A stretch of 64,000 nucleotides of DNA from Epiperipatus broadwayi (Eukaryota; Animalia; Onychophora), in contig JAQFVV010000009.1 of NCBI GenBank assembly GCA_028023455.1, positions 11,284,001 to 11,348,000 of the forward strand, given 5' to 3'. Positions 1 to 64,000 of this stretch are shown piece by piece. Both the position numbers and the translations under genes were made by a program. How positions within the stretch are numbered: the stretch's first letter is position 1; each line of letters opens with the position of its first letter. The notes below the pieces were generated by a model that made no database searches, had not been told where the DNA came from, and worked only from the letters and a program-made list of their open reading frames with translations.

Positions 1-2353
1 ATTTGATGTTCTTTTAAATTATGCATCTCACTTGCTATTTTGTGTTCTCTACCCATCTCAGTGACTGCGATGTATGCTATTGGGTACTGACTAAGCTTAT
101 CAGCCACAATGTTCTCCATTCTGTGGCAATACACTACTCTGTAGTCAAACTCCTGCAGGAACAAGCTCCATCTCAACAACCTATTATTAGCCAGAAAACT
201 ATGATTAAGGAACTCAAGGCTTCTGCGGTCAGTCAATACCACAATCTCTGAACTGACCAAGTATTGCCAGAATTTCTTGAAGACCCATATTACCACAAGA
301 GCCTCCTTTTCTGCAACAGTATAATTAAGTTCCAGGCCTTTCAGCAAATGGTTAATAAACACAGGATCCTGTGTTGACTCCCTTCCTGTATTTGGAACAT
401 CATGGCTCCTAACCCAAACCTGCTACTATCGGTTTGTATGAAAAATGTCTTGGTGAAGTCTGGATAGGCCAACATAACTGTTTCTAAGAAGCCTGCCTTT
501 ACTCTTTGAAAGCTACGTTCTTGTTGTTCCTCCCATATCCATGGTGTTTCCTCTTTCAGCAAATGTAATAGTGGCTCCATGTGCATTGGGAATCCTCTAT
601 AGAATCGATTATAGAAATTACACAAAACCAGAAAAGATTTAATGTGTTTTCTGTTCCTAGGAGTAATGATCTTCTCTGGGTTTGGTATTATTCCCTTCTC
701 ACTAATGACATGGCCCAGGAATCTGACTTCCATCATCATTATGTGACTTTTGTTTAAATTAATCCTGATGCCTTTCCCTTTACATTCCTCCAGGAATCTT
801 TCCACATGTTTGAAATGTTCCTCAATGTTTTCAGATGTGATGACAATGTCATCCACATATACCACAATAAAGCTCTTTATCTTATCATCTAATACCTGAT
901 CCAAATATCGTACAAGCCCTGCCCCACTATTTCTCAGTCTGAATGGTATTGTTCCCTTCTCACTAATGACATGGCAGAGGAATCTGAGTTTCCATTGTCA
1001 TTATGTGACTTTTGTTTAAATTAATCCTGATGCCTTTTGCTTTACATTCTCCAGGAACCTTTCCACATGTTTGAAATGTTCTCAGACGCGATGACAATGT
1101 CGTCCACATATATCACAATAAAGCTCTTTATCTTATCATCTAATTCCTGATCCAAACATCGGACAAGCCTGCCCCACTATTTCTCAGTCTGAACGGAATC
1201 CTATTAAAATTTGTATGCATGTCCATCATATTGAAATGCCGTGTATTTCTGATCTTTAGGATGTAGTTTGATTTGCCAGTAACTGGCCATCAAATCGAAT
1301 GTTGAAAATATAATTTTTCCTTTAAATCTTCTGAGTACATCACTTATAGGGGGTGGAGCATTAATGTCTGGAATAGTTATTTTATTTAGGTGCTGTGCAT
1401 CTAAACATAATCGGATAGATCCATCCCCTTTTTTCACAGTCACGATAGGATTATTAAATGGGGATGAACACTTTGAAATAACCCCCATTTGAGCATCTTA
1501 TCTATCTGCTCCTCAACTTCTCACTTATATTGGTATGGTATTGGGTAAGTGCAAGACTGATATTGCTGGTCCTCCATGAGTCTTATTCTATGTTTGTAAC
1601 CTTGAATGACCCTAGGGACTTCTGAGAATACCACATTATTCCTCTCTAGAATCTCCCTCAGCCTATCCCTCTGGTTATTGTCTAGCAATGTTGATTCACC
1701 CACTATATTTTCCCATTCTACCTCCATTAAGGTGTTCTGTGCAAGAATTTCTCCCTGATAATTTTCTCTATCATCTTGGTTTTTTTCACAAAACTCAGCC
1801 AGGTGTCATTTATCTCAGCACAGCCCTGTTTGTAATTCAGTATGCACCCACCTTATACATAAAATCTGAACCTAATACAATGTCATGAATCAAACCATCC
1901 AACATCGCCAATACATGGACAAACTTTTCTCCTGCAATCTCTATTCTTATGTAGACCTGTTGAAATGCTAGCTTTACCCTTTTTTCCATCAGCCAACAAC
2001 ACCTGTACTGTTTTTAATGGCAGCATCCTGAGCTCCAGGCAGCTGTTCTTTAATCTACCAAATGTTTCCTGAGACATTATAGAGATCTGACTCCTTGAAT
2101 CGAAGAGTGCATTGATCAAAAGCCCTTCCACCTCAATCACCAATATTGGACATATCTGAAGAGCCATCTCCAATGTTTCTCTCCCTTTCTCATATCCTAG
2201 GTTTGCTACTTGCACCTGATGATGTTTTCCACTTCCTTTGGCCCCCTGAAGCTGTATTGGGTCTCTACTGTGGTCCAAGGCAGTCAAGGTTTCCACCATC
2301 TGTTCCACCAACTTTACATGCCACCCTTTGTGCCACATCCCAAGGTAAGCCAT
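1..2353 (-). pseudogene. pol: Gypsy pol (protease-RT-RNase H), disrupted
   Basis: ORFs 1883-2353, 1521-1727, 1204-1488 and 341-904 plus my translation of 1-340 (ELNYTVAEKEALVVIWVFKKFWQYL...TDRRSLEFLN...RWSLFLQEFDY...NIVADKLS) give consecutive pol motifs. Confidence 0.92.
683..1196. repeat. ~260-bp tandem duplication inside RT, including the YVDD motif
   Basis: 683-943 and 944-1196 are collinear copies that differ by small indels and CpG transitions. Confidence 0.9.
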
Positions 2354-2399
2354 GTCTGACTATCTGCATAATATGCTGCTCAGAGAGTGGCAATGAAAG

Positions 2400-3415
2400 A
2401 ATTTTTGTAAATGATTCCCCCAGTCTCCATTTTTCCTGTGTTGTCTGGTGCTAAATGTTTTCTTGGAGTTCATCACCCCAATAACTGGCCATCAAAGCTT
2501 TATAATATTCTGCAAATGTTGTGGGCTTATGGAACAGTAAGTTCCACCACACTTGTGATTTGCCCTCCAAATGTCTACAGGTGACCCCTATCTTGGCCTC
2601 CTCATTCATCCTGCTGAACTTGAAATATTTTTCAAGGCTCCTCAAGTGCTCCATGGGGCTTTTTCCTGGGTGTCCAGAGAAGACTTGTATCTTTAAGAAC
2701 TGATGGAACCCAATAGGATTATCTACGTGATTTCTGTAGCCCCTGTTTATATATCATCCAGTGGCTCTTGGTTTGATGTCTTCTACTTCTGTGTTTGCAT
2801 TGTTACTGGCTGAGCTTGTCCTCTCTTCAAATTTTGACTCTAACCTTTCCACTATTCTTTCTACCTGACTTATGTCTCTCTGCATATTCGCCAGCATCCT
2901 ATTATTTTCTAATCTCATCTCTATAAATTCCTTCTCTTTATCTAACTTCCTTATTTCCACTTCCAGCTGCCCTATGTCTACTCTCGGATCTGAATATGCT
3001 GACCTTATCTCTACACTCTCTGCCCTATCTAGTTCCTCACACTCATATGGTTCTATGCTTTTTTGTTCATCCAAATTGATTTCCCTGTCCTGTCCATTCC
3101 CTGTGTCCTTTGCATCTGATTTCTTGGGGAAGTTACTCCTCATTTCTTCTGTGGCTTCAGCAATTCTTTTATTATTCTCCATTGCTAACTTTGCACACCA
3201 TTCTTCCATCTTCTTTCTTCCCTGTCCTTCTTTTTCTTCATGAACTGCTGTTGCTCCATTCTCATTTGCATGATCATATTCATTATATCACCAAAGTTTA
3301 TTTTATATTTCACTTCCCTTTGTGTAATATCCCCTGCATCCCTCTCCTTATCCTCATCCATTTGTCTCACTTCATTTACTTGATTGTCCATTTTAGTTTG
3401 GGACCTCATATGCAT
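2400..3415 (-). pseudogene. gag: Gypsy gag, disrupted
   Basis: ORF 2451-2654 (HLRSLEKYF...EAKIGVTCRHLEGKSQVWW...YWGDELQENI) fits the retrotransposon gag capsid pattern. Charged coiled-coil ORFs 2754-3209 and 3185-3415 lie upstream. Confidence 0.75.
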
Positions 3416-3540
3416 AGATATAATTTTTACTTAACTCTTCTTGATATATATATTTTTCTTTACTATTTTGATTTGCTATTTTTTGTTCTTTATTATATGA
3501 TTATTAGCATTTAGATTGCTAGCCACTCCAAACACACTTG

Positions 3541-3553
3541 CTCTGGGTCACCA
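3541..3553 (-). promoter_or_regulatory. Primer-binding site, tRNA-Trp-like
   Basis: Minus strand TGGTGACCCAGAG next to the LTR; it resembles the tRNA-Trp PBS TGGTGACCCCGAC. Confidence 0.5.
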
Positions 3554-3554
3554 T

Positions 3555-3950
3555 TTTATCTACCTGCCCTAGATTCATTTTGACTGCCTGCCCTACTTTG
3601 ATGACTGCCCTCTATTCCACTATGTATGTAAACTCTTACTCACTCTACTTAAGTAAATGACATGATTATATATATTTTTTATATTTTAAACTATAATTCA
3701 AACAATCCACATTGCTGATGTACTTTGATCGCTTAATTGTTAAGGCTATTTAAATTCTTACTCACTCTACTTAAGTAAATGACGTGATTATATATTTTTC
3801 ATATTTTAAACCATAATTCAAACAATCCACGTTGCTGATATACTTTAATACTAAGTGTATCATTTATTGATCACTTTATTGTTAAGGCTATTTAAAATTC
3901 ATACATATATATTATAACCTACCCTCCCAACACCGCTCATATACATTACA
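3555..3950 (-). repeat. 5' LTR of the gypsy element, with an internal ~120-140 bp tandem duplication (3634-3755 / 3756-3897)
   Basis: Begins TGTAATGTATATGAGCGG on the minus strand and ends just before the PBS. The duplicated unit TCTTACTCACTCTACTTAAGTAAATGAC... is visible twice. Confidence 0.6.
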
Positions 3951-6900
3951 TGAGCAAAATTCCCAGGTGCTAGTTCTATTAATGAATAGAACAATATAAC
4001 AAAAGATATAATATAAAATTGTTACTGAGACTCTATATTTAAGTTTATGTTCAGCTCAGCTCAGTGGGAGGCTATAGGCAGTTCATAAGATATATGATAA
4101 TAAATGAATAAAAGAAGAAATATTATGAAACATTTAATATAATATAAATTCCTTTGTTAATTAATTGTATAATAAAGAATCATAATGTTTACTTAGTACA
4201 GTCTATTAAAAATATACTTTAAACTTAATTTCTTCCTTCATCCAAATATAACATATATCAGCTTGCTATAATTATACTCTTAACAATTCTATGACTTGGC
4301 ATATTATAATCTAAACATCTACCTTAATGGCAATCAAGAAATGAACATAAGATCTCAGGGAATTTAACAAACACAGTTGAATTAAATAAACTACATTGGC
4401 CCATAAGTTATAATTATAAAATATGATAAAATATAATGAAACAAATTGACTAAATTTTTTACTGTGTTTCAATAATAAGATAATGACAGAGATAGGGTAT
4501 TTTTAATCTCATATCATCATCTCACAAATATACTGACCTGGCAACCTTTCTAATACGTTTATCAAGTGGCAAATACTCTTTATAATGTTTGGATTAAGAA
4601 ATACAATATTGTCAGACACTAGCAAATTTAATTTTATAACTCTAAAATAATATATCTGTTTTATAATAGATTTATGAAATGTGGAGTTGTGGAAATGGAA
4701 ATACGAATGTACACAAGAATAACTCAAGACACAGTTCTTAAGATTTTAAATAACTAAACAAATCATTTATTATAACAAATAAACTTGGTCTAACATACTA
4801 TTTACAAATGGACTAATTGTTTTACATATATTTAGATTATCAAATAATTTTTATTATTATTTTTAGCATCAGTTTGGGATTATCCCTACTATCAAAGCAA
4901 ATTAATAACAAAGTTTAAATATCCTGACTTCGAACACAGGCTTTGCCTACATGTTTCATCTATATGACAATAAATAAATAACATGCTATATTATTAGGAC
5001 AAAAAAATACTTTTGATTAACCAAAATACTCTTGATTAACCAAATAAATCAAATTACTTATATTTGGCTTTCAGCAAAGCAGCTTTCTCTAATTGACTAA
5101 TAATCATTTTCAATTATGTATACCTTTCATTTATAGCACAAAATCATGTTTATTCTGATGATTTGATGATTTATAACATTATTTAAATAAATACACTGTA
5201 TTTTAAAACATTTATTTCCCATTTTTAATCTTAATACTTTATACTTCTATTAAATGAATGTAGTATATTTCAAAAGCATTTATTTCTCATTTTAATTTCA
5301 ATAATTCTATACTTTATATACGCGATATTATTTATATTACACGTGTGTGTGCATGTTCAAGCAGAAATAATGTAAAAACAATCTTTTCTATAAACTCTCC
5401 ATTCGTTAAGAAAATATCATACAATTATTTTATTTCGAACAATGTCGTAATTCATCAATAAAAATATGACACTAATACTACATCAAGAGTTAATCTAACA
5501 ATTTATCTAGCCACATATTAATTAACACCAAGCTATATTTTTATGATTATATATACTATACGTTACAAAGGGAATCTACATGAGAGTAGATAACTCTTAC
5601 CGAACACTTCTACCATAATTCATCTGATTCTAAATATACCTTTGGTGGAGAACATTTACTCAACACCAAGAATCCAAGAAAAATATCACATAACTTCCTA
5701 AGCATCATTTAATCATACTTCAACAATAACTCATCTACTTCTAAATATATTATTGGTGGGGATTATTCCTCATCACCAGGGCCCTAAAAACATCACTTCA
5801 AAAAAAAAAATATCCTTAATCATACACATATAAAATAAACTAGGCTCTACTCATGGAAAATTATTAACATATACTAAATAAGCAAGATCTTTTATTCCTG
5901 CAGACATTATAACACAATCAAATTTCTTTCTATTCTCATAGCTTATCTAAATATCGAACACCATAAATACATGCTGGCAGATAAATACATACAGATAACA
6001 TAACAATCCGTTCAACTCAGTAGAATATGACAATGTACAAAATTTATCCATAAAATATTCACAAATTATACTTTATCAAACAAATATTATAATTGTGCAA
6101 AACAAACACACACCCGCAAATAAAAAGTACATATAATATTAACTCTAAATTACACACTAAGCAGGTAACATGATAATTAAATATTACATTAAGGCATAAC
6201 TTTTAATTTAAAAAACTTAAGGTTACTTTTTAAAATTTAATGGTTCTAATTATTACGAACAAACTTTTTTCATATCTAACAAACTATTTCTATTATAAGT
6301 TCGTTGATTTAAACAAAGAACAGAATTTTCACTTTGAGATAATAAAGTATACAAAATAAATGTAAACCTTTCTAATAATATATTAAAAAAATATTTCTTT
6401 CATCCTCGTAAGGAAACAATAAGACCTATTTGAACACAATCAATTTTTTTACCGGCGTACTCCTCATTTGAGTATGCTCCAGAGACAGTCTTGAAAATCA
6501 AAATAACACAGATTATAAATGAACATAATAATAAATAAAACCTATCTACCTATCATATATATTAATTATGACAAGCAATAAAAAAAAATAAAAAAACAAA
6601 GGTTACTAGTTTTGTAATTTAAAATAAAAGTTCATTTGCAAAGCTAGGTTCCAGGTTGATGAAATAATATGGGACACATTCCAAACCGAATTTAAACTAA
6701 AATGCACTTCTGCAGTATAACTTTAAAAAAAATATAAGCATAACTTAAATATGCCCAGCACCTTTCAGTGTTCATAGCATATCCATTCGAGGTACCAAAT
6801 CATACACAAACAGTGAATTTCTCCTTTATTATACTGAAAATATGACATTCTCCATGCAGTTCTGGATTAAATACGCGATTATCCTTAGTATTTTTCTGAA

Positions 6901-9900
6901 TAGCATTTAATAATACTTTAAATTGCCCTTAGTAATTCCATAATTAATAATGCTTTATTTTATATTTCGTCCTTATTGAAGAGAACAAAAATTACCCGCA
7001 TTTCTGTCCTTCTATTCAATTTAAACAGAAGTAGCTTACATTTTATTTCCTTAATTTTAAAATACATATTAGCTCCAGAAATAGCAAATAAATGAATACT
7101 GTTATCTCCTTATGATGAACTTAAACATAGTATGATCTATCAAAATAGACATATCCTTAAGTCTATGTATAATCTTCACAAAGAACACTACATGAAAAAT
7201 AGTGAGAAATTAAAATATATTCTATAGAATAGTTCTGCATGCGTTTTCCATATATATCAAAAAAAATACATTGCTTAATGATACAACAATAATATTTATG
7301 TAAACCATTCTTATTTAAAATGGCAATTAAATGAAATAATGTAGACTGGACATTATTAACATACATTTTTAAAAAAGTAATAGTTATAAAGGGATTAATT
7401 CAGAAATGTTTAAATCGAAGAAAGTTAATCAAACCGACGTACCTTTTTTTTAAAACCTTAGAATTGCATTTTTTTAATTAATTTTTTCCATAATAAAGTT
7501 CTTAAGCTCCTTTGGAAGTTTTACTCTAAAGGCTTTTCAAAGTCAATTTGACTTCAGTAACTGGCTTTAATTTTTACAATACATGAACCACTGTTTACTG
7601 TCTACAATTACATTACAAAGAGCAAATTTTACACTGGAAATATTTTTTTTTTTAAAAAAAAACCCTCTTTAGTAAAGTTCATTTGCCTTTCCCCAAGGTT
7701 ACTCCCATGCATCTTGCTAACTAACTAATTACATATGCAAAAACAAATCTTTTCAAAAAAAAAATCATTTTGATTTTTAAAACTAAATGAAGACAAGAAA
7801 AAAAAACAAATAATAAAATAAATAGCTTTTACAAACTCGAAAGAAAAATGAATATTAATTAACTATCAAATAAAAATGATTAATAATTTATTCAATTTGT
7901 AAAATAATTCATTGATCTAACTATCTATTAATCATTGGAAAGAAATATATATTTGTTAATTATTTAAGTTAACTACTGTAATTTAAATGTTTTTATTGTG
8001 AATGTACTATTGTTTGCTGTTATTAAAGATGAAAAAGAAATGAAACATAATGCAGAATCATACATGCATACACATGCACTACAAGCTATTTATTGAACTA
8101 TCTTAACTAAATATAATTGAAACTGCTATTAACTGTTAACAAAAGGATAAGAATTAATGAATAAAGGATATTTGAAACCATTCAAATAATATTATACTAA
8201 CACGGGATAACATTGCATCTTTCCAACAAGATGTATCAATTCCACTAATAAACAACCCCCCTTCCTTACATTAAATACCTCATTAACTACAATAATACTA
8301 ATAAATACTTATAAAGTGGTCAGTAAACTGCATAAGCAATTCATATTTAAGCCTTAAACAATCTCCAGCAAAAAAAAATTAAAATTCCAAGGCTATTTCA
8401 TTTTTTTTTAAATAAAATATAACTATTTATTTAAGATACAAAGTATCTTAAACCCTTGTGTCCATTCAGATGGCCACAATATATATTTCAACTTCCTAAT
8501 ATCCTATGTTACACACTCTGTTTGTACTTTATTAATCACTTTATTATTGCAGCTATGAAATCATACATACGTTTATCTTTTAATTTAACTGAAATACGCG
8601 ACTATTTTAGAATCACACATATATTTCCTTCAACTTAACTTACATATGCGACTATTTTTATTATTCATAATTAAAACCTTCCTGAAACTTTATTTTATTC
8701 CACTGGACATAAACACTTTATATTTAGTTATCAGCAGTTACATCTAGATAATCTATCTTTGATCACTATAATTATATTTGAATACTTTTTTTCTTACATT
8801 GAATACATCACACGAAACTCCAAAAGCTTTCTTGATATTAAAATTTCCCTCCTTCTTTCTATCCTTTTTACACATTTGACGTCAAAATACATATATAAAG
8901 TATTACAAAGCATGGAAAAAAATTTTATCCCCTTCGTCTTTGCTCCTCATCACTCTGATTTATTAAACGAATTATATATATATATATTTTTAAATATTTA
9001 CTTTATTTTACACAAATTATCCAACACGTGATTACCAATTGCACAGCAATAATATCCTGGAATGGCCCCAAAATGTAATGGAAAGACAATTGAAAGACGT
9101 TCCTTTTTATTTATATATAATACGGATTCTTAAATTCAAATCATCCACCTTCCATTACCAGAAGCAAAGAGAACATATGGACATAAACAAATTCATATCC
9201 ATACTTGACTGAACCTGGGACCATACGGATATTTCCCCAGGTTATCTTTCCTGGTCAAACATCTCTCGACTGTTGTAATTATTAAAGAATTATAGCGCTT
9301 GAATAAATTATAAATTTAATGATATCGGAAATGCCGTACAACTAGCCTCATGTGTTACTTAGTACTCAAAATGGAGTAATAATTCTAACCCAAAACCCTC
9401 CGGGTATATTAACTATTTGAAATGGCGAAGAAACAAGACGAAACAGACAAAATAATTAAGGAACATTTAATATAATAAATAAATAACAAAAAAGAAATCA
9501 ATTGAAATATTTACATACAATAAAAAAAATCATTTAGATATAATGCTACGATTAAGTGTATGGGTTAAATTCTACAAACGATTATAATTTATTACAATAA
9601 ATTATCCATTAACAATCGTCATTCCCAATATTAGAAAGAGTCTAATTAGTGTCTATCTCATGAATATCTGGGATTTGCAATTGCTTTAAATCAAAAGTAT
9701 GTGCACATGTGTTCTATATAGGTGTGTTATGTAATTTACCTAGGTTTTTCTTCTTTTCTGGCGTGAGTGAATGTCCTGTTGACCATCATGTGGAATTCCT
9801 CCCCTTTTTGCAGAGACGGTTGCTCTTAGGCTTGGATTTGGTTTGTGGAATCTCTTCTTATGTCTGTAGTGACTTCTCCATACTAGGACATCAAGGGCAT

Positions 9901-10447
9901 GGAAGGCGGATCATCTGGCGGGTGCTACACCGGTAGTTGTTACATGGCGAGGTGACCATATGAGCACGATGGGTCTGAATTGACCAGCGATTGTGATGAC
10001 CCTTAGCCACACATCCTTGAAGCTTCAGTTATGTTGTAGATTATTTTCATGTTCATACAATGTTCAGTATTCTACGGCAAGGTCCTTATACTCAGCTTTC
10101 TGGATTTTTTTTTTTTGCAAAATTTTAAAGGATTTTCATGTCTTCTTTCTACTATATTCTAATCTGCTTCTTCTCAGAGCAGTGTCTTCACTGAAGTCTC
10201 TACATGAACTGTCTTGAATTAATTCATTAATGTCTTTTTCAAATTCTTTCATTATCTTGATCTTTTTGTTTGTTGCTTTTTTTTCACACCTTTCACTTTA
10301 TGATGCCTTCAACAGCTTATACAAATTTACTTTTTTCATATAATTTCATAGCAATATTTTACATTTATTTATTATTTATTTTCTTTCTTTTTTTAATAAA
10401 ATTATTTTCATTTGACATACTTTAAACATTGCTCTCTTTATATGTAT

Positions 10448-10625
10448 TTTCACACATGCAGTTCGTTTTTGTCAAAATGTGTACTTTTTTTAGAATAGAT
10501 CTTTATTATTTGTCACATTTTAAATTCTATTTATACATACTTTCACACATGCAGTTCATTTTTGTCAAAATGTGTACTTTTTTTAGAATAGATCTTTATC
10601 TTTTCTCACATTTTAAATTCTATTT
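10448..10625. repeat. ~90-bp tandem duplication
   Basis: TTTCACACATGCAGTTC...CACATTTTAAATTCTATTT occurs at about 10448 and 10541. Confidence 0.85.
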
Positions 10626-11018
10626 CTAATCTTATTTGAACTCCTCAATTTTTACTTTTTTTATAAATCATTTTAAGTTCCTATTTCATTTATATTTCTT
10701 TTCTCACTGTTGATTTTAAACCAAATATACGATTTCAATATTTTCTAACTTTACTTCTTATATTTTTCAAAATATAAACTTTGGAGGGGAAAAGATAAGT
10801 AATTTGTCCGATTCTATTTCTCTCTCTTTTATTTTATTACGGTAATTAATTACGACATTTTCTTTCCTCATTTGCTTAATTCTTTTATTCATTTGTTTTT
10901 TTTTTCTATTTCGAAAAGAAAACTACAATATTTAATATTGTCTAATATTAAATACATACATGTGTGATCACAGTATGTGCGATCATCACAATATATATAT
11001 ATTTTATAAGGGATTTGT

Positions 11019-11056
11019 CAATCTATCTTATACAATTGATATGCATTACCACATAC
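11019..11056 (-). mobile_element. 3' tail of a PLE hammerhead repeat, displaced by the 8.3-kb insertion
   Basis: The reverse complement of 11019-11055 matches 19669-19705 at 33/37 nt and is the collinear continuation of the arm that stops at 19395. Confidence 0.8.
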
Positions 11057-11410
11057 TGAAGCAGTTGGATCTGAGTTCGATTTTAGCTTCATGACATCTA
11101 GCCATAAGACCACTTCAAACTCTAGTACTAACCTTAAATTTCCAATGCAATGGGACTTTATACATCAATCCATGCTAATTTCCATAAAGAATAACTTATT
11201 TCATAAATGTGTATTCAAATAACTAGTTTCAGATTTAAATTGATTAATTCTATTAATAGATTCATGATAGAATGATTCATGAATTTATATATTATAACTG
11301 CGTGGATTGTGCGTATATATTTGTAAATATTTAAATATATATAATTGTTTGAAAGTTTCATTGCGTCGGGAGTGTTTGATTTTATTTTAAAATAATTTAT
11401 TAAAGTTTTA

Positions 11411-11810
11411 ATGATTAAAAGCTACATTCTTTAGACAAGCTTTCAGATTCTCCCTTTCCAAAAACAATAGTTAAAGTTTTATTAATTAGAAAAAAAGATA
11501 AGGATTTCCTAATTGAAATCATTTTCTGATTTTAAGAATTCATTTTCTAATTAGAAAATGGATTCAAGTTAATGAGTTTGAAAGCCTTATCGAAGGAATG
11601 TATCTAAAAACAACCAGTAAATCTAAAAACATTGATAATGAAAGAAGTGCTAGCCTGAAGGCATCAGAGGACAGTATATATAGCTCTGAAAAGTTTGTAG
11701 AAGAGAAGCCATCTTTGTTGTAGAGAAGTGCAGTAAACTCGGTGCATTTTAAATAGTGTTTCGATTATGGTGAAGGGCTAGACCATCAGGAATCTGGCTA
11801 CGGTTCCTGA
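11411..11810 (+). pseudogene. Decayed intronless ORF of unknown function inside the repeat (second copy at ~17012-17412)
   Basis: Reconstructed MIKSYIL.DKLSD.PFPKTIVKVLLIRKKDKDFLIE...WIQVNEFESLIEGMYLK...GLDHQESGYGS*, needing frameshifts and stop read-through. Confidence 0.4.
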
Positions 11811-12149
11811 AGCCCTTTGAGAATCTTCAATGACGCTGCTAAATTCTTTCCGGACAAATCAGGCTGCCAAAATCAAATAAAATGCTGTTCAAGTAATAAA
11901 TCAAATGTTGCCTACATTTTACCAACTCAGACGTGTAACCTAAGGAGCCCAGCCTGGAAGAAATGGGTAATATATTTCTATAATGAATCTTAAACTTTCT
12001 GGCCAGTTCCGAACTTTACTTTACACTTCCTTTAAGAGCTCTTCTCATTTATAATGTAATAATACTCTGTGTAAAACCTTTTATTTATGCTATTTTAACT
12101 TTCATAGTAATTCTCTCAACCTCTAGTCTTTAACTTTCCTTTCTTACAT

Positions 12150-13300
12150 GGCGGTTCATTTATTTTATTATGTATATTTATTGAGTAAATTTATTAATGT
12201 TGTTATTTTTAATTATATGCCAATAATCCTTCGACTCGATGATCTCCTTCATTTTCTGTGCGTTACACAAGTAATATAAACTTAATTCTGAGAGTTAATT
12301 CTTGCCCATTAGAACTAGATTAATACAGTTCTATCAATCATCGAGTCGAAAGAAATTATTAATGTTTGTTATTTTTATAATTGGCTAATAATAAATTATT
12401 AGCTCCGCTTCTAATCTATGCCTCAGCTATTTTCTTGTATTCACCAATGTATTTATTCATATATAATATTAAAATGTTTTTTGCAAAAGGGCCGATAAAG
12501 GAATCAAATAAATATATTCTAATTCAACTTTGTTATTTTCTATTAAGATTCAGGAAGGGCATGATGATTGGGGCATAATTAATATGATTTACAAATACTT
12601 TAAAATAATGTTAGTTAAAGCTCGTTTGACTTTAATTCATTTGATCAAGTCATCACATAGAGCATTCTATAATTGGGTTTTATTTTCCAAACAGTGACTA
12701 TCAAGTCATCATCTTCAACATTGCTGGCGTAGGCTATCGTTCGTTTCACATGCTTGTCGATGATAATATTTCTGTTATTTTAAATTATCGAGGAAGAAAG
12801 CACTTCCTCTCCTGTTCATGATATCTTTGGAACACCAAAGGTTCGTAGTTACAACTCGGCCTGGCTTTCCATGTTCCACATCTACGTAAAGGGCATAAGA
12901 CTTGTCAGATGCAAGCCGCCATCCCGTCTTTCAATTTATTTTATAGCTCATAATTCGTCAGCACCATTGCCTCTCTGTTCCAGTAAACTCCGCTCTGATG
13001 CTCGTAATTCATGACGAAGTGATTTCAATTAAAGTCAAACAAATTCTCAGTTATCTCAAATTAAATAAGTTTTCCAATAAAGTTTAAAGTTATGCCCTAA
13101 AATACATATCTTGCTCTTCATGAATGGATTTGCGAATGTGAAAATAAATATCACATTCTTTCGTATAAAATTAGAGTAATAATGTCCTTTACTAATGAAT
13201 ACCTTTATCTGCCTTTTATTTCTTGTTGGGGGCATAGACATAGACTTTCAAATATTGCGTAATATTCATTGGCATATAATAAGGACCGCCACTCTTATTA
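12150..13300 (-). pseudogene. Two adjacent decayed intronless ORFs of unknown function, virus/Maverick-like (second copy ~17750-19000)
   Basis: Manual translation: LLYANEYYAIFESLCLCPQQEIKG.RYSLVKDII...ECDIYFHIRKSIHEEQD, then NHFVMNYEHQSGVYWNREAMVLTNY...DDSWSIIEVPWRLASDKSYALYVDVEHGKPGRVVTTNLWCSKDIMNRRGSAFFLD...RNIIIDKHVKRTIAY...DLIVTVWKIKPNYRMLY. Composition is protein-like; the family assignment is unverified recollection. Confidence 0.55.
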
Positions 13301-15799
13301 TAATTATAAACTATGTTAAAGTCTAGAGGTGATTACTATAATCATTATTTAAAATTCAAACAAAACAAATTATTATTATTAAATATTTTTTAAACACACT
13401 TGGTTTCTTAGTTCTTAATTCTTTCATAATTATTTTAATGTTAATACTCGCTATCTGTGTTGGCAACCCGAACATATACATATTATTTGACTTAAAAGTA
13501 TTTTAAGTTAATTAATTATCCAATATTAGTGTCAGTTCAGAGGTCTCTAATCCTCACCAACCGTTGAGCTAGTTTCTTGGCGCATAGCATTGTGTCGTTG
13601 ATTTCTACTAATCTGAGCTAGTGAGTTGGGTCTGAATTCAGTTTGGTTCAGCTGATTTTGGATCCGACTTGCATTTAGGTGGTGGTGTTTTTTCGACTGG
13701 TACATGGTATGTTTTGGCTGCCCAATCATTGGAGCTCGATTTAATAAACCCCACACACCCTGTAGATAATAATTATGATCTTAGTTACTCAGTCAATTGA
13801 GATCTCAATAAATTAAATGTTTCAGTAGAAAGTGATATTTTTATAGAATGTTATATATATTTGAAGAAAAGTTATGCGATTTATAACGCATAACTGAAAT
13901 GATTTAATAAATTAAAATGTCATTTTGTAATTTTCTTTCTTATAATTAAATGTTTTCAAGATTATTTTTTTTAAATGCTCAGTCAGTAATAGAATTTGTT
14001 TGTTAAATTCCATAATAGTACTGTTAGTCAGAATAATTAGTTAAATATAGGTATAATTAATTATACGTGTACTATATCAGCATATATACTTTACGTCTGT
14101 TTATACGCGTTTGTGACAGTAGGAAAATTATCGTTAGAAAAGTAGTGAGGGCAGCTCAAAGCAAGGGATAAAATAAATGAAATATTTTGTCTGTGTCAAA
14201 ATTAATTATATTCATCTCAGTTGTTATGATGTAAAATATCCAATATGATATCATGTTAAAATTTTTAATGTCAAAATATTGCTTGCTAGCACATATATTA
14301 AATGTTCGCTCAGTATTCCTAGTAGCCTCAAAGCAGGCAAAGACCTTTAAACTGGGAATTATCTGTCAAGCGGTCCAATGCAGTGTGACAATATGCTCTA
14401 ATGACAGTCTTTTCTAGAGTAACCTCAAAGCAGGTGAAGACCTTTTGTCTAACACCAAGCAGCCAGATACAGTTGGCAAAATGCTTAGATTGTTTACACG
14501 CTTTCATGCTAGCAAGACTCAAAATGATATCAACAAATAAAAGTTCTTGTGTAATATTAATTTTGACATTTTTTTCTGTGTGTGAAAGCCTCATGCTTAG
14601 TGAAAATAATATTTGAACTCCTATATTTAAACTCAGGTCAGGAACACGTTAGTTATTAATAAATAATAAATATTCATCAATCGAATTGTTTGATCAAAAA
14701 TTAAGTCAGTCATATGTGGTTTGTGGGTCAATGGGTTATTTCATTGCCCTATTGATCTCATTTTGCTCACTGGTGCCCATATAAATAAATTTGTCAGCAA
14801 AATCTGATTGTCAGCACAGTAGTGGTTTAGTTGTCTAAATAATAAAAACCAAATGTGTCCTATACAGAGAATTAATTGTACTACCTGCTAATATATATGT
14901 ATATTAATATTTGTATATCACTAATCATTTGTATAGTTTTTTTTTCCAGACATGGGAGAACAGTTGAACAGAGGGAAAGTGAGTAATATTGTTTTTCTTA
15001 TCTTTAATAGTTTTTTTAAATAAAATACATGTCTCATTCAAAGAATTAATAGAAAGAGCTAACCAAGAAAACGTAGGTAAACTAAAACTAAACTAAAAAA
15101 GGCAGATTACATAGATTGGGGAAATAATATGCAGCAGCTAATGAAAATAAGGACAATGGGACCAGTAGTCAGAGACCTAATTAATTGTACTAAAGAAAAA
15201 AGTTATTATTGAAGTATTCAGAGAAAGAATGCCATAAGCTTGTGATTCACATTGTTTATTTATAGTATTTATTTATGTTCCAAAATGGAAAGAGAGTGAT
15301 TAGATAAAGTATTGCCTGATGATAGTGACATGCCTTCAACCACCTCCAGTGAATGAGAGATCACTTTTAAAAATCGGATCAATAGGAAAGAACACAACCA
15401 TCAAAGCAGGAAGACAGCTAAAGAAGATCACAACGATCGGGAGACTTTGCATACGATCCTCAGAGAAATGAGAGAAGACAGAAAGTTAATGCTGATGATG
15501 ATGGAAATGATTTTAAAGCTTGAGGAAACATGAGGGACCCAAACCAACCCAGAGATTGCACAGCATCCTCAAGCAATGGACACTTACAAAGCTCCAAGAG
15601 GAGATGATGATCAGACCACACCAAAAAAAGTTGTGGACAGCAAAGAAGATGACAGTGAAGAAGATGAGTCAAATCAAGAAATGGTGGAAGAAGCTGATTT
15701 AAATACAGACAGGGAAAAGATGTTCAGACCACTAGTAAAATAAAACCAAAAGTAGAAATGGAACAGAAGATAAACCCCGAAATGAGTCTAAGGAACTTG

Positions 15800-16330
15800 C
15801 AGAGACCATCCCTTACATCTTGTGTGGAAATTCAAATTTTTAGGGGAAGCCCAGGAGAAAATCCCATAGATCATATAGACAGCATTAAAGAATTTTTTGT
15901 CTGCACTCTGTAGCAGAAAGGGAAAAGATTATCATAGCCAGCCATTACTTAAGAGACTGCCAAGGCATGGTGGAAGCTATTAAAAGACCCATCTACCATG
16001 ATCCAAGGGTATGAAAACGCCATTTTAAAAAAATATTGGAGTGAAGAAAGTCAGGAGGGTATTTTGCATAGACTGAACACACAGAAATATCAAGAAAACT
16101 GCAGACAGGGATACGCAGCCTACTTCATCCAGCAAGTAACCACATTCAAATCCCTCACAGCCTTCAAATATGAGGACCATCACATCATCCAGATGATCAG
16201 GCATCATTTACCCCCATGGATCCAAAGAATCATGCTTGGGATGTGCCCTATGTCACTAAAAAAGACCATAGACTTTTTGACTGCAATAGACTATGGGAAC
16301 TTGACACCAACCAGAAAAGACCAAGACTAA
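15800..16330 (+). pseudogene. gag: Gypsy-type gag remnant
   Basis: GKPGENPIDHIDSIKEFF...EREKIIIASHYL...AKAWWKLLK...YENAILKKYWSEESQEGILHRLNTQKYQ; homologous pattern to the gag at 2451-2654. Confidence 0.8.
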
Positions 16331-16658
16331 GACCATTATCAAAAGTTAAAACCATATGTGCCACCTGATCCGGGGAAACAATAGGACAACCATTAAATGA
16401 CAGATATATATACAGACGACTGATTGGCATGACCATAGGGAAAATGAGACTTGATTAACGGACCTTATTATAAGCTAGATATTAAAAAAATGATCGCAAT
16501 GAGACATGTATAATTTTGAAGTTTGTATAGATGATATTATTCACGCTCATGCTGTTCTCCCAGAGTCTACCAACTAGCCGAGTACACTTATGCGACTGTA
16601 TTACGTATAAGTAAAGAGATTTTTTTTTCATTGTTTTTTTTTTTGAAGTGAAAAGAAA

Positions 16659-19394
16659 TGAAGCAGTCAGATCTGAGTTTGATCTTAACTTCATGACACC
16701 TAGCCATAAGCCCACTTCAAACTCTAGTACTAACCTTAAATTTCCGATGCAATGGGGCTTTATACATCAATCCACGCTAATTTCCATAAAGAATAACTTA
16801 TTTCATAAATGCGTATTCACATAACTAGTTTCAGATTTAAATTGATTAATTCTATTATTAAATTCATGATAGAATTATTCATGAATTTATATATTATAAC
16901 TATGTGGATTGTGCGTATATATTTGTAAATATTTAAATATATATAATTGTTCGAAAGTTTCATTGCGTCGGGAGTGTTTGATTTTATTTTTAAATAATTT
17001 GTTAAAGTTTTAATGATTAAAAGCTACATTCTTTCGATAAGCTTTCAGATTTTCCCTTTCCAAAAACAATAGTTAAAGTTTTATTAATTAGAAAAAAGAT
17101 AAGGATTTCCTAATTGAAATCATTTTCTGATTTTAAGAATTCATTTTTTAATTAGAAAATGAATTCAAGTTAATGAGTTTGAAAGCCTTATCGAAGGAAT
17201 GTATCTAAAAATAAACCAGTAATTCTAAAAACATTGATAATGAAAGAAGTGCTAGCCTGAAGGCATCAGAGGACAGTATATATAGCTCTGAAAAGTTTGG
17301 AGAAGAGAAGCCATCTTTATTGTAGAGAAGTGCAGTAAACTCAGTGCGTTTTAAATAGTGTTTCGATTATGGTGAAGGGCTAGAACATCAGGAATCTGGC
17401 TACGGTTCCTGAAGCCCTTTGAGAATCTTCAATGAAGCTGCTAAATTCTTTCTGGACAAATCTGGCTGCCAAAATCAAATAAAATGTTGTTCAAGTAATA
17501 AATCAAATGGTGCCTACATTTTACCAACTCGGACGTGTAGCCTAAGGAGCCCAGCCCAGAAGAAATGGGTAATATATTTCTATAATGAACCTTAAACTTT
17601 CTAGTTCCGAGCTTTACTTTACACTTCCTTTAAGAGCTCTTCTCATTTATAATGTAATAATACTCTGTGTAAAACCTTTTATTTATGCTATTTTAACTTT
17701 CATAGTAATTCTCTCAACCTCTAGTCTTTAACTTTCCTTTCTTACATGGCGGTTCATTTATTTTATTATGTATATTTATTGAGTAAATTTATTAATGTTG
17801 TTATTTTTAATTATATGCCAATAATCCTTCAACTCGATGATCTCCTTCATTTTCTGTGCCTTACACAAGTAATATAAACTTAATTCTGAGAGTTAATTCT
17901 CGCCCATTAGAACTAGATTAATACAGTTCTATCAATCATCGAGTCGAAAGAAATTATTAATGTTTGTTATTTTTATAGTTGGCTAATAATAAATTATTAG
18001 CTCTGCTTCTAATGTATGCCTCAGCTATTTTCTCATATTCACCAATGTATATTTATTCATATATAATTTTAAAATGTTTTTTTTGCAAAAGGGCCAATAA
18101 AGGAATCAAATAAATATATTCTAATTCAACTTTGTTATTAAGATTCAGGAAGGGCACGATGATTGGGGCATAATTAATATGATATACAAATACTTTAAAA
18201 TAATGTTAGTTAAAAGCTCATTTGACTTTAATTCATTTGATCAAGTCATCATGTAGAGCATTCTATAATTGGGTTTTATTTTCCAAACAGTGACTATCAA
18301 GTCATCATCTTCAACATTGCTGGTGTAGGGCTATCGTTCGTTTCACATGCTTGTCAATGATAATATTTCTGTTATTTTAAATTATCGAGGAAGAAAGCAC
18401 TTCCTCTCCTGTTCATGTTATCTTTGGAACACCAAAGGTTCGTAGTTACGACTCGGCCTGGCTTTCCATGTTCCACATCTACCTAAAGGGCATAAGACTT
18501 GTCAGATGCAAGCCGCCATGGGACTTCGATTATCGACCAGCTATCGTCTTTCAATTTTATTTTATAGCTCATAATTCGTCAGCACCATTGCCTCTCTGTT
18601 CCAGTAAAGCCCGCTCTGATGCTCGTAATTCGTGACGAAGTTATTTCAATTAAAGTCAAACAAATTCTCAGTTGTCTCAAATTAAATAAGTTTTCCAATA
18701 AAGATTAAAGTTATGCCCTAAAATGCATATCTTGCTCTTCATGAATGGATTTGCGAATGTGAAAATAAATATCACATTCTTTGAAAGTCTATGTCTATGC
18801 CCCCAAGAGTGGCAGTCCTTATTATATGCCAATGAATATTACGCAATATTTGAAAGTCTATGTCTATGCCCCCAACGAGAAATAAAAGGCAGATAAAGGT
18901 ATTCATTAGTAAAGGAAATTATTACTCTAATTTTATATGAAGTATTGTGTAATATTCATTGGCATATAATAAGGACCGCCACTCTTATTATAATTATAAA
19001 CTATGTTAAAGACTAGAGGTGATTAATATAATCATTATTTAAAATTTAAACAAAACAATTTATTATTATTAAATATTTTCTAAACACACTTTGTTTCTTA
19101 GTTCTTAATTCTTTCATAATTATTTTAATGTTAATACTCCCTGTCTGTGTTGGCAACCCGAACATATACATATGATTCGACTTAAAAGTATTTTAAGTTA
19201 ATTAATTATCTGATATTAGTGTCAGTTCAGGGGTCTCTAATCCTCACCAATCGTTGAGCTAGTTTCTTGGCGCACAGCACTGTGCCATCGATTTCTACTA
19301 ATCTGAGCTAGTGAGTTGGGTCTGAATTCAGTTTGGTTCAGCTGAGTTTGGATCCGACTTGCGTTTAGGTGGTGGTGTTTTTTCGACTGGTACA
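16659..19394 (+). repeat. Right terminal direct repeat (LTR-like), 2736 bp
   Basis: Same start and end as the left repeat. Carries an extra inversion/duplication at about 18781-18985 and about 25 bp at 18520-18545 that the left copy lacks. Confidence 0.9.
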
Positions 19395-19464
19395 ATACAT
19401 GTGTAAAAGATAAATAATCTTCAATATATGTATTTCATGCTGAATCAGTACTCATCAGTAGGTC
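19395..19464 (-). ncRNA. Degenerate hammerhead, interrupted at its cleavage triplet
   Basis: GGACCTA CTGATGA GTACT-GATTC-AGCAT GAAA TACAT...ACATGTAT, then the 8.3-kb insertion. Stem II has a mismatch and stem III is broken by CpG decay. Confidence 0.5.
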
Positions 19465-19601
19465 CAGATCACCATCTTTTACATGTATATACAATGAGTG
19501 CTCAGTTTATCTTAAGATAGCAAATCTTTAAACTTTAATACAAACTGATCTTAATATAAACTGAGCACTGACTGTATATATGGATGGAAGATGATGATCA
19601 G

Positions 19602-19677
19602 GACCAACTGATGAGTGCTGATTTAGCATGAAATATGTATATTGGAGATCATTTATTTTTTACACATATATGTGGTC
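19602..19677 (+). ncRNA. Type I hammerhead ribozyme motif (PLE-associated)
   Basis: Stem I GACCA.A/T.G.TGGTC; core CTGATGA (19608-14); stem II GTGCT-GATTT-AGCAT; GAAA (19630-33); stem III TATGT/ACATA; triplet ATA with the scissile bond after 19670. Confidence 0.6.
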
Positions 19678-22248
19678 ATGTGTATCAGTTGTATAAGATA
19701 GATTGGGTACACATAGAGAGTTTAAAGTTCGAGTTCAAGCCATCTAAAAATAACATTGTTTAATATATATATATTGAACCTGTTCATATATGTGTATACG
19801 AAACACCGGTCTCTTAGGCAGAGAAGAACATACTCGGAGAGTATGTATGCCCCAACGATAGCTATAAAATATATAACTAGCGTTACATTTCCAGGACATA
19901 ACTTCTTCTCGGCTGTTGAGTTCAACACCAATTTCAAAGCACCTTTTTTTGTTTGTGTATAAACACGGGCGCCAGCTATCTATTCAAGGATGAATAAATA
20001 ATGCACTTTGAGCAATGGCCACTAACCCAACGCCTAAATCCACGACTAGCTCAGCTGTTTGTAATCACTAATAGATTATACTTAATTAGTGATTAAAAGA
20101 ATTAATAAAAGAATTTGTTAAAAAGAATTGATAAAAAGAATTGACCGACAAATATAGTTTAATTTTAAAGATAATTTATTAACTAACATTTATTTACTAA
20201 ATTTAAACATTTTATAATTCTAATAAAACACACGCATATTTTAAATTAACATTTCTAAATAGTTTAAACATTCCTATAGATTTAATAACAAAACATTCTA
20301 ATTTAACTAATAAATATTGATATAATGACCACGCACATATTATCTCATGCACACACATAATAATGATAATAAAGGACTACATAGCATTTGAAATTTAATC
20401 ACACACATATCAATAGTTCATTTATGTATGATATCGAGTTCATATAATTAGACTCTTGGAGAATTCGCATGAATTAATGAAATGCAATGGCTATTACAGA
20501 ATAAACGAAAATAAGCAAATGTTTTACCTAGGATTTTGAACATAGATTTAACACTTTGTTTTCTTCTTGTTTGTTGTTTCTTCCAGTATGAATGGTTCCA
20601 GTATGAATGCTTCCAGCCAGCTGGGATGTTTCCTTGCTGAGTTTCCTGATTTTCACGATTATTGCTATCGGAGACAAATAGATACTGATGGAGATTTTCT
20701 AAGATGTTAAGCTGACATTATTTCACGGGCAGGTCTGCTGTTTTCTCGGATATCTGGGCTGGAGGTGAACGTGCGTTCCAAAATATTCTCAGCACTGAAT
20801 TTTGTTTCTTAACTGACTCAATTAATTTCCGAACTGCACTCTCTCAATAACTTTGTGAACTGAACTCACTCAATTAATTTGTGGAATGAATACTGTCCGA
20901 TAAAAAAAAGTCTATTTATACCTGCGCCTTGTTGTCTTTCTGATATCTCCGGCAAATATCTGTTGTCGAATTGATAATCATTTGATAAACGTGTTTTGAA
21001 AGATTGCTTAATTAGTAATAGCCATGCAAAAATGTATTGTTTTATATTAATTAATATCTAATAGCCATTGCCATGTTTTTTAATGATAATCTTCTTTAAC
21101 TTTCACATACATTTTATATATTTACAAATGTACATATATACGCACATATATTTTTAATACAATTTACTATTTAGTTTTAACATTATTTTTTCTTTAATTA
21201 AAATTGAATGAAAAGAAATTTGTATGTTTTAACTTTTTCAAATTATATTTTTACGAATACTAACAAAAACTCTTTACTTCCTTTTACAACCCTTAGTTTC
21301 AGTTCTCAAAGCAAGACTCCCCCTCCCCCCTTTTGACTAATCAATTGTAGTTAGTTTTATTTCAAAAACTAACGCTAGAAAACTATTTAATTCTTATTTT
21401 TTTCGAAAACAAGCTGCAATAAATTCTTCAACATTTAATTTTATGTTTTTCTTTTATGAAAGATTACTTTAATAATAATTTTAGATAAAAATTATATGTG
21501 CCTATATCAATATAGGTACAATATATATATATATAATTTTTAAATACTAACATAAATAAAGTTTTCCAAAGGTTTATCAAGATAGCATTGTATTTACAGC
21601 TATATATTGGACTATTTCCATCCTCTAGTTGAATTGATGTGTTTTTTAAAAATCATCTGACTCTGTTTATACTTTACAAATATATCAAGCTTTTAATAAT
21701 GTGACACATCATAGTATAGAATAAAACGTTTTAAATGTTATTACTCTCGTCTCTTACTGGTATGACCAGTGACAATACTAGCATGGGAATTGAACTGATG
21801 ACTTAGATTCATTAATACTGATTTTAAGGTAATGCTGTAATCAACTAGGCTTTCCCACACAAGGCATCAGTTCAATAGAAAATTTAGGTACTTATTTATG
21901 AGGATTACTTTTATTTCTCCATTTTTTTGAAGACAAGATTAATAAATTTTCTAAATATTATGATTTATTACACTAAATTAATGTATGAAGTTGTTTGACA
22001 TTATCGTTTAGTAAATTTATTTAAATCTTCTTTTTTCTATTTGTCTCTGTTCAATATTTTTGTATTTCTCATTTGAGATGCATGTTCATTTGGTAGATGC
22101 ACTTAATAATATTAATATTTTGTAGAAGAACTATCTGTATTGTTATTTCTATTATAGCTTTAAAAATGAAAATGGACGGTAAAATAAAGAAACAAGTTTT
22201 TATTATGTCACTCACTGCATGAGATGGAAATTATTTATTTTATTTGTG

Positions 22249-22272
22249 TATATATATATATATATATATATA
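22249..22272. repeat. (TA)12 microsatellite
   Basis: Read directly. Confidence 0.95.
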
Positions 22273-22299
22273 AGGAGAACAGAACATATTTCCATAAAA

Positions 22300-23741
22300 T
22301 AATGCTAAACAGCATACTAATCGAATTACAGGCATTCCAGATCTACTCAGGAGATTTAGAGATGTGCCAGATTTTTATGCTAAAATGAAGTGGGAATTTA
22401 CAAGTTGGATCCCTCTAGTATTCAGAATGTGTCCAAGTAATACTTATATAAGTTATAAAAGTGGTGTTAATGTTAGGATAGACGTAGCATTATTAGGATT
22501 TGATTAAATTTAATTGGAAATGAGGAAATATAACTTATATTTTTAAGGGACAAGCTTGATTCTGTCTAGTTTATTTGGGGAGCCATGAGAATTTTTCCTG
22601 CTCAGATGACTGATATTTTCATTCATGAAACCCTCTGAGGAGACAGTTTGTGCCAGGTTAACATATCCTATTGTTACCACTTTCATTACACGGAGAGAAT
22701 ATCATTTGAAATAAATAAATATGATATGGGGGGGGGGGGAGTAACATGATAAAACTGAAAATGTAAATGGCTCTGATTGTATAATTTTTAGTGCTAATAA
22801 TGTAGAACTAGTCAAAGTGGCTTATATTAATAATCCATATTCAATCATCTCTGAAGAATATTTTAATATCATGGTGAATCTGCACAGTGCATTAATATTG
22901 GAAGGCTTAAAGAAATGATCAATAAATCTTAAAAATTTAAAGCAACAATATGGCTGGGTGAGACATATCTTTTGTTTTTATATGAGCAAGTTACTCCTAA
23001 CAAAGACATAATGGCAATCAGCAATGCTTATTTTGCTAAACTGTGTGATTTTATTACATTGCATTTACCTTCAAGTTTTCCTGTAAAAATAGAAATTCCC
23101 TTATTTCATGTTCTAGATGCTCATATCATTTTTGGAAATATTTATGGTAATGAGGAATCAGTATCTAATGTAACTCAAATAAGTGATAATGCACATCTAA
23201 TAATGTGTATCGTTGATGAGAATGCACTTGAATTCCTAAGGGGTACGCAAGTCTTGGTGATGCTCATTGACATTTTCATGATAAGGATAATAAACTTTTA
23301 CAGTTTGCAATACTGTAAAATCTTCTGGAGAGTGGCACTGAAGATGATCAGATGACTAAATAGAAATCTTTGACAAATAAATGTGCTGCTTCTTTATGAG
23401 AAAAAGAATGGCTTATGCAGAGACCTGTTCAAGAAAGTTTACTTTCAAACCAGTCATGTGATTTTAATTATCAGATAGTAATGTTGACTCTGCGTGCATA
23501 AATATAATGGCTGAACATCTCAAAATGGTATTAGAGTTATAATATGAAAGAGAAGAAGAGCGAAAACATAAAGAAGAGGAAGAAATGCTAGAAAAAGTTT
23601 TACATTTATCACTTACAAAAAAGTAGTATTCATTTCTAGCTTGATAGGTATAAGGATTATACTTATGAAAATTGTTAGAACTTGATTTCAGTATTTATTG
23701 TGTACAATAAAAGTATGGACTGTATTTAAAACAACAAAAAC
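22300..23741 (+). pseudogene. ANKRD13: Processed pseudogene of an ANKRD13-family gene (GPCR-chaperone domain plus C-terminal UIM-like tail)
   Basis: [36 protein letters not shown]...[10 protein letters not shown]; KFKATIWL; EQV...[35 protein letters not shown]; EEEEMLEKVLHLSLTKK* (TAG 23624-26). No introns; stops and frameshifts; AATAAA near 23707 and an A-rich tail near 23729-41. Confidence 0.92.
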
Positions 23742-24858
23742 CTAAGCTTTTAATTTAAGTCTATTGTTTACAAATTTGGAAAGAAGTATATTTCTTAAGG
23801 TTTTTTTTAAAAAAAGAAGAAAAAAATTGAACATAGTTCTTTTTATATAATATAAAATAATAAAGACTTACAAGACCAAATCTTCCTGTTAAATACATGT
23901 ATAAAATCTAGTCGAAATTATTAATTTGTCAGTTATTGTTCCAAATATAATATCACTTTTTAAAGTATTTTTTGTAGAGTGCAATATTTTGTTTATATAA
24001 GACTTTCACAAATACATGTATTCACAAAGCTTGAAAGAATTTAAAATAAAAACTACGGTTAGAGATAGTTGAAAATCTTATACAATAATCCAGTGAAGCA
24101 TACAAAAAAATGTGTCTAAAGTTGTATTGTTTAAGTTTTTAGGAGAATAATTGCTATAAATTAGAAATCTGTAATAATTTATATGGATTATTGATCTAAA
24201 AAAAGAAGTGAATCATATTTATAGTGTATTTTTGCCCTCCCCCCTTTTTTTATTAAAATTATTGTATCATTAAAGATATATAATAATATAGTTTCGAATA
24301 CTTAAGCTTTATCTTACTCATCTTATTTGTGTTTTATATCTTCATGGATTTTTTAATATAGCTAGTAAGAAAAGAAAGTTTAAAAAAAAAAAGTGTAATA
24401 TTTTTATCTAATAAAAGTATAATGTTTAATGTTTTTTTTACAAAGTATAAAATTAGCAGCTGCTATATATTTTTAAAAATTTTATATTCTCAATATAATA
24501 ATAAAAATATAATCTTAGATGATTAATGTTCATCATAGTTTACAATTTATAATTTTAAATAAAAATTATTAAGCATCAACTATATATATATATATATAAA
24601 GATATGTTACATTATTTCAAATAATTTTGCATGTATAATCATATTCAGAATAATAGCATTGACCCATTCTCTATTAACTCATTGTTAACTAAGCTATTAG
24701 ATAATATATATTTTTGAATTATAACATCTAATATTTAATTTTGAAAAATTATATAGAGAGCATTTCAATGCTTTTAGTCACAATATTATAAGTTACAACT
24801 CTTTACTATAATAAATTATATACCTATTTCATTATATATACTTCTTAAATTTTTTTAG

Positions 24859-24946
24859 CAATGGAGCAATCTCTGTGGTAAAAATTCTTCGGGTGTGCAG
24901 AGTATTGCGTCCACTGAGAGCCATCAACCGAGCCAAAGGATTAAAG
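24859..24946 (+). CDS. Ca-alpha1D: Internal exon of an L-type voltage-gated Ca2+ channel alpha1 (Cav1), domain III S4
   Basis: ttttttag|C AAT GGA GCA...TTA AAG|gtatca, 88 nt, phase 2 to 0. Encodes [29 protein letters not shown], matching the Cav1 IIIS4 motif [24 protein letters not shown]. Confidence 0.97.
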
Positions 24947-27699
24947 GTATCATTAGGTTTAAAAGATTTAAAATTAAAAAAGTATTTACTCTCTAGATCT
25001 TTTTACATTATTTCTTTTATCAGCTTATTTGCTTTGTCTTTTCACTTTTTTTTTTAAAAGTTATTTCTTATTTTTTATTTCATTACATTATCTAAAATAT
25101 TATTAAGATTCATTCACATACTTTAGTTCATATTAACTCTCTGGTTCAAATAATATTAACAACAATAATAAAAACATTTTAATTATTACACACCACAAAA
25201 TTGATATATATATATTTAGATAGAAAATGAATCTAAATAAATATTTAAATAGTATTTATTTTATGTGACTGTGTTTTTCCTAAGTATTTATTAAATCATT
25301 ATACTTTGATTATTTCATAGAATTCTTTATTACATCTTCACATATTACAAATAATAAGATTTTAACACTTTGGAGAAAAAGTAATCAGTGATTGAATCCA
25401 CATAGTAAAAATAATTTTTTTGTCCCATAGCTATATATAATCCTTTTTTCATGTTTAAGTTATCATTGTAAATGTAACAAAGAATCAGCATTTATATGCA
25501 TACATGCTTTCATCCTGATTTCAAGGAACTCTGAATTATATCTTGATTGAGAACTATCAGGCATCTGAGAAGAAAGACCATGGTGTTTTCTTGGTATTGA
25601 ACTCAGAGATAAAAACATGTAAGCTGACATTGTAACAGAACTTATAAAGATGTCATTAGAAATTTTCTCAATTTGATTGTTTTAAAATCTCAAAAAACAA
25701 AATCTAAGAATATTCTTTCACTTAATAGTATTTTTTTGCAACTATATGAATAATATATACATACATATGTATAAATTGTTTGTATAATGGAGAGATGAAT
25801 TTAAATCTAAAACTACAGTGCAATCATTAAATAATGTTTTAAAATATATCATAATATAGTTAAATTTTTACAGAATTAGAAATCAGTATAAATACATATA
25901 TTATTAATGACAATAATTGGATATTGATAATGGAAGTATGTGAATGTTGCAATCCAAATTAAATGTTGTGGAGGGAGCTAGGTATTACTATCTACAAAAA
26001 ATGTATTTGAAAAAAAAAAGACATTATATTTTATTGTATAGCTAAAAATTTTAAAATATAACTGTTTAGAGATGTTAAATTATACTTATTTAAGAACAAT
26101 CAGAATATTCTATTACTAATAGTTTATTTCACTGCAACTGTAATCAGTGGATTTAATATATATTTGTATACACGTGTAAATGCAAAATTTAGTTTTATAT
26201 TGTAAAATATGAGTAAAACATTCTGGTAATCATTATAATTTATTAATAATGTAAATGAATTAAATATGAAACACATTTTTCAAGTCAAATATATCACAAA
26301 AAATAATTAAATATTAGATATTGATGTCATGCTTGCAAATATTTGTTACATTATTATTAATCACATGTGAACAATTATGAATGGTACAATGAATTATAGT
26401 AATAAGGGTTAAAAGTTTCTCTTATTTTGTTGCTTAATTGCTTCACAATCTTTTGAATGATAACCATTTAGTATTTTTACTATATTCTTATATTATATTA
26501 CTATTGTAACGTAATTCCAAAAAATTGAGACAGAAAAAAATTATTAAAGCCTTTGATCTAAAAATTAATATAGTAAAAAAATCATAAGCAAAATCTTAGG
26601 TTAAGTTTAAAAACACTTAGGAATTTATAAATGATTCATAAAATTGAGCTGGCTATTATTTTTTTTAACTTGGACCAGACTAAGTTTCTTGATTTCTAAT
26701 AGTTATGTCTTTTTTCTGCTATAATCATGACATAAGATTGAAATTCAAATAGAACTTCAAAATATTTTTAAATAGCTGAGAATTTACATGAAAGAATGAG
26801 ATTTTTTTCACCTATTATCAGCCTTCTTGGCAATATAGTTCTTTATCAGTAAATGAATATTTAGATATTCTTAAGTATTGGATAAATCAAAAAAGGAAAA
26901 CCATAAAAATATACCACTGGTAATTGACTATTCCTAGGATTAATGTCTTCTTCTTTTTCTTTTCTACTATGGAAAGATCTCAGAGTGCTATATGAAATAC
27001 TTAATGCCATTTTAACTACTTTTTACATACTCAAAACAGATTATTGTTATAATTTTTAGAGATTGGATTGATTAATATAATAAAAACTTGTTGATTAATA
27101 TAGATAGAACTTATTTGTAATTGATCTTTTTTGTTAAATTACTTTAAGGCTATATCTATTATTTGCAGAATACAATGCAAAATATATCCACAAAGTTCTG
27201 AAAAAATAATATGTTTAAATAATCAAAATATAGATTTATATTTTAAACTAGCAGAATCTAAACATTTGCAGTTAATATTTGCTTTTCTTTCTCTTTCTCT
27301 CTTTATATAAAGTTATAAAATATTATGCTTTAAAACTGTAAGCAATAGTATTGCCATATATGATTCATTTACAAAAGTATTTTAAGTAGTGTAGAAGTTA
27401 TAATAATATTGGTTTTTAAGCATTTTTAATTCTCTCAGTTAATTATTTTAGATCATAGATTTGAAGTCAAAGAGAGGTTGTTTTTTACTTCTGCCCCTTA
27501 AAAATAAAAAAATATTTAATAACAAATATATGACAATTTTATTTTAAAAAATTGAATGAATTATGGTTTAATAACTTTTAATATTAATAATGTTTTGAAA
27601 TTGTAAAAAAGTTTACATATTTTATTATTTTATACTTCACTTATTAATAATTGAATTCCTGTGAAATCTTTACACAGCTATTTATCAACAAAATGTCAA

Positions 27700-28000
27700 A
27701 ACTCCAGACAGACAAGAAATATTTTATTATTATAGATAAACTTTTACATTACTTAAATTTTGCTGATGTCATGCAATAAAAGGATTGATGAAATTTATAG
27801 AAAGTTTAACAATTTTTATAAATGGAGATGAAAATCAGTAAATCATAAGTCTGAAGCAATTATATATGGAGATGAAAAGAACATTAAGTGTGGCAGTTGG
27901 ATAAAAAGTTTAAGAGTAGGTTAATGCTTTTAAATATTTAAAAATTTGATTATTTAATAATAGAAATATCAAAAAATTACTAGAGCAAAGTTATATTAGT
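27700..28000 (+). mobile_element. Highly decayed non-LTR retrotransposon RT fragment
   Basis: LHYLNFADV, then KSEAIIYG..KNIK..AFKYL-like segments across frameshifts. Confidence 0.35.
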
Positions 28001-30329
28001 TAAACAGAATTTTAATAAGGGTAGGAAGCTATTTTGTGTACTTTTAAAATTAAAATTAAGTTTTAAGGGGCTTATTACATGTATTTAAAATGTGTATATA
28101 CATTTCATGATAAAAGGAATAATATTAAAGGAATTAGGGGTTTAAGGTTGTGGATTTGGAGAAAAGTGGAAAAAATAAGATGGTAGAATAGGATTTGTAG
28201 TGTTAAGGAAAATAAATAAAAGAATATGATTTTGAAACTTTTTATAACTGGTTGAAAACCTTTTTGGTTTAAATGCATGATACATTTTTATTGTAATTAT
28301 ATATTGTTGTGTTACATTACTAGAACATAATTTTCTATTTTGTAATTTTGAAATTACAAGAAAAAGAGTAATCTTTTAGGTTTTTTTTTTTTAAGATGCT
28401 TAATATAATTTGAATAATGAAATCTAAAAAGTATCTGAGAAGTAGAAGAACGTTAGATCAATGTTGATCTAATTGCCAATTTTATTCAGTCAAAGCTGGG
28501 AATTTTTGTGTCAGATAATTTTTTTTTGTCTTCAGTATATATACAAAAACAGTATTATTGTGAGAATTAAACTGTTTGACTTTTTCTAATTAATAGATGT
28601 TTTAGATTATGAGTTGCAAGCAAAATATGTCCAGTAAAAGATTAAATTTTTCTTACATGGAGTCAGAATCTCATTTCTTCATGACTTTTTCATTCATTAG
28701 TGGTATTAAGATTGAAAAAGAATTATTTAACCATGTAAGACTTGATGGATACATTGAGAAGTGAAGCAGATTAAAAATGAATATTATATAGGCCTGTAAT
28801 AGATATATTCTATGAAGGACTTTTAGAGCATGTAATGAAATTGTGTGTGATTATAGACTTTTTATGCTTTTGAAGTATATAGTGTTAAGAATGCTATATT
28901 AAGAATTAATTCTTTTAGATTTGCTTATTCTATGATAATGTCAGATAAGTGCAAATGATCAAACTGATAGAATCACATTTTCAAAAAATATTCTAATCCT
29001 GTGAACTCCAGATTACCATAGCAATTGAAAAGTAGAAGGTACAAATTTTACTATCATATTCCAAGATAATTAATCTATTTAAAGATAATCTAAAGATAAA
29101 TCTCCAAAAATTGTGTTCACATTTCTAATAGTGATTGCTTTTGTAAAACTAAACTGTGTTATTACTAATTTTACTTCCATTATCTAAGTATACAAAACTA
29201 AGGATCATATTAGAAGAATATTTATTTATTTTTTATCATTGCTTTCATGGATTTTGTTCAATACGCATTTCATTGCTTGTCCTGAAGTAGATTTCTTGTT
29301 GAGTATTTCATATCAATGTTTACATGAGTTAAATAAAAAATTTGAAGTCAGCTTTTTGTATTAGACTACTTGAAATGTTTAACTAAGAGCTTTAAATCAA
29401 ATTTAAATATAACTGCAAATTTTTGAAAATAGTATGGTAGATGACATTTTCATCATTGCAGTGCTCGCAGTTCTTATTTTTATAAACTTCAATGATTTGA
29501 TCATTATAACTCTTATTGATATATATATATGGAATATTTTCCACTATACCTAACTGCAAAACAAAATTTTTTGAGAATAATATTAATATTTTTTATTTAC
29601 AATTTTATAATACAATAAATCTTATGTGCATATATGATTTGGCATTTTCTAATATTAGCAAAATTAATAATAATTTACGTTTACTATTGTCAAATGAATT
29701 GTAAACTTAATCAATTAATTTAAACAATATTTTCCTGAAGTTTGTGATAAAGGTATATTGAATATGATAATTTGAACTATTTTCACCATCTATCATTAAA
29801 CGTTGAATGTATGGAAAATTTTCAACTTTATTTAAAACTTTTCAAATACAAATAACTAGTATTTAACTTCTTAATTAATTTAAACCATAGTTGCCTAGAT
29901 AAAGCCTTAGCTATTAAAGTGATCTAAAATAATCAGAATGGTCTTACAAAAGTTTTTACATCTTTATTTACAAATATTTCTTTCTCTTTAACTTTTGTAA
30001 ATATTGGACAGACCTTGAGAATATTTTCAAATAATGGCTCTTAACAAACTTATCTGTGTATTCAATACTGTTAAAAAATAGATATTTTATTATTATTAGT
30101 GAGAAAGTAAAAGTCCAAAGATAACATTTTACCATCAAAGAAAAAATGTTGTATTACCTTGTTGCCATTAGCACTAGTGGGATAGTTGCCATTCATTTAG
30201 CTCAGTTGAAATCATTATTTTTTACATTTTTATATCAAATAATGTAAACATGTAATAAAATATCTATGGAGTTTAGACACACAATAATTTATAAACAATT
30301 TTACCTTTATAATAGAGAATATATATATA

Positions 30330-31120
30330 AACAAAGTATTTTTTGGATTAAACCAATGTATTATTTTGTATTATTTCCCAACATTTTGATGAAATAACAT
30401 CCACCTTTTTCAAGGTCAAGTTTTTAAAGAAAAACTATTAGATCTCATAATAAGTTAGAGAATGAGATTGAGCATGAGTATTCAGAATATGTGAATTAAC
30501 AAAAAGTTTATTTTCATCAGTTTCACCGATTTCAAGTTTATATTAGAAGACAGAGATAAAATAAGTGTTTTTCACTAGTCTGGAATAGATCATCAGTTTT
30601 ATTTAAACCAATTGGTCTTTTTAATACTTCAATAGATTTCTTCATAGTTCTCAAATCATACTTTTTCAAATTAGCAAGTATTTTAGTATTATCAAAATCA
30701 GGTTTGTGAACAATTTCTAAAAAATGTAAAGTAAAAGCTGATGTATTTAACTTCTGATTGAATGCATTACTTTGTTCCTTAAGCTATTGAATTGACTTAC
30801 ATAGCTTTTTGAGGACTGTAAAAATGGAATTTCATAAACACCCTCATATTCCAAAAGTACTCTGTCTTTAGTTTATGGAAAAATCACCAATTTTTTTGCT
30901 AGTGGAAAAAGTAGTCTTATGTTAAAATTATATAGTCTTCTACTAATCAAATTAGTGACTCCTTTAATGTAAGGTAAAACCATTCTATACTTAGTTACTA
31001 CTTGAGATCTAATGGTTTTTCTTTAACAACTTGACCTTGAAAATGGTGGATGTTATTTCAGCAAAATGATGGATAGTAGTACACAATAATACACCATTTA
31101 AGCCCCAAAATACTTTGTTT
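30330..31120 (-). mobile_element. 5'-truncated Penelope-like element (GIY-YIG end) with an inverted copy of its own 3' tail
   Basis: Minus 31000-30590: VLPYIKGVTNLISRRL...GVYEIP...SAFTLHFLEIVHKPDFDNTKILA...KRPIGLNKTD. Arms 30330-30447 and 31003-31120 are inverted repeats. Confidence 0.8.
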
Positions 31121-33459
31121 TCATCATATAACTGTACAAACATTAAATATTATATATGTTGAAGCAATCCGATCCAGAAGTCCGATCCATGCTTCACAGC
31201 CTGCTATAAACTTACTGATATTGTAAACCTGGGTTAAGTTTATATCCAAGTATCAACAGAATTTTACATTAAATATAAAATTAAAGTGTTTCATTTTGCT
31301 TATTCAACAGTCATTAATTTAGCTATTTACTTTAAAATATTCTTTTAAAATAAATTATGATTAGAATTAAATCGTTTATTAAAATTTCTTTTTCAAAATT
31401 TATTAATGAAACATATATGTACAGAAGCATATATATATGATTAAATGCAAAATTCTGTTGAACTAAAATGTCATTTTATTTAAAAGAAATTATAAAATAT
31501 TTTTCTTTTAATTTTGTTAAAAATATATGGTGTATGATTTTATTTTAAGATAAGCCTGCCAGTATTCCTAAAGTAATTGCATTTTCAATTAGTATTTCAT
31601 TCAAGGCAAATTAAAGATGGCCTTTTTAAATAAATAAAATTCAAAGTTAAAAGCAAAATTTGATAATAAGAAATTAAAGTTTATTTTTAGCAAAAAGTTA
31701 CTTTGAAACAAAGGAGCGTAGGGGACTTATCAAGATCTAGAATCATATGCAAAATAATAGAAAAGTATCTCCAGAAAGGTATAAAAGAAGGGAAGAACAA
31801 AAGACAGGGGATTCAGATTTTGTGCTTCAATTCATTCAGATTTTGTTCTTGAAGAAACTCTGCTGAAATTCGCCTTTTTATTCTAAAATTATTTTATTCA
31901 GAGATTGACTCTGAACATATTTCCAAATGTGTTACTGAAATAATGCTCCTGTTACAGTGACCAAGTTTAATGATCCTTCAAGGTTGCACTGAAAATAAAT
32001 GCTGAAAAACACTGTGTCCTAGATCTGTGGAGAATTTTTTTGATTTCAACATGTGACCCTTTAAAATCTCTATTACTTCGGTGGGTGTGACCATGTACGG
32101 CGGCTAAGCTCATCAGCTTTGCCTGCCATCAGAGTCCTAATCCATCAAAATGCCATAAAGTGTCAAATAAATAGTAAAACTGAACTGTGAGCTGTGTGTG
32201 TGCACCCTTCATGTCAAAATGCTTCATATTCCAAATCTCTTTGTCCGGACAAATAACTCCACGTACGTAATCAAGCCACGGACATCAAGGGAACTGGACC
32301 AACTAAACAAGGTCTGGTAACTTTTAATGATCTCCTCATGAACTATTACTTTTCTTTTCAATATAAATACCTTTCTTTAAATGTTTAATTAATTTATTAT
32401 ATGTCATAATGTAATTATTTTTCTCTTAATATTAGATTTATATTTATTTTAACTTGATCATCTATTTATGCTTAAAATTTCCCCTTTGCTATTCCTCATT
32501 TTAATGTGATATATATTTTTTCTTGTTTCCTTATGTGGTGTAAATTATTTCTTTATTTGAAAATATTTCCAATTTAAAATGAATATTTGTAATTTAAGAC
32601 TAGTTATGTTTCCTTTTGTTTTACCAAGTTGATCTGCTCGATAATGCTTATTTTGTTCGTATTTATTTCCACAGTTAAATATTAGTTATTTAAAGAAACC
32701 TTTAAATATTTTAAATTATTTATAAAGCACAAAGCAACTAGATTGCTTTGTGCAATAGTTATTTCAATTTTGTTTTATCGAGGGGACATGAGTTGATAAA
32801 GTGATTTAAATTGGAAAAGTAATACCTAGACTGCAGAATATTATGTAATTGCAACTGCCTCATTATGAAAATTATTCATCAGTGATCAATTGGGGAATAG
32901 CAAAGATATTTAAAACATTTATAATATTTAAATTACATTTATTAAAGTATCTAATTTAAAACAAAAGCTATAGTCTTATAATTTTCTTTAAACCTTTTAT
33001 GTTAATTGTCCGATGATCCAAGCATGCACAAACACTTAACTCATGTTATATTATATGCACGTTTAACTTATTTTAGTTCTTTAAGTATTCTAGTCTGTTG
33101 TCTCTCCCTGGTGCTAAGCTTGGGCCAGGGTTAAAAAATAATTTATGTGTGTCTCAGATATGTTGTTGGTTCATGGTTAAACTCGAAAATAGATGAATAG
33201 GGCAGAGGCCATAGTATTCTTGATTTTTATATCTCGCATATGAGTGGCCTCAAGGTACTTTCACCTAGTCTTTGAACTGGGTTAAACCAATATACATTAT
33301 TCAACCGGCACAATATATTATAATAAAAATAATAATTTTAATGGTAACAAACTATTATAAACAATCCTTAAATCCGCAGAAGTACTTTCAGTTAATTTCT
33401 TAAACCTGCCTCAACTGCCATTAAATTAAAAATAAAAACAAAGTGGAAGCAAAACATCA

Positions 33460-33860
33460 TCAATTCAAATTCCACGAATCTTGTATTTTAATGTTAGCAG
33501 CTTGTCTATTTATTAAATGCATTTTATTCCTATTTATAAAAATTGCCTTCTTAATTTTTCTTTTATTATGGTTTCTCTCTTCATAAAGAATTTTCACATT
33601 TTCAAAATCAAATTTAAATTTATACTTACATGTTTTTTCGTGATCAAAGAAAACTGAAGGAGACATTAAATCACCATTATTTTTAGTTTTTACACGCTTA
33701 TATAACAATTCATGCTCTCTCAATCTCTTCTCAATACTGCACCTAGATTCACCTATTATGATAGCATACAATCACAAAAAAATTGATATATGACATTACT
33801 TTTCTGCTTGACAGGTATGACATCCTTAAAATTATTGATTAATTTATTAATATTGTTTAG
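33460..33860 (-). mobile_element. PLE GIY-YIG endonuclease fragment
   Basis: KDVIPVKQKSNVIYQF.CDC...IGESRCSIEKRLREH...FDFENVKILYEERNHNKRKIKKAIFIN...INR...W. Confidence 0.88.
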
Positions 33861-33943
33861 AATGTAGAATGAAACATTAATGTTTGATTACTGGGATAAT
33901 CGAAAGCGCTCCTAAGTGGATAAAACTTTTTAATTATTTAGTT

Positions 33944-33981
<38 letters not shown>
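33944..33981. repeat. (AC)n(AT)n compound microsatellite
   Basis: Read directly. Confidence 0.95.
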
Positions 33982-35510
33982 CAAAAGAATGAAAATAGAA
34001 AATAACAGAATTGAGGCTGAAAGCATATGAGTATTATATGGTAGAATTTGGAGGTAAGAGGGATAGAAAAATTTTAAGAGATATATTATAAAAGTAGAGA
34101 TTGTAAGAGAAAGATTTTTAATCAAGAATCTTTATACAGTTATAGAGAAATTTATGTTCTTCCTTTTTACACATAAGTATAATTCATATTATTAGTGAAT
34201 TAGTGTTTTAAGAGTGTTTGTTAAATCTGCCTAATTTATAAAATTAAAATATCTATGTAATACAGTTTTTACTGCTAAAGAATAAAATTTGTCATCATTC
34301 TCAATTAACAGATAACAATAAATAATATATCAATAGAAGCATTATATTTATTATGTTATTATCTTTGTAGTCAAAGATTTATTCTAAATTACATTCTAGT
34401 TTCCCTAACATTTATTTTATTTAATAGTTTGTATAATCACAATTTCTCAAGTTCATGTGTCAATTTTTTTTTTACTCTTCTATCATTTATCGATTTCTCT
34501 AGCATATTTATCATTATTTTTTTATCAAAACATATAGTTATTTATTTTGTTTGTTTTTTTTAGCCTTTTTTTTAAATGTATTAACTATTTTTTATATCAA
34601 CACTCATACACAAATGTAGAGGTTTTGATAAACTTATTGAGCCATACATCAATAATAAATGGAATTTTTCAAAATTTATTTATGACATTTAGAAGCAGTT
34701 TATTCAAAATAATATTACAATCAGTTGATCATAGGTCTCAAGATTGAATGTCAAATTATTTATGTAATTATTGATTGTTTGATATTTTCTATGTTAATTT
34801 CTAGTTTTTAGGCATTGTTTTAAATATATTTATTCATATATAAATCATTTTATAAGATTAGTAAGTTACTAAATAATAAATAATGGTTATAAGTAATCTT
34901 CATAAATGTATAATCTCATCACATATTGATATAATGATACCATCTCAAAGTTTTCAAAGATTAAAAGCTAAAGGCAAACTTATAGGCTTAGTCCTTGTAG
35001 ATGTATATTTTCTTCATCTACAATGATGAAGGATAGATTATATTACTATGTGTAATTGATCAAATTTGATTATTCTGAAACCTTTAGCCTTAGCCAAAAA
35101 TAATTGAATGGCTGATTATTTAGCAATATTGAATAATTTGTTTGCCATCTATGAGCCACCTATTGTCAGCTATCTTAAAAAATATTTTCATTCGATCTGA
35201 ATTTAACCCTAGTTCATCTGCTTTAATCATGAACATGGCAATTTAATGTTTTAGCTACTACATCAAATGACTTTTTTTTTAAGAGTAGTAATTAGCAAAG
35301 AGTTTATATCTTTTTTTAATATTCTAAAATATGTTTGTATAATGCAAATGCATAGACTAAAGACTTTTCACATATAATTTTAAATTTGTTTTTTCTTGAT
35401 TCATTAGAGATAAAAGTTTATTACAAATTTTGTGAATAATTTATTTTATATTTAAGTAGTGTTAACAAACATAAATAATTACTTTTGATGGAAAATTGCT
35501 TCTAACAATA

Positions 35511-36232
35511 TAAATTGAGATACTGCTGAACCTCACTGCACTCGTTAAAATATATATCCGACAACCAATCAGAATATCATAATAGCCATCTAAATGACAA
35601 TCAAACCTAAACCCACAACAAAAATTTTACGAGAAAGGGCAGCCACCCTTCTCTCAACTTTTCTTTCTATATATCTAAGCCAGTCGTAAGTATTTAGATT
35701 TGAACGTTTGAAGTTTGTGTTTAGATTTGATTGTCATTTAGATGGCTATCATGACATTCTGATTGGCTGTCGGATACGTATTTTAACGAGTGCAGTGAGG
35801 TTCAGCAGTATCTCAATTTATTTCAATTTTCAACTATCTGTGCTTCGCAAATTAAAATATTATTTACATATTTTATTGTTTTGTTATGTATTCTAAAAAC
35901 TGCTACGTAGTAAATCATAGGATTTCATGTTGTATGTTTATGATTTAGACTCAGTGAGTTATTTGTGAAGATATTTAAAGCTTCAAACTTTCAGATCTAA
36001 ATACTTATGACTGGCTTAGATATATAGAAAGAAAAGTTGAGAGAAGAAGGGTGGCTGCCCTTTTCTCATAAAATCTTTGTTGTGTGTTTAGGTTTGATTG
36101 TCATTTAGATGGCTATCATGACATTCTGATTGGCTGTTGGATACGTATTTTAATGAGTGCAGTGAGGTTCAGCAGTATCTCAATTTATTTCAATTTTCAA
36201 CTATCCGTGCTTAGCAAATTAAAATATTATTT
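35511..36232. repeat. Local triplication: one inverted copy (35511-35716) plus two direct copies (35717-35865, 35977-36232)
   Basis: The segment GTTTGATTGTCATTTAGATGGCTATC...CAGCAGTATCTCAATTTA occurs twice forward and once reverse-complemented. Confidence 0.92.
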
Positions 36233-36693
36233 CTAAGCAATAATATTTTGTACTTAAAATTCCTTTGAAATTTTTTATTTTTTTCATTAAGTTATATCAG
36301 TAATTGATAATGACTTAGTATATGATCAAATTCTTTATTTAACAGGAAATGACTTGTATCTATTTTACTTTTATTATTTAATATGATATAATAGCAAAAG
36401 ATATATATTTTCTAAGAGAATAGTAAAAATATAACCAATTCAGGAAAAAAACTTGATTTTAAATTTTTGATAATTTAAATAATCATTTTCAAAATTCATA
36501 AAGAATAAGAAGAAAAAGTAATTTGCAGATAATGCCATTTCTTTTCTTTTTTTTTTTAGGATTTCTGAAGAAGACTAGTAGTCTGAATAAAAAATTTTAA
36601 ACTTTTTTTATTTGTTTTTCTTTAATATTTTTGCTATTTTGGTAATTATTAAATAAAATTTAAACTTTTTTTTATTATCATTTCTATATGTAA

Positions 36694-36753
36694 GCGTTGG
36701 TGGCCTAATGATTAGCAAAGCAGCTGACCTGGGTTCGCTTTCCGATCAACACA
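36694..36753 (+). pseudogene. tRNA-Gly(TCC)-derived pseudogene lacking most of the anticodon arm
   Basis: GCGTTGGTGGCCTAATGATTAGCA-[~11-nt gap]-AAGCAGCTGACCTGGGTTCGCTTTCCGATCAACACA aligns with animal tRNA-Gly(TCC) GCGTTGGTGG...AAGCAGTTGACCCGGGTTCGATTCCCGGCCAACGCA. Confidence 0.75.
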
Positions 36754-39700
36754 TTTGACATATGAAAAAAAACAGTTTATATATATTATTTATATTGTTT
36801 TATAAACTAAAATGATGCTAAAAAAGACTAATGTTTTTTTTAAAAGTCATCTCTTTGAAATTAGTACTTTTATTATAATGGTATTAAGAACTAAATTCTT
36901 TTTTTAAAATTTGAGTTTTTTTATATACTATATATATATTCTGTGTGTATTCTAAATGTATTATGATATCAGTTACTATATATACCTTGATATCATGCTC
37001 CTTTTGATTGCCAATTATGTAGCATATTAAATACTTCTTGTGGAGCTAGAACTACTGATCATATCCATATATAGATTGACAAAAAATAATGCCTTTAAAA
37101 TAATTATTCCATCTTATGATTATCATTTTTATTATATTTCAAATAAACATCACAGTAAATATCACTGATTAATGATATATCTTGATCACAGTCACATGAA
37201 TATATTCTGACAAAAAATAAACATGTCATCATGACCCAACATATTAGAGATGGACTTAAAAAAATAATATTTAATTTAAAATAAATAAAAATTATTGTCT
37301 CTTTTTATATAAATTTATTTATATAATCAAAATATTATGTAGCAGTGATAGTAAAACAATCATCATTAATAACAATATCAAAAGCAAGATAATATATGAT
37401 TAATAAATATTAATTCAGAAAACATTTGTCATCTTGGTCATAAAATAATCAATGATTCTATCATATTTGATTTAATTTTAGTTTTAGTTGATTATAATCG
37501 CATCAGAATTCTTCAAATTCTCATCTATGACCTATTAGCAATCATCTTCTCTTGGAATTGTTCAGAAAATAATTATCTTTTTTTTTAAATACATACATTA
37601 ATGAATATGTGAATTTTTAAAAAAAAAAATGAATGCACATTAGCTAGTTGTTTTAATATTAATCAGAAATATTAAAATTATATAGTTAACATGAGAATAG
37701 AATGGATCCTTCTATTCTTTAAGCTTTTGTTGCTAACACTGTTGAAAATTCAGAGCAAATTTAGTACATGAACCCTATGAAAATGTGTCATTAATAATTA
37801 TTAAACTAATAATTATATAAGGATGAAAATAGAAATTTGTTTTTAATAATCTTATTTTTGTAATCAAACAGAAATTAGTAATTGTTAACATGAAATTAGC
37901 CTACCTTAATGTATATGTAGTTAAAGAAAGTAAACCACTCTCATTTATGCTATAAACAAATAATTATTAGTTTAATAATTATTAATGCCATATTTTCATT
38001 TGGTTTATATGTTAACTTTATTCTCAATTTCCAACAATATTTGCAAAAGTATAAATATCAAAAACTTAAAGAATAGATGACTGTATTATGATCTTGATTC
38101 TTTGAATATACGGAGAATTATTTTATCATAGCCTGAGGAAAAGTGGTTTACTCCCCTTAATTATGTATGTAATTAACAAATAAAAATAAGAAATGGCAAG
38201 ATTGACTTAAATTTACTTATATAGTTATCAATCTTCATTCACAAATCTTTTTGGATAGCATAGTATCTTTCCATATGTTTTAAGTTCATAATTTAGATAA
38301 AATATTTATCTATATGGTATATTAATTAAGTTTAAAAAAGGTAAGTGATAAGAGCAGTTATAATAGACAAGATAATATTTTGGACATACTGGCCCATTTA
38401 GTCATTCTTTAAGTATCTATTCTCTCCAGTATAACAGACTAACTGAGGTTGTTCAGACTTTTATGAATACCCCAGAAATTTACTTTCACCATGTTGTTTT
38501 TGCTTTCTGCCTAATTAAATTGTTTTTCTTTTAATGTGTTTTTCCTTAATTTCTTTGCCTATCGGGTATCTTACTTAATCCTTTTTTTAAAAAAAATAAT
38601 CAACATTGTGTTATATTAATCTTCACCAAAGATAATATTTTTTCTAATTATTGCACATTTAATTTTTCTTGCTTATTTATTTATATATATATTTTAAAAA
38701 AACAAAGCATAATTACTCTTTGAGAGTTTTTTTTTAAAAAATATATAGTAAAATAAAGCATTTCATATAAGCACACAAGAATTACTTTATGTAAATAAAT
38801 ACATTTTTTTATCAATTCTTAGTATAAATACTCCTTTTTTATAATTATTTGATAAACAATTTTAAATGATTTTACTATGAAACAAAATTGTTATCAATAA
38901 AGTACAATGCCAGGATAAACATATAAGAATGAAAATTAATTATTAGCATTTTGTCATCATCCAATCATTTTTGAAGTTGAAAATGATATCACTTCTGTCT
39001 GCTTTTTAGTTTCTCATTAAAATGACAAATTTGGATACTGATGTTTATAACCTTTAATATTAATTCACGTAGATGTTCTTACAGGCTTAATCGATTTGAC
39101 CTTAATTAATCTTAATAAGAACTCAAAAAGCACTTGAAAATGATGCCATTTTCATTTATTAATGCAGTTAAATGATTACTTAATTCAAAATAATAATTTA
39201 TTTAATTCAGGATAAAGTAATTAGTTTAGTAAAGAAGGTGTTAAGAGATTTTCATTAGCTCCTAGAAGTATTCTGTATTAAATGCGACCTTTAATTGTAG
39301 TATTGTATATATAATGTATAAATTTATATTTCTAATATTTTTTTCGGTCCTAATGCTTTATTAAATTTTTTTATAGTGATTATTTTTTTTAATATCAAAA
39401 ATGTTTGTTTAATGAGAATTTTTAATTAAGATTCATCAAGGATTATTTAGAAATCAGAGACACTTTAAAAAATAATTTCTCCATAATACAATTTAGTTTT
39501 TATATCTTTCCTGGGTACAAACTCTCATGAGTCCAGTTGACAAAACTATTCAGCCTCTAGCAAAGGGCATCAACTTCTATTTTAAAACATTTTGCTGCAT
39601 CATAGTACATTTCTTTAATTTTCTCATTTAATTTATTGTACATTAAATTTTGTAGCATTCTAAAAGCTGTAATAATTGTTTAAGAAAATCACATTCCCTT

Positions 39701-42700
39701 TACATATACAACTTTATTATGACTAAAATTTTCAAAATTTTTATTTTATTATAAAAAAATAATTTGGTTTATAGTTAATAACAAATAAAGATTTATAAAG
39801 GCTTTTGTTTTACTCTTACATTATATACAAAAAAATTATAAATAGTTTTAAAATGTTTAAAAATAATTTGCCAGAGAGTTAAAATAAAAGCACTTTCCGA
39901 TCACTATCATCAGTGTTTACATAAATATACTTCACTATATGCTTTCTATTTGCAGACTGCACAATGCTCTAAGAACTCTGTATATGCTGTTACTAGCTGC
40001 TGTTTTCTTCACTTTAAACTTGTACAATAGTTTATGTTATCTAGAATAGTTAAGTTAGGTCGTCTGTATGGTCGACATTTTCCAAGAGTATTCTGCGCCT
40101 TGGAACCTTTCATACATAATTACACTGCCACCATTTTCCATTTCCTTACCACATCCACACATTATGTCGTGTCTTGTTTATTCACCTCATGTTCGTGTGC
40201 CATGCTTGACGATAGATATATATTATTAGTAAATTTAGCTTTTTTAAAAATTTCAGGTGATAATTATTTTGTAATTTTTTAAATAAATAGAAAATCTTAA
40301 TAATGAAGAACTTTTTTTTTATATTAAAAAAATTTTTTTTTGTTTAAATAGTTTATTTATGTATTCATAAAAGAATTAGGTTCATAATAGTAATATATAT
40401 CTTAATATTTTTAATAATTAGAATCATATTAAAATAATAGTTTTAAACATATATAATTAGTTTATTAATCTCTAATACATGCTTTTTTTACTTGCAAAAA
40501 TTAATATAATTTTGGAAATTAAGATTTTCTATTTATAATTGTTTTTATGTCTTTGTTTTTAAGCATTTGTGAATGTATTTTATTTTTATTTATTATTATT
40601 TTTTGCAACATTTTATACAAAAATTATTATTATCTGTCAGCAAAATGAAATTAAATTATTGCACTTTTTATTTTTGTTTATTTCTTTTACAATAACTGTA
40701 GTTTTCAAAAACCAATAAAATTAAAGATTTATTAGATTAGAAACATATACTTATGAAAATATAGATACTTTAACATCATTTACATTTTTTAAAGATATAT
40801 AATTACAAAATGCCATATCTTTTTTAATATCATAATTTGCATTATATAATTAAATACATTTCAAGCCATTTATTCAGATTTAAACATAATTTTGTTAATG
40901 TTTTAATTCTAATTAAAAATCATTTATACTCAAAATACATTTGAAATTCTATTTTAAAAAATTAAGTTCAAATTTGAAATTAAAATTATAGAACTAATTT
41001 ATTATATTAATTATTAAAATTTTAAATAAATTATAATAATTATTTATTCCATTAACAAAATTGCGAATGTGAAATTGTTTTAATTTTTATTCTTTTTTAG
41101 GTTAAAAAAAGTTTTATCAATTTATCAAAAAGGTTGAATTTGTTATATTTCAAATATAAAACAAAATATTTATAAATGATATAATTATTTTTATTAATAA
41201 TATATTTTTCCTAGTGAATAAAAAGAATAACCATTTTGATAGATTGATATATGTTGTGTCTCTCGTTTAGTGCTTGTGTAATGTTCTATTTGTGGCCCTT
41301 TTATTTTTCAAATCTTTTTTAGCTTGCTGTTTATTTCTTTTGTTTTGAATTGATTGCTTTTTTAAAAAGATTAAAATTAAATTTGTTATTATTGTTAATA
41401 TTATTATTATAATTGTGCAAAGTGAAGTTGGCTACTAATATTAATTGTATTAATAGCAGTTGATTATTATGCTATAATCAAACAAAAAGAATTGTTACAT
41501 AAGCTCCAAAAATAAAACTTTAAGTGCATGTGACTTTCTCTAGCCATGAAATTATTTTCATTGCCCACTAAATGCTAGATATTGCCATGTGCATGAATTG
41601 ATTTTTATATTTTATAGGACAAAATACCTCTCTTCATGATGTTTGCAATTCCTTTTTTCATCTATTCTGTGCATGCTACATTTAACACTAATTCTCACAG
41701 ACTATACATTGAATGTTACAATGAAGAATGGATGGAAATAGTAATAAATATTTAAATTTTTCATAATTTATGACTCTTTATATATATATACACACACACT
41801 TATATGTGTGTGTGAATGGTTGTAATCCTTCTGCAAAAATATAAATTATTTTTAAAAAAAAACACATTATGCTTCATTTTTATTATTATATTGAATGGTT
41901 TCCAAAAATTCAGATAAAATATATTAAAATAATAAAAAAAAAGAATATACTATTTGTTATATTCTAGATTGAAAAGAAAAAAAATATTGGTGTAATTCAA
42001 TAAAATGTACTCACACACACGCACACACAAACTTTTGAACAAATGCCTGTAACTATGATATAAATAAATTTTTGAGAAAAATTTGATTATACAAAGCTTT
42101 ATTCTATATCAATATAGATATTTTTCGTGGCTCTTTTAGTTTTCCTTTGTACTATGGATAAAGCTAGATACTACTACTATATAATGTTAATATCTAAATA
42201 AAACGTGATATTATGGATTTAAATAATTTCAATTAGGAATATACATTTTTATATGCAATATATATTGTAATGATAAATTTAGAATCATAGTTTAAAACCT
42301 TTTAAACTTTATCAAGAATATAATTACTGTGTTAATGTTAGACTAAGATAATAATTATCAAACATACAAAAGTAATAATAATTATTTTATTGCAGCCCTA
42401 TCAGAATTAGTTATAGAAATCTATAAATTATTAGAGGGCAAAACAATTTTTGAAATAAATTTAATAGATTTGGCAATTACCATAATTTTTTCATCTCAGT
42501 GCATTTGATTATTTTATTATAATGTACAAATAGTATATATTATACATTTTAAATTGTTGTTTCAAAATATTTGAACTGTTCTTGATAGTTATTATTAACA
42601 CCGTAATTATCAGTAGGATGACATATATATATATATATGAGAACTAAAGATTTTTGGATCCAAGCTTAATATGTCATTTCAAGTGCCCAAAATGATATTC

Positions 42701-43599
42701 CAAGCAATTAAATAAATATTTATTTTTTATTATGTGTATGTAATGTAATCATATATGCCAATAAATTTCCACACAAACACAAAAACATTTTAATTATATA
42801 CGTTTGTTGTAATAAAACATCAATTGTTTTTAAATCATCGTTTTTAATTTGTAAAAGAAAGAAGATCAGATAGAAATTGGACAGACTGAAGATGACTGTT
42901 TTAAAAACAACAAATTAAAAAAAAAATTGAATGATTTATTGTTTGGGAGTTCATAAGAATTTGCATCACAAGTAGTAGAATTGGTCCATCATCTCCTGAA
43001 CCTTAAGCTCTACAAACTGCCACTATAGCAAATCATCAAGGCTCTAAAAATGATCAGAATATCTTGTAAATGGTATAAGATTCTTTCTGTAATTTATTTT
43101 AATTCTTTGGATTTAACATGCCCATGAAGTAATTAAATATAATTTTGTAAGCAGTGAACTCTCAATCCAACACTTTGAAGAGATCAGAGAAAATATACAA
43201 TGATTTTCACAGAAATACATTCCTATTAATCATTAACTTTAAATAAAACTCAAATATTATAATTCAAAGAATTTTACACGTACTATATCGAAATATGAAT
43301 ATATATTAATACAATAATTATGTATTTTTTAAAAATTCAGAATTAATATTAATAGTATAATCATTACAATTTATATAATTAAATTATTTTTTAATCACTA
43401 TTTATTACAAAATGTAAAAAAAAAAAAAAAGAATTGATATTTATTATGACAAATTTTACTATTTCATTGAAAAAGTTATAACTTTTGATAGAAAGTTGAA
43501 AATCTCTTTTTCAACTATTAACATTTTTAATAGACTGATGCAACTAAACCCAAAACCTCACTACTGCTTAAATTTGTAGCAATGTGAGAAAAGTTTGAG

Positions 43600-44100
43600 T
43601 GGAGCACTTAAATCTTATCTAAAGTAAAAAAAAAAGATAAATAAAAGAAATGGTAATTATATCTCTGAATAATACAAATGAAAAGAGAGAGATTGTTATT
43701 ACTATATTTAATAAAGCAAACGTTTTGATTCATATTTTAGAAAAAAACTATTCATATGACAAATATTGTATTGGAATCATGATTTGTCAATGCTTAGTGC
43801 CAAAAAATGGCAGAAAAATGATAAATGTGTATTTCTATGGCTCTGAATTTAAGAACAATTGAAAAGTGATGATGGATATCAAAAAATTATGTATGCATAT
43901 CCAGAACTGACCAATAGTGTGATCATACTAAACTCTGTATTTATCAAAGCCCTCTGCCCACATGATTTAAACTTTCTGCAAAAATCAAAAAATAAAATGT
44001 TTTATTACTTGCTAAAGGTAATTAGTTTTCCTTTTTTTTCCTGCCAAAATTCTGTAATTTGAAGGGCCTTTCATATCAAAGTAATACAGTTGTAGAAACA
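43600..44100 (+). mobile_element. Decayed mariner transposase fragment
   Basis: ICQCLVPK (cf. xCAKxVPK), EQLKSDDG...YAYPELTNS (cf. WxYxYDPETKxQS) and SKNKMF appear in the expected order. No TIRs found. Confidence 0.45.
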
Positions 44101-44264
44101 CTTTGTTTGGTGTTGTAGACTTTTCAGTACAATGTTTATGCTTAAATATTTTACAATTATTGTGAAATCAGCATAGGTCATGTATCATTCTCCTCATTAG
44201 GAATCTTATCTGTTGAATCAGAATTCGCAAAAAAAAAAAAAAAAAATGACAATGTTTTTAACAG

Positions 44265-44500
44265 ATCTGCAATAAAACAATTCAAGGAAATAAAACATAA
44301 TTTTTTGCATTATATATATTTTAATTTGTCTTCTCAAATATTCATTCAATAAAATTGCATAAATTTGTATTTATAATTTATAAATAATCATAAATAAGTA
44401 ATTATTTATATATTATAACTATTAATTTGTGCAATTTCATTTTGAGTAAACAAAATAAAATACACATAATGCAAAAAATTATATTTTAATTTCTTGAATG
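44265..44500. repeat. Imperfect ~95-bp inverted repeat (MITE-like foldback)
   Basis: ATTCAAGGAAATAAAACATAATTTTTTGCATTAT... is mirrored by ...ATAATGCAAAAAATTATATTTTAATTTCTTGAAT. Confidence 0.65.
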
Positions 44501-46569
44501 TTTGTTTAAAGCAAATTCTCATTCAAAATAAATAAAAATTTTAATGAATAAAATTGTTCTTAATTTGATTTATAATAATTGAAAAGGCACTATATCTATA
44601 TCTGCAAATAAGATAATTTTTTTAAAAATATCCAATTATTTTTATCATGAGTAAAACACACACACCCTTCCTGCATGAAGATATTACTTCTCTAGGACCA
44701 GTTATGTGCATATCCAATTGTATGTCACGGATTCCTTTTAGACAGATGATTATCAAGAGGTGTCAAAACATTTTAAAATACTATTAAAAATGGATAAAAG
44801 AAATAGAATTTGAAAAATATTTATAAATGTGAAAGTTAAGCTAAAGTGAAGTTATTCTTTATATATATAAATTAAGCTATATTAGTTTATAAAGAAATTT
44901 CCAATTATATTTGGGCAATATAATTTTTTGATGAATTTATTTTATACAAGGAAACCAATTATTATTTTTTGTAGGATAATGAGACATATTGACTTAAAAA
45001 TAATAAATATATAAAAATTATTTTTGATGGCTTTAAATTATTAAAATGTTATTTTAACTATAATTTTTAATGATTTCTCCCAGCATAATAATGTCAATTC
45101 TCAAGCATTTTTGAAGTACATTTTTTTGTTGGAAATCATTGTCAATATTTTAATTTTATTATTTTGCATTATTATTTTATTTTGCCACTGAAGGTAAACA
45201 TATATAACAACATATATAAGCAGTCATATATAAACTTCAAATATTGTTCTTTCCATTCTTTATACATATAATGCATTTTTACCCTCTGTCTACAATTCCT
45301 TGCATTTCTTTTACTATGCATGATAATTACCCTTTCACAAGTTTGTCTCTTAGTTTGAAATGTTTTATAATCAAATGCCTATGTATGTTGTGTCTAATTT
45401 TCTTTTGCGGAAATTTTGTTTTAATATATTTCTGTGAATGTATTTTCTAATGATTGAAAAAAAAATCGTTTTTGTTTTGTTAGCTTTTAAAAATTTGTTA
45501 ATTGTCTGTCTAATTTTTTCTTCTTGATTCTTTTAAACTTACTAATTTTGTTTCTCATGTTTTATTTAATATGGTATCTTCTCACTATTACAATTTTTTT
45601 AAAAACTAAACTTATTTTTAGAATTCTACTTTAGTTGATATAAATATATATCTATATATTTTATCTCTACATTGTTTTTTATCTTTTACAATAATATCAA
45701 ATTACTTTTATACGTTATTAATGAGGCTTTTTTTAAAAAAATCAATTTATATTTTAAATTTATTTAATATTTTTTCTATATATTGTCTATAATTTCATTG
45801 GCATATCATCCTTTTGCTTTTTTAAAAATTAAAATTAAAGATGGCTGACTTATTTTTTTTTTTACTTTTTTTTATCTTAATATTTTTGTTAACATGTGTT
45901 TTATTAAATTTTGTACATTTGTTTGAGAGATGTATAAATGGTTTCCTACACACTGTCTCGTTTATCCTTTCACTTCACCTTTGTATTGTATATTCCTTTC
46001 CTCCCTCTTTTCTATTATTAATTAGTATATAGGCAAGTATATATAGTTAATTTCTTTATTAATTATTATATTATTATGTTGTTGTTGTTTTTATAGTACT
46101 TTTACCTATTTTTTTAAATTTATTTTATAATAAAATAAATGAACAATTGCCATTTTATTTCCAGTAGATTATTATGACAATTTTTATTTATTTACTTATA
46201 AAATGTTTAATACTTATATTAGATTTAAAAAAATTATTTAATGACAATAATATTTAAATTTTCTATTATTTAAATTCAGAATTTTTTAATCACAAGTAGA
46301 AAAAAGTTGAGGTACTTAGCCTAATGATATTATTTAATGATTTACATCAATAAATATATGTTGTGTACATATTTAATTTTGCTACATAATAAAGTTTTTT
46401 CAAATTATAATGTATTAAGTGAAATAATAATTAGTGACTTTTGTTGTTTTCTATACTTAAAATTAATATTGTTTATGCCGCAATAACATCACATGACTAC
46501 CATTTCTTATGCTTACACAATCTGTTTACATACTAGCAACTTTTCCATACAATAATGTTACCAGGTACA

Positions 46570-46950
46570 AGTCATAATATTTAATGGATGCTAGAAGGTT
46601 AGTGCATCAAATTTTGCAATCATAGGAAATTGTGGTCATGTGATATTATAGTGGTTTTATATCAATCCTAGCCAAATAATGTTGATGACTATAGTTCTTT
46701 AAAAATGACACCAAAACATATAGATATTGAACTGGGTTCAGATCTGTATGACTATACAAATTAGCTTGGATTGAAAATATTATTGTGTTTTCAGTTTGGC
46801 TCATAGCTTTATAATTAACTAAAAATTTTGGTAAATGGTGGCTGCTGAAAGGATGCATTAGATCAAAAAATCTAGATGCAATCCTCACAGATCCAAGGCT
46901 CTGCACTGATAAAAGCCATAAGCCAGAAACTAGTTTGGGGTTATTGGCAC
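46570..46950 (-). mobile_element. Decayed LINE RT C-terminal fragment
   Basis: Minus-strand YLGVIF-like segment followed by an RPxLEY...W-like segment; many stops. Confidence 0.35.
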
Positions 46951-48199
46951 TAGATAAGGATTTTAATGTACTAAACCTCTAGCTTCCATTGATTACAGTG
47001 GGTTGCACTAGGTGACAATTTGTCTGGAGAAAGTTGCTTTTGTGTTAATAATGTTTATATTTTGTTTTTTTTATTGATTGTGATTTGAAAATTGAAAGTA
47101 TCTAATATAAAAGCCTGTATTTATGATTCTAATTAGAAACTTATTTTTCTATAAAATTTAAATAAATGAATAAGAGTTGTTGTTTTTTTTTAAAAAGAAA
47201 ACCTGCTTAATAACAACCATGATAATTATAATATGTATATATGTAAATAACATCTAGATTCATCTTTGTATGATTCATAATATTATGACATTGGGGTATC
47301 AACTGGATCACATTCTCCATCAATTAGAAAATGAATGATATTATAAAAAACCATTGTAGAGATGTTGCAAGGATTGATATATAATAAGATTACAGGTTCA
47401 ACTAGTAGAAAATAAGAATTTAAAAATAAATAAATTTTAAATTGGAGTAGCTAAAGAAATTAATATTAAAAAAACAAAAAGCTATCGAGATTGATGCGTT
47501 TAAAAAAAATTTTTCCCAAACGAAAAATAGTTTGCATGTATCATAAGCTTTGTTCATATAATTTGAATTCTTAAGAATTACATGACTTCTCTGATTTTTT
47601 TTTAATGGAAGGTGTCATATTTGGATATGTGACACTCTCCATTAAAAATTGGATCCAAGTGAAAGCTGATATATTAAGGAGAAATTTGTACTGAAATTAA
47701 TGTTTTATTTGATTGTAAAAAGTTGATTAAGAAGAAGTCTGCATCAATTGACTTTGAAATTTCTCATTGTACTGAATAAATTTCTTTGTTGAAATTTATT
47801 GTTTAAATTTTTAAAAGTCTTTTTAAAATAAAAATTATCTAAAGATTATATGGTAATTGTAGTAAGTCATAACAAATATCTTTTAATACTATTAAGACAA
47901 AATTAATATTTCAAAGTAAAAAAAATATTTTTTATTTTATTTTAGTTAAACAATGAAGATATTTTAAATGTAAGTTAAAAAACTTTCATACTGTTTTTAA
48001 GTAAACTTTTTTCCAAGAGACTACAATAGCAGCAGAAGATTCTTGTGAACAATTTTTGGCTTATTGGTTTAGTAGCAGTGAATCTTTAATAGTGTTTATT
48101 GATTGGACTAAATTCTTCCAATGTGATTTCTTAAGTTGAAGAGAAATGTCATTACTGTCTAATTACATTAAATTGAATAAAAAATTACATAGTATAAGC

Positions 48200-49420
48200 C
48201 ACTGTTTTTGTGTGTGTGAATGTGGATGGTATGGAAATATTTGTAAGCAGTTTAAAAGATATAGAGTTTATAATAGAGAATTGTGAGCATGTAGGAAATG
48301 AATGAAAAATTAAATTTACTTAAGAACAGTCAAAGATCCTAGTATTTAATAGAATGGATAAAACTGAAGGATAGAAAAGGGAAAGATTTGAAGAAATAGA
48401 GGAGTATAGACATATATATTCTTTAGGCATATAGTTTAGAATTAAAGATGAAATGAAAAGTAAAACACCAGAATGGAACTGATTAAAAATCTGATATATT
48501 TCTCATATAATAAATATGAAGTATGTAGAATTGTTTGTAAAAAAGTAATGGTGTATGCTTTAGTATTTATAAATAATGTGCTTTTTATTATTCAAAGAAT
48601 TTCAGAAATTTTTAGATAGAATGTAAAAAGTATACAGATATGCATTGGTTGGTGAATTGTGGGCTGCAAATGAGACTATTCAAGATGAAATGGGAATGGA
48701 TGTCTTTTTAATGAGTAAATTTTACAATAAATCAAATATGTTTTGAAAGTCACAATATATGAATGACAATCTATTAATAAAAATGGTGTTTAATTGAATT
48801 TATATGGAGAGGATAACAAACATATTGGCAAGAAAAATTTTATAGCATGCAAAATTAATAGATAAATAGTTTATTTCCATGTATTTATATAAGAAATTGG
48901 ATAAATATGTTGAGAATGTATTATAGGTAGATAAATATGAGAAATAGGAAAAGAGGATAAATATAGTGACTAGAGAAAAGAAGTAGAGTTATGAAAAACG
49001 AATTATATAATAATAAAAATTTATAAAAATGAAAAGGTCTATGATAGCACCAAAGAGGATTTTTAGTTATTTGATGCAAGGGCAGAAGTTTTTAGATAGC
49101 AAAAAAAGAAGATAAAAGTGAAATAAGTATTTGAATTATAGAAGTAATTTATGTGGAGAATGAAGAGAGAGTATTGAATATTTATTTTTGAAGTGTATGA
49201 ATTTGATAGATGATCGAGTTAAATTATATTGGAAAGTGGGAAAAATTTAAAGATAAAGCAAATAAAGAAAATAAAAATTTTTGTGATTAATTTTATTTAG
49301 ATTTCTATATCAAAATTTGGAGAATTGGGAGTTAATGAAGATTTTTTTTAAAATGAGATTGGAGGAAAAAACAAATAAACCACATCTTAAAAAATAATTT
49401 GGCAATAAGGAGTAAGAAAT
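48200..49420 (+). mobile_element. Decayed 3' half of a LINE ORF2 (RT thumb to CCHC finger)
   Basis: KFT.EQSKILVFN; KYEVCRIV.KKVMV; RYAL...ANETIQ.EMG; LFDARA; E.IEY..LKC, in the expected order. Confidence 0.5.
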
Positions 49421-52400
49421 AGATGAAATTATTATAGTGTGTAAAAGTTTTAGAGGAGGGAACGTTTAACTTGGCAAACAGAATTTCTGAGCATGAAGTT
49501 TTGACTTCATTTAAGAGAAACCATTTAACATGTCATCCAGTGAAAAAATTAATGGTTCTTACTATTACTGTTATAATACCATTAATATTAATATCTATTA
49601 TACAAAATCTTATATTTCTAAGTAAAATTTTGAAGATGATCAAATTTTATTATAAATAAATTAATTTGTAAACATAATTAAGGGGGGGGGGGATCAGTAA
49701 ATACCCATAAACCAGTAGGTCAAATAACAATGAGCTGCCTTTTTTTAAAATTTGAGTTTGTAGTGGGATGGTTTAAAATCTATTCCTGAAATCCAAAAAA
49801 AATCTCAAATTAAAAAAAAAAGTTCTAGAACTCTGGACTTCATATTAAAGTTGGTTTACTTAAAATTTCATGTTCAGTTTTTGAGTTATATACAAAATAT
49901 TGCATAAAATTACTGAATAACAAAATTTTGAAGAGTGAGAAAATCATTTTTCCATTTTTTGCTTTCTTATTAATAAAATATAAATACATTCATACATAAG
50001 TGATTATGTATGTCAACATACATATCAACATACATACATATACTCATATATAAATGTATATATATAATTAAATGCTAAATTTTAATTATGAGTTGGTTGA
50101 ATATATCTGGAAATTTTTTATTAATATTGCTATTCTGGCACTGCCACATTTAGAAAGGTTGCTCATCCATAAGTATTCTGATGTTTTTTCAATATCTCTT
50201 TTCAATGTTGTTGCTCTCTTGTGTGAATAATACATTTTTTAAACCATCTATTCACAAAAGTCATGTGTGATTACCATTGTCAATTTATCAGAAGCCAACA
50301 CCCAGTTTTATGTATATATGTTATTTTTGGAGAACAATTAAGCTTTTTTTAAAAAATTATATCTAACAGCAGTTATCTACTTCATATCACTGTATTTAAG
50401 AGGTATCTACCTGATCTTGGTCTTGCTTCTATCAATATAACTTAGGTACGTTTTTATGTTACTTTGTTTTGTGTACTTTCTTTTTCCTAAACAAAGTTTT
50501 CTACAGTTATCCTATAATGAATTACTAAAATCTATTGTTAGTGATCTAGTGTGAGGCATATCTAGCTATGTACATAGATGTTCTTTGGATTCCCAAAGCC
50601 TTAAAGTGTTTCAAAATTCCAGTTTACAGATTGAGTTGAATATTAGGAGAAAAATATAATTTCTGGATGGCTATAATATAAGCCAGTGATTTTTTCTAAG
50701 GAAAGATATTAATGACTTATATTATGGCTCAGAAATAGAATATTATGAGGTGAATTATTGCTGAGAAATTAAATATTTCTGTAACACAAAGTTCTGCTTT
50801 TGCATCTGTTTTTAATCATTTCATTTTAGTCATTCCTTTGTTTATTAAAATACATTTTCAGATATTTTTCACTTATTTATTTTTCTGTTGCTGTACATTT
50901 ACTTCAATTTAAATATCCATGACACCATTTTATTTGGAAAAAATATTCATTCAATTATCTAACTAAGAATTTTAAAGCCATTTTTATATCATCATTATGT
51001 TAGTGACAACAACATTGTCTTTTTTTACAATACTGCACATATAAAAAAAATGCTAGCATCATTTCAAGATCATGATATTACTGACTTATCCAGTTTAAAA
51101 TGGTCCAGATATATAGCCTGATATATCTGAATGAAATCAAAAAGGCTGTTTTTATATAAGTACATAAGATGTAATCTTAAGTCCAAATCAACAAGATGTC
51201 ATTTTTTTTTATTGGTTACCTCACTTCTTCTAACTATCTTTTATAAGAAGATTTATATCTTTTATTCTAGTTATTAGTATCATCATATTGACTTTCATTG
51301 TGACTTGCATTATTTTTTATTTTGCTTATTTTTTTTTAATTATAAGATATTTATATCTTGTAGCAGCACTGAACACTTGATCATGGGTGGATCAACTACA
51401 AATTAGTACTATAAACTTCATGGGAGAAAGTAATCATAAACTGCTTTCACTTACTATTTTATCTGTGAATGATGGATATTACTAATTCAAGGGACATAAT
51501 CAGGCATAGATTAGGGACCTCAAGATGATGAAGAAATGTGAATAATTTATTTCCAAATATTCTCAAATACTCATTCATAGAGCTAAATGATGGAATATTG
51601 TTTTACATTCTAATCATAGTTATTTCGTATTCAAATAAAATGGTTTATTCATAAAGGAATTCCAAATAAATCTAGGAGTCTAATATGGTTATCAATCTAT
51701 GAAGTATATGTCAAGTCGATAGAAAATCCTTATTATCAATTTTTTTTAATCAAGAGATAATAAACTCATAAAAATAAAATTAGACATCCATTGAATCTTT
51801 CTAGAAAATGCCTTTTTTTCTGGAGAATTATAATACAATTCGATTTACATTAAATGTGTTGTTTATCTTTACCCAACAAATCATAACATTGGCTACTATT
51901 TCTTATAATCATATTATTAGTGGGCAACATCAATTTGATGTCCCCAAATATTTATAACAAAAGCAGCAAAAAGCTCATATGTATTTGGAGAACTTTTACA
52001 TTCTCATTTTTTCTCTCAAAATATGAATATTACCTACATTTATTTGTATTCTATTTGAATTAGTAAAAAGGTTACTTTTAATTAATTTATAGATATATTT
52101 AACTATTACCTAACATACGTGAATGAAGATTTTACATTATATTGGACTGTGCTATAAACAGAGTTTTGAGACCAAGAGATATATATATATATATTTGAAA
52201 GCTGTTTGTAGATATTTCAAGGTCATGCTATAAAGAAATATAATAATGACATATGTTAATACGATATTGCTTCCAAAAAACAACAACAAATCGATAAGAA
52301 AAAAAAAGAATATTTATATTGACTACTATTTTTAATATTTTAAAGTCTGCCTTTATTTTTTTAAGACCAATTTTTCTTCAATTGATTCTATGATGAAGAT

Positions 52401-52684
52401 AGTTTGTCGTTGCTTGCCAAGTTGTTTGGCCAAGAGATGATTATTTTAATTTTTTTTTGTCAAATTTTCTCATGTGTGAAATTATCAAATTCCTGATGAT
52501 TAAAAACAACAATGAATGAAAAACTGTAAAACACGCGCTTTATATTATTTTAATTCAAAATAAATATATATAAAAAATATATAATAAATGTAATAAGTGT
52601 GCTTGCTTATATGCAACTATAGAGAAGCTTATTATTTCTATAGTTGTGTATAAGAACAACTTATTACATTTATTACATTCCATA

Positions 52685-53250
52685 TAAACTAAAGATCAGC
52701 ATTTCAAGCTAATGTACATGCGCTTTTTTATGAATGTTAATAATAAATGAATAGGTGGATTCATTCTATTCTTTCGCAAAGACTTTATCTTGTGTTGAAA
52801 ATGAAAGTATTCATTTATTATTAACATTCATAAAAAAGCACATGTACATTAGCTTGAAATGCTGATCTTTAGTTTATTACAATTTATATACATTGAGCTA
52901 TATAAATATATATCTCATTTACATAATGTTTAGTTTCATTTAAGAATGACATGTCGTAAATTCTAGAAAATTTCGTAGGCGTCATTCATTCAGACATGGT
53001 AAAGAGTAATTTAAAGTGATTGGTTTATCTTCACGCTTTCATTTCCAGTGCTTAAGATTTGCCCATACTTAAGCATTTGGGTTGAAAGAATAGGTGGATT
53101 CAATCTATTCTTTCGCAAAGACTTTATCTTGTGTTGGAAATGAAAGTATTCATTTATTACTAACATTCATAAAAAAGTGCATGCACATTAGCTTGAAATA
53201 CTGATCTTTAGTTTATTACGACTTATATACATCGTGCTATATAAATAAAT
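52685..53250. repeat. 69-bp near-perfect inverted repeat (52685-52753 / 52808-52876) plus ~160-bp direct repeat (52749-52910 / 53088-53250)
   Basis: Arms match at 68/69 nt; the direct copies are visible by eye. Confidence 0.93.
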
Positions 53251-53299
53251 ATCTTATTTACATTCCATATAGAAAAAGTATAAACAGTTAACATAATTA

Positions 53300-53945
53300 C
53301 ATATAAATAAAATGTATAAAAGAAAATCTTGGTTTAACAATAGTTGTCCAAGAAACTTGTGATGTTTATAAAAGAATAAACAAGTGAGGGGATTTGCGTA
53401 AAATTTGAATGTAGGATGTAAATAAGTTAATTTAAATGAGCCATTTTTTTGATAGGGGGACACAGGATTATTTTTGATGTATTGTGTGTATGTTGTTGGC
53501 AATATGCCAGGCCTCTTTAATTTTATGTTTAACATTGTTTCTTTCAGAGCAGACAATGATGGCAGATGTAGGTGTAAAGCTCTTACCATGTTTACACTCC
53601 TGTTCAAGGAAATAGATTTAACCTTGGTATTATGTCTTATCTCAATTGTATTGGTATCTGCTGTTTGAGTCTTGTAGATAGATTAGCACATGATTCTCCA
53701 TAATAGACTGTGTAAAGTTAAAGAGTCCTATAACATATATCCAATCAACAAAAAAAGAATCTGCATTCCCCTATCAAAAAAGTGGCTCATTTAATTTAAC
53801 TTATTTACATCCTATATTCAAATTTTATGCAAATCTCCACTCTTGCTTATTTTTTTTTATAAAAGTCACAAGATTCTTGGATTACTATTGCTATGAATAT
53901 GGTTACCTGTTAAAATATTAAGCTTTTCTTTATATACATTTTGTA
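53300..53945 (-). mobile_element. 5'-truncated PLE (endonuclease C-terminus) with inverted 3' tail
   Basis: Minus: EQECKHGKSFTPTSAIIVCSERNNVKHKIKEAWHIANNIHTI...CVPLSKKW. Arms ~53300-53462 and ~53764-53945 are inverted repeats. Confidence 0.75.
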
Positions 53946-54479
53946 TGTATTTATTTAGAATTACCTTGTTCTGAGAAATTTTTTTAAAAGATTGAGTTAT
54001 ATTATTTTACAAATTGTTCCAATTGTTTTCATGAACATATCCCTAATGAAAATTAATGCATGTCTATACACATTTTTTCTATGTTGTTGGACATAATCTT
54101 TTAAAGATTAACAAAATATGATTCATTCAGTCATCTAGAACTTTCATATGATTTTCTAAAGTTCGAGGCTAGTCTTTCAATGTTGGTCACAAATACATTA
54201 GTATTATTTTTATTTATTTATATTAAGATAATTCTTTGAAATATATATATATATATATATATATTTAGAGTTAAGATTATCTTTAAATATATATATATAT
54301 ATATATATATAAGAGTTAACTGTAAATATTCAATAAACATTGGATAACATGTTAATTCAGACAATATATTTTTCCTCATATAGCAATTTTTTGTGCTCTT
54401 TTATTGTCTATTATTTTTTATCTTACTCTTTTCAGTCATTTAGATAGGTTTGTCATCATGTCATCATGATTCTTTCATG

Positions 54480-55476
54480 CTATTGATCATCAATCTATAT
54501 TTATTATGATTATGACAATGGAATCAAGTCTTCATTTGATTGCATACAGCTGTTAAAATCATAAAAGTTTAGCCCCTGTTATAACTGTGCTTCATTGGGT
54601 ATAGTGGAAGTATATGGTTCAATATCATGTCCACAATCCATAGACATAATCCAAAATATATTAATTGAATTAAGCTTTAATATGAACAAGACTAACTTTA
54701 TTATTGATACCCAATGACAGATTTTCTACAATGGAACACAGTTGGTCCAAGGAGTTGCCACTTAGTGGCATAGTGTGTAGCATTACATTAAATAAATTTG
54801 AGATGGCTTTTCACATTTTTATATATAAGCTACATCAACATTGTGGTAATTGATGCTGAGAAAAGTATTTATCATTAAAATATGGGATGAGCTGACTCAA
54901 CTATTATCTTTAGTGTGGACCATAGTGTATGAAGATACATTTAAAAAAAAATACAATTCATGGATATGCATATAAAACAATCCAATAGTGAAATAAATTA
55001 TATCATTAAACCTTTCAATGTCTGTGCTGTTTTTCACTCTCATTCACATGCATTCCACTCACACAAATTATCTGACTTCAAATGTTTCCCACAGAAATCA
55101 AAAGCTTTGCAAATTCGAGGCAGAAAGGAAAAATAGCATTGAAAATTACATCGGATTTTAATCAAAATTGTTTAATAAGATCCCTCAAAATTTTTATTCC
55201 ACAATAAACAGCAATCCTCTGAACCATAACATTACTAATACATGAACTAGCTTTCCATTTATATTAGGTATACCACAAAGATTAAAAACAATTTGCTCTG
55301 AGGAATCCAATGTTAGCTTCAGATCACCTCCTAATCTAAATCAGTTAAACAATACTAAAGATAAGTTGTCTCCAAACCAGGCCCTCCAGATTATCTATAA
55401 AATTAGTTACAATAAACTTGCTTGCAATGCAATTCAATGGTGAATCTCATGCTTATAGCAGCACTAGATTAGATTA

Positions 55477-55512
<36 letters not shown>

Positions 55513-55720
55513 ATGCTAAAATAGGCTGCAACATAAAATTGTTATTCCTGGAGCATGTGGTTCATTGTGGGCATAACTTTAATTCACTCAATATCAAAAT
55601 ACTTTGTGCTGAGCACAATGATCAAAGAAGAAAATGTAAAAAGACATGGTTTATTGCCAACAACACCCGTACAATAAATAAAAAGAATTTATGAGTTGCT
55701 TTATCACACAAGCGGAATGT
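54480..55720 (+). mobile_element. Decayed PLE RT-linker-GIY-YIG, interrupted by (TA)15 at 55480-55509
   Basis: FYNG..QLVQGVA (RT); FPFILGIPQRLKTICSEESNVSFRSPPNLNQLNNTKDKL...IIYKI; LFLEHVVHCGHNFNSLNIKILCAEHNDQRRKCKKTWFIANN. Confidence 0.7.
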
Positions 55721-58700
55721 GTAAATGTATCAATTTACATATTAATCACTTTATATGTTTGTTCTCTGCTTCATCTCCCTCATATACAAATCTGACTTTA
55801 TCTAGTACTATGAATATGATCTGCCTGGTCAAAAGCAGTGCTAAGCTGTAGTTAGTTTGTAATATTGTTAATTTTTCTTTGTAGCACTGTATTGAATGAC
55901 AATAGAATTTGTTTGTTTGTTTGCTTGTGCAATTTTTTTTAATCTTTTCATTACATGCTTGATAATATTGATTTGAATATTTTTTATATGCTAATATGTA
56001 CAATTATATAAAGAATACAAAATCCTCAGCATTAAAGAAGTAGTAATGGATACTGGTAGTTTTAGTTGCATTCTTTCTCAAGGTAATGTAGTCACTAAGA
56101 AGTTGTTTGAAACTGGATTTTGATATGTAATCTCATTTGAAAAATCATAGCATGATTGGATGCACTATTTAGGAATTTTCCTGCTGATTTTACCTCTTTT
56201 TTTACTAATGTGGAAGGATTTTAAAAAGATTATTTTTAAAGATGTTGAATCTAGAAAAATTTATAATGCTGCTATGCCTGGTGAATTCCTAGTTTAATTA
56301 CATAAAATTTTTATATTGATAAAAAGGCATCAAAAAATGGGTATTCTCTATCTTTTTTTAAAAAAGAATATATAAACTTTTCTTGATGTAGATTCTTCAT
56401 GATTAGAATTTGGGCCAATGCTTGTAACTAGAATTTGTCAAAGTTTAAGACTGTTATAATTGCTGTTAGCAAAATAGGTCTTACAGAACATAAAGAAATT
56501 TAATTCAATTTAGTTATTTTGTAAGGTATTTCATTGAATAAAAGATAACTGAATGATGACAGATTTACATTGATATCTTTATTAGTGCTATTCATAGATG
56601 TATTAATTAATGTGTTTTAATTGTTTGGTATAATGGAATCTGTGTTTATTTTATCAGTGATATGTTGCAATATTAGACCCAGAAAATTAAAGAATGAAAC
56701 TTTTTTTTTCTTGTTGGATAATGATATTGCAACAATACCAGTAAAAGATCAAATTTTTCTTCATGGCAACTTGAATGCATATACAGAAAAATGATTATAA
56801 ACTAACTTGGAAGCTTTTATGTTCAAAACAATGATATCTTATGATTAATGATCTACAGGTCATAGATTAATATATTTCAGTTATGATGATAGTAGCATTG
56901 AAATTAGTTCATGTTCCAAATATATTGGTAAAAAAGTTAGTATTCTTCAGAAACAGCTACTACTCTTGCTACTAATTATTTAACTTTGATCTTCAATTTT
57001 GTTATATTACTTAGGTGCAGAGTTTTCTAAAATGTATTTGATTTAAAGATAATGTAGTTTTCTTTGCTCTTCAGAATAATAAAACAAAGTAGAATTTCTT
57101 AAGTAATATGGATTGATAGAATTGATAGAATAAAATTAGTAAAAAGATATAATCATTTTGAGGCATTATAATAGGAATCATCAAATGATATATTGCTTGG
57201 GAATTTTTATGAAATTTGAGCACCAAAAGTGATAAATCTGAACCATAACCCATGGACCTTGAATTCTAGGATCTGCCACTCTACCATTGCACTTAACTAC
57301 TTAGGGCATTTTGAGACTTTGAATGTAACATATGGATCTGCAATACAATATAATTCCATGAAAACACTATTGATACACTTATATTTAATACTGCTATTTT
57401 GAACAGATGGAGGAAATATTTTGATCATCTTTTGAACAATTACAAAATAATTTGAATAAATACATTTAATCATACATTCATTTTTTAATACACTTAGATT
57501 TGGGTGAAAATATAAATCTTGATGAAATTAAAACAACTTTTTGTAATTTTAAAAGTAGAAAGTGGATTTCTGGAAAAGTTTAAAAGTATGGTGATTTTTA
57601 AAATCTTCAATACTATTGGAATTATTTAGGATGACAGAGCTTCTTGAATATATGCTATCTGGTCTTAAGAATATTTTTATTATTTGTAATTTCTAAAGAT
57701 TAGGGCGATAGAAAGAAAAGACTGCGGCTAATATATTGGCTACAGTAAAAGTTTTCCTAAAAATTTTATTAAGTAGATTACTTTCAGTCACTAAAAAGGA
57801 AGCATAATAGGTATAATATTTATTGGTAGGCAAATGCAGTAAAAGTATTGTAATAAAATGTGTAATATATTTGTACTTTTATTATTTTGGTTCATGATGG
57901 ATGATCGAGTCATTCAAAATAAAAACTCATAAGAAATATCTTCAAAATTGAAAACAATATTGTTTTTTATTTTTATAATAATATGTGAAACAGTTTATAG
58001 GTAACTTTATCTAGATTTGATATGTTTTATGGTGATGGTTTTAATTTTATCCATTTTTAGAGCAAGAACAAGAATTTTTTTTTTTTAAATTGTAATGATC
58101 TGCTGTAATGTTCTTAATATTAGAAACAATCTATAAAGAAGTTGATTTAGTAATTAATATTCAAGTTAAACAGATGTCATGTCAGTAGTGATGAAAAACA
58201 AATCTTTAACCATTTTTAGCCATATTAGTTATCATCTTGAAAATATAATAATTTTAAATATCTTAATAAGTTTTTAAATATGGAAATGTATTTGAATATT
58301 AAATGCATTTAAAAGATAGAAATTTCTCTTTAGTAATTCAACTAATTACTTGTATATAATATTATTATGAAAAACATAATAGCAAATAACTGTAAAAATT
58401 TTATTTAAATATATTTCATATTTTGAAAATAAAATGGCAAAATTATAAAATCCATTGATATGAGTTTTCCTCATCTGCGCGTAATACTACACTATACGCC
58501 CCAAATTTGTAACATATATAAATAAATGTTACAATAATAAAGCATATTTTCATTGTATTTATCATGTGAAGTGGGTGAAAAGTAGCAGAGTTCATAAAAA
58601 GTATTTTATAATAATCTTACTTATGATTTTTGCTGCAATACTTTGTCAAGATGCAAGTTAATTGTTTTCCACATAATACTTTGGAGAGATATCATTTAAT

Positions 58701-59762
58701 GAAATGGTGAAATCACACAGAAAAGTTTGTTTTGTAAATACATTGCAAGATATCTGATAGTCTAATGCAGTCATATTTGTCTTTTGTATATTGATTTGCT
58801 TAATCATACAATTTTTTTATTTTTTTGTTAGTCTTCTTATTTTTCTGGAATTATAAAAGTTTTTTTTTGTGCATAAAAGCATGGTGGTTAATACTTCTCT
58901 TTTCCCTATTTGGGATTTAGATCTATGTCAGTTTAAAACTCTGAAATCTTTTTTAAAGCTGCAATTAAAATTTTTTCTCTATATAATTTCAACCACTTGC
59001 CATCCAATATTGATAGTTATTAGGATATATAAATTTTTTTGAAGATAAAAAAAAAAAGTGGTATTGAAAAATACTTAAAGTCCACCTTACCTTTTGATTA
59101 ATGTTTTCTCCTGAGAGGGCAAACTGTTTAACAGAATTTTGTTTTGCAGCTTATTCTTTTGAGATTGATTTACCTTTCATACATAGTTTCAAATTTTAAA
59201 TTAAGACAAAGATTGTGTTTTTTATTCAAGAAATAGTTCTGTCAAGAAGTTTAAAAGGAAAAAAAAAAACACAGAGAAATAATAATAAAAAATTACCTTA
59301 TTGAGAAGATATGCATCAGTATTATTTTTGAAAACAGTGTAATACATAAAAAAAAAAGAGATTGATAAGCAGAGAGTTCCTAAAGTATTGTGCCAGTATA
59401 GTTTAAAAGTTAATCTGTATCAAAATAAACACTATAAAGATATTGATAAAGTTGACTAGGTAGTTTACTTTGATAAAGAAGGGGGAATTACTGAACCAAA
59501 TTTAGAAAACTGGTATGACTTTATATCTTCAGACATTAGTAACAGAATTATGATGAGAGATTTAAGAGAAATAATGTGATAAATCATCGATTAATCATGT
59601 TGTTTTATTTTGAAAAGTATCTTATTTATGGATGGGAATTAAGTAAAGTGTTAATAGAAAATATATTGTATTATTATCCTTTTTAAGATTATATATACTA
59701 TAGATCCTAGCTACAAAGCAACTAAGATAATCCTCATGATAGACAGACCCTAATTATGACCC

Positions 59763-60510
59763 TGTCATATCTCACTTTGCATTCAAATAATGGACTAGTC
59801 CAGATTCCTTATTTATCCCATTCGAGTGAGCATTCTTCATTGCTACTAACCAATGTATATAGATAAAGATAAGGCATGACCAATGGCAAGAACAGGCCAA
59901 TTAGGCAATAATGCTCACTGAATCTGAATGATTCTGTTAAAATTAGAGATCTGGACATAAATAGTCTTTTTGAAGGTAAGGTAGAGAATGACTGTCAAAC
60001 CTGAAAGATGGTACGTGTTTTTCAGAGAACTGTTAAACCTGAATAATAGTAGCCTAGTTCTCTATATACAGGCAAAGGAGACTCCTGCTTACTTTGAACC
60101 ACAGTAATCATTCTCCAGACTATAGATATTTAAGCTAATGGTTAACACAGTGAGGCAAGCCCAAGTTCCAGGATCGGAAGCTGTCAGAACCAAAGTGGAG
60201 TCAATGCAAGCTTTAAATACATTTGGGAGTCCCTATACCTACTCACTAGGCAGGCTGTCAAGTACAGCTGGAAATGGATAGAGGAATCTATAAGGGCACA
60301 TATAGTCTCTTCTTCACAGTTCTCAGAATTGATAGCTGTATCCCACTAGACAGTAGCAGGTGGATTATAGCCATCATACTTTAATCTGTAAATATTGTAA
60401 AATAGTAAAAATTGAGTGTATGTTTGCATCCTATATTACTAATAAATATATTATTAAAATGTATGTATACTCATTTGTGTTTACATGAGTAATCCAGACT
60501 AAACACAATA
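59763..60510 (+). repeat. 5' LTR
   Basis: TGTCATATCTCAC...AAACACAATA; collinear with 62567-63200 but clearly diverged. Confidence 0.8.
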
Positions 60511-62566
60511 GATTTGGTCAGTTCAACAAAATAAAAATTTCTTTTTCCTATTGCAAATAACTGTAAAAAAAGATTTAAACAACAAAATCTTGCCCTTGTA
60601 AGTTATTAGATTTGTCATCATTCAGAAAAATTGACCACAAACATTATTGGCATATCAATAAAAATTTGTAAAATCAATCAAGAGTGGTTAATCTAGTAAT
60701 AAAGATAGAAACTTTCTCCAGTGGGCTGATAGATTTTGTCTTTATCAGAAATTGACAGTTACACAAACCATAACTCATCAAATAAACATTAAAAAAAAAT
60801 ATTTTGAGCAGTGACTCACATAAATTAAAAGAAATTTTTTTTCTCTCATGATATAAAGGGGAGAGAATAATAGAATGGCTAATATTGGTTCAACAGAAGC
60901 ATTTGATTCAGCCTACCTGAGAATTGGCTAAGCTATAAAGATTGAATAATCTTTGTATCAAAAGTTCTGAGTTGAAATTAGCGATGCTTACATCAATAAT
61001 TGGATTCCAAATTTATGAGGCTCCTTAAATCACAAATAATTTCAGAGATACCTGCTGACCTAGATTTTGAGAAGGGATTATATCTACTGACAACATTTTC
61101 AATCTTTGTGTCCAAGGGAAAGAAGAAAAAGCTAGAGATTTCGCTGTTAGAATTTATTCATTAGCATTAAAATGCAATTTTAAAGACATCCTTAATGAAT
61201 CTGTTTGAGATAATTTCATTTACAGAATAAACAATCATAATCTTAGAGTCAATTTACTAATAGATCTCTAACATAAACTTTGTGAGTTGGCTTTGTCTCA
61301 GGCAACACTAGCAGAATCAACAGCTAGTCAAGAAAAGCCATCAAAAAAATAAATTATAATATTCAAAGTATTGAGCAGAACACTCCAATCAGTCAAGCAG
61401 CCAGCTGACATCTCGAATAAATCAACAGCAACAAGTAAAAAGCATTATTACAGATATAATGAACCAATTCACACACACACACACAGAATGTCCACATCTA
61501 CACTGTGTGGTCATATTGCAAGCATATTGGTTACACAAGAACTGCTTGTTTTAAAATGAAACAACAAGTGGCTATTGACAGAATAGGTGAATCCATTCCA
61601 AATAGCAAAAAAGGCAATTTAAAGTCAAAAAACTAATTGCCTACATAAATAATGTGAGTAATAGTGACTCATTTTCAAACACAGAGATATTAATGATATA
61701 TCAGTCACAATGGAACTGAACAGAGGGTCTGCAACATTCATAATGTCAAACAAGACCTGGTCTATCATTGATAAGAATGATAAATTTCAGCTGGATTCTA
61801 GAAACATTTATAACTAGAACCAGAGCAATCAAATAACTCTCTTGAATCAGATAAGAGTCAAAGTTGCAATGCCTAATAAGACTATATATCTACCCTGGTT
61901 GTGCATCAGGTGAATATAGAAATTTATTAGGCCATAACTGGTTCAGTCTCTTAGGGCTTGCAGTGACAAAAGTGAACCAGCTCACAAGCAGAAGTAAATT
62001 TAAAAGGTTTTACTCTAAAATAATTAATAACCCAGATTTGAACCCTAAAATAAAGAGCAAAACTATAAGTGCAAAAACAGATAGCTACTCATGTTCTACA
62101 CTGCATGTTCAAGGATACCACTCTATGGATTTCAACAGTGGTGATTGGACTTAAAGGGCTTCATACAGTACTAGTTAAAACTGCTGATGGACAAATACAT
62201 CAGCATCACAAAAACCAACTTAGGTTAGACAAGTCTACAGTTCTACAGCTAGCTATCAGCAAAGTCTCACCAAATGAAAATAAGTGGCAAACCAATAGTG
62301 ATGTGGCATCAACCAGCTGTATAAATCTATAGTTCCAAAACCAACCATGTAAAAAACCTGATCAGATGACAATTAAAATCTACCAGTAATAACTCATCAG
62401 AGCCAGCTGTAAAGGACATTCAACTCCAAGAAACTCCAAACAATGATAACAATGAACCTATTGAGAATATCACCAAGCCAGAAGAAACAACTAAGTGAAG
62501 AAAACATCTTCCAACATATCTGCTTTACTTTGTTCTCCAGGGCTAATTTTAGCCAGGAAGAGGGAA

Positions 62567-63200
62567 TATTATATCTCACCTTGCCTTCAAATAGTGGACT
62601 AGTCAAAATTCCTTTCTTATCACATGATTGGATTGAGCATTCATTGCGACTAACCAATGCATATAGATAAAGATAACACACAGACAATGGCAAGAATAGG
62701 CCAATAGGCAGTGATGCTCACTGACTCTGAATGTTTCCATTAAGGTTGGGGATCTGGCTATAAATAGTCATCCCTGACTAACAGAAGCCTAGTTCTCCAT
62801 ATATGGTCAAAGGAAACTCTTGCTAACCTGAACAGCAGTTATCGTTCTTCAGATTGTAACTGATTAAACTAATGGTTAATGCAATGAGGCAAGTCCACAT
62901 TTCAGGGCTTAGAGCTGCCAGAATCAAATCCAACTGGAGTCAGACTATTAAGTGCAGCTAGAATTAGGTCAATAAACTATAAAGGCACATTTAGTCCCTT
63001 TTTCAATAGCTCACATTAGAACTGATAGCTGTACCCACTAGATAGTAGCAGGTGGAGTATAGCCAACATTGCTTAAATCTGTAAATATAATAGAAACCAA
63101 AGGTATGTTTGTATCTATATATTACTAATAAATATATCATTGAAATGTAGGTATCCTCATTTGTATTTATATGATTAATCCAAAATAAACAAACACAATA
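62567..63200 (+). repeat. 3' LTR
   Basis: TATTATATCTCAC...AAACACAATA; follows the PPT. Confidence 0.8.
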
Positions 63201-63259
63201 GGCCCTTATTTTCTGATGGCTATAAAGCTTGATGGCTATAAAGTCATAAGCCAAGACTG

Positions 63260-63620
63260 TAGCAGTTTTTGGTTAAAAGGGGAGAGTGCTAAGAAGTTCC
63301 TGAATGTGGAACTAAGTTTCTATTCAATAATGAATGTATAGCTACCTACAATTTCAGAACTCTTTAAGTGATCAAAGAAGATTATACAAATTGGAAGAAG
63401 ACTGGTATAACATTAAATGGAACATTGTTAGACTTTGTAAACTTAGATGAAAATATGAGATAATTGACTTTAAAAGTGGACAGGTATTTAACTATAAAGG
63501 CATAAATATTGGATAAAAAGATACAATGGGATACATTATGAATCCAAATTAGAAGAATTATATTATGGAGATTGATGGGATGTCAGATAGTTTGGCATGA
63601 TTAATTATATATCAAATGTA
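63260..63620 (+). mobile_element. Decayed RTE-like LINE RT fragment
   Basis: GITLNGTLLDFVNL.., G..INI.K.., IDG..LDS-like segments typical of the RTE RT region around YADD. Confidence 0.45.
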
Positions 63621-64000
63621 TGCAGTTCAGATTTATGTGTCAATATGTTCTCATTATGATAAAGATGCAGTAGAATTTTATATGAATGTGCAAAAGACTT
63701 GGTCAGACCAAACAATTTTAGACCAATAATGTCCCGTTTTTTTCTTTCTTTCGATTTATGCAATTTTCCTTCATTTCAAAATGATTTGCAGTTGTAGATA
63801 TTCGAATATAAGATTATTATCAAATGCTATACTGAGTTCACAATTAGAAGATTTAGTATCTTCTGCTTTTAGCTACCTACCTTTATTTTGGCTGGCTACT
63901 TTACAATTTCCTAAGTATAAGGACTATAATTTAGTTTTTTTCTGAAATGATTATAAATATTTATAAGTAAAAAATTGTTTGCACACATATTTATTTTGCT

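Follow-up and report, generated by a model that had tools for sequence, protein, structure and literature searches.

Are the two long direct repeats on this Epiperipatus broadwayi contig (JAQFVV010000009.1) made of captured coding DNA, or are they the LTRs of a retrotransposon of a familiar kind? A sequence-only reading had favored the former and described a non-autonomous gypsy derivative whose LTR boundaries were redefined inside captured DNA. I analyzed the window, which is the whole stretch of 64,000 nucleotides in which the repeats lie. The description of a pol-less, Ty3/gypsy-type element inserted as a single unit stands, but the redefinition of LTR boundaries in captured DNA does not. 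Very probably, the element is an old, dead Ty3/gypsy (Metaviridae)-type LTR retrotransposon with LTRs of about 2.7 kb that are otherwise ordinary, and it was inserted once with a 4-bp target site duplication (TSD). It has the direct repeats, the TG...CA termini with a short inverted repeat, the TSD with an empty site, and the polypurine tract (PPT) of LTR retrotransposons, and it is a further example of this known kind, without a sign of captured genes in its repeats.

The 5′ LTR (11057-13704, 2648 bp) and the 3′ LTR (16659-19394, 2736 bp) are direct repeats on the plus strand, each starting with TG and ending with CA. The whole element is 8338 bp in length, of which the internal region accounts for only 2954 bp. 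This anatomy was read directly from the repeat ends, where the terminal sequences TGAAGCAGT and ACTGGTACA form the inverted match at 7 of 9 nucleotides that had been claimed. The repeat borders are sharp, and the unrelated flanking sequences diverge immediately beyond both ends. The BLASTN identity between the two LTRs is 94.7-94.9% (about 94-96% overall), and the K2P distance is 0.058 overall (divergence K ~0.04-0.06). Outside a single rearranged patch, the pair has 93 differences (~3.8%), and the gaps in ~2.6 kb of aligned LTR sequence amount to 12 events, the largest being 88 bp. The patch (18783-18941 of the 3′ LTR) holds a 137-bp segment that runs in the opposite orientation to its counterpart at 13160-13296 in the 5′ LTR, and extra duplicated sequence in the patch explains the 88-bp length excess of the 3′ LTR. 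LTRs of 2.7 kb are at the long end of the range for animal elements; in Belonocnema kinseyi, an element with a distantly related gag has LTRs of 353 bp. Ulysses of Drosophila virilis, a Ty3/gypsy element, has LTRs of ~2 kb and a 4-bp TSD, and the plant Ogre elements also have long LTRs. In features, as distinct from sequences, the element resembles Ulysses and Ogre in its multi-kb LTRs and TG...CA ends, and Ulysses also in its 4-bp TSD, whereas those elements are autonomous with a pol and the present one is pol-less.

How did the element arrive at this site? The tetranucleotide ATAC is found on both sides, at 11053-11056 and at 19395-19398. The target is a host palindrome (19399-19705 plus 11019-11056) with arms of ~160 nt and a loop of 29 nt, whose hairpin has a z of -15. 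Once 11057-19398 is removed, the joined flanks align without gaps to the opposite palindrome arm, which serves as a paralogous empty site. Because the two arms become collinear again in this way, the element is one integrase-type insertion, with an exact 4-bp TSD, into one arm of the host palindrome. It is a tidy paralogous empty site, in which the intact palindrome arm proves the single insertion. The sequence-only reading had correctly noticed the TSD and the restored collinearity, but the sequence restored is the palindrome, and the claim that it is the tail of a Penelope-like element (PLE) is unsupported. The PLE tail was rejected as the host sequence, as neither a reverse transcriptase (RT), a confirmed GIY-YIG domain, nor a hammerhead is found near the site. 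The search for RT near the insertion site covered ORFs of at least 62 aa, and the window as a whole has no match to any Rfam family, hammerheads included.

The same evidence bears on an alternative in which a 5.6-kb unit was copied about 1.5 times by local tandem or segmental duplication, or in which the repeats are an assembly artefact. The constant spacing of ~5.6 kb and the single copy of the element in the window would suit such an origin, but it would leave unexplained the exact 4-bp TSD with the restored palindrome arm, the TG...CA ends, the PBS-like and PPT-like sequences lying exactly at the inner repeat borders, and the sense gag between the repeats. The ~4-6% divergence of the repeats also speaks against an assembly in which they were collapsed or duplicated. 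This alternative is contradicted by the site and by the repeat ends, and it is extremely improbable. When the element was compared with the window by blastn at low stringency, only AT-rich alignments of 58-65% appeared, and these were treated as compositional noise. Conserved LTR 27- and 31-mers had no exact match in a metagenome contig collection, and the 27-mer had none in a prokaryote genome contig collection.

The inner borders of the repeats carry a TGG on one side and a purine tract on the other, in agreement with the earlier description. Directly 3′ of the 5′ LTR, TGG occurs at 13705 and opens a putative primer-binding site (PBS; 13705-13722, plus strand, TGGTATGTTTTGGCTGCC), which is assigned by its position and the TGG only. 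The sequence of the PBS occurs once in the window, at the site itself, and no tRNA gene was found by ARAGORN within the window; the 3′ extension of the putative PBS is not known to resemble common nuclear tRNA 3′ ends. A PPT (16645-16658, plus strand, GAAGTGAAAAGAAA), in which 13 of 14 residues are purines, adjoins the start of the 3′ LTR. The two repeats were probably generated by normal reverse transcription, with minus-strand priming at the PBS and plus-strand priming at the PPT, and the element was integrated once into the palindrome arm via an integrase-type reaction, giving the 4-bp target duplication. An LTR ending with CA followed by a PBS beginning with TGG is the canonical arrangement. 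The CA|TGG sequence here is a normal LTR/PBS junction for which a special explanation is needless, although it had been derived from the YHVP codons of a captured gene.

Do the LTRs nevertheless contain captured genes? It had been proposed that the element is chimeric, that its LTRs consist of foreign coding DNA or of another element's gene array, and that the repeat end was redefined by cryptic priming at TGG. The proposal drew on a minus-strand frame crossing 13704/13705, which is indeed open, for 43 codons in the frame originally described and for 77 in another. Against dinucleotide shuffles, however, neither the local maximum at the boundary (P=0.14) nor the longest ORFs of the LTRs (P=0.45-0.61) exceed chance length. 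No homologue and no Pfam match was found for the 77-aa boundary ORF. The twin frame in the 3′ LTR (19240-19434) stays open for 13 codons into the unrelated host flank; a frame crossing the LTR boundary therefore carries no information. A period-3 scan gave z=3.3 for 13555-13854, 300 bp straddling the boundary, but this stretch was selected post hoc, and the open frame itself gives rise to the signal, which is not independent evidence. The scan is also underpowered, as it misses even the known gag as well as parts of the neighboring pol. The 5′ LTR is without detectable coding or RNA-family content; tblastx of the LTRs against the rest of the window revealed no similarity, and no Rfam family, 5S included, matched anywhere in the element even at E<=1. 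In short, the LTRs have neither detectable homology to a protein or RNA family nor an ORF beyond chance. With a chance-length frame as its sole evidence and a canonical CA|TGG at the junction, the capture of a gene, and with it the cryptic priming, is highly improbable. It is just as improbable that the LTRs derive from acquired element or gene DNA that has decayed past recognition, with the U5/U3 borders inside it, in a mobilized animal family. Cassandra TRIMs, whose LTRs carry 5S rRNA-derived sequence (bioRxiv 10.1101/2023.07.14.548913), are one well-known case of captured cellular sequence in LTRs, the kind that had been proposed here. Unlike Cassandra, the present element yields no such match.

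What does the internal region encode? A leader or unassigned sequence without recognizable coding (13723-15356, ~2 kb, plus strand) may include the N-terminal part of gag, which is poorly conserved and would have decayed. A minus-strand frame of 106 codons within it (14331-14648) is marginal (P=0.03 against dinucleotide shuffles) and has no Pfam match. The leader is followed by a gag remnant (15357-16378, plus strand), in which a charged region (15357-15740) and an Arc/Ty3-like capsid domain (15770-16378) lie in two different frames, with three in-frame stops in the latter; the gag homology covers 15770-16378 within a single frame. The gag query by itself had no direct Pfam match, and a word-index protein search with a piece of it found nothing either. 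A phmmer search gave 63 matches at E<=1e-3; Retrotrans_gag was matched by 17 of 26 members of the gag family, members of which also match Arc_capsid_dom and Ty3_capsid, and, in the PDB, the family profile matches the Arc capsid (E=1e-8). The sense-strand gag claimed earlier is, as judged by these homologies, a genuine but broken Ty3/gypsy (Arc-like) capsid. By tblastx, it resembles the gag region of another Ty3/gypsy-like element, which bears RT and RNase H (RH) and lies at window positions 3-3287 on the minus strand. The word-index search with the RT piece of that neighbor gave matches of at most 45% identity. Two loci (L001 and L002) of the best gag match, P0001, were considered as a comparable LTR element and rejected, since P0001 is a multi-capsid-repeat protein.

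The absence of pol was likewise observed directly, as had been claimed. None of 113 open frames of at least 34 aa matched Pfam, and tblastn with the protease (PR), RT, and RH of the neighboring element gave no match in the element even at E<=10; PR, RT, RH, and integrase (INT) are all absent. The PR-RT-RH-INT order and the RT phylogeny that define Ty3/gypsy pol are lacking here, and the clade is not assignable from pol because the element has none; the Ty3/gypsy assignment is suggested by gag alone. When was pol lost? In its present form, the element could have moved only if an autonomous relative provided the missing proteins in trans. I lean slightly toward a loss that preceded insertion, the copy having arrived as a LARD- or TR-GAG-like non-autonomous element. 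This is mildly favored because decay in place, as seen between the LTRs, consists of small indels only (<=88 bp). Less probably, an autonomous Ty3/gypsy element was inserted and then lost pol by one large in-place deletion, never having been mobilized non-autonomously. The copy is old (K ~0.04-0.06), and the gag homology stops at 16327-16378, ~270-330 bp before the PPT, where pol would begin, both of which fit such a deletion, but the LTR-to-LTR indels are all small.

For a copy pol-less at insertion, two groups of non-autonomous elements are comparable. As far as the summary of Kalendar et al. 2004 in PMC4350172 goes, LARDs come from plants and are defined by the lack of internal coding capacity. 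The element resembles them, as so summarized, in being >4 kb, in its long LTRs, in having a putative PBS and a PPT without pol, and in its presumed trans mobilization by an autonomous partner; in contrast to these non-coding plant elements, it retains a recognizable broken gag and resides in an AT-rich animal genome, in keeping with its gag relatives and the nearby ANKRD13 exon. TR-GAGs (PMC4350172) are plant elements of <4 kb with an intact gag ORF. The element shares with them gag as the sole coding region and the typical LTR and PPT features, next to a putative PBS, but its gag is broken and, owing to the 2.7-kb LTRs, its 8338 bp exceed the 4-kb limit of that group (PMC4350172).

Gag-only, long-LTR non-autonomous elements have been described mostly in plants to date. 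If genome-wide copies share the gag-to-PPT junction, the element would be an animal example of them. The locus itself has little importance beyond annotation, in which it should be masked as an inserted LTR retrotransposon. An ANKRD13-type exon of a host gene is found at 22.9 kb, and the insertion lies upstream of or inside that gene.

The element at 11057-19394 is a real insertion, an ordinary LTR retrotransposon of the Ty3/gypsy type that has long LTRs, lacks pol, and has decayed. The window around it is AT-rich (about 22-38% GC) and eukaryotic in character, and retroelement remnants and one ANKRD13_C exon were found in it. The 5′ LTR (11057-13704, 2648 bp) and the 3′ LTR (16659-19394, 2736 bp) can be aligned end to end with 94.7-94.9% identity (K2P = 0.058 overall; 93 differences, about 3.8%, when one rearranged patch is left out), and the similarity breaks off abruptly at all four repeat ends. 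Both repeats start with TG and end with CA, with a 7/9 match in the 9-nt terminal inverted sequence, and ATAC is found on both flanks of the element. TGG lies directly 3′ of the 5′ LTR, and the 3′ LTR is directly preceded by a purine tract (13/14 purines). The direct repeats, the termini with their target site duplication, and the TGG and purine tract had all been proposed in the sequence-only reading, and each was borne out.

The insertion site is a host palindrome (11019-11056 plus 19399-19518, versus 19548-19705), and the element interrupts its left arm. The two arms of about 160 nt match at about 85% around a 29-nt loop (DNA hairpin z = -15). When position 11056 is joined to 19399, the alignment to the other arm is gap-free across the junction. 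Thus, the intact arm serves as a paralogous empty site; it is proof of a single insertion event that left an exact target duplication of 4 bp. It had been claimed that deletion of the element restores the tail of a Penelope-like element; the single insertion stands, while the target is a palindrome and not demonstrably such a tail. The palindrome may be a foldback or MITE-like element. A 93-bp tandem repeat (2.1 copies, 10433-10625) lies near it.

The internal region of 2954 bp has a single recognisable coding remnant, on the plus strand. Its 125-aa open piece (15953-16327) gave no match in a word-index protein search; a full phmmer scan gave 63 matches at E<=1e-3 (best 6e-14); identity is about 30%, and the matched proteins have lengths of 81-1227 aa, most of them between 300 and 760 aa. 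Only one match carries a name, an uncharacterised protein from the gall wasp Belonocnema kinseyi. Aligned with the query, the matches form a conserved family, with invariant residues at W6, W29, and Q34 of the query. Against the PDB, a profile of this family matches the Arc capsid with E=1e-8, and Pfam assigns Retrotrans_gag to 17 of 26 members, Arc_capsid_dom to 11, and Ty3_capsid to 2. By tblastn of the family, the capsid homology extends over 15770-16378 in one frame, which confirms the proposed sense gag. Since this frame holds three in-frame stops and the charged upstream part (15357-15740) lies in a different frame, the gag is broken.

In agreement with the earlier claim of a missing pol, no protease, RT, RNase H, or integrase was detectable in the element: the 113 open frames of at least 34 aa in 11000-19450 have no meaningful Pfam match (best E = 0.006 among 113 queries), and tblastn with the PR, RT, and RH pieces of a neighbouring element gave nothing above noise at E<=10. 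In structure, the element is a non-autonomous LTR retrotransposon of a LARD-like or TR-GAG-like kind, as these classes are defined in PMC4350172. However, it exceeds the size limit of TR-GAGs because of its long LTRs, and, unlike a strict LARD, it keeps a gag. LTRs of several kb are known from Ty3/gypsy elements, Ulysses and Ogre among them. The element that holds the distant gag relative in B. kinseyi is 6.5 kb long and has LTRs of 353 bp; thus, long LTRs are not common to the whole gag lineage. That element (CM021346.1, locus positions 9327-15804; LTRs 94% identical) encodes XP_033227933 as an intact ORF of 537 aa, with no other ORF of at least 150 aa and no tblastn match to the pol pieces of the window; it is a possible further case, in an insect, of an LTR element with gag only. 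P0001 (673 aa; ENA metagenome contigs, L001 737-7585 and L002 7855-12022), the best of the gag relatives, has three tandem capsid-like domains. Genes beside it (260 and 300 aa) carry further capsid-like copies, which brings the 300-nt unit to five copies (65-100% identity); these loci hold gag-capsid domains in an array and do not obviously amount to an LTR element. The protein collections searched contained no close relatives of the window's proteins, nor did LTR k-mers match the DNA collections searched.

The sequence-only reading further held that the LTRs consist of foreign coding DNA, with the repeat end inside a captured gene. This depends on a minus-strand frame across the boundary 13704/13705, which has 43 open codons; a second frame there has 77 (13550-13780). 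Against dinucleotide shuffles, the longest frames of LTR1 (76 codons, P=0.61) and LTR2 (84 codons, P=0.45) are at chance level, and that of the boundary region has P=0.14. The 77-aa frame has no Pfam match and no homologue in a 5.8-billion-protein index, which is not very sensitive. Its counterpart at the 3′ LTR end (19240-19434) reads on without a stop for 13 codons in unrelated host DNA, so crossing a boundary is uninformative on capture. Over the 300 bp centred on the boundary there is a period-3 signal (z=3.3); this segment was picked post hoc, the open frame alone would predict such a signal, and the method misses the positive-control gag. The LTRs have no tblastx similarity to the remainder of the window. 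A Cassandra-like captured RNA gene is excluded, since Rfam, searched up to E<=1, matched no part of the element. It is textbook organisation for an LTR to end in CA and for the adjoining PBS to begin with TGG, and the PBS and PPT define the repeat borders in reverse transcription; borders redefined within captured DNA need not be invoked. The chimeric interpretation is not supported, and the foreign coding DNA was an over-reading.

A second, unrelated Ty3/gypsy-like element (3-3287, minus strand) runs off the window start. Its RNase H (3-422), RT (344-997 and 1207-1497), protease-like piece (1886-2359), and gag (2454-3287) are all broken into separate frames, and its gag is similar by tblastx (33-40% aa) to that of the element studied here. 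About 3.5 kb downstream of the latter, on the same strand, is a host exon (22933-23181, plus strand; Pfam ANKRD13_C, E=6e-27, profile positions 222-303); the element may lie in an intron of this gene or upstream of it. A 103-aa open frame (33463-33771, minus strand) resembles by eye the GIY-YIG nuclease motif of Penelope-like elements, with no Pfam match at E<=0.05. One open frame of at least 62 aa outside 11000-19450 matches Pfam Ion_trans (E=2e-4).

These analyses show that a retroelement with the order LTR, TGG at the PBS position (13705-13722), gag, PPT (16645-16658), and LTR was inserted once through a 4-bp staggered cut. It would have been copied by ordinary reverse transcription, more likely than not with the enzymes of an autonomous relative. 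Alternatively, pol may have been deleted after insertion. This seems less likely; the indels between the two LTRs are all at most 88 bp, which mildly favours a pol-less state at insertion. The copy is old and dead, as the LTR divergence of 4-6% and the broken gag indicate. The LTRs differ in length by 88 bp because sequence in the 3′ LTR was locally inverted and duplicated (patch 18783-18941), where a 137-bp segment (18805-18941) has the opposite orientation to 13160-13296 of the 5′ LTR. With its short duplicated flanks and 47-nt inverted repeat (18805-18851/18940-18986), the patch resembles the product of a post-insertion rearrangement, either by template switch or mediated by inverted repeats.
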